DNA of 62,611 nt, the filler included, from Choristocarpus tenellus KU-1152 (taxonomy: Eukaryota > Protista > Phaeophyceae): NCBI GenBank assembly GCA_964200185.2. It is 13 parts of 13 records of this genome, joined end to end, with 100 filler letters (N's around TTAATTAATTAA, not from the genome) between each part and the next. Parts side by side here need not be neighbours in the genome. Positions count along the whole stretch, not along the records: positions 50,457 to 53,795 come from CAXNAD020020707.1; 12 more parts are not named here. One strand, given 5' to 3'. The notes beneath the pieces are model-generated. The model worked only from the letters and a program-made list of their open reading frames with translations. It was not told the origin of the DNA and made no database searches. Shown here piece by piece: positions 1-62,611 of this stretch. A program made the translations under genes and the position numbers. The first letter of the stretch is position 1. Each line of letters opens with the position of its first letter.

Positions 1-856
1 GCATCAATGGGGGTAGCTCCAACTCCCCTTCCGCCTCCCCCTCCCCCACCACCAGTCTCAAGCAGCTCTGCTCCTGCCCAACGCTTTCCAGGGGCAATGC
101 CTCCACCACCACCACCCCCATTGCCTCCCTCTTCAGGGACAGCACGTGTTCCCCCGTCTATTCCCCCTCCACCGCCTCTTCCTATGGGAGGTCCTCCAGG
201 TCGGTGAGGTCTTTTTGATGTTTTATTCCGTTGCAAAAGTGTCACTATGCTGATTTTGTGCTTGTACCATGGCGATCTAGATTGAGTTATCACAAGAACT
301 TGATGCATTTGTGTGTGTGTGTGTGTATTTATATGTGAGTGTGAACAAAGCCAGTTCGGAAGAAATTATGTTGTCCTTTGAGTGATAAAGTGATGTGTTG
401 CTGTTGCTGGAATATCAGTTGTCAAGCCTTTACAGGAGGAAAGGAATCATGCTGTTTCTGGGAGGCTATCATACCGTTGAGAACCAATCACAACACACTT
501 GGCATCCATCTCTTGGCCATCCAGTGCACACTCACACATTATGTATTCCTCTGTTGCATCCACATTTACAGTCTTCCAAGAGAAGAGCCCAGAGTGGTTT
601 GTCTGCTCACATGCTAACTCGATCCTAATCAATGCGCATCTCCACACCACAACTGACCTCCCACCCCCACACACTCTCCACATACGCACTACACACAGGT
701 GTCCCACTGCCTCCACCACCCCCACCTCCATTTCCAATACCACCTTCACAGGGCCTCTCTGGTGTGCCACCGCCACCCCCACCACCTCCAACACACAATA
801 TCCCCCCCCACAATATCCCTCCCCCTCCACCACCTCCGCCCCCCCTCCCCCAATAG
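1..856 (+). CDS. 3' exons (<1..199, 699..856) of a proline-rich (FH1/WASP-like polyproline) protein
   Basis: Polyproline runs in both exons. Phase-1 GT donor at 200 and CAG acceptor at 696-698 (ACTGAC branch-like site ~652) join in frame (…GGPPG|VPLPPPP…LPQ*). TAG at 854-856. Confidence 0.75.
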
Positions 857-3703
857 CCTAGTCTGAACACAGAGGCCTGTCCTTGTTAAGCTGGGCGTAG
901 AATGTTGCATACATCATTGTAAAAGGTCGCGGAGTTGGAACCCTCCTTGTTGCAACTAGGTACAACTCCCTTGGGAGGATGTTATTTGGGAGTTGTTGGA
1001 TAGTGGATGGCACTCGGAAACCTTGGGCTCTTGACCCTTACATGTTTGCTGACTGACCTTGCTTGAATGCACAGATGTGTGCTGATGGCCGTGTTGGGAG
1101 TTTGGAAAGGGGGCGTTGAAGGGTGGGTGGGGTCGGGGGAGGGGGAGAGCTAAGGGTTAGGGTTGATCGATGTGTGTATTGGGGAGAGGAGTGTTGTAAG
1201 ATGCTCTCTAGGAAGTTGTGAAGTTTGACTCGAAAGGGGCTTCACTGGCAGGTGCGTACTGGTATTGTACTGCTGAGTGGTGCAGGGCCTTTAACAGTCA
1301 TGTGCACCATCTTGGAACTGATACTCCCTTACTTTTGTTTCCTGGTAAAACAAGTGATGAATGATGAGTGTCCTCAAAAGAGGAGTCCATGTATGTATGC
1401 AATAAGTGGTGGGGGGTGATGAAAGTTGGACTGCATGTTGCCAATCCCTGTCAGGAACAACACCTCTTGGTGACTATACAGAGATGAATAAGGGGAGACT
1501 TGTGCATGTTGGCTGTGCTGGTCAGCTTATGGTTGTGTATGCTTGTAGTATTTTCTGTGTATGTGAACACATTGAAGTGAGCTGGCTCTCCTGACTCTGA
1601 ACAGAACAATATTTGCCGTAATCGTAGTAAGCAGTAATGGGTCTAAAAATTTCAAAGTTTAGTAATTACTACTAGAAGATAATTTGAATATAACTTTTCT
1701 TGGTGTGCCAAATAAATCAGTTGATCTTGATAGGTTGATTTGATGGTTCATGGTGCTTGTCAGTGGTACCATTATTTCACTGTAGAAATTCGATTTTTTT
1801 TGTCACACATACATGAGCTGCCCTGCCTTTCTACCACAGGGCCTAGTTCATGCTGCGTTCCTTGAGAACAAAGACACCCAATTTTGTTGGGCCATTTCAA
1901 ATGTGATTCCAATATTGAATTGATCAATCACTTATTGTTATGAGCAGAATCATATCAACAAATTTCTTGGTTATTATTATCCTTAAGATGCATAATCGAA
2001 GATGGTGCAACCAATTGTTGGTAGGAGTCCTTTATGGGGGGGGGGAGCAGGAGGCGACATGACGTGGACACGCCTTAGGCTTAGGTCAGCTAGCAGGAAC
2101 GATAATATATTTGATTCTATTTTTTTCAAGATCCTTTACAGGTTGCCTCTTTCATCATGTACTCGAAAGGAATATCTCTAGATTTCATGTTACAGTTGTA
2201 AGTTCAGGACAAGGAGGAACAGGTCTGAGTTACACTAGAGGCACGCCTTTTCCTGGTATCAGAATCCAACTTACAAGTTTTGTTTGCAGGCTGTTCAACA
2301 GGTTGGGCAGACATTTCTCCATGAACCAAGTGCTTGGTTTATTTGTTCTTCTGGTTAGTATTTTCCCACCAGTAGTATCTATATCTGTGCGCTAAAATGT
2401 GTGATTAAGGTTGGTGGAATGGCTAAATCTAGGGAGTATTTGTCAAGGGTTATTTGTCAAGTAAGGTCTATATATCTATCTGGAGATTGGCAAAAAAAAA
2501 AAAATAGGCGAAAGGATTGAGGTAGAACAGGAGTGCTGAGGTGTGATGGCCAAATCGACAGGCCACCTGAGTTGAGCAAATGAACTATCAACTTGGATGC
2601 AAATGCCCATCATCGCACAGGAAAGGCTTGAAAGAGCTCGTGCCCTGCCATGCAAGGTGTCTGCTATCTCCACCCCTCTTGATTCGTCTCCTGTTTTCTC
2701 GCTGAAAAAAGTCCAGTCCTTCATTGCATGAAAAAAGTGAGCCCCATGGAACTATTACTTAATCTGAAATACACCCTCCACTGCCATCCACAAATCAATA
2801 CCAGGTACTTTGAAGCCACAAAGCTAAGATGTAATCTTTGATCATCACTTCACTTCCTCAGGCACAATAAATCGCTTTTCAATCACACTTACCATGTTCA
2901 ACATTCTACATACTCTGTACTTTGATCACCCTTCCATATAATAACAAAGACACATTGGTCACACACTGAATTGACCTCGATCTTGGCGGCAACAACTGCC
3001 ATAGTACACATTTCTTGATGGGCTAATTACCCCCAGGGTTAACAATACCAAGCCCAACTCCTCATTTCTTTGCATCATGCAATGAGTGCGATAATTCAGC
3101 CTGATGCCACTACAATATCATTCCATTCACATTGCGTTGTTGGTCTGCCCTCTACTGTCTCCCATCATAGCACAGCTAGCTGCCGCAGGACTCTACCACA
3201 ACACAAAGAAGTCAATCGGCCAAACCTGCCACCACCCAGGCTACCCCCTCCATACCTCTTAAACAACTCACTCCAAACACACTAAATGGCTGCTACTATT
3301 ACAGAAGAGCTGAAACAATAGCAGCTGTGTCTAACACTATTGCTGCACTCTATGGCAATACAAGCATGCCCTCTTGCAAGGACAGACAATTTATCACAAT
3401 GCATACAAAAAGCACACTAAACAAAATACAAAATAGGGCAAGTAGGAGCGCAAATATGGGCTCTGGCCCATCATCAGCCCATCATCAGCAACGATACAGA
3501 CAATCTGCCTCATCCCATCTAGATCACCCTGCCACTCACACAACATTCAAGGACAAGATGTATGACAAGATGCACCTGTGATTCTTAAGGGTCCAGGCAT
3601 GGTAGACCTATACCCCTACACCAACAAAAAAATCCTCGTGGGATACCACTCACTGTCACCTCCTTAACCCACACCCTTACCCTTGTCACCTAAGGAGGCG
3701 GTA

Positions 3704-3748
3704 GGGTCAAAGTATCTGGGGGGGGTAGTTTGTGAGGGGGCGTCCGTT
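3704..3748 (+). mobile_element. End of TIR element (GGGTCAAAGTATCTGGGGGG family), truncated by contig end
   Basis: Exact TIR motif followed by GTTTGTGAGGGGGCGTCCGTT, which is also seen at 37338-37490 and 55790-55840. Confidence 0.75.
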
Positions 3749-3848
3749 NNNNNNNNNNNNNNNNNNNNNNNNNNNNNNNNNNNNNNNNNNNNTTAATTAA
3801 TTAANNNNNNNNNNNNNNNNNNNNNNNNNNNNNNNNNNNNNNNNNNNN
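3749..3848. other. Artificial contig-concatenation spacer, one of 12 (others: 10951-11050, 15374-15473, 20239-20338, 23159-23258, 33567-33666, 37238-37337, 41010-41109, 44624-44723, 50357-50456, 53796-53895, 59448-59547)
   Basis: Identical 44N-TTAATTAATTAA-44N blocks; the 12-mer gives stop codons in all six frames. Confidence 0.97.
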
Positions 3849-6800
3849 GGGGTTGGCCGTGGTGGCTGGTAATTCGTGTGTCAGAGGGCGTAGCTTGTGG
3901 GATGAACTATCTTCACAGTCATCATCCACCTATTCTACACCGAGATCTGAAGAGTGCTAACCTTCTGCTGGATGACAGCTTCAATGTCAAGATCTGTGAC
4001 TTCGGTCTTGCCAGGTGCAGTGGGAACACACTATTGATATTTTTTTATTGTTACTTACACTATTTAATGCAGTAGAGTAGTGTGTATCATACACTTACGA
4101 GATCTCCTTTGAAGTGAGATTTTTCTTTTAGTTGAGGTTGAAGTATCTGTGTTAGGGTGAAGGTGATACCTTTGTAGCTGCTTGCCATGCACTATGCCGT
4201 GCCTTAAGCGATGACCTGTTACTTCCCAATGTGTCAGTGTAATGTATCCATGATGTGATGCTAGACATCTCAGACAAGTAAAGTTTTATGGCAATAGTAG
4301 TTGTAGTGGCAGTAGTATATGCTTTGTCTTTTTCAATTTTTAGCACTTTTACTCTAGAGTGGTGAAGTTTCTATTTTTTGGTTATAAGGTAGTATTTGAT
4401 CATTTATATATCAGCACCAATCTATTGTTTATTCTCTCCTGCCCATATCATTTAACTATATAGGCTCAAGGCTTTGACCAACTCCATGACGGGAAACTGT
4501 GGCACGGTTCAGTGGATGGCACCTGAGGTTCTGGCTAACCAGAAATACTCAGAGACTGCTGATGTGTACAGCTTTGGCATTGTGTGTTGGGAGCTTCTGT
4601 CCAGGGTGTGCCCCTATGAGGGTATGAGTCAAATTCAGGTGCCTTGGTGTGCTCCTTATGGACATCTCTTAGAGAGTGTCGATTTGTGTGCATCCTGTGT
4701 ATCCCTCCACAGATAGGAAGTTTAGTTATGACCTAAAATCATCTTCCTTATGATACGCGATAATATCAGTTTGTTGTGCAATGCTGCTGTTAAGGACACT
4801 TCTTGCAGTGTGCTATGGGCCATAATTGTTTTATGCAAGATACTTTACAACATAGGTATGCTGGGGACTTTCTGTTATTAGGAATTGTCCAAGCTCCTGG
4901 AAGAGTTGACTAGCCACCTTTTGACTGATAGCATGTGAAGTAGTGTTGACCTAACCCTATACCTAACCCTCTCCCAATGAGGTCATCTGTACATACCTAG
5001 CATCTGACAATAAGTCAGTTATTAGTCGGAGGTGATTGTGTTCCCTTTTGATTGGGTCTCTATTTTCAACTATTGATTAAAAAATATAATACCTAGCACA
5101 GTTGTTGGATGGAGTATCACAATTTAATGTGTTTCACACCAATCTCACATTGATAGAAAATTTTATTGGGCATTGGTGTTACATTGTCTCTCTGCACCTC
5201 AACATTAAAATGTTCCACACCTTTCCCATACCGTCAGTATTGATAACACTCATAGTTCTAATGATAACAAATATCTACATTAGAGCGTCAGGTGTTGTTC
5301 ACCCTGAGATAATCATAGTTACACTTGAGAGGTGAGAGTATCACTGCCAACTGTGACAGTCTGTAAGACCAACTAACTTGTAAAGTGTTTTTTTTTATGG
5401 AACAGAAGCCCCAAGGATAAGTTTTCATGGTAACGATTGGCGTTGTGAGGCAATTGTAGTGAGTGCCTTTTGGGGCCCTTTCTTTAGCATTGAATATAAT
5501 GTGGGATAAGGGATGATTATTGTATGTGTTATTTTGTAGGAATCCCCTCTCCTGCATCTTACATCTCATTAAAATATCACTAAAGTTTTCTTTTTGTATA
5601 ATAGGAGAGTACATTTATCTTTTAGTGTAGCATTGTTTTTCTTTTTCTTCTCTTAAGCCCAAGTAAACCCCATGGAGAACTATTTGACCACAGATCATGG
5701 TGGTAACTTACACCTGAAGTTGTCGTCTTGTCTTTTGTTCGGGTTTGTCTTCCATGTTTCCACCTTTCTTCACCCTTAGGTGGCAGTGGCAGTCCTTAAT
5801 TCTGGTCTGAGGCCCATCATCCCTGACTGGTGTCCTCCTTTCTTCAGGAACCTTATTGAGGTGAGGAGTTGGAAGTGCTGCTTGCCTATATCTGGGAAAA
5901 TGAATCGAGCACCATTTTATCCACAACAAATTGTGGATGATGTGACTGCATACACCATAAAACAGCATTCAAAATGGAACTAGTTTCAGATTGTGCATGA
6001 AAGCACAATCGATATACTCTTATCAGTTCCACTGTGTATTATATTGATATGGTGTATGCCCTAACCCTACTATGTCCAGTAGTACATGATAACCTTCACG
6101 GTACAGATAAGGGTGTTTTTAAGGATCATATCAAAAAGTCTTACGTAAAATACCTTCTCATCACTCAGGCACTTGTGACAGATTGATTCGTAGTATTTTT
6201 TTTAGTCAGTGCCTTAAGCCAATGTAGTGTATCATTACTAGGGTACTTGGCATACCTCATGTAGAGGAGTGTGCCTGCCCCCTTGCTTTGAGACATGCAG
6301 TGTGTGAGGTCTTTGGTCTTTTCTCGTGCTTACCTTCTTGCCCACATAGTTTTTGTTTAGAGGGACATACTTGGAGGATTCTTCAAGTGACAGATTGTTA
6401 ACACCCTCCAAAACAGTAGATGAGCTTCAAAGTGGGACTATGCATGCACATTACTGAAACCCAATAGATTTGCATTGTAGGGTGATTTCTCGGTTTGTGA
6501 AATAATTCTGAAATAATCCCTTGACTATCATTTTAACCCTGGAATAGTGTGCATGACTGCCACAACAGTAAATATTGCAATGATGGGTTTATTACTGTAT
6601 GAAACAAACTCTGCCCTCTACTCTTCCTTGTTGAGGTTGACCGATGAAACGTGTCCCTGTATAGATTGTACTCCCTTTGTCGTGTTCTCTGTACATCGTC
6701 TGTGGTGGACAGGATGGATTGTGGGAATGAACAGATCTTGCCCAACCCCTTTTTTGCAAGAAATCCAACAGTAACCATCTCAAATGGCATTTCATTCCTC

Positions 6801-7317
6801 CTGCAGAAGAACGTTTTTCATTTAGAATAGAATACTTCCCGTAGATAAGCAATGGTGCCAATGTGCGTATGATATTAGAGAAACTTCTCACTTTTTGAAG
6901 TGGTGTTGAGTTTAAGATTCTCTGTCAACGCATGTGGATATTTTCCATTGACTTACTCGTGAACCATGTTTGTGGAGAGGTAGAGCTTGCTTGCTCCTAA
7001 ACACAGACTCAAATTGACAAGCAGAGGTTAGTAGTAGGAATCGGAATAATAGTTGTAGATATTTGCAGCTGTTTTTACAGTGAAGTCTCAGTGCATATTT
7101 GAATCACCAGGATGAAGTATAACCCCAAAATAGACATCCGTAACTCCTTACGCGCTAGTGTTGCCCCTCCGACATTTGCAGTTGCATTCATCTCTACCTC
7201 CAAAACAACCCACAGGTGAGCTGGCAGCAGGACCCCACACTTCGACCTTCATTTCACCAAGTGCTGGAGAATATCAGGCAGCAAGTCATACTTCCAACTA
7301 AGCCAATAGTGGATTGA
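3849..7317 (+). CDS. TKL-group (Raf/MAPKKK/CTR1-like) Ser/Thr protein kinase, C-terminal exons <3849..4014, 4464..4638, 5780..5860, 7216..7317
   Basis: Motifs [49 protein letters not shown] and [11 protein letters not shown]. All introns are GT-AG and phase-consistent. TGA at 7315-7317. Confidence 0.95.
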
Positions 7318-8764
7318 TTCTTCCAACATTGTTTCGTGTGTTTTGTATAGTTAGCTTTATGTATTGTGGTGTTGTGAAATCACCAAATTTGTTTTGTTTC
7401 TACCTTTTTTGAGGTCAAAGGAGTACAAGATGTTGTGGGACAAATGCATCCAATTTTCTTAATTGCCGCTTACTCTTCGTAAGATCCTGTTTCATTTAAA
7501 TCGAGAGGCATCAACCCCTCAGAAATATATACCCTGATCTTGTGCGACTTGTACTGTGTGGCCAATGGGAATGCAGCCTTTCAAAGGAAGAGCATATCGG
7601 GTAGAGGATGAGAGGATGCCATCAACAGAAGCAAAGCGGATGAATATTTTGGTGGTGGTGGGAGCTGAGAATTTTAGATAGGTGTATGTACCTGGCTTAT
7701 TGGCCTTTAATATCCCCGTATCGATAGAAGTGTAACTGTTGGTATGGTTAATGGGTATGTGGTTGTTGGACAGGCATTGATTGTGTCTCATTGGTCCATT
7801 TCCCTCACTCCTGGGTCCCAGGAAGGTGTCACTGTGTATGTAGACAGGTTGAATGCTTCAATCATACGAGGCTCAGAGCCAAAGTCAAAGAGAGTTACCC
7901 AAGTTTTGGGCATTTTTTATTTAAAGCAGCTTTTCAATATTTTGCCATTCAACCGTATTTCTGTGGATGAAATGGTAAGTTAGACTTGAGAGCGTTGAAT
8001 TCTCTGTTGTTTGATAAATTTCGTCACAATTCAGAAAATATCCTACACACATTTGTAAAGAGAGACGTATTTGTACATGTTTGTCAGCATTCTGAATAAG
8101 CAACTCTGGGTATCTTTCCTTCTCTCTGACGTAGTGGAGCTTCTACTAATCCCGCCACTACAAAGCAAAGCGAAGCACCGATTAATTTTTTTCATACTTG
8201 GTCCATTTCACCAATATGTAAAGCACCTATCTTCCACAATCATTTACAAATAGAACAAGTTTTCATTTTTGCAGCACGATTCTTAGGTGTGGGATTGTGG
8301 AGAGATCCAAACGAAACTTGTGTATAATATGGTGTTCGCCTACGTAAATTCCTTACTGGTTCTGTAAGTACTAAGACCGCAGCACACATGAGAATCCCTT
8401 TCAATGATTCAAAAATGGGTAGAGGGTTAAGGGTCTGAAAATACCTAAATCACTGTAGCTTCCACCTTCGGGAATATCGGTATTTCTTACTTTTCTGGTT
8501 GAGTCACAGTGCCCTGGTGTTAAGTTAGTAGCATTAGTGGTACAGGTGGTTACAGGAGTCTTACTTGCTCGACGTTGGTATCTCCTCCTGTCCTTCATAA
8601 CAAACTTTCCTTGAGATAAAGCTCGACCAATGATTCGTTGTCTCATATTAGATTTCTAGACTGCAATGTACTGTTCATCATTGCAGTCAACATTCGCCCT
8701 CTACAACTACACAAAATTGACCAGTTAATCGGCAACACCCACATAATGCATGGTGTTGTGTCAT

Positions 8765-9020
8765 GAGCGAAAATACTCAAGAGGGTTTGAGTTTTGCCCT
8801 GATTGTCCGTTTGAGTCTTGGCTTCCCATGGGTTTCTTATGACATTTTTGTGCACCAAAGTGTTTCAGAGTTGGTAAAATGTGTACGTTATGAAAAGTTG
8901 TGTACAGAAGAAGGATATTGACACTTCCTAAAAAAACACGATAGCCAAGAAATACATCAAAATTGGATTTTGGTTTCCAAACGAACCCGGCTCTACCCTC
9001 TAAGTAAGTCACTTTGACTC
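8765..9020 (-). mobile_element. Non-autonomous TIR element (GAG-terminus subfamily), homologous to 43162-43406 and 54988-55252
   Basis: Terminus GAGTCAAAGT…CTTAGAGGGTA on the minus strand. Internal similarity to 43230-43400. Flanks are TCAT/TCCT (near 4-bp TSD). Confidence 0.65.
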
Positions 9021-9889
9021 TCCTAGGAGCAAGTTCTGCACAGTATAGGAAGAATTTTTCTCTCAACAAAAAATGGGATCAAAACTTTTAGGTGGTGTTG
9101 GGGATGCTATGTGAAAAACATTGGGCCAACGGAGAAAAATGAACTACAAGGAATGGTAAACAAATCACCCCAAATTTGGATTTCACAATTTTAGCTTTCA
9201 ATGTTTGCGTCATTCTTCGGCGTGTTGAGAAAACTCAAAATCTGAGGCGACCGTGAAAAGAAGAGATAGGGAGCGATAACAGTGTGCCTGGAACGTTGGC
9301 GAAACATGGGGACCAGAAAAACTAAAACTAGAACAAAAATGAAATCCCGAAAATTTGGGTCAAAGCTGAGATTTTTCCTATTATTTGGAGAAAAATCTGA
9401 CCCTGAAGGGGGAAAGACAAAATCTTTGCGGTTCCGTTTCTTACTCTCTGCACTTCCAAATACTTCACCAACATTCCATACACACACACATTGTTACCAC
9501 TTCCCATCTCTCAATTTCATCATGGCGATAGATTTGGGGATTTCTCTTCACACTTAAAAATGACACAATATTTGAAGGGAAAAACGTGAAAACGAAATTT
9601 GGGGAGTTTTTAATACTATTTCTCGATTTTCTCGATTGTTCCATGTTCTATACAACTTTCCAAACAGCATCGAAAAATATGACCAGGAAAAAAAATGTGA
9701 AGAAACTTTTTCTGTGTACTCGTATCTTCTTCCTATCTATGCTGAACTTGTACCACCTGTGGAACAACAATGCCACTCACTAATGCACCAACACTGACCG
9801 TGGAATAATCGTGGCTGATGCAACCCAATTAGGTTAGGGGAAATGGGAAGTGATGGATCTAGATAATCTTTCGGATGGGATCCTGAAAG

Positions 9890-10045
9890 AAAATCGACTG
9901 AAAGGAGGACAAGACCATCCTTCAGAGGTTCACCAAAAATAAGTGTGTTGGCTGTGTTGGACATGGAAGATGTTCCGGAGGTTGGAAAGATGCAGTGATC
10001 ACCGTGCTTCACAAGAAGGACTGGACAGATTATGGTAACGGCACA
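9890..10045 (+). mobile_element. Short RTE-like LINE RT fragment
   Basis: Degenerate W..EDVP..WKDAVITVLHKKD..DYGN, similar to 28330-28400. Confidence 0.5.
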
Positions 10046-11061
10046 TAGAGACTGCAGCAGTGAGGACTGCTCAATTGCGCTTTCCGTCTGCCAGGATCGA
10101 TCCCTATACCCAGGCAGTTCGCCCTCTGAATGCTCAGTGTGTAGTTGTTGCACTGCACATGTGTACGTAGCATGTGGCATGCAGAAATACTTCGATGTAC
10201 TTGCTCCTACACACGCAACCACACAAAATACAGAAACATTGGTTGTTGGCACTTTAATAGACCCACCTGTTGCCTGCAATACCATAACTCCCCTCAACAA
10301 CTAAAGGCAACGTATTTGTTTTGCAAAAAGATTATGCTGTGTGCGTGAGTGAGAGAGACCGCAAGAGAGAGTGTGTGCGTATGCTCCCTGGGCAATAGCA
10401 CGTGATTCACAGACTTTCCGCTCCCTGCCATCATCTGTGAGGTCGGTAGTCAAGTCTCTCACTTCGTGCTATCAATACAAGTTCAGGAGAAGGCCCCAAC
10501 ATTAACAAGGAAGGTCCCGTATGGTCTCCTTACACAACAGTTTGATCATTACCGTCCCTTAAGGACATCTATTTCCCAACCAAGCACACACATTCTGTTT
10601 TAGGCTGAAATCATTTAAGGGGAAAAGGAGACATCACTGTTGCTCCTATATTCATGGAGTAATGATATACCGTGGACCTGAAGTAATATCCGTCTCTAAG
10701 CCTTCCTTCTGCACATGAGATTTCAGTCAGTGTTGTATTTCCATGGTGTGGAAAGACGACCTGTAAGGAGAAGAGAACTATGATCAGCAAAAATTAGAGC
10801 ACTGTAGCTTTTGTATCAGGATATGCGTCATATAGTTTGGAAATATAAGGTGTGTGTGCGATTTGTATTATGCAAAAGAGAACTCTTCCAAAAGAGTCTT
10901 TGCTTTAAGTTGTAAAGATATATTTATTAGCGGAGTGAGCACAGCCCTTGNNNNNNNNNNNNNNNNNNNNNNNNNNNNNNNNNNNNNNNNNNNNTTAATT
11001 AATTAANNNNNNNNNNNNNNNNNNNNNNNNNNNNNNNNNNNNNNNNNNNNCCCCCCAATAG

Positions 11062-12538
11062 ATCCTTGCGAAAATGGATGGCCTGGTCAACCTCGAGAAT
11101 GTCCTAGTGGTGGGCATGACCAACAGGAAAGAACTCCTGGATGAAGCTCTCCTTCGCCCTGGCCGTATGGAGGTGTGAAGTGAAGACCCTGTGTGGGACA
11201 TAGCTTTTCACCCCTGCCTTCCCCAAGACATGCACTATTTTCCTTTGATGCTTCCTACCCCTGCCAAGTGTGTCATCTGACCGACCGGAACTGGCTCTCC
11301 TTGTCTTGCGAATCGAAAGTTTTTATTGGTGTTAAAAAAAAAAATGGATCGGCTCAATGGGCGCTAGTTAGTGTACGTACTCCATCTGAGTGAAAGGCGT
11401 GTGTGGGGCAGATGGAGCAAGGCTCGTGGAGTTGCAGAGTGGTGTGAGGCGTTATGAGGATGTTTTTTTGCGGAGCACGTATTGCAATCATTGCCTCGAG
11501 AAGATGACCAACCAGTTGAATCGTTTGTACCATTTGTAATGCTGTATTGGGTGAGCTGTAGTGACTCTTTGGTGGTGGTCAGTTACAACTTCGCCCCTTA
11601 GGAGATTTTCTGAAGGACCTTTGAGCGACTTGTCTATTGCGGCGATTGCCAGTCAGACGGTGGCCTTGGTAACTTTGCCACATACTGACATGGTGAGACA
11701 CATCAAGGCTTGCCCACCATCATTGTGTTCCTCATGATGAGTATCCTTCGTTGCCTATAGATCCCCTGTGTGCACCTAGAGCTAGTTTGATCCAATCCTT
11801 AACCCCGATCTACAATCTGCCCTTGACCTCAATGAGTCTACACAGTGATTTGGGGGAAGGTTATCTTTTCACATCTGCCAGCCTGCCCGCCTGCCCGCCT
11901 GCCTCAACACATAACTTGAGGTGCACATGCTGAATTAGCTCTTCTGTTGTGTATCGATGACAAAGTTGAGAGACAGTTCGAGGTAGTATGCGCCTTAGTT
12001 GTACGTACTTCATTCACTCCCAATCACACCTCACCTTTTGCCCCTCCGACACCCCCAGGTATGCATGCATGTTCCCCTCCCAGACCTCGAAGGCCGCGAC
12101 CAAATCCTAGGTATTCATCTAAGGAGTGCCCGAGCAGGGGGAATGGTATGTCCAACTGTAGCAGACGCAACCCTGGCAGAACGGACAGAGGGGTTCAGTG
12201 GCGCTGATCTGGCTGGGCTGGTCCGGTCCGCTGCCAGTTTTGCCATCTCTGACTGGAAGTCACAGGAGGGGGTGAGAGCAAGTGCGCAAGTGGTTGGGAA
12301 GGGACAACTGGATGGGATTGAACAGGAGGCGAATTTGGAATTGGGGGGTGGGGGCAATGCAGGCGAGGGCAAGGATAGGGAATTGTCAGCACTTTTGATC
12401 ACTGTGGAGCACTTTGAACGGGCCTTGAGGGAAGTGAGTCCTAGTGTCAAAGGGGGTAAGGGGTGGGGGCTAGCGAGAGGGTCCTGGGGAGGGAGGGTTT
12501 TGAGGGCTGTGAAGGGACGGAGAGGTGTCAGAGTATAA
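11062..12538 (+). CDS. NSF/Sec18-like (CDC48-clade) AAA+ ATPase, last two exons 11062..11172 and 12059..12538
   Basis: [37 protein letters not shown] (SRH/Arg finger) is spliced in phase 0 to [20 protein letters not shown]…[20 protein letters not shown]…[12 protein letters not shown] at 12536-12538. Confidence 0.9.
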
Positions 12539-14973
12539 ATTTTATGGTTTTCAAGATTGACAAGAGGGAGGGTTAGGTCAAGAATAGGAGTCCTGGGAAA
12601 TCGAAAAACCTATTTCATAGTGGACCTTGTGTTGTGAAGTACTGGTGACAACCATGTGCTCTGAGTCTGACAGCGGCGGTGGTTCTAATTTGTCACACCC
12701 ACAAATTATGTTGCGAGGGCCAATACCATGGTTGATCCACTTTGTGGTGGGAATGAAAGACTATCGGATATGGCCGAGGTTATGGTGTACTTGTGCATTG
12801 ATCCAGTGGGTAGGTGGTTAAACTGTCGTTGCAAGAAGGGTATTTTGGTCCGATCTTCTGCGAGGGATGCTGTTCTTGTAGGAACATTTCGTGGGTTTCT
12901 TGATTCAAGAAGGCGGAACTGCTGTTGCTGTTAGGTTTAAGGATCGGGTTGGTGTATTTCACTGCAACATACGGAAGACTGCTCAGCTGATGGTAGGTGA
13001 CGCTTTGCTATTGCCTCTTTCCCCTCCCAATTTTACAAGTTGTATGTAGTTCTAATATTTTACTGCGCCGATGGAGTTTTTTTTAACTTAGAAGTACATG
13101 CTGCTAGGTAGAAAAGCCGATTGTGGGTTTGTGAAGTTGTTGGAGGAATCCTTCCAAAACGACCCTCTTGCTGAGTATGCTCGGTTACATTGCTCAATCA
13201 AAGAAATAGCATGAAGATTGTTGCACCAAGAGTATTCAGAGAAGCCTGGCACCCCCACAAGAAGCAAGAGCATTTTTCAGACAGATTGGGCAAAAAACAT
13301 AGGACAACTTGACAACTGTAGACAGTAGCTCTTTACTTTGAAAGTCTCCATCAAGAAGATGAACAAGTATTTACAGTGGTGTGTTTTTGAGATTCCTTGT
13401 AGAAAGCGGGCCGGTTAGGGCATGTCAATGGCACTGCTCTGGCAAACATAGTTTCCTCATCGGACCAAAACGAAATGACCTTCACAATATATGGTCCTTG
13501 CCTGTCTCCTCGCTATCCAAAGGACCGTGATATGTACATGAAACGTCCACATATATTCCGTACATGTGTGTGTATGCAGACTGCATGCGAAAATGTTGAC
13601 CTATTGCATATTTTGTTACACCCTCTGACATTTGTGGATGTTGTCATGGTGGGGACAGGTAGTATGTAAGGAAAACGTTGTAACAAGCACAACAACTACC
13701 AACTCTGTATTGTGGACTATGGTGAAGGCTTTCCAATCCACCAACAGTGGTTAAAAGTTTACTTCGAAATATTCGAAAAACAAGATACCATCTCCGTCCA
13801 AAAACGCTACTAGTACGTAGATGGAAGGTATACAATTGCTGTGTTTAATTTGAAAACAATCAAGAAGCGTATGTTGACATGGCAGCATCTAGATGTAGTC
13901 CTTTTTTCGGTTGATAATAACACCTCTCAAAAGTTGATGGCTGGAGTGGTTGTGGGTCACATCAACCATCATTCATGCTACTTAATTTATAACATATTTT
14001 GGTTGGCTTTCAGAGACTGGATGTTGTGAATCAACACAGGGGAGGTCAGAGGTGTCCTATATCTCTTAGATTTTCATTTTTCATTTGCATCCCACTAGTC
14101 TAGTGACCATCCTGACTTAGGTTGAGGCACTACACACTGCACTACCTTACATACTAACTACAAATTAACTGAATAGTTGTACAACCCATTAAGCCGGGCA
14201 CGTGGAATGACATAATCGAAACCAGAATTTCATGAGAGGTACAAAGAGTTGCATTTTAAGTATGCTGACAAAAATATGTAAAATTACACTTTTTTTACAA
14301 ACGTATGTATATATATTTTTTAATTCTGTCAAAAAAGTTTCAAACAGTAATAGAGAAATAAAACGGTAACATATCAAGTCAAACTTAGAACTTGATACAC
14401 AGAAATTTGGGTGAAGTGCAAAAGATTGAAAAATAGACTTGAAATTCAAAGGGATGAAGTAATCTGAGTTTTGTGAGCGGAAGAATTCTGGTTGGTTGGG
14501 GGCACCGGGGAAGGGTGGGGACAGGAAAGAAATAAAATGTAGCAAGAGGGTGAACGAATAGTTAAATACTGAGCGGTTGAGAGAGGGAGGAGAGAAGTTA
14601 AAGAAATGGGTGGGAGGCGGAGGCAGAAGAGAAGAAAGAATGACCAGTATTGAATTGGAAAGTAAACCTGGGGCTGGTGTGGCAGGACGAAGAGGGCTAG
14701 ATCAAGACAACCCCTGAGAAAGCTTTCCAGTCCACCCACCCTGTCACTTGCTCACGACCGACTGGGATGCTGGGGAGGGAGGGGAGGTCAAGTTTGGGCA
14801 GGGTAGATGTCTTCTAGCTCAAAGGCACAGTGTGAAGGGAATGATGAAGGGGTGTTCTTGGATGATTGTGGAGTGGTGTTGAATGGTGTGGGGTGGGGTC
14901 GAGTTGAGTGGTAAGTGGGGTGGGGTTGACTGGAGTGGTAACTGGTATGGGGTTGAAGGGTGTGGTAGTGACC

Positions 14974-15373
14974 GGAAATTAGTGGCGAAAGGGGTCGCAC
15001 TGGTTTGTCATCAGATGTTGGGGATGACTGAAAATCAGTAGCAAAAAAGGTCGCACTGGTTTGTCATCTGATGTTGGGGATGACAGGAAATCAGTGTTGA
15101 AGGGGGTTTGCCCTGGTTGGTCATCAGATGTGGGGGGTGACAGGAAATCAGTTGCGAAAGGGGGTCGCATTGGCTGTTCATCGCAAAGGGAGGGGAGAGG
15201 ACGGGAAATCAGTGTCGAAAAGGGTCGCACTGGTTTGTCATCAGAGGTGGGTGTTGGCTGGAAATCAGTGGTGAAAGCAGTTCGCATTGGTTGGTCATCC
15301 CAAAGGGGGGGGGGGGAGAGGACGGGAAATCAGTGGCGAAGAGGTCACACTGGTTGTTCACAAGGGGTGATAG
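14974..15373. repeat. Tandem array of ~7 diverged 56-65-bp units (GGAAATCAGTGGCGAAA…GGTCGCACTGGTTTGTCATC…GATGACA)
   Basis: Units start near 14974, 15030, 15086, 15143, 15203, 15260 and 15325. The array is truncated by a spacer. Confidence 0.9.
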
Positions 15374-17716
15374 NNNNNNNNNNNNNNNNNNNNNNNNNNN
15401 NNNNNNNNNNNNNNNNNTTAATTAATTAANNNNNNNNNNNNNNNNNNNNNNNNNNNNNNNNNNNNNNNNNNNNCCAGATACTTTGACCCAACTCTTGGTG
15501 TTCCTGCGACCACCAGGCCGGAAAGGCGATTGCAACAAGTTTTCAATGCTGGATGTACTCTTAAACCGCCACTCTGTGTTTAACTGGAAATTATGCTGCA
15601 CAGGAGTCAACATTCGATATCTATATCCTGTGACCACTGGACAACTGAAAAACAGACAGGTATGGATTCTTCAAACAACTATGGAGCTATCCTCGTGTAG
15701 TGTACCGAGTCACACCAACCTAGCAAATACAGTAGGTGGGTTGATCATCCCTTCCTTGGTGGTAGGGAAGCAATGTGTAATTGTACAAAGCGATCTGTTC
15801 ATTTATCCTGCAAGCATTGGACTGCTAGAAGAATCACAAAACATTTGGGGATCCTGAAAAGGAGTTTGAAGTAGTGGACAAACTAGGTTTTTGATTGAAA
15901 ATTTATGTATACTATTACTTCGAAGTATGTGGAACAAAACTGTATTTTTAATTGTAGTTCATTTGAAATTCGATGGGGGCAGTGACTTATAGAATGATAG
16001 TGGTAGGGGTGTATGTGAAGGGAATGTCCGTGGACATGAGGTTATGGTGGTGAACGTTTTATCCAGTGATATTTGAAGTTGTGGTCGCAGGTCAAGTCGA
16101 CCTAGGGTATCCTGTATATAGTGAACTACTTCTGGACAGCCACAAACGATTGGTTTCCAGTTGCATTTTCGTCTTCTGAAAACTCGACCCTTTCAGACTG
16201 TGATCGTGGCTCGCCCTCACCTTCGTAGTTATTGATACACTGTCGTCGTACACTTATCCTAAGAACGACTGTACCGTAACTTGTTAACATGATAATCACC
16301 AATTTTCGTTGGTTTATTAGGCAATCGATACACCACAGGCGCCGTCTGTGAGCCTCATCATCAGCCAGCAGGCTTGTGGACTGGAGCTACATATCCTGTT
16401 AAGGTTAGCAGTGGAGCGTTTGTAACATGGTGGTCCTATATTGTCTCTTCATACTGGAGAGGATGCTCATCTCACCACGTGGAATTATTTATAGCTTCTT
16501 GGTATGTCCTTGGTTTATCCCTCATGTTTTTGTTGACTACTTTGGGATGTCATGGAATCACCTCATACTCTTTTGCAAACAAAGGAAAAGGGTCTGCATA
16601 GTGAAATCTGTGGCGCGGACATCCCATCCTGATCTTGGGAATAGCCTTTCAACTATGCTGGGAAGGCACTCACATATGGTTGCATCAATGACTTACAAGG
16701 CACTAGTGCTCCAGATTATGGCTTCGTGGTCTCCTTCTAACGAGGGGACACCCACGTGTTTAAAGCATGTGTAAACGTCCCTATCTAGAGTTCTCCTCCC
16801 AATCGACTAACCTCAATTAACCCTCCAAATCTGGTATAATTTTGAATATGCAAGAAGTCGACTAATGATGAAAGCTCAAGCCAGCCAATGGACCTGGTAT
16901 GGAATGATGAATGAACATCACTTTTCTGCTGGAAATTTAATTTGAAATTTCAAGTGCAAGGTCGATTGTTTTAGTATTTCGCAATAGGGATCAATTTCGA
17001 TACTGGAGATAGAAAACAAGAACGACAGATTTCAATTGAAATTTTCTTGGTTACATTAATTGATAGAAAAAACTCTCAAATAGGAACACGACATTTTAAT
17101 AGTGGCGTGTTGAGGAGTGTTGTGGCATGTTTACAGCCCACACGAGGTGAGAGACCGTTGTCTGTAAGTCAACCCTTATGGGAAGAGCATACCAACAATT
17201 TTCGAATGATTGTGAATGCTTCACTGTCTCTATTGTTAAGACTTTCAATCGCATGAATCGTTGGTTCTCATCAAGAGGTCTTGTGCAGAAGCTTGAAGTC
17301 TTGTGTGCGAAGAGGTGACCTACATCACTGAAGCACTAATGAATTCAAAGTAATTAATCTTGTGACATGCTCTGTGTAAAATCTGGTTGAATACTGGAAT
17401 GTGGCGCACTGTTCTGTGATTTGTTTTGAAGGAAGTGATACATGATTTGAGTAGAGACTTCTTAAGTATCCCATCCAGTTGTGAATCAGGTACACTTAAT
17501 GCAGAGTGTTTTCGTACTGTATGCGAGGGAGAGACCAGTCAATGAAAAAATATAAACATAACCACTAAAATTCATTCTGTATCAAAAATACTCAAAAAGA
17601 GTAAATGAGATCAGAGTCTAATTCTGAGTCAACTCATGTGCGTCACATATTTATTTTGTAGTCAATTATGTCTATTAACTCCAGGAATGAAGTGAAGTAT
17701 TTATTATTATGCCCTC

Positions 17717-18060
17717 TGACATTTTGCAGATGTGTCAGGGGAAAACCCGATGAAATACCAATTCGATATCAGCACAACCCCTAAAAAAAGTAAAAGTTGT
17801 CGTAAAATGTGAAAGATGTTTTTCTATAAATCTACTTACTATCTTACTCCTAGCTATGATACACCGTTCCCCCCCTATGCCTCCAACCTAACTTAGCCCT
17901 ACACCCTAGGGCGAGGAGCTAGGGAAGCATCCCAAGAATTTGACAGGCCCTTCCTTGCCCATCTCCTTGGTGTATCTCCAGCTTAAAACATGACACTTCT
18001 TGACAGAGTCACTTTTGTTGTGACGGACACTATCTGTCGTAAAAGGGATTTGACAGCTCC
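17717..18060. repeat. Dispersed repeat; inverted homolog at ~22760-23158
   Basis: CTGACATTTTG…GTGTCAGGGG and GAGGAGCTAGGGAAGCATCCCAAGAAT match the reverse complement of 23125-23158 and 22960-22990. Confidence 0.7.
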
Positions 18061-18075
18061 CTTCCTGCTGCAGGC

Positions 18076-18270
18076 TCAAACCCCTCCCCGCCCTACCACG
18101 TGCGTAGCCAACTCACCCAGAAAACTCTGTCCTTGCTTACGGAGGCGCCCAAAACCTTCTACCGCGAAGATGTTGAGGTTAAAACTTCCTGGGTCAAAGG
18201 AACCCTCGTAGTGGGTGCGCTTTCGCGTCTCAGCTGCAGCAGCAGCCACACCATTGCTGGTGGATGAGTG
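18076..18270 (-). mobile_element. 3' remnant of an RLE-type (CRE-like) non-LTR retrotransposon
   Basis: AAAAAETRKRTHY…FNLNIFAVEGFGRL…FLGELA resembles the C-terminal restriction-like endonuclease region (AExxKxxxY…FAVExFG). Confidence 0.6.
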
Positions 18271-19861
18271 GATGAGTCTGATACGTACTGAGTACTTTGG
18301 TATATTCAAGCCTTTCATACCTTTGAGGAGGTAAGTAGGCATTGTACTCTGCATGAAGTAAGCCAAGTGCTGCTATACGCGTCATAACAAAAGTGCCCAG
18401 GTGTGACACCTCATGAAGAATTGGCAGATGAATTCATCAACTACTCGTGTCTATCTGTGACTCATATAGTAATTTACTCGATAAATAGGAGAGTTTTATT
18501 GTGATAACTTTCCCAGAGCTTACATGCATGAGTGAGGGAGGGAGCAGAATAGAAAGTGATTAATAGAGATATTGATTCAGTATATACTATAAAATCACAA
18601 TTCGAGCAGGATATAGTTGAACTAAATATAATATTGATACCATTGACTTGATTCTGTCCATGGAAATACGGGGGTACTTGGAACTAGGGTCACCACACCT
18701 ATTTCCACCTTCACTCTTCTTTTCACGACACAATAAGATAAAGAGACAGTTTTATCACAGAGAATCACAACGCTTTCATCCACTGGTATCTATTCTTAAG
18801 ACTCAACGTTCCTTACTTTCATAGAGTTTCATTTCCTTCTATAGACCAGATAATCTACACCAGTATCACAGTACCTCTACCCATCAATATGAGCGCCAAG
18901 AGCCTGACCAACCACATACTATGCATTTACACGCAGAAACGTGCAGCCGGGTTAAATCATTACAGGTCTCAATGAATTTCACATAGTTCCCTCACTAAGG
19001 CAATAGCACTTAGGATAAAAAATAACTCTTTTCCTACCACTACTCCCCATCTTATTACTTCTGTAATTATCTCCACCCTCCACACCTCTGTGGTCAGAGG
19101 CATCATTACACACTGAACCACTTCTCATACAAATTTATGTAACCAACTGCTCAGTACAACTTACAGGTCTGTTTCGGTTCCCACCATACTTCTCGTGTGT
19201 TGGGTACAGCCACCACACTGCTCGTTGCTGCACCTCCCCCCTCGAAACTTCTTCTAGACCCGACCTGGTGTTGCTAACGTGGCAGCCCGTTCTTTGTTTG
19301 GCGTTTTTTGGTTGCAATATACCTCAGCAATAGATGGGATAGTAAAGGTGTACAATTCATAGTGTATTCATTGGCTATGCATAATCGAAACAAGGTGAAA
19401 TCTGCGAAAAGGTCTGGCATTGATGAAATTCGAATGACCGAAACAAGTGCTGGGAACAGTCAACCTTCATAGTAAGCCTCGAATGCACTCCCGAAGAACA
19501 TCCATAAAGTCTAGTCGTACTTCTCACGTACTCTCTAAATGAGAAGAGATCAAAAGGTGTTTCCTAGACATCGTCAAGATTTCGATAATCTCGACTAAGA
19601 CGATAACAGTAGATCTATTAAACTAATGATTAGCAATCAAACTTGAATATCCACTACTTACTACTTTCCTACAATAGCGCATTCTATAAATGCTAACAGT
19701 GTGAGTATGAATCAAGTCTGCACGGGAAAAAGCAACATTACTATAATGTCGCTGGTACAAATGATAATAAAAAACATAGCAAACGACACACCTCCACATT
19801 CAACTTCTATCCCAGGCGTACTTCGGCCAGACATCAACTCTACAACACATGTCCTGATAGC

Positions 19862-20033
19862 TCAAAGTATCTGGGGGGTTGTTGGCTGTCCATATCGGGT
19901 CATTTTTTTCATGTCGAGATTTTTGAGTGATTTTAATCCATAAGTTGGATAGATAATAGAAGTGCACTTTTCCTGGTTGTGACAAAATGGACACCCTGGT
20001 GTAGAACACCACCCCACCCCCAGACACTTTTGG
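19862..20033. mobile_element. Decayed MITE with (G)TCAAAGTATCTGGGGGG / CCCCCAGACACTTT termini; related copy at ~34430-34553
   Basis: Inverted TIR-like ends. AAATGGACAC.CTGGTGTA is shared with 34508-34530. Confidence 0.6.
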
Positions 20034-23000
20034 TCTGCTTTATGAGACTGCATAACTCACAACAATATACTCATTGATCTGCACACCCTGCTGCTCCGAT
20101 ATATCATACATAACACACCCATTGTGCAGGTGCTTCATACATTGTATTCATCCCCTCCCCAATCTACCTCAATAATTACCACCATCAACACCAAAGCACA
20201 TGTTGCCAGTGTTGCCATCAAAACGATCGGCAGTGACCNNNNNNNNNNNNNNNNNNNNNNNNNNNNNNNNNNNNNNNNNNNNTTAATTAATTAANNNNNN
20301 NNNNNNNNNNNNNNNNNNNNNNNNNNNNNNNNNNNNNNGGACTTCAGAAGATGGGTAATGGGTAGAGTGTGAGACTGCGTTGTTGAGAGTCCTGTTCCCA
20401 CCTGTCTGCCTTATCTCTCAGTTAATGTTTGCCATAGTATACAACATGTGTTTTGTTGTGTAATGTTTGGTGGTGTGTATGATGTTGTACTACATGCGAG
20501 GATTGCTGTACTGACCATTGTGAATGAACACAGGTTCGCCTGACTCAAGGAATCGATGCATTTACATGATAGCCATGTTGATAAGTTGCAGACTTCCAGT
20601 GTTGTTTTGTTCCTCCACAGTTGAGATGGTTGGCAGTTGTCAAGGTATATCCTGTGCCTTATAGCAAGTGCTATTGATGAAGAGTCTTGTGTGTGGGCAT
20701 ACAGGATTTGCAGTTCAGGATGAGTGTGAAGTTCATGGTTGAACAATCCAGTTTGTTGTTATTGTTGTTTGTAAGCCCTTTACCTCCAGTCAATCCTTTA
20801 CCTGTTTAGTCACCAAGAGGTCAGTGCCACTCCCTCTGATACTGATGGTACCAACTGACTGCACCACTGTCCATAGCTAGCATGGAGTATCATCTCCTAC
20901 AACCCTACTCTTTTTTTTTGGCAGTGAAACAAACACTACTTTACCACATATTGCACTTGGTTGAAGAGAATTATCAAAATGGGAGAGGCTTCACGGGAAG
21001 TGGGAAATATTGGATATGGGTGAACCCCAAAGGCAAGGGCATCACACGTGTATCGCAAATACTGATATGATTGATTTGACGCATTTGGTGTATGTTGTAA
21101 CGTACTAACAAGGCAGAAGAGAGTTATGTGCACCATTGAATAATCCATAACCTATCATCCAAAGCAATAAATATGACAACTGTCACACGCTCAACATACA
21201 ACGGCTAGAAAAGCTCAGTTATGGAAATCTTGAAAGAAATTTGTTTATTTGTTGTTGGGGTTCTCTTTGAGGTTCATTGAGGGGATGCAGTTGTCCTTCT
21301 TGGCGTGCACTATCTGGAGAGCACCGGGTGTGTCAAAACAAAATGGAACTTCAGCTATTATACTGCTCTGTAGTATTGCGGGAAGATTAACAAGGATAAA
21401 TTAGGCCTTGAACAGGGAGATGGAAATATTTCGGTGGATATTATTCAACATTCCCTGTGTGAAGATGATGCGTTACATGAGGATTTTTCGTTGGGTAATA
21501 TATTTGACATTAAGCCTGTGCTTATATTTGATGCTTGTCTTTTTGCTAGACTTGGACTACAAGGGCAAAGGGTGGGACGATGCCTGTCTACCCTCTCCAC
21601 ATGTAGGTGTTGATCCACTCTATCTTGTGTATTTACCACTGGAACATATAGTAGATAATATATATGAGACTTATCTATGATACACTGCTTGCCACTCGAT
21701 ACCACTAGTGAATTGCTATTTCATGTCTGTTTAGCCACTCCAAAACCCTGCAAACTTCATTTGATCTGTACATATTGATGTTTTCTATTTTCGTCTGTGA
21801 TATTCACCCCGCTTTTACTACAAGTATCACTACTGTCGAATGGAATTTGTTTTTATGGTCTATCCACCTCTAATGGCTACCTTGTCAAATTGTACAGTAG
21901 GACAGAGCTCGACCTAACAATTACTCCTTCAAGTCAAACCAATGGAGAGATATAACAGGTTTGGACTCTTTTGCATTCTAAACCATCTTTCTTACCCTGT
22001 GCAATATACCCTATTTCATTGCTTTATGTCCACAGTATAGTGTACGTAAGATTGTTATTTCCCCTTTCGACACGCGAAGTGACACCACCACTAAGCAAAG
22101 GATCTTTCTGCAATTTTACAAAATGTATCTTTTTGCCCTTTCTCGGGATCCATAAATGCAACCCTGCCAAACCCTGCCTACCACTCTCAGTTGGTTAGAC
22201 TCGTAGCAATTATTATACTATTCGTAAGTAGAACCAAGCAACTGTTATCCTCCTCCTAATGACTTTGTACTCCATTTCCGTGATACATTTGTTTGGTGAT
22301 TTTAGCAGTGGTTAATCGCAATATTGTTCCCATGGAAGTCTGATAGAACCTAGATTTCAACTGATCATGTCGCAACCTTCTTGGCATTTTTCTACATAAA
22401 CCTAATGGCACGACCTATATATACAGGACTTCCTCCCAACACTAAAGCATTATATATCACAGAAAATCATATGGGTATAGGTTCAGACGCCTCTCCAATT
22501 TCAGTATGCAGGGATACGAACACATGATGGGGAAATCTATTTTGGCGATGTGTTTTTTTGGGGCGAGTATACCGTTTTTGGGCATCCTGTCCTTTGTTGA
22601 AGATAAAGATTTAGTGTCGTAGTGAAGGCATTGATTGCATGTAACGTCCAAATCGAGAAGTTGAAATATTAAAACAATAAGTGGTATGTTGGAAGGTAAC
22701 TCTATCTTTAGAAACTTTATTGCTAGGAATTTATTGGTTAACATTTCGATGTCCTTGTGAATCTTTTGACAGGGTTTTCCTGTGACGTGATTGTAGTTGA
22801 TGGAATAACGATGTCATGTTCAAGGAAAAATAGCAGGAAGGGAGTGGTTAAATCCCGGCTACGCCAAATTGTCTCAGACACTACGCAATTGGCACTGTCT
22901 AGGCGTGTCATGCGTTTTAAGCTGGAGTCACCAGAGAGATGGGCACGGAGGGGTTTGATGGATTCTTGGGATGCCTCCCTAGCTCCTCACCCTCGCGTAC

Positions 23001-24407
23001 AGGAATAGGTAGATTGGAAGTACAGGAAAGAAGTGGTAGTAGTGAAATAACAAAGAGATGTTTTTCACAGTTGTAACGTTTTTTTTTTCTTTAGGGATTA
23101 TACTTACATGTGGATAGTTTTCATTGGTTTCCCCCCTGACACACGTCCAAAATGTCAGNNNNNNNNNNNNNNNNNNNNNNNNNNNNNNNNNNNNNNNNNN
23201 NNTTAATTAATTAANNNNNNNNNNNNNNNNNNNNNNNNNNNNNNNNNNNNNNNNNNNNCCAACCCCCCCCCCCGATGACCACCAAAAGAGTGAATGACTG
23301 TATCACAGCCCAAACAACCCGTCTCTCCAAAACCAACAAAGGAGAAGTCCTGCACATTTACACATTTCTACCACCAGACACATCTTCAACAAACATATCG
23401 CACCCCCTCCTGCCACCCCCTTCCCCAACTAGAACGTAAACACTGGAGTGTATACATACGTATTATACACAGGAATGACGATGTGACAGCGAGGTCCCTG
23501 GCATCAGTCCCCACCACCCCCCCGAGCAACAAAAACAACGCTATTCGGCTGTTGCCTCAATCCCCCACATTGATTGAACACCTTCCCACCTACACCAGAA
23601 CCAAGAAACCATGTCATCGCAAAGGTCTTACAGCATAGAAATCTTGAATGAATACAGTCCTATCCCGTATCACTAAACTCAATCCTAACACAAGCAAATA
23701 GTAATTACACACAGTTACTAATACCACCACGAGGTATACCAGTATACAATAGTAATATCACTATACAACCGTATACTCAACTCTTGCCCATAGTCTTTCC
23801 TCCAGTTAAGTAGTTTATACAAAAAGTTATTTGTACAGCATCTAATATTCACATATATATATATAAACAAAGGTATACGTGGAAGGCGAAATACTGCCTC
23901 CTTGGCAGGGGCAAGAGGCAAAATTAAATCTTCCACCCTGAGCCTCTGTCAAACCCTATCCAGTCCAACCCCTCTATCCAATCACCAAATACGGGAAAAA
24001 TTTTCCCTTACCAAATCTCAAGAACAGAGAAAGTTTCATGGTGCAAGCGCAAAGTGTGAGTGCTTGAGGGGGGGGGGGGGAAGGGCATGCAAAAGGTCAA
24101 ACAGACTTGAATAATTTTTAATAACTTACGAAGAATTTCATCAATCCATCCAAGGTGTCTAGATCAGAGGGGCGCCACACGGTTTTACATTAAAAACAGC
24201 AATCCCAACATCCATTCAAGGCAGGCATCAGTCACTTCCCGATCCAATGAACCTTCAACATATGAGACGGATTCACAGCGAAGCTATTCCTTCCAATCAA
24301 CATGGTATATTCCCCCTCAGAAGATCAAATCACTGCCTACTACTTCACGCACCCCTTCAAAAATCAATCAATTATTGATCTCCTGTGAAACACCTTTCTT
24401 GACTCAC

Positions 24408-26756
24408 CATCATAGGTACTCCGCCAGCCATGACCTGGAACTCCTGCCCCGGCCGTACCCCTTGAGGTACAGTGACAGTGTAGGGTATAGCATCCGTTCC
24501 CGCTCGCCTTCCAGGCCCTGGAATAGAATATGCCCCAGGCTTGGATCCAGTCTGAATAAAGAGAGACAATCCATTTCAAGACACCATAATCATGAGAAGG
24601 CGTTGAGGGCGAACCAGATAAAAACAGTGCACCCAATGTAGGAGGAGAGGAGGACTGGCGGTTGAGGGAGGGGCTCCACCACCACAAGCACACCATTGAA
24701 TCGCAATGCGAACAGATATTCGGGTGTGCTGTTTGGGGTGTTTCCATTCGCAATAACGCATTCTGTATACGCTTTTATCATATGATATGATTGGTGGGTG
24801 GGTGGGAATGGATAGGCACCGAAGGACCTGAGATGTCTTCAAAAGGGATATAATAGGTGACCCGGACGATCAAAGGGATATAATAGGTGTGGGGGGAGGG
24901 TTGACCTTATCGCGTACTCCCTACTAACAAATATGAGTGCGTTCTCCTCAGGGTTGGACATGTTGTGTTCCGGGAAATTCGAAACAAAAATTGTGGGTAT
25001 TCGAGTGGAGCAAGGGGTAGGGGGAGCGAGCAGGTGGCAGGGATGTTCCAATTGTGGGCCCAAACCGTGGGCTGCCATGCTACATACCCGTGAGACAGAG
25101 AGAAGAAAGGACGAGTTCAGGATAGTGCAATCCTCTGCGCCTTGGAAAATGGAATCAATATCCCACAATCTTGACTATGGTAGCCGATTTACTACTTCAG
25201 ACACCTAGTCAAAAGGACTACACTTTTGTGAATTTCATTTCAGCATATTGAAATAGACTATTGTGTTTTATCACCCCTCACCCCCAAAAAGGCACAAAAT
25301 GTTTTCCAGCAATCAAAATTTTTAAACTGTTCTCTTGGAAAAACGGTTCCTATTTAACCTATGCTTGCAATGAAAAGAAAAATGACACGAAAAATCTTTT
25401 TGATTTCTATCAACACCAATTCAAGACTTTTGTTTGAGAGACAGGCAGGGCGTTAGCTTTGACACAAGACTACGTCCTTCAAGTCTCCCCTAAGAAATGT
25501 AAGAAATCCCCTCCCAACTGGAGGGCCACTTTCAAGTGTCCAAAACATCGTACCACTTGGGGTGGACGCTACTCCGACAGGATTCCGTTTTTGATACCCT
25601 TTCAAATTCATAAATGGTCTGGATTTTCGATGCACAAGCGGTTATACCTAGTGCATGGTGTTTGCAGCTCTAAGAATGGTGTAACGAAAGGGTCTCACAT
25701 TTGAAGCGCCTTTTTGCCTACCATGGGAAAAGAGTCTGAACGCCAAAGCATTTGAAACGTCAGCAAATGTCACTTATTTCAAAGCTGCAATTATAGGTGA
25801 ATATGGTCAAGACAGCAGACCTTCCCCACACTTACGCAACATCTATTTATATCTGCGGTAAAGATGAGGGGAGTGAGACGAGGACACAAACAGGCCAAAG
25901 AAGGAAACACCTGATGTTGGATATGCTCCCAGCTAAAATTGACCTGAACTTCTTCTGGGTATCGTAACTTAACCAACCGTCATGGTACGTACACAAGTAT
26001 ATAGTCACACTGCACTGGTTACTACACTGAAGTAGTGATAAGTAATCGTGTGAGACAGACACCTCAGATCAGAAGTGCTTCTAGCAAAACCGTCGATGGA
26101 GTACACCCTGCCTTCACCCTGCATCATGGACAAACCGTCTTCTACGGGCTTCTCCCTCATCAGAAATCTATTATTTTGAATGCGCTATGAGCATCTCTGA
26201 CCCTGTTCAACTGATTGCAGACTCATGAGATAGCAATATAGGGGAGGGAGTCGAATTTGAACCACATCCCCACACAGAAAAATAGACGGGTGTGTAACTG
26301 GGAAGTGACAGAAGCTAGTAGAACACGTGCGAGGAAACATATATCATACAGAGGGTAGTACACACCTGCTGGTAAAAGGACTATAGCCCGCTGAGATACA
26401 GCGGACCCAACGATGTGCCGCATTTTCGAAGGTCTATGCACTTGGAGCTGATACTCCCTTGCCGGGTTAAATAGTATGGAGATGTGGGGAAGCAATAATG
26501 AGGACAACACCGAATATAAATGAACCTATCAAGCAAAGGTGTAGGGCCTTACCTGTACTCGAGATGGTCGCCTTGGGCCTGTCGTATGCCCAGTCGTGTC
26601 CTCTTCCCTCGCCCCCCTAATAGTGGACGTCCTCCTGTTGGCGCCCTGAAACCCCCGATCGCCCCCAAGACCATTTGAGGGCGTACTGCTATCGTTCCCC
26701 ATCGTCTCAAAGGTACTTCCCCCTTCAGGTGTAGTGATACTAGCCGATGCTCCCAC
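24408..26756 (-). CDS. 5' exons (26756..26553, 24551..24408) of a putatively N-myristoylated protein with a YTVTVPQGVRPGQEFQV motif
   Basis: ATG start MGASAS (MGxxxS). Phase-0 GTAAGG donor, TTTATTCAG acceptor and GTGAGT donor; the reading frame is continuous. Confidence 0.8.
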
Positions 26757-28149
26757 TGTCCTGCTCCCCTCTTGGGGAGATTATGGGGCTCTCTCTCTCG
26801 CCTCACCCGCCTATGTCAACGCGTCCAAGCAGTGAAATGGTCGATTATCTATTGCACCCTACAACAACTCTGAATCTTAAGAAAGTGGTAGCCACACTTT
26901 TCCAACGGAGACGCTACACAACTCACAATGTCACCATGGGATTTGTCACACAGATGGTGTCCACTTTGTCCGTAATGGAATACTGCTCGCGGACTGTAAT
27001 TCGTTAGTAATTGACCTAAATGTAGAGTTGTTTGTTTTTCCAATAGATTTTTTTTTGACAATATCGGAAGCTACACGTATCGTAAAAATCGAACAGTAAC
27101 AACTAAATTAAACTACCAACATGAACATGTATCCAACCAATATATTGAAAAAAAACTTTCACTAATCGATTTATCTTTCCAAGTATTCATAGTTTGTTTT
27201 GACACATCACACATCTATAAATATCACAAGCTATAATAATATATTGTAGTGTGTTGGTCTGATTATTCTACTTCACGTAGAATGTACCTGACATTTTCTG
27301 TTACATTGTGTGCTTGCTAGTTTCGAGAAGAAGCAACACAGAACATAATAGGGGGAAGACAACCCACCCACCACCACCAACAAACTCCCTATTATTGTAC
27401 ACTACAAAAATATGGTATGGAATATTACTATTAATACAATAATAGTAGTCTAATGAATCCATCACCCCCATACAAACCGCTTCAAAATTCATTTCCTAGA
27501 AACATACATTCACAAGTCAAATCCACTATTTAATCACTACTGCTACTACTGTTATCTACAAAATGTTTTATTTGTACTACGTGAATCGCCATATGTGAAG
27601 TGGTGGACATCTATGTAACTATTATCACACGCACACACCCTTGCCCTTCCATCTGTAATCCAACCATTTTTTGCCAAGCTTTTTTGAGGGGATGATTGAC
27701 TCAGAACATGATTCGCCTTCGTGCTGTCTGGAAGGACCCTGCCTGTGATGCCTCTATATATAAAAAATATGCTTAGAATATAAATAGGAAAATAAAGCCA
27801 CTTTCAGTTGCGTCAAACCAACTGAGAGGTAGGCAAGTTTGCATTTTAATCCCGAGGATGGGCAAGAATGTTTCATTACTCACATTTGCAGAAAGAGACT
27901 TCACCGAATTGAAGTTTCACTTTTGTGTGGAAAGGGGGAATATCAATTTGCGTGCACTATTGTGGACATCAAGCAATTTAATAGAGTGTATTGCACATGA
28001 TGAGATAGATGGCTTGGAATGCAAAGGTACAACCTGCCTACCTCTCTATTAGTTTGATCAGTTGCGATTAGATGGTTCTGATTGGAGAACAACACGTCCA
28101 TTTTAGGTGATTTTGGTCAAGGTTTTGGCCCTGCTGGCTCACTTGATGT

Positions 28150-29810
28150 TTGGTAGTGATCACGTGCATGGCACTCGCTGATGCACCAACAATTGGTGAA
28201 GTAGTCGAAATAATCTGCGAAACAGGAAATGGGAATGCTACGGGTCTAGGAAATCTTCCAACTGAGACGAAACTTAGCCTAATGGGGACGAGATCATCCT
28301 CCACAATTTCAAAATGATTGTGTTGACCATGTGGGACCAGGAAGATGTACCACAGGCCTGGAGGGATGTGGTCACCACAGTACTTCACAAGAAGATTGGA
28401 CATATTTTTGTATCTACAGGGGCATCTTATTTGTGGCGCTCACTGACAAGTGCTTTTCAAGATTGTTTCGAAACAACTGGAAGATTACCTGGAACAGGAG
28501 AACATATTCCATGAGGAACGGCATGGTTTCCGGGCCTACGTGGACATGATGTACGTACATGCTGTCCAAGAGCTCATTCAAGGCAAGTATGTCCCCCTTT
28601 CATGTATTTCATTGTCCTACAAAAATCATAACTCCATTGACCACGGTGTCCAGTAGGTTGTTCTTGCCAAGTTTGAAGTGACAGAGGAGACCACCCTAGT
28701 CATCTGCCAATTCCGTCATGGAATGCAGGCATGTGCTAACAGAGATGACAGAGGTTGCACTGGTATTTTTTGAGGTTGGACAACCTTGGACAGGGGTGTT
28801 TTCTTACCCCCATCCTCTTCAACATTTATCCACTGCAACACTAAACGTAGCAGTTAAAGAGTTCACCTCTGATCCGGGCATCTCGAAGGACCATGTTGAA
28901 ATCAAAGGAGCAATCACAAACAGTCAGGTGAGAGGAGGAGGGGCAATAGGGAGAGGGATAATACTTGAGCAACCCCTATGAGGTATGGTTTATGTTAACG
29001 ATGTGGGCAACGTGTCTAAAATTCAATGAGGTTTGGGCAGGATGATGACATTGATTATGAAGGTGGTCAGGTCACTCGAGCTGACCATGTCTGACTTAAT
29101 GACGGAGACCATACGTACCTTCAACTCACAATAAGATTAGAGTCCTCATACAGATCTGCGGGCTTTGGGCAAGCACCTCAAGCAGACGAATAAATTTGTC
29201 GACTTTGGAAGGACTACCAGTGGTGAAGCTGATATCACCACCAATAAGATCTGTCGACAGGTATAAAAAGTCTGGGGTTATTTCCCCAGAAAAAAGCGGT
29301 CCCTGACAGAACCACCACAAAGCTTAAGAAGATTTGAATGCTCAAGGCCGAAGCACTTCGAGGATTTTTCGGCATTCGTATCTCATGGTATGGGCACTCA
29401 ACCAGATCCACTGTTCTATACTTTGCTCCCGTCACCACAATTCCTCCAACGCTGCATCAGATTTTGAAAACCGAGATGCACTGATCACTGTCCTACAAAG
29501 ATGAAGACTGCTGGGTAGGAGAATATCGATGCGAATGCGCAGAAATGGAGACCCCTGTGTGTTCGCAGAGTCAGTTTCACGAATGGGAGATGAACGACTT
29601 CCAAAGACGTGATGATCGGAGAGCTTGCAGTCGGAAAAGCGAGGTAGACCGAGAAGAATTGATGTGGAAGACGACTTTAAGAAGTGTGATACCACTATTA
29701 ACGGATGGAGCACAGGACGGCCAACCAACACAGTTGGTACGAGTAGTATGCGATTGACGAAAAACGAGCTTCATGGCAGAGGGGCATTCCAAGGAAGCTG
29801 TGATAGCTGA
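28150..29810 (+). mobile_element. Degenerate RTE-clade LINE (reverse transcriptase region and C-terminus)
   Basis: Frameshifted WDQEDVPQAWRDVVTTVLHKK, YRGI, LFKIVSKQLEDYLEQENIFHEERHGFR, a YVNDV (YADD-like) motif and GKRGRPR-like RGRPRR. Confidence 0.85.
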
Positions 29811-30027
29811 TGTAGGTCACATGAAAGCAGCAGGAAAGGGAGCTCAACCACATATTTCAATAACATGAAACGGAATGGTCCACCATTATCGTTGGGTATT
29901 CTGGGAGGTATGAGTTATGAGTTGTGGTTAGGAAACCCTTGACATATACCACCTTCAAAACAACAGCTTAACTTGAAATTCACGAAGGGGGATAAAGAGG
30001 TAGGTACAAGGGACCAGGGCACAGAAA

Positions 30028-31271
30028 ATGGCTGAAAAGCATCAACGTAGACTGGAGGATGCGTTCAAGGTATTGGGGGAATCGGTGGACAGGAAGCACA
30101 TCAGACCGTTGCAGAAGGTGCGATTGCACCAACACCTCTCTTCAACCTCGTATCCCAACAACTGCAAAATTTCTAACCGTTTAGCTTCACCACGTAGAAG
30201 ATTACTTCCTTGACGTCTCTATGTCTTCTCTTGGTGCCTCTGTCCCTGCAAGTGGAATTGTGACTGACCCCATCCTCGGATCTTTTGTCCACCCTACATT
30301 TTTCTTGAGTTAGGCAGCATACTTGTGTATGTCAGGGTGTTTTGATAACCCGAAGATGAGTCAGGATGCTGTCAGAACATGCATGCAACGGTGCGAGGAA
30401 CCTCTTAATCAGGTCAATGCATCCGTGCAGCAAGAGATGAGCTCGTTTCAGGTGTGTATGGAGGCTATCGTACAGCAGAGTTTGAGTATTCTTGCGATGT
30501 GGATTGACCAGTTACAAGCCCGCCCGCTAAGAGGTCGCCCTTGCGGTGCATGATTACAGAAAAATCAGACTAGCTTATTGAAGCCCGAAACAGCAAAAGC
30601 TTAAAGGGTCTGGATTGACTATCTCAGGTCTCACATTGATTGTTGTATGGACCATCACAGTATTTATTATTTCCTTCATCATTCAAGTTGTGTGGCTGTG
30701 GGGCAATGAATTGCACCTGATCTATCTTCTCAAGGAATTTTATCTACACTTGGTGGAGAACTATCGATGCAGTCACTCAGAACTTCGGAGCTTGGCGTGA
30801 TCTACTTGCACTTCTTGGAAGTTGTTCTAGCCCTACACGATAGCCTTCAAGACGTCAACAATACCAACTGCCTCTTATCGGTCCCAATCTGACCACCGCA
30901 GTCACGCAAGAGCTCATCTACGTAGCCCTAAATCGCCACACACCCAGCCTTGCAGTGCCTTGACTCCCATACCTTGCCAACCCATGCTGTTTCCCTTTTC
31001 TAGCGCGCATTTCTATCTCTGTGTTTCCAAACCTTCCTGTCCCAAATACCAATCTCTCTTCTCGCCTGCCATGGTTTGCACTATAGAATGAACGGATGCC
31101 CTGCTGTGTAACTTATCATTCCATTTATCTTCACTGCTTGCAATGATTGTGCTCATTGTTGTGTAGGACCGCATGCAACGATGTGCCATGGGATGCCAGG
31201 ATGAGGCCAAGGACATGGTGCCGCCAGGCGCCAAGGAGGGGGACTCGGTCTTGGAGGCAGCTATGAATGTG
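30028..31271 (+). CDS. FAM136A: FAM136A / DUF842 family protein, exons 30028..30117, 30314..30451, 31167..31271 (terminal exon not identified)
   Basis: IRPLQK|AAYLCMSGCFD…VRTCMQRCEEPL…VQQEMSSFQ|DRMQRCAMGCQDEAKD shows the twin CX3C pattern of FAM136A. Introns are phase-0 GT-AG. Confidence 0.88.
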
Positions 31272-32501
31272 GTCAGTGTTACGCATGGGCTGGTCGACTA
31301 CAGTTGAGGGTATAGTTGACTCTTGTCCTTTCTGAGGTGCATTGTGAAATAGTGGTGTATGTGTTGATGTGCACAAGCTTGGTGGCAACACCACAAGAAG
31401 ATGGCAATGTTTTCTGAATTTTGTCAGGTGTCCTGCTCTCAACCCTGGCGCACCCTCTTGTACTTCTCATGTTGTCTCTTAGTGAACAAGCCTCTACATG
31501 CAACCCATACATAGTTAGGCTGTGTGTAATGAAGGAACTGTAGTGGAGGCACTCAACTCCTTTCTAAGATCTGCTAATTGGTGTACTGTGTAGGAAGGAG
31601 CTCTTAGTTTTTGTCACCCTGTCCTCACTAGAGTACTTAGTACTACTGTGCTCATTTCTTGTGCATAGCAACCATCCACAGGCCTTGTATTGCACATCAC
31701 ATCTATAGTTGGTTTGCTTCCCTCATAGGCAACACGGTATTGTGATTCGGAGATAAAGTACCCTGGTTAAGTCACACCCTGGATAAGTCACACCCTAACT
31801 CCAATGTGTGCACAATAATTCCTTCCGTGTATCAAGAGGTAAACATAAATCTGCCTTTTAATACTCTATGGACTGTCTTAAAGGGTTAACGGTGACCTAA
31901 AAGCATTGTAATAGGAGATAAACATGTCTGCATGGTGAAAGGGCACTCCATGCATACATCTACCCCAAGATGCTTGAAAAAAATTGAGTCAACTTGCAGT
32001 ACAAGCGAAAGGCACTCCTCCTTTACTCAAAGAGTTAAACCAAGTGTCAAAGTCTACAAGAGTAGAGTAATATCTTCTCATCTGGAGTTTATACCCAGAG
32101 TGTAGTCCGTGAGCCACCTGTGTGTCATCTCACACCCCAGAGCATTGAAATTAGGACATGAGTATGTGTGCATGGGAAGTTTTTCAGATTAAACACTCTA
32201 TGGCCACACTACTTTTCAGGGGCCTACTTTGGTTGCTGAATTACTTTGGATTCAAGCATGGCTTTTCTGGGGTGTGTATGAGCTCCGTAGTTTTGATTTG
32301 CTCGGAGTATAAGATTCTCAGAACACCTAGTGGATATATATTTTAGCTAGTTGTGGGGTTGTTGATCTCTTCGGGTGTACCTGATCGTTACTCTTTTTGA
32401 ATAGTACTACCACTTTGGAGTGTCGTGTCACGGTATTGCTAAGATTATAGCATTATTGCTCAAGACATTTGGTTTGATGCCTCCGATGGAGACTCATTAT
32501 A

Positions 32502-32540
32502 CCTTCCTTCCTTCCTTCCTTCCTTCCTTCCTTCCTTCCC
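32502..32540. repeat. (CTTC)n microsatellite
   Basis: Visible tetranucleotide run. Confidence 0.9.
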
Positions 32541-33535
32541 ATAAGTGTCAGTAAAAGAAGAGTACTTTGTCCTCTACTTTTGTGTTTATCCAATTGCCGC
32601 CACTTTGCAAAAAGAAGAAACAACATGGTTTTGGTCGTACTTGTGTACTGTCTGACTAGCTCCATTCGGAGACAGCATTGTACTCCCGACTCTAATATCG
32701 ATAGTGTATAGGATGATGTTACAATAGTGTACTTAACCTTGTGGTTGAAGAGCACTAAATACTTGCGAGGGAAATCTTAGTCAAACATCAGCAGTAGTGA
32801 CAGTAGCAGCAGTAGTAATGATTTTGAGTCTACAGCGCTCTTGTCGCCTCTACCGTCAAAGAACTGTGATACAGATAACATGTGATTGAGAGGGATCAAA
32901 ACGCATCAATGGAGAACGTATTTGTGTGTGTTTATGTATGTATACATAAAAATGAGCGCCATGTTTTTTTTGTTCCTCTTCTTCTGGAGACATTACAATA
33001 TTACTAGTACCCTCAGCCTTGCGTGTACGTCCCATATGTAATTAAACCCTCTTCTTTTTGTTGTCTACAGTTCTTGATGCTGCTGCTCTTGTTCATTGTT
33101 TGAAAGAGGTAGTGCTGTTTGAAGTTGCGGTGGTTTGAGAATCAGCGCATGAGAATGAAGAGGGCGAAACGACTGAACCGCAAGCACAGAAGGATCAAGA
33201 TCGTGTCTTGGTACCATACTTAGTACACGTCACTGGTACTTGTAGTACGTGGTGCCTTTACTTTTTTGTATTTCAATACTGCAGAAAAACATGGTGGGGA
33301 GAGGATAAGAGCATCTGCGGAGGAATATTCACGCGTTCCTCCTTTTGCAAGAGATTGCTAGGTCTGGAGTTTTTTTTAAACTATTTATTTATGGGGAGTG
33401 CGTTCAGAAATCGAAGCGTGATGCTTGACAAGCAAAAAAATAAATAAAAGAGGATGCGGAGAAGTATCAATCAAGTAAGCCCTCGAAGATTTCAGATGTT
33501 TATTTTTTGTGAGGTTGACCAAGTAAGGGCAAACT

Positions 33536-33566
<31 letters not shown>

Positions 33567-33811
33567 NNNNNNNNNNNNNNNNNNNNNNNNNNNNNNNNNN
33601 NNNNNNNNNNTTAATTAATTAANNNNNNNNNNNNNNNNNNNNNNNNNNNNNNNNNNNNNNNNNNNNCCCCCCAGATACTTTGACCCGACAGCTTTGAGGT
33701 TATGATACAAACCATTGATACTACAACATCCTGAGTTACATCAAGTGATTCATTTATTTAAATCAAAAAGGCAAGTTCTTGGTCCCCACACATTCGAACC
33801 CCTTGAACCCA

Positions 33812-33906
33812 TCACCTCAACAACCACAACAACCACAACAACCTCAACAACCTCAACAACCACAACAACCTCAACAACCTCAACAACCTCAACAACCACA
33901 ACAACA
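33812..33906. repeat. (CAACAACCW)n 9-bp minisatellite
   Basis: About 10 units; it accounts for the PQQ/TTS low-complexity ORFs. Confidence 0.9.
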
Positions 33907-34153
33907 GCACCGCATGTTATTCTCCCTCCAATCCCATGCAGTCAGAGCAGTGCACTCTACCATGCAATATGGGGGTGCCGTCTAGAAACAACCTTAGATT
34001 CTATACACAACAAAAAATAAAAAACTCCACCTCTTTATCAAAACCAAAATTATGGCAAACACCTGTTCAGTACAAAGCATTACCAACACAATGCACATTA
34101 CATCCCCAATGGTCAAGTACCGTCCCCCCCCTCTCCATGTTTTTTTTACTTAC

Positions 34154-36530
34154 CTCAAACTGTGCCTGCTTGTAACAGTCATCTCCCTTCTCCTTTAGGA
34201 GCTCTGTGGTGCTCAATCCTGATCGTCTTGCCCTCTCCTGTGCCTCCCACTTGGGCTTTGCCTGACCTAGCACTGCCTGAAGCTGTTCATTTCCTGCATC
34301 CAGTCTCATACCCGCATCACAGGCCTTCACAGCCCCACTATAGTCCCCCGATTTCAGTGAGGACTTCGCTGATGTCACAAATTGTGACACCTAGTGGGGA
34401 CACAATTACACCAAAAACACACGGGCGGGGGAGGGGTTAAGTTTTGGGGAAATGCAGTATTATTTGGGACCAAATTTTTTATGACTAGATTTTTGTATGA
34501 TTTGGTCCAAATGGACACTCTGGTGTAAACCCCCCCCCCCAGATACTTTGGATCAAAGGGGAGGGGGAGACAGAGGATTTGGGAAAAGGAGTAAGAGGAA
34601 GGCACGCTGCATTTTACAGAACACATGGATTTGAGAGCATTGCTTCTTAACAATAAATACTCACCATCAAAATACAGCAGGAATGGGCACTGAGGTACTG
34701 ACTGCAGTCAGCAGAAACATATATTCTAATAGTAGCAAAAAGACGTAAGACTATCCACTAAGAATAATCAACCCTCTCCTCCAGCAGACAAAATCACTCC
34801 CTAACAATAATAACCAAACATGATGAATGCCACACCTCGCATTTGCACCCTAGGCTATACATGAAGATATCAAGACAGCAAGGCTGACACCAAATTGCTT
34901 TAGTTTTTAACATCCTCTCAAGACACTCAACCAATCAAGCAAGATCAAGATCAGGATGATCTACTCGCCTTTTCCTCTCGGATGAGCTCATCAACCTCCT
35001 TTAGGTTCTTCTTGAGGTCAGAGTTTCGTGGCTCCACACCCAGTCCACGCTGTGAGAGAGACACATCAATCCAGGCGTAACACACAGAACCAAAAAATAT
35101 CAAGAGGCAGCAAAGGTATCATCGTATCATTGTACAAACAGAAAAAGAACAATGCATCATATTTGAATATTTTAAAAAAAATAGAATATTTGAAAAGCAT
35201 GCCCCTATCTGCGAGCACCACTACAAGACCAAGAAAACAGTTACAGCTGCAAAAAAAAAAGTTATCAGAAAAAAGAAAAAAATGTATGGAGCAACCAACT
35301 GTGATAAACACATTTCAGAGAGGCACAAGAGAAGTTAATATTGCATCAAGACTATGTATTAATAGTCAATACAAGGGGAGTCTGTGGTATGTTCCCACTG
35401 ACTTGTATTATAGGGGTCAGAAGACAGTACTATTATTCTTTCGTTCTTTTTCGTTTTTGATACATCGTATCTCCTTTATTTTTCTGTAATACATGTCGAG
35501 TACTTGTAGAGTTAGTCATAGGCACAACTTGACTAAAAAAAGGGAAATAAAATTAAGAATTTCCTCATCTTCAGCACAACCCTCTTTTTGATTGAACAAT
35601 TATGGGTAGTGAGAGCTGGGGGAGAAGGAGCATAAATATGACACAGTAGTATTTAAATAAATAAATGGATTGAAGGTCCAATGCTGAAGGGTTTAATAGT
35701 TCAACAATCAGACCAGTGTACCAGAACATGACCCAATTTTGAACGTATAATTAACAAACCCAACACGGTATTTGTATTCCTTGATCTTGAAGCTATTCCT
35801 AGGGTTTAGTCAATTTTGGGTGTATCTCTTGCACTCATTACCTACTATAGGATCACGAACAACGCGAGTAAGAGCAGCACCTGTTAATATGACAAGCATA
35901 TCATGTAGCGACCACATCAAAGTATTCATTGCAATCAAGTTACCTTTAGTGTGTCAGCGGCTGCTTCCAATTGATTAAGACTCCTCTGTGCCGTGGCCAG
36001 TCGGAAATACCCTAAAGGAAGTCACAAAACAAAAACAGCATACAAGAGCCAATCAAGAAAAGACAACGGAATCAGAAAGAGTTAGTATCCACGTTTGGGG
36101 CAGGTGGGGGGAGGTGGGGTGTTGTCAGGGGGCATTTTTTTCTGTACATCAAGACAAGAGAGGACAGTGAACCAACTTTTCCAATCCTTCAAGAGTTGTA
36201 TACATCCAATAGGGTGGACCGACTATTAAAAGTTCCCTCACGAAATAAAAAGAAATTAAAACTGATTCAGAAGAGAGGAGATAGATAACCGCCCCAATAA
36301 GAACCTTCAACCTGCGATCACCAAACCACAAAAGAAAACTAAACATACCCACACTCTCTCTCTCTTCATCCCCCATTTTACACCCTCTACCTCCCTAACT
36401 CAAAAAGAGTGGTACTTTCGCTAGGTGCTAGTTGTCATACCCTTTTGATCGGCAATACCTTTCACAAACTTCTTGTTCATCTTTATACATTCTCCTGCAT
36501 CTTGTGCTGCTTCTGTCCACTCTTGAAGAC
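34154..36530 (-). CDS. TPR-repeat co-chaperone (STI1/HOP-like), internal exons 36530..36459, 36011..35944, 35049..34969, 34390..34154
   Basis: WTEAAQDAGECIKMNKKFVKGYFRLATAQRSLNQLEAAADTLKRGLGVEPRNSDL… and LKEKGDDCYKQAQFE are TPR signatures. Phases are consistent, and one donor is GC. Confidence 0.9.
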
Positions 36531-37337
36531 CTGCATACGAGGCACTGTCATGAATTGAAAATGCACAAAACACACAAAAGCGTCCCAAGTACCAGCATAT
36601 CCACAATGAAAAAGGGCAGCAGCGGGGGGGCAGGGAGGTGAGGGGAAAGTGCATTTGAGAACTTGACTCTATGCCAGCTTCAAGTTGAGTGATGCTGTCA
36701 GTTATTGTACCCGTTCAATTCAGGGAGTGCGATATACACCACTTTGCCATGATTACAATTTCGTTGATGAAAATCTGATGCTTGAAAACTTTAAGAGCAC
36801 ATGTATTACTCTTCCTCGTATCAGGAAGAGGTGCCATTACAACTGCATCTAGAAAAACAAAATAAAAAGTGAGACTTCCACCGGCTCTCCCTTGACTCCT
36901 CTCACAGGAATAACATGTTCTACTAAGTCTTTTCAACTGCATTTCATGTTCCTTCATCGCATCTAGAGCAACAAAGAGTGAAGGTGAAGTCAACACTAAA
37001 AAGGGTCATCCCTTTGGAACATTAAAAATCACATCAAAACAGGCCACAACTGAGAAGTCAATCCAAGAATATCACTTGCAACTTAAATCCTTAGGTACAC
37101 ATGCACCTACGAATATCAAGTCAGCTCTTCCTCAATCACAAGAGGATTGGCATTAAACCTCCTCCAATCTTTAGAAAGCATAGGCAACTTCTACAAGGGC
37201 TACTGCAAGGTCCTTGTGGGTCAAAGTATCTGGGGGGNNNNNNNNNNNNNNNNNNNNNNNNNNNNNNNNNNNNNNNNNNNNTTAATTAATTAANNNNNNN
37301 NNNNNNNNNNNNNNNNNNNNNNNNNNNNNNNNNNNNN

Positions 37338-37490
37338 GGTGGTTTCTGAGGGGGCGTTTGTTTCGGTCAAACAACTCTTTTTTTTGCTGACATTTCAAAT
37401 CCGACATGTGCGACCAAATCACACAAAAAAGTGAAAATCGAAAAAGGGTGAAAAACGGACGCCGACATCCCCCCCCAGATACTTTGACCC
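37338..37490 (+). mobile_element. Near-complete ~170-bp MITE ending in CCCCCCAGATACTTTGACCC; further TIR ends at 15474-15489, 33667-33686, 37218-37237, 40984-41009 and 59428-59447
   Basis: The same TIR is repeated in both orientations, and the internal sequence is shared with 3704-3748 and 55673-55928. Confidence 0.8.
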
Positions 37491-37559
37491 ACCACCACAC
37501 TTGCTGAACGTTGACGCGGTTCCCCCCCTTCCCCTCTTACAGATCGGCAGGCAAATACC

Positions 37560-38760
37560 AGACTCGTGTCGTCGACCTTTGAGCATCGGGTTAGCTCGAG
37601 TAACCGTGACTCTCGTTGGGTCTTGTTTCAAGAAGAACCGGTCCCACCCCCAAGTTCGACTAATTGTGAGGTGGCCATTTCGCAGGCAAAATTCGGTGAT
37701 GCTGTACCAGCGTTCATTGCGCACCACGTCAACGAGTACGCAAGAATGAATACCGTGCCTCCTGAATGGCTTCAGGACCTGATGAAACTTCAAGTTCGGG
37801 GAACGGACTCCGATCACGTAAGATCCCTTCAACAGAGTAGAGACGTCGCACGCCCATCACCACTGTCACAAGGAAGTCGTTTCAGGTTTTCCACTTCGGA
37901 AATACCATCTGGTCAAGTAATTACAGGTTCTGGAGAAGAGATTTTACCACTCTTGTTCTCTAAATGGCACGTGGCAATATCCTTGCACTCTAGTCAGTAT
38001 GGTCCCACATCTCCAGAGACAATTAATGCTGGATTTGTGGAATTTTTACCGAAAAATCTTCAACGAATGACTGAAACCTTTTATTTCCAGGCGTTGGTGG
38101 GTACGGTAGAGTGGCGTCCAACAAGTGATTTGGCTCGTTTGCAATCGTCTCTTGACACCCCTGTCCCCATTACACCTCCAAAGACTTGGGATGATGCCCA
38201 GAAAGCCTTGATCATCGCGTTTACCCTCGCCCATGCTGTAAGTGTATCGGCTTGTAGACTAACGTCCTTGAAACAGGGGGAGAACGAGTCGGTTGACCAA
38301 TATACTTTACGTTTGCACCACAGCAATGAATCATTTTTTGGATGATGTTCATCGCACAACATTGTCCTCAGATTCAGTTGATGCAAAAACTTTGCTTGTC
38401 GAGCAACTGCAAATAACCCTGATGGAAGATGGCTTACTCCCTGCATTCGTCTTGAACAGATTCGGGACGAACCCGCCACCTCGTTTGCCCAAGCTCGTGA
38501 CCGTGCCAAACGTCATGAAGCTAACATTCTGTCTGGCAATAACCCCACTCCCATAACAACTTACACGAGTGCTGTGATCCACTATCCTCGTCGTGGACGG
38601 GTTCCCCGCACAGAATTCGAACAATTGCAGCGTGAATGTCAGAGACTCCGTACAGAGGTGGAACGTCACCAAGCAGGAGAAAACCCTCTCAACAGGGCCC
38701 CAGCTCGGTTGTTGACGAGTCCACCTCCCACAGCCAGTGCAACTGACAGTACTACACAAT
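37560..38760 (+). mobile_element. Decayed LTR-retrotransposon gag-like region
   Basis: The 259-aa ORF contains PKTWDDAQKALI.AF…LTSLKQGENESVDQYTLR (retrotransposon gag QG.xE.VxxY motif), followed by frameshifts. Confidence 0.6.
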
Positions 38761-39099
38761 CTTCACATAACCTAACCAACAAATCGTACGTTACAAATGC
38801 ACACACAAACAGACACACTGGCATTGGCAGAGACACGCAAAAAAGAATCACAACAAAATTTTACACAACTCCACATTGTCAACCCCTCCACAGACGTCGG
38901 AATATTGCTCATAATGATGTCACAAGATTAATTTAACACACACACATGCGGCCACACACATCAATTGCACAAGATTGACCCTACATTTTCATACACATGA
39001 AGACACAACAACAGACCCACAAACACATTTTTCATTTACACACACAATTCACACACACTACAAATGTCCTTTTACCACACACAAAAGTGATGACGACAC

Positions 39100-40630
39100 A
39101 GGTACATATTAAAAGTTGGACACTAGCATTGGTAATGTGGGTCCGATATCACAGCAGGGGAGTGTGAGAAATATGTTACTGTGTCATGGGCTTCCTAACA
39201 ATGACCGTCCACTTGAACCAGGCTCACCATTGGGGTATACGCTACTAAGATGTGACAGAAGACTGGTGGGTTTGGTTATGGATGACGAAGCAAGCTTACT
39301 TCTTCCAGAACCTAGGACGACGAGAAATGCAATGGAATTGAAGGAGTACCTGTGGAATGGGGTAGTGAAAGAGAAAATGGGTATACACAACAGACTGGCT
39401 AGGATCCCAGGTACCTTGCCCATCAAATCAGCGCAGGGTTTTCGACCGAGGCAGATGGATGAGAAAGGGAGAATGTAGATGTCGAAGACGGGGCTAGGAC
39501 TGCAGAGTGGCAGAGTTTGATGGAGCAGTGGGATTGCTGAAGACGTCCCTGTATGGGATAGTCTAGATGTCTTGGAACTGGAACGTTCTGCTGGTGGATG
39601 CTTTGTTGGAGCTGGGATTGGAACAGTCTGAGGCTGATCCATTCTTGTTCAGATTGATAGTGAATGATGAGGCCGTGATAATCATGATTGCCTATGGGGA
39701 TGACATGTTGATGGCTGAGGAATCAGTGTCAGGCTATGCTGTTGGTATCATCGAGGGACTAAACAAGAAGGTTCCCAGTGGTAGATTTGGGTGAGGTGAC
39801 CAAATTCCTGGACTGCTGGATGAAGAGAACAGGAAGGCTGGGACACTTCTGGTGGATCACAGTTTGTACTTCGGAGACCTGAGAGAGAGAGGCATGGGAT
39901 TGGCACAACTTATGAACTGCCATTAGTCACCATGAGAGTGGAGCAACAGGGGTCTGTTTTCGCGGACAAAAGATCTAATTGTTGGGATACAATGGGTAGC
40001 AATAATGACTAGATCTGATGTATCTTTTACAGTTTGAGAGTTGGTATCATGTGTGGAAAATACTAGTTGGTCTAATTGGCTGAATGCTAAGAGAGTGATA
40101 GGGTATCTGTTAGGTACTAGAGAGAACAGCATTGCATTTGAGGATGTGACTCAACGGGAAATGGACCAAGGGTCAGCTAACTGACTATACAAGTTCTGGT
40201 TATGCTAACTGCAAGGACAGCAGATTGCTTGTGGTGTAGTGATGTTTGGGGAAGGATATGTTAACTGGTGGTCTAGAAAGCAGAAAATGGTTATACTACA
40301 TACTGCTGAAGCTGAGTATGTTGCATTGTGTGAGTTGGGGAGGGAGGTTATGGTCGTTATCAGGTGGAAATGTTCATGTAACCACTTCATGAGGATTACT
40401 CTGTATCTATTTTGAGGATAGAGTTGGTGCAATTAAGATAGCCCAGAAGGCAGCGTCTGGAGGGAGAAAAAAGTACATAGATACAAGGTACCACCATGCA
40501 CGCAGTTGGAGACGGAGGGGAAGACTGTGGTTGAATATTTAAGAATTTCCCACGTGGGGATCCTTCTACCAAGGGCCTGCATAAGGAATCATTCAATAGG
40601 CATTCCAGTTTTTCATGTGTAGAATGAAGT
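39100..40630 (+). mobile_element. Degenerate Ty1/Copia reverse transcriptase-RNase H
   Basis: WNVLLVDALLELGLEQSEADPFLF…IAYGDDML (YVDD-like), WWSRKQKMVILHTAEAEYVALCELGREV and a terminal STKGL. Many stops and frameshifts. Confidence 0.88.
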
Positions 40631-42866
40631 GGGACCGATGGTTGTGTTACGACAAGCGAACATGTTTGTATTCTGAAGAATAGGAGATAATTATGGGTTA
40701 ATGAACGAGAATGCGGAAAGTCCCCTGGAACATAAAATATTGTACCAAGTAATCTGTGATTAGTGATCAACAGAATAGGATTGACTTGGTGGCAAGGATC
40801 CCCCCTTCGCGCTTGAAAGCTTACTCCTTCTCCTTACTTCATCTACAACCCATCCAACCCAATAAGGGACAAGTAATTTGTATACGTATGTGTTGGGAAA
40901 CATCAGGTTCTTCAACAAGGACAAACGGGGACAGGTGTCCACAACAAGGCCTGGCCGTACGAAAAAACTGCTGAACAAATAAAGGGTCAAAGTATCTTGG
41001 GGGGGGAGGNNNNNNNNNNNNNNNNNNNNNNNNNNNNNNNNNNNNNNNNNNNNTTAATTAATTAANNNNNNNNNNNNNNNNNNNNNNNNNNNNNNNNNNN
41101 NNNNNNNNNCGATGTGATGATGAGTTGGAATGCGCAATAAATAAATGAACACTAACAACCAGTGCAGTGCACCAATTAACAGTCAGTACAAGCTGGTAGT
41201 ATGTGTATCATATCAACAAGAAACAAATGAGTAGCCTATGTTTTAACATGCGCACTCTGTTAACATTGAAGGCCAATGGAGGGGACCATGTTGTGCTAGT
41301 GTGTGTACTTTTCCCACTCTGTGATTGTGTTTTTTGTAACCAGATTTGACGTTGCGTGGAGGAAATATGTACCACCGCGTTTCCCGTCAACCCTAATTTT
41401 GGGATTTTTTTTCTTAATTACTATCTGATGTGTGATTACATATACAACCACATACATCCACGTGCGCACACTCACGTTTGCAATTTATGACTTAGGATCT
41501 AGCACGTTGAAAGGTCCAGACTCCATTCCTGACCAGTTGGTGACGTCACCACCATCTCTCTAAGTTGCAGTAATACCAATGGCAAGTGGATAGTGCTCTG
41601 TGTGGTGGATGCACTTTATCCTCCCACAAATTTGTTCAGTATTTTAGTATGACGCACCTTGAGGTGTTCCTCATCATCCTATTCAACACCGTTGTCTGGT
41701 CCGACAACAACATTCATTTGTAGCGTACTTCCTGTAACTCCGAGTACTTACACCGTTCGGTACGCCTTATGAGCAGATACCCTCTCCTCCATATTTCTTA
41801 AGAGAAGATTTTGTCGTTGAGCGTTGCTACATTGCACCTCCCACCTGGTAGACTTGATCCCAATCCCTGAGTAATTGCCCTCTGTGTGTCTACCTGTTTG
41901 AATCGAAGATCTGACCCTTCCAAAGCAGCTACACTAGGAATCGCCTTGCCCGCAATCCAGCCAACTATTGTGTGATCCAAGCTAAGATGTAGATTCTGCA
42001 GGTCTGCTGGTGTGCTTTGTGTCTTCTGGAGACATGAAGGTATAGAAAATACAACCCTGACAATGTAGGGTGTACGATGCATCATAAATGGGTGTTTGCA
42101 ACGTTCATCTGTTGAGTATAAAGAAGGATTAGAGATGGCAAGGCATAAGGAAGTATATTGTAGAGGCTGAACGAGCAGAAGCATAGTGGACAGGCGGTAA
42201 AATATGCAACGGATGCATGTTCCTTATGGAGTATTATCTTCTTGTTGTTTTCGATAGCCTTCACCAGAGTGTTGAATCCACCGTCATCTGCAGGGCTTGA
42301 GTAAATGTTGAACCCGTGAAGTTGCACCCCCGATAGTCCTCTAACCCTGCACGTTTCTATTTCCTTACTGACGGTCTGTCTGTATAATGTGCGCGGACAG
42401 ATGCAGGAACATCTGCAGATCCCACTGATTGATGTATCATTCGCTGCCCACCAATTCACAAAACCGCCTGAAGATACAGACCCAGCAACAACAGGAAGGT
42501 TTATATTAGAAGGATAGCGAAAAAGGGTTATAGTATCCTAGCATTGGGTGTGTTTAACCTATATTATCGATGTTCATAGATAGTGCTGGTGATACACTAT
42601 ATACACCACCAGTAGAGTAGATTAGGAAAGTTCGATGGAGATATGTGTTTCCATATATTTCAATTGACCCCTACCCAAGGTTCATGTATTCTAGTGTCCT
42701 GATATTTGATTATCCGTTGAATTATCATACATGGTACATATGATAGATAGTATTCTTTCCTGATTATCCATGTCGACGTTGATAGTCCCACATGGTAGTC
42801 TCCACCTGTCTCATCCCACAAGTTCAGTAGGTGGAATTGAGATCACAAGGCCCTTCTAACATTAAT

Positions 42867-43138
42867 ATTGTATATTTACACCAAGCCGTTTATTGTCCTC
42901 CACCAAGGCACATAGCTGGGGGTCCAGCGTGGAATATTTCAACACACTATAGTGACCGACTATTACTGGGACGTTGTGCTTGAGCGACAGGGCTGGTGAG
43001 CAGTAATAATGTACAAGATGTCTGCTACCAGTACCACCAAGGTCACCTTGTAACGTTAAGATTGTATATTTACACCAAGTTATTTATTATCCTCTACCAA
43101 GGTACATAACTGGGGGTCCAGTGTGGAATATTTCAACA
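42867..43138. repeat. Direct duplication of ~78 bp (42867-42944 and 43061-43138)
   Basis: ATTGTATATTTACACCAAG…CTGGGGGTCCAG.GTGGAATATTTCAACA occurs twice. Confidence 0.85.
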
Positions 43139-43161
43139 ATCGATTCGTGGCTTGATGTATT

Positions 43162-43406
43162 GAGCCAAAGTATCTTAGAGGGTAAAGCCGCGTCCATTTG
43201 GGGGCCAAAATCCAATGTTNNNNNNNNNNATTGTGTTTGTTAGGAAGTGTCAATATCCTTGTTCAGGACACAGCTTTTCATAACATACACATTTTACCTA
43301 ATCCGAAATATTTTGGAGTGGAAAAATGTCGTAAGAACCTCAAGGGAAGCCAAGCCCCAAATGGACAAACAGGCCAAAACTCGTACCCTCTAAGATACTT
43401 CCACTC
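43162..43406 (+). mobile_element. Intact-ended MITE, Sola2-like (GAG…CTC termini, TATT target-site duplication)
   Basis: AAGTATCTTAGAGGGTA / TACCCTCTAAGATACTT inverted repeats, with TATT directly on both sides (43158-43161, 43407-43410). Contains a 10-N gap. Confidence 0.75.
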
Positions 43407-46400
43407 TATTGTGACATACCCCACCCTGATCACCATTTTTCTTACATGCTAGCTACATAGAAACGATTACGGTTTGGATTACTTGAACCACTACTGAGAG
43501 TTGATGTATCTTGATGTATTGTGGGATACCTAAGGCTGATGCCGACCTTTCTGACATATTAACGATCTCAAAAATGATTAGGATTTAGAATTTTCGAACC
43601 CCTACCGAAAGCAAATGACCTGATGTGATGGCAGTCATACCACTAGCACCGCTACAATAATAGGAAAGTATACATTACCCGACAGTATATATTTGATCAA
43701 ATTTAGTAACTCCTAAATGTGATGTTTAAGAAAGGAAGTGGATCTAGTGTGTCCTACTAAGAGTTTTGTCTTCGTGTATGATCTGTCTGTTAGCTACATA
43801 TAACCAAAGATGTCTATATCTTGGTTGGAGAACCATATTTATCACACACATATATTATGTCAAATAGAGGAAGAGGTATGGCATTGTAATACGGTATACA
43901 AACCTTACGTGCTGTGTTGAAGTATCCCACACTGGACCCGCGGCTTTGGTGCTTTGACGAAGGACAATGAACAGCTTAATGTAGATATCCAATATTAGTG
44001 TTACAAGAGGGGCTTGTGGTCTTGATTCCGCTGACTGAGAACGTGGGTAAGACCAGTGCTGATTGCCACGAGGGGCTTCCAATGTCCACATGGATAATCA
44101 GAAAATATCATAATCAGAACATATTATAATCAGAAAATATTATAATCAGAAAAGAACACTATCACTGTATCGAATATAAAACTAAGATCTACCGAAACAT
44201 TTTTCAGTCTGTACCTTTCCTCCACTACTCCACTACTCCACTGGTGGTGTTTATCTTTCCTATCTTCTCCACCGATGGTGTTAATAGCGTATCAGCAGCA
44301 CTATCTACGAACATGCCCAACCTGCTGTGTAATGTGTTTAGGGATCCACCACATCCACAAGTGCTAGCCCTTCTACTCGTAGCAACAGTGGTCTTCCACC
44401 CCTACTATGGTGCCACGGCTAAGATATGTTGCCACTTTTCAGATGGCGATTGTGTGCTTCATTCTGAACGGGCAGTTCTTGCCCATTACAGGCGATACCT
44501 GTGGAAGCGATGTCTGTGAAGTCAGTTCAACTGTGATCATTGGAACTGAATCCAGTTCGACAACTGAAACCACATACTGTTGTCCTACTGGGGCATTTGT
44601 GTCCTTGGTCCGCATGGCTAATGNNNNNNNNNNNNNNNNNNNNNNNNNNNNNNNNNNNNNNNNNNNNTTAATTAATTAANNNNNNNNNNNNNNNNNNNNN
44701 NNNNNNNNNNNNNNNNNNNNNNNCCCCCAAAAAAAAGAAGCCTGCAGTTACCCATACGTAGTATGAGCACACCTCAGGGGCTAACAGCGTCCCCTCTTTC
44801 ACACTGAGCAGTGGTGGAAGGCTTCTGGACAGGATAGTTCCCTCAGCCCCTCCTGCTCCCACACCATTAAGACCTCTGACCACACTACTTTTCTGTGCAA
44901 CACCTGTGAAATTCCGGGAAGCAACGGATAAGGATAGAGAAGCGGTGGTCGAAATAGCAAGAGGACATATGATAGTTGAGCCCGAGAGCTCAGCAATTAT
45001 GGTGATCGGGAGCTGATTTCTGTAACTTACCAGTTCCTCGCCGATGTATGCTGGGGACCAAAGGGGTTTGAGTCAATACACTCTTCTTCGTAGGCGGGGG
45101 GAAACGAACGACTGCGCGAGAAAACAATCAATGTGTGTTGAGGTGTTCTTGCGAACAATTCCACGACCTGGGTATGCAGGACAGTGAGATTAGGCAAAGG
45201 CCTCTTTATCTCACTGTCTCCCTTACATGGTGACTGTGTTATTCGAAGGTCGAATCAGGCGACGATGTGTGGTGCATTGTTCACCGCTCAATGCTTCTCA
45301 CACTAGTCAAAGTGGGGAATACCTACGGACGTGTACCATGAAGGTGCAGATTCATGCAGCAAAGGTTTTGACCCTTCTGTGAGGGAGAGGGATTAGTAAA
45401 AACCTGTTCTGCTGTGACAAGTCGCGGAGAAGGAGGGAAAGGCCTCAACTTCCTCTGCTGGTAGTAAGCGCTCCGCAAGCACTAGATACCGTGCTGCAAC
45501 CCTTAAGCAAATACATTAGAGGACACGCAAAGTATTCCTTTGCAAAGGCAATACTCCAATCATCATTGAGTAGTCGAGTGGTAGTTGATCCCCATATAAA
45601 TAATAACCAACAATTTGAAGCACTGAGGAAGCCGTTGCGGGAAAAAGGGGATAAATGGAGAGATCAGCAGCCTGCAAATGACTAGGGATAAGCGGGATTG
45701 GATTTGAAGCTAGCGCACCTCGACGGGATCTACGTGGCCTGCCCTTGTCCATATCCTCATCATCTTGCTGCCAGTCACTCTCACCGCTCCCCCCCTCCCA
45801 ATATAACGCCCCACGGTCTGCCAGGTCAGCCTCAGCCTTTTCAATAAGTCGTCGTTTCCGCGTCTTCATCACTGAAGTAATTCCTTTCAGAGAGGGGCAT
45901 GAGAGTGTCAGTGTGAAGGACATGTCAGAACAGACTTTTTTGGTACAATTTCTGATTTCCCTGTGGGTGAAGAAACGTCCTCTGGAATATCATTGGACAT
46001 GACCATACATCGATGGGCGTGGATGTCAGGAAAGTATAACTAGGTTGGATAATCAGAATGGCAGTATAAGGGGTGAAGGTACTGTGCAATGGGAATACAA
46101 CATCTTTGTATGGGGCACTACAAGAAGCACCAGGTATGGTCAACTCACGATTGGTAGACTCATTTCGTGAGTTCGAAGTCTTCATCAATAAGCAGAGATG
46201 TGGGTTTGAGATCACGTTCAAGGACCTTGACCAGGTTTGATTCCTTGTATTCCGTTAGTAGAAGGTAATTGCTAACTTTCGATACGCCCCAACATCATCA
46301 CTGTCTCCTATCCATCATAAGAACGTTATGCATGTTAAAAGAGAAAATACTGAAATACTGACTGAGATATTCTGAATGAGATACTCTGACTGTTATACTG

Positions 46401-46683
46401 ACTGTTATACTGACTGTTATACTGATAATGAATACAAATATTTCACAATTCAAATTTGATTTGGGAGGGAGGGTAGTTTGGAATCGTTGCTATTAGATTT
46501 GAGGAGGAATTGACAAATTGATTATCTACCCCAGGCTCCTAGTTTCCACTTTTGTACGGCATAGTAGTCGTCTGGATCAGTCCTTGTCCTAATCTAGCTG
46601 GAAAATCGCTCGGTGGGCTGCCTATCGTGTGCGCTTCAACGCACCATTGCCTCATTTGAGTACCTCAGTCTATTGAGGGGAAT

Positions 46684-49600
46684 ATGGCACCGCCTGAGAG
46701 TGTGACACTAGTGACTGGACCTGGGGCTGGACTGTGCGATCTTGAAGTTGCAAGGATCGGTGAAGAATGGAGAACACTTCTAGGCGGTGTGACCGGCCTG
46801 GTGGAGGTATGCATGACTTTCCGACAACAGTTACTGAGGCCTCCTATTTCTTTGTAGACCTCACATGGTTGCTATCATTTCACCCCCAATATTCATACTT
46901 CAAGTGCCCTTTCCTGGTTTGAGAGGTACAGATCAGTACATCGCGATGAGCATGGCCAATTATCTCTCAGCTGATGCGGGACATGCCCTGTAGGAATACA
47001 GTGGCCTCATGATAGAAACCACGAACTCCTTGTGGCACTAGTCAAAGAGTTTCGTGGACAGGTGCTCTTAGTGTCACTGCTGTGTCACGAAGGATTAGGA
47101 ATACGTAAGGGACAATCTGAACAAGGACACTGCTAACACTAACCGTCCATTCAAGCTCATGACCGTGGGCTTTGATAGGCAAGCCTGATCATGGTCTAAG
47201 AGACTCCCCAGACTTGGTTGTACCGCAGGCTTCAATGTAGACATTCGACTGTACGAACACAACGGGCCACCTTCATATATCCCTACTAACCTTGCCCACC
47301 CTATTGTGCTCTGCAGAACACTGTTCGGCTTGCTAATTGATCATACTGGACCCTAGTCCTAAACATCCCCACAACCTGTATCCTGTATCGTGCTGTGTAC
47401 CAGATGTACAACCCCTCGGACACCAACCAGAGTATAGGCAACAAGATTGATCTGGAGGTAGACGTAACCGCCCTGGCGGTTTCCCCAGACAACTGCGAGG
47501 TTGCTGTGGGCCTTGACGACGGGTACGTCAAGCTGTACGAGCTTCCCGCAATGGAATTCAAGTCAAACCTCACCCGCTTTACTGCACGAGTCCTGGGCCT
47601 GGAATATAACTGCTCTGGCAGATTGATGTGAGTGGGTGTGGTGAGGACAGGGTTGCAGGGATTTTATTTGAGCAACTGATCAGGGTGAAGGAAGATCTAT
47701 GTGGACTGGAGAGTGGAAGGGCATGCATGCCTTTTGTTTCTCCAACACTTGGCTTCTTCTGTTGTGGAAAGATATTTTTCTTTCTTTTACGTTTTGGCAT
47801 CTGTCTACCTCCGTTCGAACATGTTTTTTTTTTCACTATTGTTTCCCTTTTTTTTTTTTTAAAGCAACTAAAAATTCGAATGACATGAATTATTTCTTCT
47901 CATACAACATCCCATACCCCTCAGTCTCCGCAGGAACCAGTTGGTGCTTGTTACGTAAGTTAAGATCATCTGTTACGTCCCTGACCCAATTGTGGTTACA
48001 GTCGTGAGACTAGTGGTTGTGCTTCATGGTGTGTTTTCCAGGAACAATAACTTTGTGGCACAACACTTCCTTCTATTTTTTGAAGGAGAATGAAGCCCTG
48101 AGGAGTTGACAAAAACCGCCTGCCTGACATGCCAATACGCAGAGTTGTGTAAGCATTTGTATATGCATGCATGTATTTTCCTACTCTTATGTGCCTAGAT
48201 TTATAATTTGGTTTATAACAATGTACAGTTTTTTTCTATTTCATTCTTGTGTTTTTTTTGTCTGGAAGATGATGGGTAAGAGAGTTTTATGAAAATGAGT
48301 AGGAAAGGGGAAAGGGAGGTTGTATGTGACCCTAACCTAACCTTCAGGTAGTCCTTGTATGTTGTCTCCCCGGATGGGGGTAAAGGATTTGGTCAGGTGA
48401 CAGGAAGGGTCTTGAGGATGGGAGGCAATGCGCCATTTGATGAGAATCCTCCTTCCACAATGAAAAGATGCATCTTGCATGTGTAGGGAAGTGCATGAGA
48501 TTCTGCAGGCGTTTGGTTTCTTTTTGTTTCTCCTTCCAAAATTTCTTCCACCCAACATCAATAGACCCACTTAACTCTTCCTACCTCTTTTGCAGTTTTC
48601 AGTTAAAACGTAGCCCTAACCCTAACCCTTTCTTAAAAAATAAATAAATGAGTACTTGCCGGGGATGCGGACCATCCACCCACAAGGCCAATCAGAAACA
48701 ATTATTTTGGGGTTGATAAGTATGGTGCAATAAGAAATGGGAGTGGGACAGGGGTTCAGAACTATCAAGATCTTGAATCAAAACTTCCTCGCTCCATGCC
48801 CCCATCGTCTTGAAGCAAAATTTATTCTCACCCCTCTCCCCATTGTGGCCCCCTTCATTCCTAGATGTATTTTTTTTAGGCATTATCCAATGCAATTCCT
48901 CTTTCTAACTTGTTCTCGAAGTTCCTCTATGACACATCAGAAGACAGGTTTTATGATCGTGTAGATCTAAATAACTGAGCGCGATACTGTGGTAGGCCCC
49001 ATTGTGGTAGCCCCCTTGAAATCTTTCTGTGTTGCGTTTCGTGTGTATAGTGAGTGAGATGTAGTAGTAGGTGTAACCTATCTACGGGTCAAATCTTGTT
49101 CACAATTTTCTATCTCCTGTGTTGTACTAAAAAAAACAAGAAAAAATGAGGTAAATTACATGTATTGAACGTCACAATGTTCCACTATTCTCAAGTATGT
49201 ACGTATATGCATTCTCTAACTACCTGCCAGTCTCATGTAGATACACAATAAAGGCATCAATCAACTGCCATTGCTTTTAGAGGACAAGCAAGATGCTTCC
49301 TTTTCGTTCTAGATAGGTTCTTCCAAGGCCGATAAAAAAAATCATAATGCTTTCTACTTCAATCTCTAGCCTGTGGTTATTCCAACAGCAATCTTTTCGA
49401 CACATAACGTCCCCTGTATTGAACTCTGTTTCTCCACTACTCCCCAGCCTACCAGTGACAGCATCATTGTTAGCTCTTCCCTCGGAGCAGCCATTGCTCC
49501 CCCTGACCAACACTGGACTGCCTCCTGTAGACCCAACCACAACTCCCATTACGTCCCCAACTGCACTGAGTTTCATTGTTTGAGTGGTTGAAGTATTAAA

Positions 49601-49887
49601 TTTAAAGGATTTTTGTGCATATGCTTCTGCCCCCAATTTTACAATGTCATTTCTATTGCTATGCCTGCTTGCCTGCTTGCCTGCTTGCCTGCTTGCCTGC
49701 TTGCCTGCTTGCCTGCTTGCCTGCTTGCCTGCTTGCCTGCTTGCTGACAGAGCGGCGTGTGGGGAGGAGCCTGGGGTACGTGTCCTTCGTAGAAGCAACA
49801 TTCAGAGCATGGTCACTCTTGATGAACACGATGGCGGGGTCAAAAGCCTCGCCTGGGACCCAAACGGAGAGTTCCTGGCAACCTCTG
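46684..49887 (+). CDS. WDHD1: WD repeat and HMG-box DNA-binding protein 1 (AND-1/Ctf4/Mcl1), 5' exons 46684..46806, 47404..47627, 49751..49887
   Basis: VKLYELPAMEFKSNLTRFTARVLGLEYNCSGRLIAACGEE…EHDGGVKSLAWDPNGEFLATSG matches the N-terminal WD40 of AND-1/Ctf4 (LTRFT motif). Introns are phase-consistent GT-AG. Confidence 0.85.
49662..49743. repeat. (GCCTGCTT)n octamer microsatellite abutting a 3' splice site
   Basis: About 10 units immediately before GCTGACAG at 49743-49750. Confidence 0.92.
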
Positions 49888-51646
49888 GTGAGACAGGAGA
49901 GGACTGAGTAATACAGTTGCAGCAGTAGTAATAGTGCTAATGTAAGGTGCAGTGATAGTAAGACCAGTTCGATGACGGTATATTAGGGTTCAACAGGGTT
50001 AAGAGGAGAGGTTGCAAGGCTTGATGCGTCATAGATAAGCACAAAGTGTGTGTATTTTGTGTTGGTTGTTTTCTATTTTATTAATTTGTGCCATTCCCCT
50101 CCCCCGTTCATCGAAGAAGCAGTTGCTACCATTGCTAGTTTGAATTTTGGCATGACTCGAGTATTGGGGGGGGTGGGGGGAGGTGGGAGGTAAGACACCA
50201 TGAAGGTCTTTTCTCATTCATTTGTCATCATCTCTTGAGATAGTGTCCATTGCTGCCTGACTGAAGAGGGGGGAGGAGGGGGGGGGGGGGTTCTAGCAAG
50301 GGAAGGCAGTGTCCATCCCCTAATTTCCAATTTCAATTTCAATTTCTATGCATTTGNNNNNNNNNNNNNNNNNNNNNNNNNNNNNNNNNNNNNNNNNNNN
50401 TTAATTAATTAANNNNNNNNNNNNNNNNNNNNNNNNNNNNNNNNNNNNNNNNNNNNCCCCCATGCGCCTCTGGCCTCCCCCTCCAGGGTCCAAGTTGGCA
50501 GCCTCGACATGATTGTTCTTCACAAGCTGTTTCAACTCTTGCTCATTGTTGCGGTGGAGTGTAGCATGGTTCCCCAGGAAGAAATTTCCGAGAGTATTCC
50601 AGGAAAGAAAAATTCAGAGGCGGTTTCCAGTTAGATTCAGGAGAGGACACAAGGGAGCGGAGGAAGCACAGCAGTTTCTCAGTACATAAAAAAGAGTGTC
50701 AATAATCTGTGCACATAACTCTTGCATATAGATCACACAGATCACAAAATACGATGCAAATGAAACTCCCATCCTTCCTTGGGGGTGGGGGTGTTACAAG
50801 TATTTATGCGTATTAATGATCACATTAATTATCACCTAGGTATCGAGAATAACCAGGGGTCATTAACTGACACCAGGCAAGGTAGCCCCTCAACAAGGCT
50901 CCAAACCTTTCTGTCTCCGATGAGTCTGCCATCCCCTCTAGGACCTTTTATCAAAACATACACAAAGGGGAGGGAGAAAAGGAGTTGTGTGTGTGGGGGG
51001 TGGGGTGGGGAGTTGTAAGACAGAATTTCTGGCTGTGAACAAGGAAATCAATAGCATATTGAGCCTACAGATTACAATAAAAAAATACCCCACCACACCA
51101 CTTCTCAAACAGCACAACACACACAACACAGCCAACACTACTACTACTCCACTTTTCGTGTTGATCACGATGAAGTGTAATCCAATAGTTTAGTTTAACT
51201 CCTTTTTCATGCTGACAGTGAAACCTCATGATCAAGATGAACAGAGCAACACCATTTCATTGAACAGACAGGGCCCTAACCCTAACCCTAACTATTTCCA
51301 CCTACCGGAAGAAACGAAAAGTCCCCTCTAATGCTTCCTACCGCCATACAATAGCCATGGACAAGTAATTCAACAAATACCAACAGCATACTAAATAATC
51401 AATTAATCAATCAATAAATCAATCATACCGTACCATACTGTATTGATGACTAAACTGCAAAACCACTATCCAACACTCCTCCTCTCCTACACTGTAATAG
51501 AAACAACAGACTCAACCAACCTCACTACACTACACTACACTACACAAACACCCAGACCTAACCCACCCCTCCCCCCTCGAACCAACAACCCAAAAACCAT
51601 ATACCATCAACAGTACAGCAACACAAACAGTTTAACCATCTATTAA

Positions 51647-51760
51647 CCTCAAGGGCAGAGTCCAGTCCTGTCCACAGTGAAGTGAAGTCACGCGACCCTA
51701 ATCTCTCCAGAATGACTGCAACGGGGTTCTCCGAAGGACCGGGGGGGTTCTCAAGGGTCC
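51647..51760 (-). CDS. Probable internal exon of an unidentified minus-strand gene (further candidate exons near 50870-50937 and 50457-50590)
   Basis: CCAG acceptor … TLENPPGPSENPVAVILERLGSRDFTSLWTGLDSALE|GT donor. GC-richer than its flanks. No recognisable domain. Confidence 0.45.
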
Positions 51761-52097
51761 TGGAAGGCGAGGTGTGGTGCAAAAGGAGTGTGGAGGTTAC
51801 ATGTAGAACATCATGGTATCACATTATTGAAGACTAACAGAAGATACACCCTAACCCTAACCCTCACTCCGTCTAACAAAAATAAAATAATAAAAAAATC
51901 TGGAGAACAAAAATATTAAAAAAAAGAAGACTCTCTTCGACTCCTACGGTGACTCTTCAATACTGGGAGCAGGGGGACCAGCCCTAACCCTGTGAATAAA
52001 AAATAATATTAATACACTAAATGAGTTTGTACTTGAGAATAGTAGCAAACACCCCCCCCCCCTCCTAAAAAGAAAGATGAGTAAATCAACAATGCCC

Positions 52098-52144
<47 letters not shown>

Positions 52145-52311
52145 GTGTCAGTGTGACAGAATGAGGTAAGCCTTCGATGGTACAAGCTAAACCTATCACA
52201 ATGTCGCNNNNNNNNNNAATATTAATACATAAAATGTGTTTGTTCTTGAAAATAGTAGCAAACCCCCCCCCCCCCCTCCTAAAAAAAAAGATGAGTAAAT
52301 CAACAATGCCC

Positions 52312-52344
<33 letters not shown>

Positions 52345-52649
52345 GTGTCAGTTTGACAGAATGAGGTAAGCCTTCGATGGTACAAGCTAAACCTATCACA
52401 ATGTCGCCTGCTTCCCATCCCATCCAATCAACCAACTGCAATCAACGCATCTAGAAACCAAGTCGCCTCATTACTAATTACCCTCACCTAATCAACACAA
52501 CCATCACAGTACTCAATACCCTAACCCTCAAAAGTCTCTTACCATAACAAAACCCCAACACAACTAGGATATTGCACCACAAAGAAAAAGTATTTCATGA
52601 GTGTATGTATGTATGTATATATATGTTATACATAAAATGAATAAAATAC

Positions 52650-53719
52650 GTGTGCTCAGCGTGTTAACTGTGTCTGCATCGCTGACAAATCTCTCAGCCT
52701 ACAGAGCGTATATCAAAAAGGGATCTCCACTACATAAATATATAGGAATCACCCCTTTTGCATCCTGGCACTGTACTCTATACACCATAATCTATATACA
52801 TTTTCTTATTAAAAAAACAAAAGAGATAAAACTATCAAAATCCAGTATACACTAACGACATTAAAAACAAGTACAAAAATCAAGAAAATTCGATCTGAAG
52901 AGCAGTATAGAGTCACTAGAACAGATTAATAAAAAATTATCACAGAGAAAGTGGGTATAACAGCCAGTAAGTGTGCTCAGCGTAGAGATAGTGTCTGCAT
53001 CGCTGAAATAAATGTTCTGCCTGCAGAGCGTATATTATAAAGGATTACCGCCTGTATCACATACAAGGAAACCCTCATCGCATCCTAGCACACTCCGTCC
53101 AACATCACTTTCACTTGAAAAAAAAAGATTCAACTGACTTGAATAAATAAATAAACACAGGAACATATATATAGATAAATAAATACATTTATTATTATTT
53201 TGACTTCCTACCCACCCAAGTCACAAGAAAACCACGATAAGTGTGCTCAGCGTAGAGATAGTGTCTGCATCGCTGAAATAAATGTTCCGCCTGCAGAGCG
53301 TATATTAAGAAAAGATCGCCTTCCATATAGAAAGGAAACCTTTCATCGCATCCCTGCACACACCACACCACATCACATTATTTTTTTTGCTTTTTAGACA
53401 ACTGGACACGTAATACTTTAATTTTTTTATTTTATCACCTCACCGGTTCTTTAAATATTTTTTGATGTTTTATTATTCTATTTTTCAGAGGGTATTATTA
53501 CACAATCAATAACAAAACACTCTAACAGTACAAAAAAGTCCCAAGAATGGATCAATTAAAGACCATCGCAAGAGGGTGGGTATAACAGCCAGTAAGTGTG
53601 CTCAGCGTAGAGATAGTGTCTGCATCGCTGAAATAAATGTTCCGCCTGCAGAGCGTATATTATAAAGGATTACCGCCTGTATCACATACAAGGAAACCCT
53701 CATCGCATCCTAGCACACT
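52650..53719 (-). ncRNA. Tandem cluster of four ~125-nt box C/D-like structured RNAs (52650-52772, 52970-53094, 53240-53361, 53595-53719)
   Basis: Minus strand reads (A)GTGTGC…GCACAC(T) terminal stem, RGGATGC box-C-like motif, terminal CTGA box D, two internal hairpins and a conserved TAATATACGCT antisense to 18S rRNA AGCGUAUAUUA. No reading frame stays open across copies. Confidence 0.65.
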
Positions 53720-53897
53720 CTCTACATAAAAACAGTCACCACCTTATGCCTCTCGCCTCCCCCCCCCCCCCCAAAAAAAAAAAAAAACAAACCAANNNNN
53801 NNNNNNNNNNNNNNNNNNNNNNNNNNNNNNNNNNNNNNNTTAATTAATTAANNNNNNNNNNNNNNNNNNNNNNNNNNNNNNNNNNNNNNNNNNNNTC

Positions 53898-54203
53898 GAG
53901 AAGGCCGGTAAAGGGGCCGCTTCTCTTCTTTTCGGGGACGAGTGCTACGTACATGGGCCCACGCAGGTGAAACTTAGCAATCGTGGAGGGAGGGCAGGCA
54001 ATACGTTGCACCCCGAGCATGTGAAAGCGCTCCAGACAAAGAAGGCTATCTTCTTGAGCCTCGTGAAGCCCGAGCCTTGGAACGCCAGGTACTCCACGCG
54101 CCTAAATCTATGGCACCTTCTTGTCGAGGCATACCCTAAGCTCACAGAGTGGTGGAACAAGGGTGACGAATGCAATTTCGAGCCTGCTCAGCAATTGAAA
54201 TAG
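53898..54203 (+). CDS. C-terminal portion of an unidentified protein (open from contig start to TAG)
   Basis: About 101 codons without a stop, GC-rich: …VKPEPWNARYSTRLNLWHLLVEAYPKLTEWWNKGDECNFEPAQQLK*. Confidence 0.4.
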   Translation, partial: EKAGKGAASLLFGDECYVHGPTQVKLSNRGGRAGNTLHPEHVKALQTKKAIFLSLVKPEPWNARYSTRLNLWHLLVEAYPKLTEWWNKGDECNFEPAQQLK

Positions 54204-55672
54204 GGCTTCGGTCATTCTGGTTTTCTGTTCAAGTACGGGTAGAGTTGCAGATTGTGCAGAGTAATGCAGGTGTATATCTTTCCATGGCGTTAGAGTCTGA
54301 TGTTCATGCACTTTGCATCCCACAAGATATGCATTTTGATAGTGGAACAAAATATACGTAGCGACCGGTCAGAGTCGTTAGCGTATCATAGATCATACTC
54401 ACAATGAGGATCAGACCTGTCTTATCATTTGTTTTAAAAAGCATGTCTGCTGCAATGTTACATCCCTAAAATATATTACATCGATCAAACAATTCTTCTC
54501 CATCCGCCCGCTAGCCTTCCCAAATGATTTTCACCAAGGGCAGCGATGAATACCATTTCCTTCTGTGAGCCCTTGCTTATTCATTGTACACGATCACGCA
54601 CCCTCCCCCTATTCTTTTCAATACTGTGTGCACCACCTCTTTCTTTGCCCAACTGTTGACGAACTAGTTTCGATCAAGTGTAGTAATTCGAATCGTAGGG
54701 AATCATATGCCTAAATTCACCCACGATGCCCTAACCAAAGCACCAGCCCAGAACCTGTGGAAGAAGCGTACCTCAAACTACTTTCCTCAGAACGTACGAC
54801 AAACCATTATTTGACCAATAAGCACTCGTACACACTAAATATTCCGTCGACACCTTTTGCCGTGCCTCGTCCAACAGCTTCAACCCTAACACCGTCAGCG
54901 ACAACAACTACGTCTTACTGCATACAACATACAACACACACACACACAAATAAATAGAAGTCATAGACTTAAACGGTCCAACAAACAGGGTGAAGGTGTC
55001 TTAAAAAGCACGAATTTTGCACTGCTTGTCCCCTTAGTGTTTGACTTCCAACGCCTTTCTTATGACATTTACCTACTCCGAAACGTTCTTAACTAGGAAC
55101 ATACTTACGTTAATGAAAAAGGTGCGTCCAGAAGAACGATACTGACACTTGCTAACATACACGATAGCCAAATATACACCAAAATAAAAAAATATATGGT
55201 GTTTTTGGTCCCCATTTGGACTTTTTTGTAATCCTCTCGGACACTTTATATCCATATGTTTTGGTTCGTCGTGCCCACGAGGAGAGAACACACCCAAACA
55301 ATCCTCTATGTGATCGTTTCATAAAAAACAATGCAAACAAACCAACGAACAGAGCAACCCCGAAGCAGACAAAATCATTTTTTGTAATTCCTCGTAAACA
55401 ACGGCCCAACCTAACCCTAACTGGCAACCCTCTTTGGGTGCTAACAAAATCCCAGTCGTACACAAAAAAAAGGAACAGCCTCCCAAGTACACCTCTTCTT
55501 CTTCAGCATATAACTGCGCAACCAACACACAAAAACCAATAGACCTTTTCCAACATAGTCAACATCTGACACATGCAAACGTACAAACTCCTCCCCCAAT
55601 CAAAACCCGATTATCAAATGATAGCATAGATCCCCGTGTTATACCTACTACGCAAGGACAGAAACGAACCTA

Positions 55673-55928
55673 ACCAACAGTCTTTTTTTGCTGACATCTC
55701 AAATCCGACACGTGCGACTGGTCACTTTTTTCGTGTGATTTGGTCGCACGTGTCGGATTTGAAATGTCAGCAAAAAAAGAGTTGTTTGACCGAAACGGAC
55801 GACGCCCCCTCACAAACCAACCCCCCCCCAAGATACTTTGATTTGGTCAAATCACACCAATAAGGGAAACCTCGAAAGAGAGTAGTGAAAAACGGACGCT
55901 GACACCCCCCCCTAAGATACTTTGTCCC
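55673..55928. mobile_element. Nested MITE: an inverted copy inserted inside a forward copy of the same family
   Basis: The forward half ends …ACACGTGCGAC (55718). A reverse-oriented copy ending CCCCCAAGATACTTTGA follows. The forward copy then resumes at CAAATCACAC…CCCTAAGATACTTTGTCCC. Confidence 0.75.
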
Positions 55929-56319
55929 AAAATCGTGGTAGAGGTTGCCATGTGTTTTGTTTTTTTTAAGAGAGAGAAAGGTGTGACGCGGAAGGCTGAG
56001 GCCATATAGCCTAGTTTTCCACTATCGAGCGTATACGGTGGACTTGCGGATGCCTCATACATATCAAGTTATTTTGGGGGGGGTGTATAGGTGAAGATCA
56101 ACTCATCGATTTGTACCAAAGAGCCTAACTCTCCTACCCAAAGTCCTACCCAGATCAAATTACCCTATATCCTCTATATATATTATATATTGGATATTTA
56201 CTTTTTAGATTAGAAACCAAATTCACCCACTAGGAATTTCGCAGAGTAATGCTTTAACGGATTATTGATGATCTTATAAAAGAGTTATCCAATCGAAGCG
56301 ACCGATTTATCCCAGCCAA

Positions 56320-58067
56320 TCAAAATGCTGCAAACCTGCATTGTACAAGGAGAAGACTTACACTGTTTTGAGTATATGGTAGATGCGCTCGTTTGCTAGC
56401 ATGTCACACCCTTCCGCTGCCTCAGCCAAACCCCTATCGTCAGGCAGAAACAGGGACTATATCGCCACAACAGGACTTCCATGCACGAATATATATCAAG
56501 CCAAACTTCACTTTTATACAGAGAGGTTGTCAACCGTGTACTAGCAGCCCTTGCACCGATGCTTCAACCTGTTTTAACCTAGAACTCCTCGCCCGCTGTC
56601 TGTGCAGCCTTAAATACCAAACTTTCCTCTGTTCCCCGCAAACACGGTACCTCATTCGTTCCCAAAAAGCAATGCAAAAACCCGTTCGACCAGTCACATC
56701 TGTTCCCCATCCTGTGCTTTGATCCCCACTTGCTCCAAGCACAGACAGGGCAAGCGATAGAAGTCGACACAATTCGGGCAAAGGCTTACCTCCGTCATCG
56801 GCCTCCCAGGACGAAGTCGATACGAAGTCGATATCGCGTATGCTTTCATCATGCCTGTAGTCAAGACTGCTTCACGTCCATAACTGACGGGTGCAGGTAT
56901 ATATAAATGACTCGTTAGTTTCCAGGGGAATCCTCCCATACCTTTCGGGAACCCACCGAGGACCTCCGAGTACTCAATCCACTGCAGGGTCTCGTACAAT
57001 GGTAGCCTTAATCGAAACGCATCATCTCCAATACCTAGCAGCGATGCAAGACTCGAAAATCCCTCCACTATTCGAGAGAAGTCCAACCGATTCGGACGCT
57101 GCAGAGTCGTCTTGAAGTTACACCATGGAGTCTAAGTTTCCAGTCATGTCATTCCAACTACAGACATTTAGACTTTCATTTTCACCTCGATAATATTCAC
57201 CATGACACTGGCCTATGGTACTAGTCAAGTATCGACATATGCCCTGCTATGTCACACACACAGAGTCCATTCGAGAATGCTTGTCGAGGTACTACTTGAC
57301 ACAGAGGTGCAGGTCTCATCTATTCTTATGAAAATTGCTTACCACAGCTCAACATGGCAGGCAAAGGTACCTTACATGCAGCAAACCCCAGAGGGTGCAA
57401 TATTCCACCAATGCTAGTATATGGAGAGGTCATCAAAACTTCCAATAGCGTTTTCCCCAGAGGAAAAAGTGCGCAATATGGGTTGTAGGATAATGGTGGG
57501 GGGCTGCCTTACGAAATTAATTTTAGGAGCAACATTTTGTAGACAACACTAGAGGGGGAACTGTCATTTAGAGAAGGTCAATGCTCCCAACCATCACCAC
57601 TTTCGCCATGGGTACCTTTTGTCAACACTCCAACACTCAGGTCGAGCAGTAACAATGTACCCTTGTCAGACCCTAGCAAATGGCATTGTAGTACAAAGGA
57701 AAGTTGTAAGGTGGATAGTTGTCAGACTAGGTAAACACTAAGAAGAAGAAATGAACAGCTTTACCTTACTACAGTTGGATGTTTATCGTGCCTTCTAGGA
57801 CCTTCACAACTCTAACACTAGACCATGCCCAACTAATGTTCCCACCTGAGAACAACTCTTGCCCCGAGAGGATGTGTTACGTCTCTTCCCTGTAAGGTAC
57901 TAGTGTCAAACATTGTGGTAGGACGCAAGCTGAAGAGACGAGTAGAACAGGGTCCAGTTTTTGAGTTCAAGTCACCCCACTGGAGGGTATGGTTGAAGGA
58001 TGGAAGTGAGGAGGAATTCAGCAGGAGAGAGATGACTGCCTCCTCCAGAAAACCTCCCAGCAGGTAA
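56320..58067 (+). pseudogene. Decayed ORF, probably transposon-derived, ending in a Tudor-like domain (57909-58067)
   Basis: Long frames interrupted by single stops. A C-x3-C…T..C-x2-C segment lies near 57700-57790. C-terminus is IVVGRKLKRR…GPVFEFKSPHWRVWLKDGSEEEFSRREM*. Confidence 0.45.
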
Positions 58068-58650
58068 CAACTGTATGCCTGAAGGACAAGGTGAGGTTCA
58101 GCCGGTACATGCTAGAACAAGAGATTAAAGCAGTGATAATCATAGTCACTGAAGGGAACAAGAGACAGCAGAAGTTAAAATGAAGCTGCCCACATTAGAG
58201 CACACATTAATATACATCAGTTGTATAGGCTGAAGTCCTTAGAAAATATAAACACTGAACTCACTACTTTTTATTATTTTCCTCTTTTCTATGTTGTAAC
58301 AACTCTGTGATCTTGAATTCTCTATTTTTTATATCTTCTATATCTCACTTGTGTTTTTCTAGTGCTTATATATTTTTAGTTCTCATCCCATCATCCCCTG
58401 ATTTTTAATTTCTTTTTTCTTTTTTCATATTTGTCACTCTTCTTATTTACCGATTTTTTTTTATTTTTTTCTTACTTTTTTGTTATTCCCTTTATTTTAT
58501 TATATTTACTATTCAGTTTCCACTTTGTTACCCTCATCATCCACACATTATTTATTTTATTTATTGACCATTTTGTTTCTCTTTATTTATTATTATTACT
58601 ATTTGTTGCTCTCAGTGGCCCTTCTTTATGTATTTTTCTTAATTTTTGTC

Positions 58651-59267
58651 ATTGCCTGTTTTGCGCACTAGCAGCCTTGAGCATGCTTTGTGCTTGGGGG
58701 GCACAGGACAGGCAATAATCAGATGCCGAGTAGATCATGAATGATATAAGTAAGCCTAATCCTTGATAGGACTTGCATTTATATAACCGGGAAGATTGGA
58801 ATGGAAGATGCATGAATTGTATGCCCAATCAGAGCTACGTATTTTGTAACTTTTGAAGGTGCAGTTCAAAAGAAACAAGTGTATACTTGGATTACGGCAG
58901 ACACAATTTAACGGAGATTGCATTGTGTGACCTTATGGACATCTTGAAGGGAACGTGGATAAATTAATCACAGTTGTGATTAGTGTGAAGCAGGTAATCC
59001 CTACATGGAACGTACGATAGGAGAAGTTGGAACCATGAAGTAACCCACATCAGAATAGACATTAATTTATATAGGATTTTTTTCTGTAAACCAGCTACCT
59101 GATGCCCTTAATTTCTTATTCTGCTCTATCTTTCTTCAGTCCTCTCTTTTCTGTCCCTTGTCTCATTTTTTTTAAATGCAGATGTTGATTTAATTGCCTG
59201 TTTTACGCACTAGCAGTCGTCAGTATGCTTCGTGCTTGGGGGGCATGAGACAGGCAATAATCAGATG
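58651..59267. ncRNA. Two copies of a 75-nt conserved hairpin (58651-58725, 59193-59267); putative structured RNA
   Basis: ATTGCCTGT…ACAGGCAAT stem with a compensatory change, inner GCAC/GTGC and AGCA/TGCT stems, and a variable loop. Each copy is preceded by T-rich sequence. Confidence 0.4.
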
Positions 59268-59765
59268 GTACTTAGCACCTTAGGGAAGCTGTACTTAGGA
59301 AGAGTAAATGTTTACTCAGATTGGGCTAGATGTAGAGGAATTTCTCCTAGTAGATAAGGATACATGTTTTGGACATGTTAGGAGTTAGGTTTTTTTTTTC
59401 TTCTTTCTTTCTCCTTGCCAAAGGATGGGGTCAAAGTATCTGGGGGGNNNNNNNNNNNNNNNNNNNNNNNNNNNNNNNNNNNNNNNNNNNNTTAATTAAT
59501 TAANNNNNNNNNNNNNNNNNNNNNNNNNNNNNNNNNNNNNNNNNNNNGAGGGAGGTCAAAACACCCCATGAGTGTTCATGCCACATTTTGCCCACACACC
59601 CCAACCCTCACCTTGTCCCTACAATTCTCTCTCTCTGTATATATATGTATGTATATATATGTATATCCTTGAATTATTTGTAACCTTTTGATGACGATGG
59701 ATGCATTGATCTAACGCGTCGACCTTTTGTACTGTGTGGTGTCTGTTCCTGTCATGTGAGAGCAG

Positions 59766-62069
59766 GTTGACTATGTCAGCTTTACATACCCCGTACACGC
59801 CTTCTATGTTCGTGTGGCAGCGATTCAGAGCGTGATCCGACTGGGCCTAGTAGGGGGCATCACAAAGAATGAAAGTGAGAATGGGGCAGGGGGGAAGGGG
59901 GGGCAGGGGAGATGCTTTGGGGGGGGTGAAGTAAGGAGGAGCTTTTGAACATTGAGAAGTTGGGAGTGATTGGTTCGCGGAGGTGGTGATCGGAGATTGT
60001 TTTGTTCCGTGTTCTGTTTTGGGGAAGAGATGTGATGTGTTTGTGTTTGGCTGAGCCCGATCAGACCCTCGTCACAGTTTCGCTTGTTACATCAACTGCG
60101 ATAGGTGGACATACTTCACTTAGTTGTTGCTTTTACAGTTTTGTAGAACACCCGTCACTTAGTCATTGACGAGGTCATGACCTTTTCTTTTTTTTTCCTC
60201 TTCGTTCTCGTGAACAATTTTCTTTTTTATTAATTTTGACGATGGAGTTCTTTTGAGGGTTAGGGTTAGGGTTAGCTTTGCGCTCTAGGTACACAGCACA
60301 GCAAACACCTTCGGCAGGTAGTAGTAGCCTTAACGTATAGACAGACAGGGCCAGAGCAGAGAGAGGCTTGGCATGTTTTTGTTTTTGTTTTATTTATTTT
60401 TTTAAATGAGAACATTTTTTGCTCTTTTTAAAGAATGTTTGGTGGGGGAGGTGAGAACACACTGCGTGGGGCATACACACGAACCCGCTGCGATGTTGGC
60501 ATGGACCAAGTAAGGATACGTGTTCTGTGTGTTGGGAGTGCTGATGCTTGCTTGCTGTTGCTGTTGCTCCTCTTCTCTTAGACCTGTGGGCTGGTCTATT
60601 GGCCCCTGCTTTTTTGTTTTTGTACTGTAGTAGGTCCCTTTTAGAAAAAAAAGCCTTTCACGAAAACTCTACAAACATTTAGTGTCATCTTTTCGGTGCT
60701 CTGGAGTGCCCTGGAGCCAAAAAATAATTTATTTTTCATTGTCCTCTGTGTCTTCTATTGTTTTTTTATGCATGGTACTTTTGGGGGGGGTTGGGTTAGG
60801 TTGGGTTGGGTTGTGCATGTCGATCCTCTCTGTGTGCAGACGCATATCATGAAATGACAGCTTTGAACTAGAAAAAAAAAAACGGATTCACATGTGTCAT
60901 CATGGCATCTCCTAGTGCCGTGTCTACCCTGCTCTCACCATTGCACAGACTGTCTCTATTGGTTGTAGTCCAGGGTCAGCACTATTGTGAAGCAATGCCG
61001 ATACATGTGTGTGTGTGTGTTGTGTTGTGTTGTGTTGTGTTTTGTTTTATTCTTATTTATTTTCTTCTACTACTTTGAGTGAGCGCCTTATGCATGATAC
61101 AAAATCCTCTCTTTCGCCTAGTTTTTCTTTTGTGACGAGTTGCCTCACCCCCTATGCCACGGTACAAATGTCGTGTTTCTGGCATCTTGCACCCGTCTCT
61201 GTCGTCTCTGTCCTTTGCCTTTGTCCTGTGTAGAACCAGCGATCAATTGGAGAGGCCAGTTTGCGCCTCCGCTTTGTAGACTTTGACTTCTGTTGCTCGG
61301 GACTTTTTGGCAAGAGGCGTTTTGACGGTGTTTTGGTGGCGTTTTGATGCACCCTGCTTGATCCCGTTAAAAAAAAAAATCAGAGATGAACTCTCTCTTT
61401 TGGTTGCATTCCGGGAACAGTATGATAATCTTTTTTTTTTTAGTCTTAGTTCTTTTTGTTTTCAAAGAGGCGTTTTTTTTTTCCCCTCGTACCTTTTTTT
61501 CTATTTTTTGAGTTTATGCTAAGAATAGTATGAAGAATAATAGTACTAAATAATTTTGAGGGTTTGGAAGCGGATGAGAGCAGCGTTCTGCTTTACTATA
61601 CCACTAGAAATCTCTCTCGCCTATGTTGCTATCACTACTATTGCACTTGCTGGGGCGTTATTCATAGCAGAATACATTACCTATACCCCTCCAGCCCCTC
61701 CCCTGTCGCCAAAAGGCCCTTTTTGTTCATCACAGACATCCCTTTTTGTTCATCACAGACATCCCTTTTTGTTCATCACAGACATCCCTTTTTTGTTCAT
61801 CACAGACATACCTTTTTTGTTCATCACAGACATACCTTTTTGTTCATCACAGACATCCCTTTTTGTTCATCACAGACATCCCTTTTTGACACCGTATTTT
61901 GCAAACCCTATTGTGGGTTTGTTGGTGATTTTATGTGGCAGGCGTGAACGATCCGAACAGAGGCTTGGCGATAGCGTTCTGCAGCACATTGGACCTGTGT
62001 GAGAGGGAGTGTTCGTTAGGGGACACTCAGCTCAGCTACTGGGCCTTGCACTGTCTGCTGGACGCATTG
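59766..62069 (+). CDS. Internal exons of an unidentified helical-repeat protein (weak resemblance to the TAF2 C-terminal region): 59766..59874, 60289..60317, 61234..61327, 61942..62069
   Basis: Four AG…GT exons with mutually compatible phases: VDYVSFTYPVHAFYVRVAAIQSVIRLGL…, STQHSKHLRQ, NQRSIGE…RFD and GVNDPNRGLAIAFCSTLDLCE…WALHCLLDAL. Confidence 0.55.
61717..61888. repeat. 7 x 23-24-bp minisatellite (CCTTTTTGTTCATCACAGACAT)
   Basis: Near-identical head-to-tail units that differ mainly in T-run length. Confidence 0.95.
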
Positions 62070-62611
62070 GTAAGAATGGAGGTTGTGTTTTTACCTTGGT
62101 ATGTTTCTGCCCCAACTCCTTTCTGTGCTGTTGGTGGTTACATTTCCTCAACTCCTTTCTGTCTCCAGTGGAAGATGTAAGATGTAATCTGAAGCACAGT
62201 GTGTGGGTCTACCATTAGGATGCGCAGTACTGTGCATGTTGGTTGGTGCATGTTGGTGCATTATTGTTTAATCAGGAATGCTGCACAGTGGAAGATCCTC
62301 CAGGGTGTTGAGAACTAACTACCCAGTGATTTGCTGACTTTTGGTTACATGGCTGTTGAAGAGTCATGTTAGGGTAAACCAGAGGGACCCAGTATGGGTT
62401 TTTTGTCGGGTCTGGTAGAGAGTAGGAAGGATTGGGTGCAGCCAGGGCAGGGGGGAAAATGTAACTTAGAATAGACATCAATCCCAAAGGGGGAGTTAAC
62501 TAAGTTTTCTTGGGCTTGTAGCAGGTAGATGTATGTGGCAATGCTGTTTGTGCTATTGTCTCCCAAGGTGATTGGTATGTATGCAAACCTTGGAAGAGGA
62601 CGTTTGGGGGG

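Follow-up and report, generated by a model that had tools for sequence, protein, structure and literature searches.

A putative cluster of box C/D snoRNA genes with compensated box motifs and a displaced 18S rRNA antisense element in Choristocarpus tenellus

Which class of RNA, if any, is encoded by four short, related units on the minus strand of one piece of the Choristocarpus tenellus KU-1152 genome (assembly GCA_964200185.2), and what would such an RNA act on? The window, the whole stretch of DNA that was analysed, comprises 62,611 nucleotides including filler, and its positions 50457-53795 come from record CAXNAD020020707.1. This piece is AT-rich and eukaryotic-looking, with microsatellites, TTAGGG-type hexamers and no long ORF. 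The initial annotation had proposed that the units are kink-turn RNAs of an unusual, multi-branched design. Based on their motifs and predicted folds, we conclude that the array is very probably a cluster of paralogous genes for box C/D snoRNAs that have the complete C-D'-C'-D layout.

Four units with a terminal kink-turn

The piece carries four low-copy units of 120-123 nt on the minus strand, with start-to-start distances of 321, 270 and 355 bp. The units and their terminal boxes are as follows.

Copy c4: 53596-53718, minus strand; 123 nt from terminal stem to terminal stem, a box C/D snoRNA-like gene
Copy c3: 53241-53361, minus strand; 121 nt, with the 3' 70 nt of c4 and a hairpin A that differs from that of c4
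Copy c2: 52971-53093, minus strand; 123 nt, one base apart from c4, at position 2 of the D' box
Copy c1: 52652-52771, minus strand; 120 nt, the most divergent copy and the only one with a perfect CUGA D' box
Box C: c4 53705-53711 (AGGAUGC), c3 53348-53354, c2 53080-53086, c1 52760-52766, minus strand; L3 is G, not U, and the last base is C, not A
Box D: c4 53602-53605, c3 53247-53250, c2 52977-52980, c1 52656-52659, minus strand; CUGA, with the preceding G pairing with the last C of box C

Read from 5' to 3', each unit consists of the 5' stem, box C (RGGAUGC), a hairpin A of 42-46 nt, an invariant linker, G-CNGA, a loop of 10-11 nt, A-GCGAUGC, a 16-nt spacer ending in G, CUGA and the 3' stem. 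A geometric scan for a stem, a 3-nt bulge, GAUG/CUGA and a second stem returned exactly copies c1 to c4, all on the minus strand, with 0.06 matches expected by chance per dinucleotide shuffle of the piece, and so recovered the four units with a terminal kink-turn that the initial annotation had described. In all four copies the terminal motif forms the pairs GA, AG, UU, GC and CG after the 3-nt bulge, which is the geometry of the standard box C/D kink-turn (PMC5689011). Box D is CUGA near the 3' end in every copy. Box C, rightly called non-consensus before, fits five of the seven positions of RUGAUGA and retains the GA core and the U-U and G-C pairs; its last base, C, is compensated by the G ahead of CUGA (C-G at 5b-5n). 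Compensated non-consensus C/D boxes of a related kind occur in nucleomorph snoRNAs (PMC6461891). An alternative box C, GCGAUGA, was rejected, since it is absent from copy c1 and the stem geometry fits RGGAUGC instead. A covariance model built from the four copies detected no fifth copy within piece 50457-53795, and a tRNA/tmRNA scan of the piece was likewise negative.

The copies are related to each other in a patchwork manner. Over their 3' 70 nt (52968-53037, 53238-53307 and 53593-53662), c2, c3 and c4 show no more than one base difference, and a block of 169 nt that includes flanks is 93% identical between c2 and c4. The spacers between units, only 150-230 nt in length, had been described as unrelated, which holds for the flanks of c1 and c3, where no alignment is found, but not for c2 and c4. 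Despite its matching 3' 70 nt, c3 has a hairpin A that is only about 50% identical to that of c2 and c4; this combination of a 3' part equal to c4 and a different hairpin suggests gene conversion or recombination inside the array.

The sequence is present in only three public runs, all of one study, none of which is on record as RNA. Contigs from the runs cover parts of the array at >=99%; their depth is 51 where 70 nt are common to several copies and 22-24 in unique sequence. The listing of contig pieces, which had been filtered, contains no further unit look-alike at 80% likeness, and the other, weaker matches in it lie in AT-rich spacer, off the units. With the depth of the shared stretch about twice that of unique sequence and no paralogous pieces listed, the data fit a single low-copy locus rather than a transposon end. 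No terminal inverted repeats were found around the units; the subterminal repeat of a high-copy transposon, against which the initial annotation had cautioned, has left no sign in these filtered data and was rejected.

Several further features of the piece were observed. A near-duplicate of about 200 bp (52005-52207 and 52218-52407) flanks a gap of 10 Ns and is probably a scaffolding overlap artefact. Short interstitial runs of TTAGGG-type telomeric hexamers lie on the minus strand at 51271-51293, 51846-51868, 51973-51991 and near 52520, among other simple repeats. On the minus strand of 50458-50772, two in-frame open stretches of 52 aa each, separated by a single TGA, run off the edge of the piece and show leucine-rich-repeat-like motifs by eye, as in a pseudogene fragment or a gene with a recoded stop; searched separately, neither gave a Pfam or PDB match, and the 3' piece gave no Atlas match.

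The internal C'/D' motif and the variable hairpin

The internal parts of the units are the following.

D' box: c4 53641-53644 (CGGA), c3 53286-53289 (CGGA), c2 53016-53019 (CAGA), c1 52694-52697 (CUGA), minus strand; always preceded by G
C' box: c4 53622-53628, c3 53267-53273, c2 52997-53003, c1 52676-52682, minus strand; GCGAUGC, invariant
C'-to-D spacer: c4 53606-53621, minus strand; 16 nt in all copies, with the central 7 nt different in c1
Hairpin A: c4 53661-53704, c3 53306-53347, c2 53036-53079, c1 52714-52759, minus strand; structure conserved, sequence variable

The initial annotation had placed the rRNA-antisense element away from any clean D or D' box. This view has to be revised: inside the region that it had drawn as a second hairpin (hairpin B), a CNGA D' box lies 7 nt downstream of the antisense and faces a C' box. 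In all copies, D' (CUGA, CAGA or CGGA) and C' (GCGAUGC) form GA, AG, U-N, GC and CG with K-loop geometry. The internal and the terminal motif share the C-G pair at 5b-5n, and in both the last A of the C-type box is replaced by C, with a G before the D-type box, a compensated change. The sole variable base of the internal motif faces U, and the resulting U-U, U-A and U-G combinations all fit, whereas in the alternative hairpin-B fold the same base is placed opposite A in an internal loop, where only the U of c1 could pair. Column shuffles reproduce the internal D'/C' pattern with p 0.003 (0.3%), or 0.0006 when the 5b-5n pair is required, for a pattern picked after the data had been seen. GA dinucleotides are the most conserved portion of C'/D' motifs (PMC3116282), and in yeast, C'/D' motifs that have diverged, as well as D' boxes read in alternative registers, are functional (PMC3116282, PMC5389607). 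Other elements were found as first described, namely the invariant linker, the terminal stem and the change of copy c1 in hairpin B, which keeps a U-G pair on the minus strand only. According to RNAfold, the D'-proximal bases can moreover pair with bases after C' to give a 6-bp stem. Around C', 16 bases are invariant, more than the box needs, and these have no rRNA partner.

The second potential guide, upstream of box D, is of a different kind. Its C'-to-D spacer has no conserved rRNA target in a panel of eukaryotic rDNA, and as a shared guide it was rejected for the lack of a conserved rRNA partner and of a pairable base at -5 common to c1 and c2-c4. The earlier remark that this segment varies is borne out by the spacer core, in which c1 agrees with the other copies at one of seven bases. 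This guide next to box D is probably inactive; inactive guides beside intact boxes are common (PMC3116282).

Hairpin A had been reported to remain paired despite sequence divergence, and it indeed folds in every copy, with z-scores of -2.4 to -4.2 on the minus strand versus -1.1 to -2.7 on the plus strand, while divergent copies are identical in 17-23 of 44-46 columns. Four pairs of its consensus fold are changed on both sides; since the sample comprises three distinct hairpin sequences, this covariation is suggestive and falls short of a formal covariation test. Matches of its 5' strand to 18S and 28S rRNA were rejected as guides, as they are located in the stem and missing from c1. The conservation pattern between c1 and the other copies is uneven: identity is 18/20 in the segment from guide to D', 16/16 in the C' block and 13/13 in the D block, against 3/9 in the loop and 1/7 in the spacer core. 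Overall, boxes and guide are 90-100% identical, and hairpin A, K-loop and spacer core 14-50%. Flanks upstream of the units are not conserved. Hairpin A is, in the best explanation, probably a structural insert.

Together, the units have the structural features of box C/D snoRNAs (a terminal-stem kink-turn, box D and an internal C'/D' motif) and, within the 10-21 nt expected of a methylation guide, an rRNA antisense with 11-14 bp to 18S nt 594-607 of other eukaryotes. The design is thus less novel than the multi-branched one first envisaged, as it corresponds to the standard C-D'-C'-D layout plus one inserted hairpin, with precedents among known snoRNAs (PMC3116282, PMC6461891). Extra secondary structure and divergent boxes are found in yeast C/D snoRNAs (PMC3116282), and linked multi-copy snoRNA genes are known in protists (PMC2784804). 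Within the known C/D class, two features stand out, the compensated GAUGC/G-CNGA boxes and the displaced guide. In line with the earlier suggestion of an undescribed family, Rfam searches with the whole piece and with single copies yielded no family above chance and no U54/SNORD54 match at E values up to 10; one DdR4 match (15 bits, E 4.4) was judged to be chance. In JGI metagenomes, a strict pattern gave 0 matches and a relaxed pattern 15, none of which had a box C and the terminal stem where expected; all resembled bacterial coding DNA. Assignment to U3 was rejected, as the upstream flanks are unconserved, a conserved 5' domain with boxes A'/A is missing and Rfam gives no match. Acetylation guides such as snR4, snR45 and U13 pair on either side of a bulged C of 18S (C1280, C1773) by means of two guide sequences (PMC12848939); this class was rejected for the units, in which only one conserved antisense is present, at 594-607.

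The 18S antisense element and its register

The conserved antisense involves the 12-nt linker that is invariant across the four units, and occupies the following positions.

18S-antisense, c4: 53652-53662, minus strand; 11 bp with 18S nt 594-604
18S-antisense, c3: 53297-53308, minus strand; 12 bp with 18S nt 594-605
18S-antisense, c2: 53027-53037, minus strand; 11 bp with 18S nt 594-604
18S-antisense, c1: 52705-52718, minus strand; 14 bp with 18S nt 594-607, including 2 G-U pairs

The numbering is yeast-type and the reference, L013, is a full unit (SSU-5.8S-LSU plus 5S) with an 1800-nt 18S. The 18S panel was assembled from eukaryotic rDNA contaminants in GTDB bacterial assemblies, of which 92 loci were fetched and 70 retained. 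Two groups of loci that might be human were omitted: 13 came from human- or vertebrate-associated records (L003, L006, L010, L016, L027, L030, L039, L045, L050, L051, L068, L077, L080), and another 9 showed high GC or a signature of vertebrate type (L008, L019, L023, L041, L055, L061, L071, L082, L086). As an observation in its own right, at least 92 stretches in GTDB bacterial assemblies bear eukaryotic 18S rDNA, which amounts to contamination.

Against this panel, the pairing between linker and 18S is the sole duplex of >=10 bp common to all four copies and most of the rDNA loci; no second conserved antisense element was found between the four copies and the panel. The A-to-G change of copy c1 is preserved as a G-U wobble with 18S. 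An equally long conserved rRNA duplex arises in 1.8% of column shuffles (p ~0.018), a modest value that refers to the 18S of other eukaryotes. The methylated bases of Arabidopsis 18S in this region, G599 (the U54 site), U604, U615 and A623 (PMC8053127), correspond to G595, U600, U611 and A619 of L013. Since the offset is constant at 4, the linker target can be placed in the U54 region, and the complementarity to the U54 target that had been claimed before is supported, against the 18S of other eukaryotes, over 11-14 bp at nt 594-607. In the 18S of L013, the target strand pairs with nt ~20-32; we take it to be the 3' strand of helix 3, the helix by which the 18S 5' domain is closed. A literature search aimed at the guide sequence and at 18S variants that match it returned nothing relevant. 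A candidate pairing with the ACAGAGA box of U6 would span 7 bp, in c1 only.

The position of the guide relative to D' is the least canonical property of the units. The canonical D' box (CNGA) follows the end of the antisense at a distance of 7 nt. Counted from this box, position +5 faces A591 and is mismatched with all 18S variants that were displayed from the 70 retained loci. Reading CUGY as D' would place +5 at U598; CUGY, however, is without a 3' A and pairs poorly with C'. When YAGG, 4 nt upstream of CNGA, is taken as D', +5 falls on G595, the U54 site. YAGG is also the register in which RNAfold pairs this region with C' in a 6-bp stem, but it lacks the 1n adenine and ends in G. In snR48, modification depended on a single essential base of D', its 3' A, and the shifts of register described in that work span 1-2 nt, not 4 (PMC5389607). 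With a natural 18S variant that carries G at 593 (L091), the duplex is extended to 13-16 bp, leaving only the -1 base unpaired in the YAGG register.

Candidate functions and the closest known systems

As the best explanation, to which we would give slightly less than an even chance, the array is a C/D snoRNA cluster that directs methylation in the 18S 594-604/607 segment as a lineage-specific U54-type guide, with G595 as the best candidate site. The array would then be transcribed, probably as a cluster given its short 150-230-nt spacers or else from introns, and the transcript trimmed to the terminal stem. From established snoRNP biology, the terminal kink-turn would be expected to bind Snu13/15.5K and to recruit Nop58, Nop56 and fibrillarin. 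The single conserved guide would pair with the 3' strand of helix 3 in pre-18S, nt 594-604/607, and fibrillarin would 2'-O-methylate within that segment, most plausibly at G595, with the D-adjacent guide inactive and hairpin A serving as a structural insert. Such methylation would require either that D' be read in a register shifted upstream from CNGA by 4 nt, or that nt 589-593 of the host 18S be different. Counted within this explanation, yet very improbable by itself, is the textbook arrangement in which the host 18S diverges at nt 589-593, the 16-19 nt upstream of CNGA pair and 591 is methylated. The D'/C' geometry fits this arrangement and the C/U variation at -4 would be tolerable opposite G; however, no 18S variant among those displayed from the retained 70 loci shows the bases required, and C589 is the same in all of them.

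The same displacement of the antisense from the canonical D' box would also suit a C/D snoRNA that does not methylate but acts as a chaperone, like snR190 or domain A of U14, holding the 3' strand of helix 3 and timing the closure of the 18S 5' domain. Here the RNP would assemble on both motifs, and with the antisense 7 nt from D' and the intervening bases sequestered in the internal stem, no methyl group would be added. The potential 6-bp stem between D'-proximal bases and those after C' and the pairing of the target strand with 18S nt ~20-32 both speak for this possibility, and snR190 provides a precedent, since its antisense lies upstream of D', is directed against a domain root helix, is partly contained in an internal stem and guides no methylation (PMC8536666). 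On the other hand, chaperone snoRNAs are few (4 of 46 yeast C/D snoRNAs guide no methylation; PMC12848939), a second conserved antisense was not found in the units, and in plants the same 18S segment is targeted by ordinary methylation guides (PMC8053127). We consider a chaperone role unlikely, though it is the main rival to methylation guiding, and attach the same reserve to the corresponding proposal of an undescribed lineage-specific chaperone family that holds open 18S helix 3, a small-subunit counterpart of snR190, with a compensated GAUGC/G-CNGA code. In a related reading, the RNAs may be methylation guides in which the C'/D' stem is extended and the +5 register thereby shifted by four bases. 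It is improbable that the 18S match is partly due to chance and that these are orphan C/D RNAs, whose partner would be a lineage-specific RNA (spacer rRNA, snRNA or mRNA) or whose linker would bind a protein. The roughly 2% of column shuffles that reach an equal conserved duplex and the sixteen invariant bases around C' with no partner in rRNA leave room for this, but the match occupies the only single-stranded stretch upstream of D' that is invariant; in each copy it continues into columns that vary, and the 18S site it reaches is already known as a snoRNA target. It is very improbable, finally, that there is no RNA gene here, with a DNA repeat, transposon end or decayed duplication mimicking the motifs: the fact that none of the three runs holding the sequence is on record as RNA and the repeat-rich neighbourhood with its assembly gap would agree with it, whereas the selective conservation of boxes and guide, the conservation of hairpin A in structure only, the strand-specific G-U pairs, the contig depth (22-24 unique, 51 on the shared 70 nt), the absence of listed look-alikes at 80% and the lack of terminal inverted repeats all argue against it.

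If the units are U54-type guides, they show to what extent the guide for a conserved rRNA methylation can be rebuilt, with a longer RNA, a guide moved to D' and altered boxes that escape Rfam and standard snoRNA finders based on RUGAUGA, and nature would here provide an experiment on what determines the D' register. If they are chaperones, they would add to the rare non-modifying snoRNAs, with an action on the closure of the 18S 5' domain. Under either reading the RNA class is well understood, and the impact is a specialist one.

Compared with box C/D methylation guides in general, the units share the terminal stem with kink-turn, the C'/D' K-loop, the order C-D'-C'-D, a 16-nt C'-to-D spacer, one conserved 11-14-nt rRNA antisense beside one variable guide, and clustered paralogs. 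They differ in the GAUGC end of both C-type boxes, which faces G-CNGA, in having G or C instead of U at L3, in the 7-nt distance from the antisense to the canonical D' downstream and in a hairpin of ~45 nt that separates box C from the guide. In mode of action, they would come closest to U54 and, in second place, to snR190. Human U54 has a length of about 65 nt and carries its guide directly before box D. The array RNAs, in contrast, are 120-123 nt long with the guide before D' and have no Rfam similarity to U54/SNORD54, although their antisense is directed to the same 18S segment and one register predicts the same G (Arabidopsis G599, equal to G595; PMC8053127). With snR48, U18 and snR13 they have in common that more than one register is available for pairing of the D' region with C'; in those snoRNAs the shifts are 1-2 nt and the 3' A is needed, whereas the alternative in the array lies 4 nt away and ends in G (PMC5389607). 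The 3' domain of U3 snoRNA likewise contains two kink-turn motifs, but the array lacks the conserved 5' domain (boxes A'/A and hinge) upstream of the stem and has no Rfam U3 match. A G at L3, as in the terminal motif here, is also found in box C' of some U3 RNAs. Finally, snR190 resembles the units in possessing C/D and C'/D' motifs, an antisense that precedes D' and addresses a domain root helix, and a D'-proximal part in an internal stem, and differs in acting on helix H73 of 25S, in having a second antisense of 15 nt (PMC8536666) and in showing no sequence similarity.
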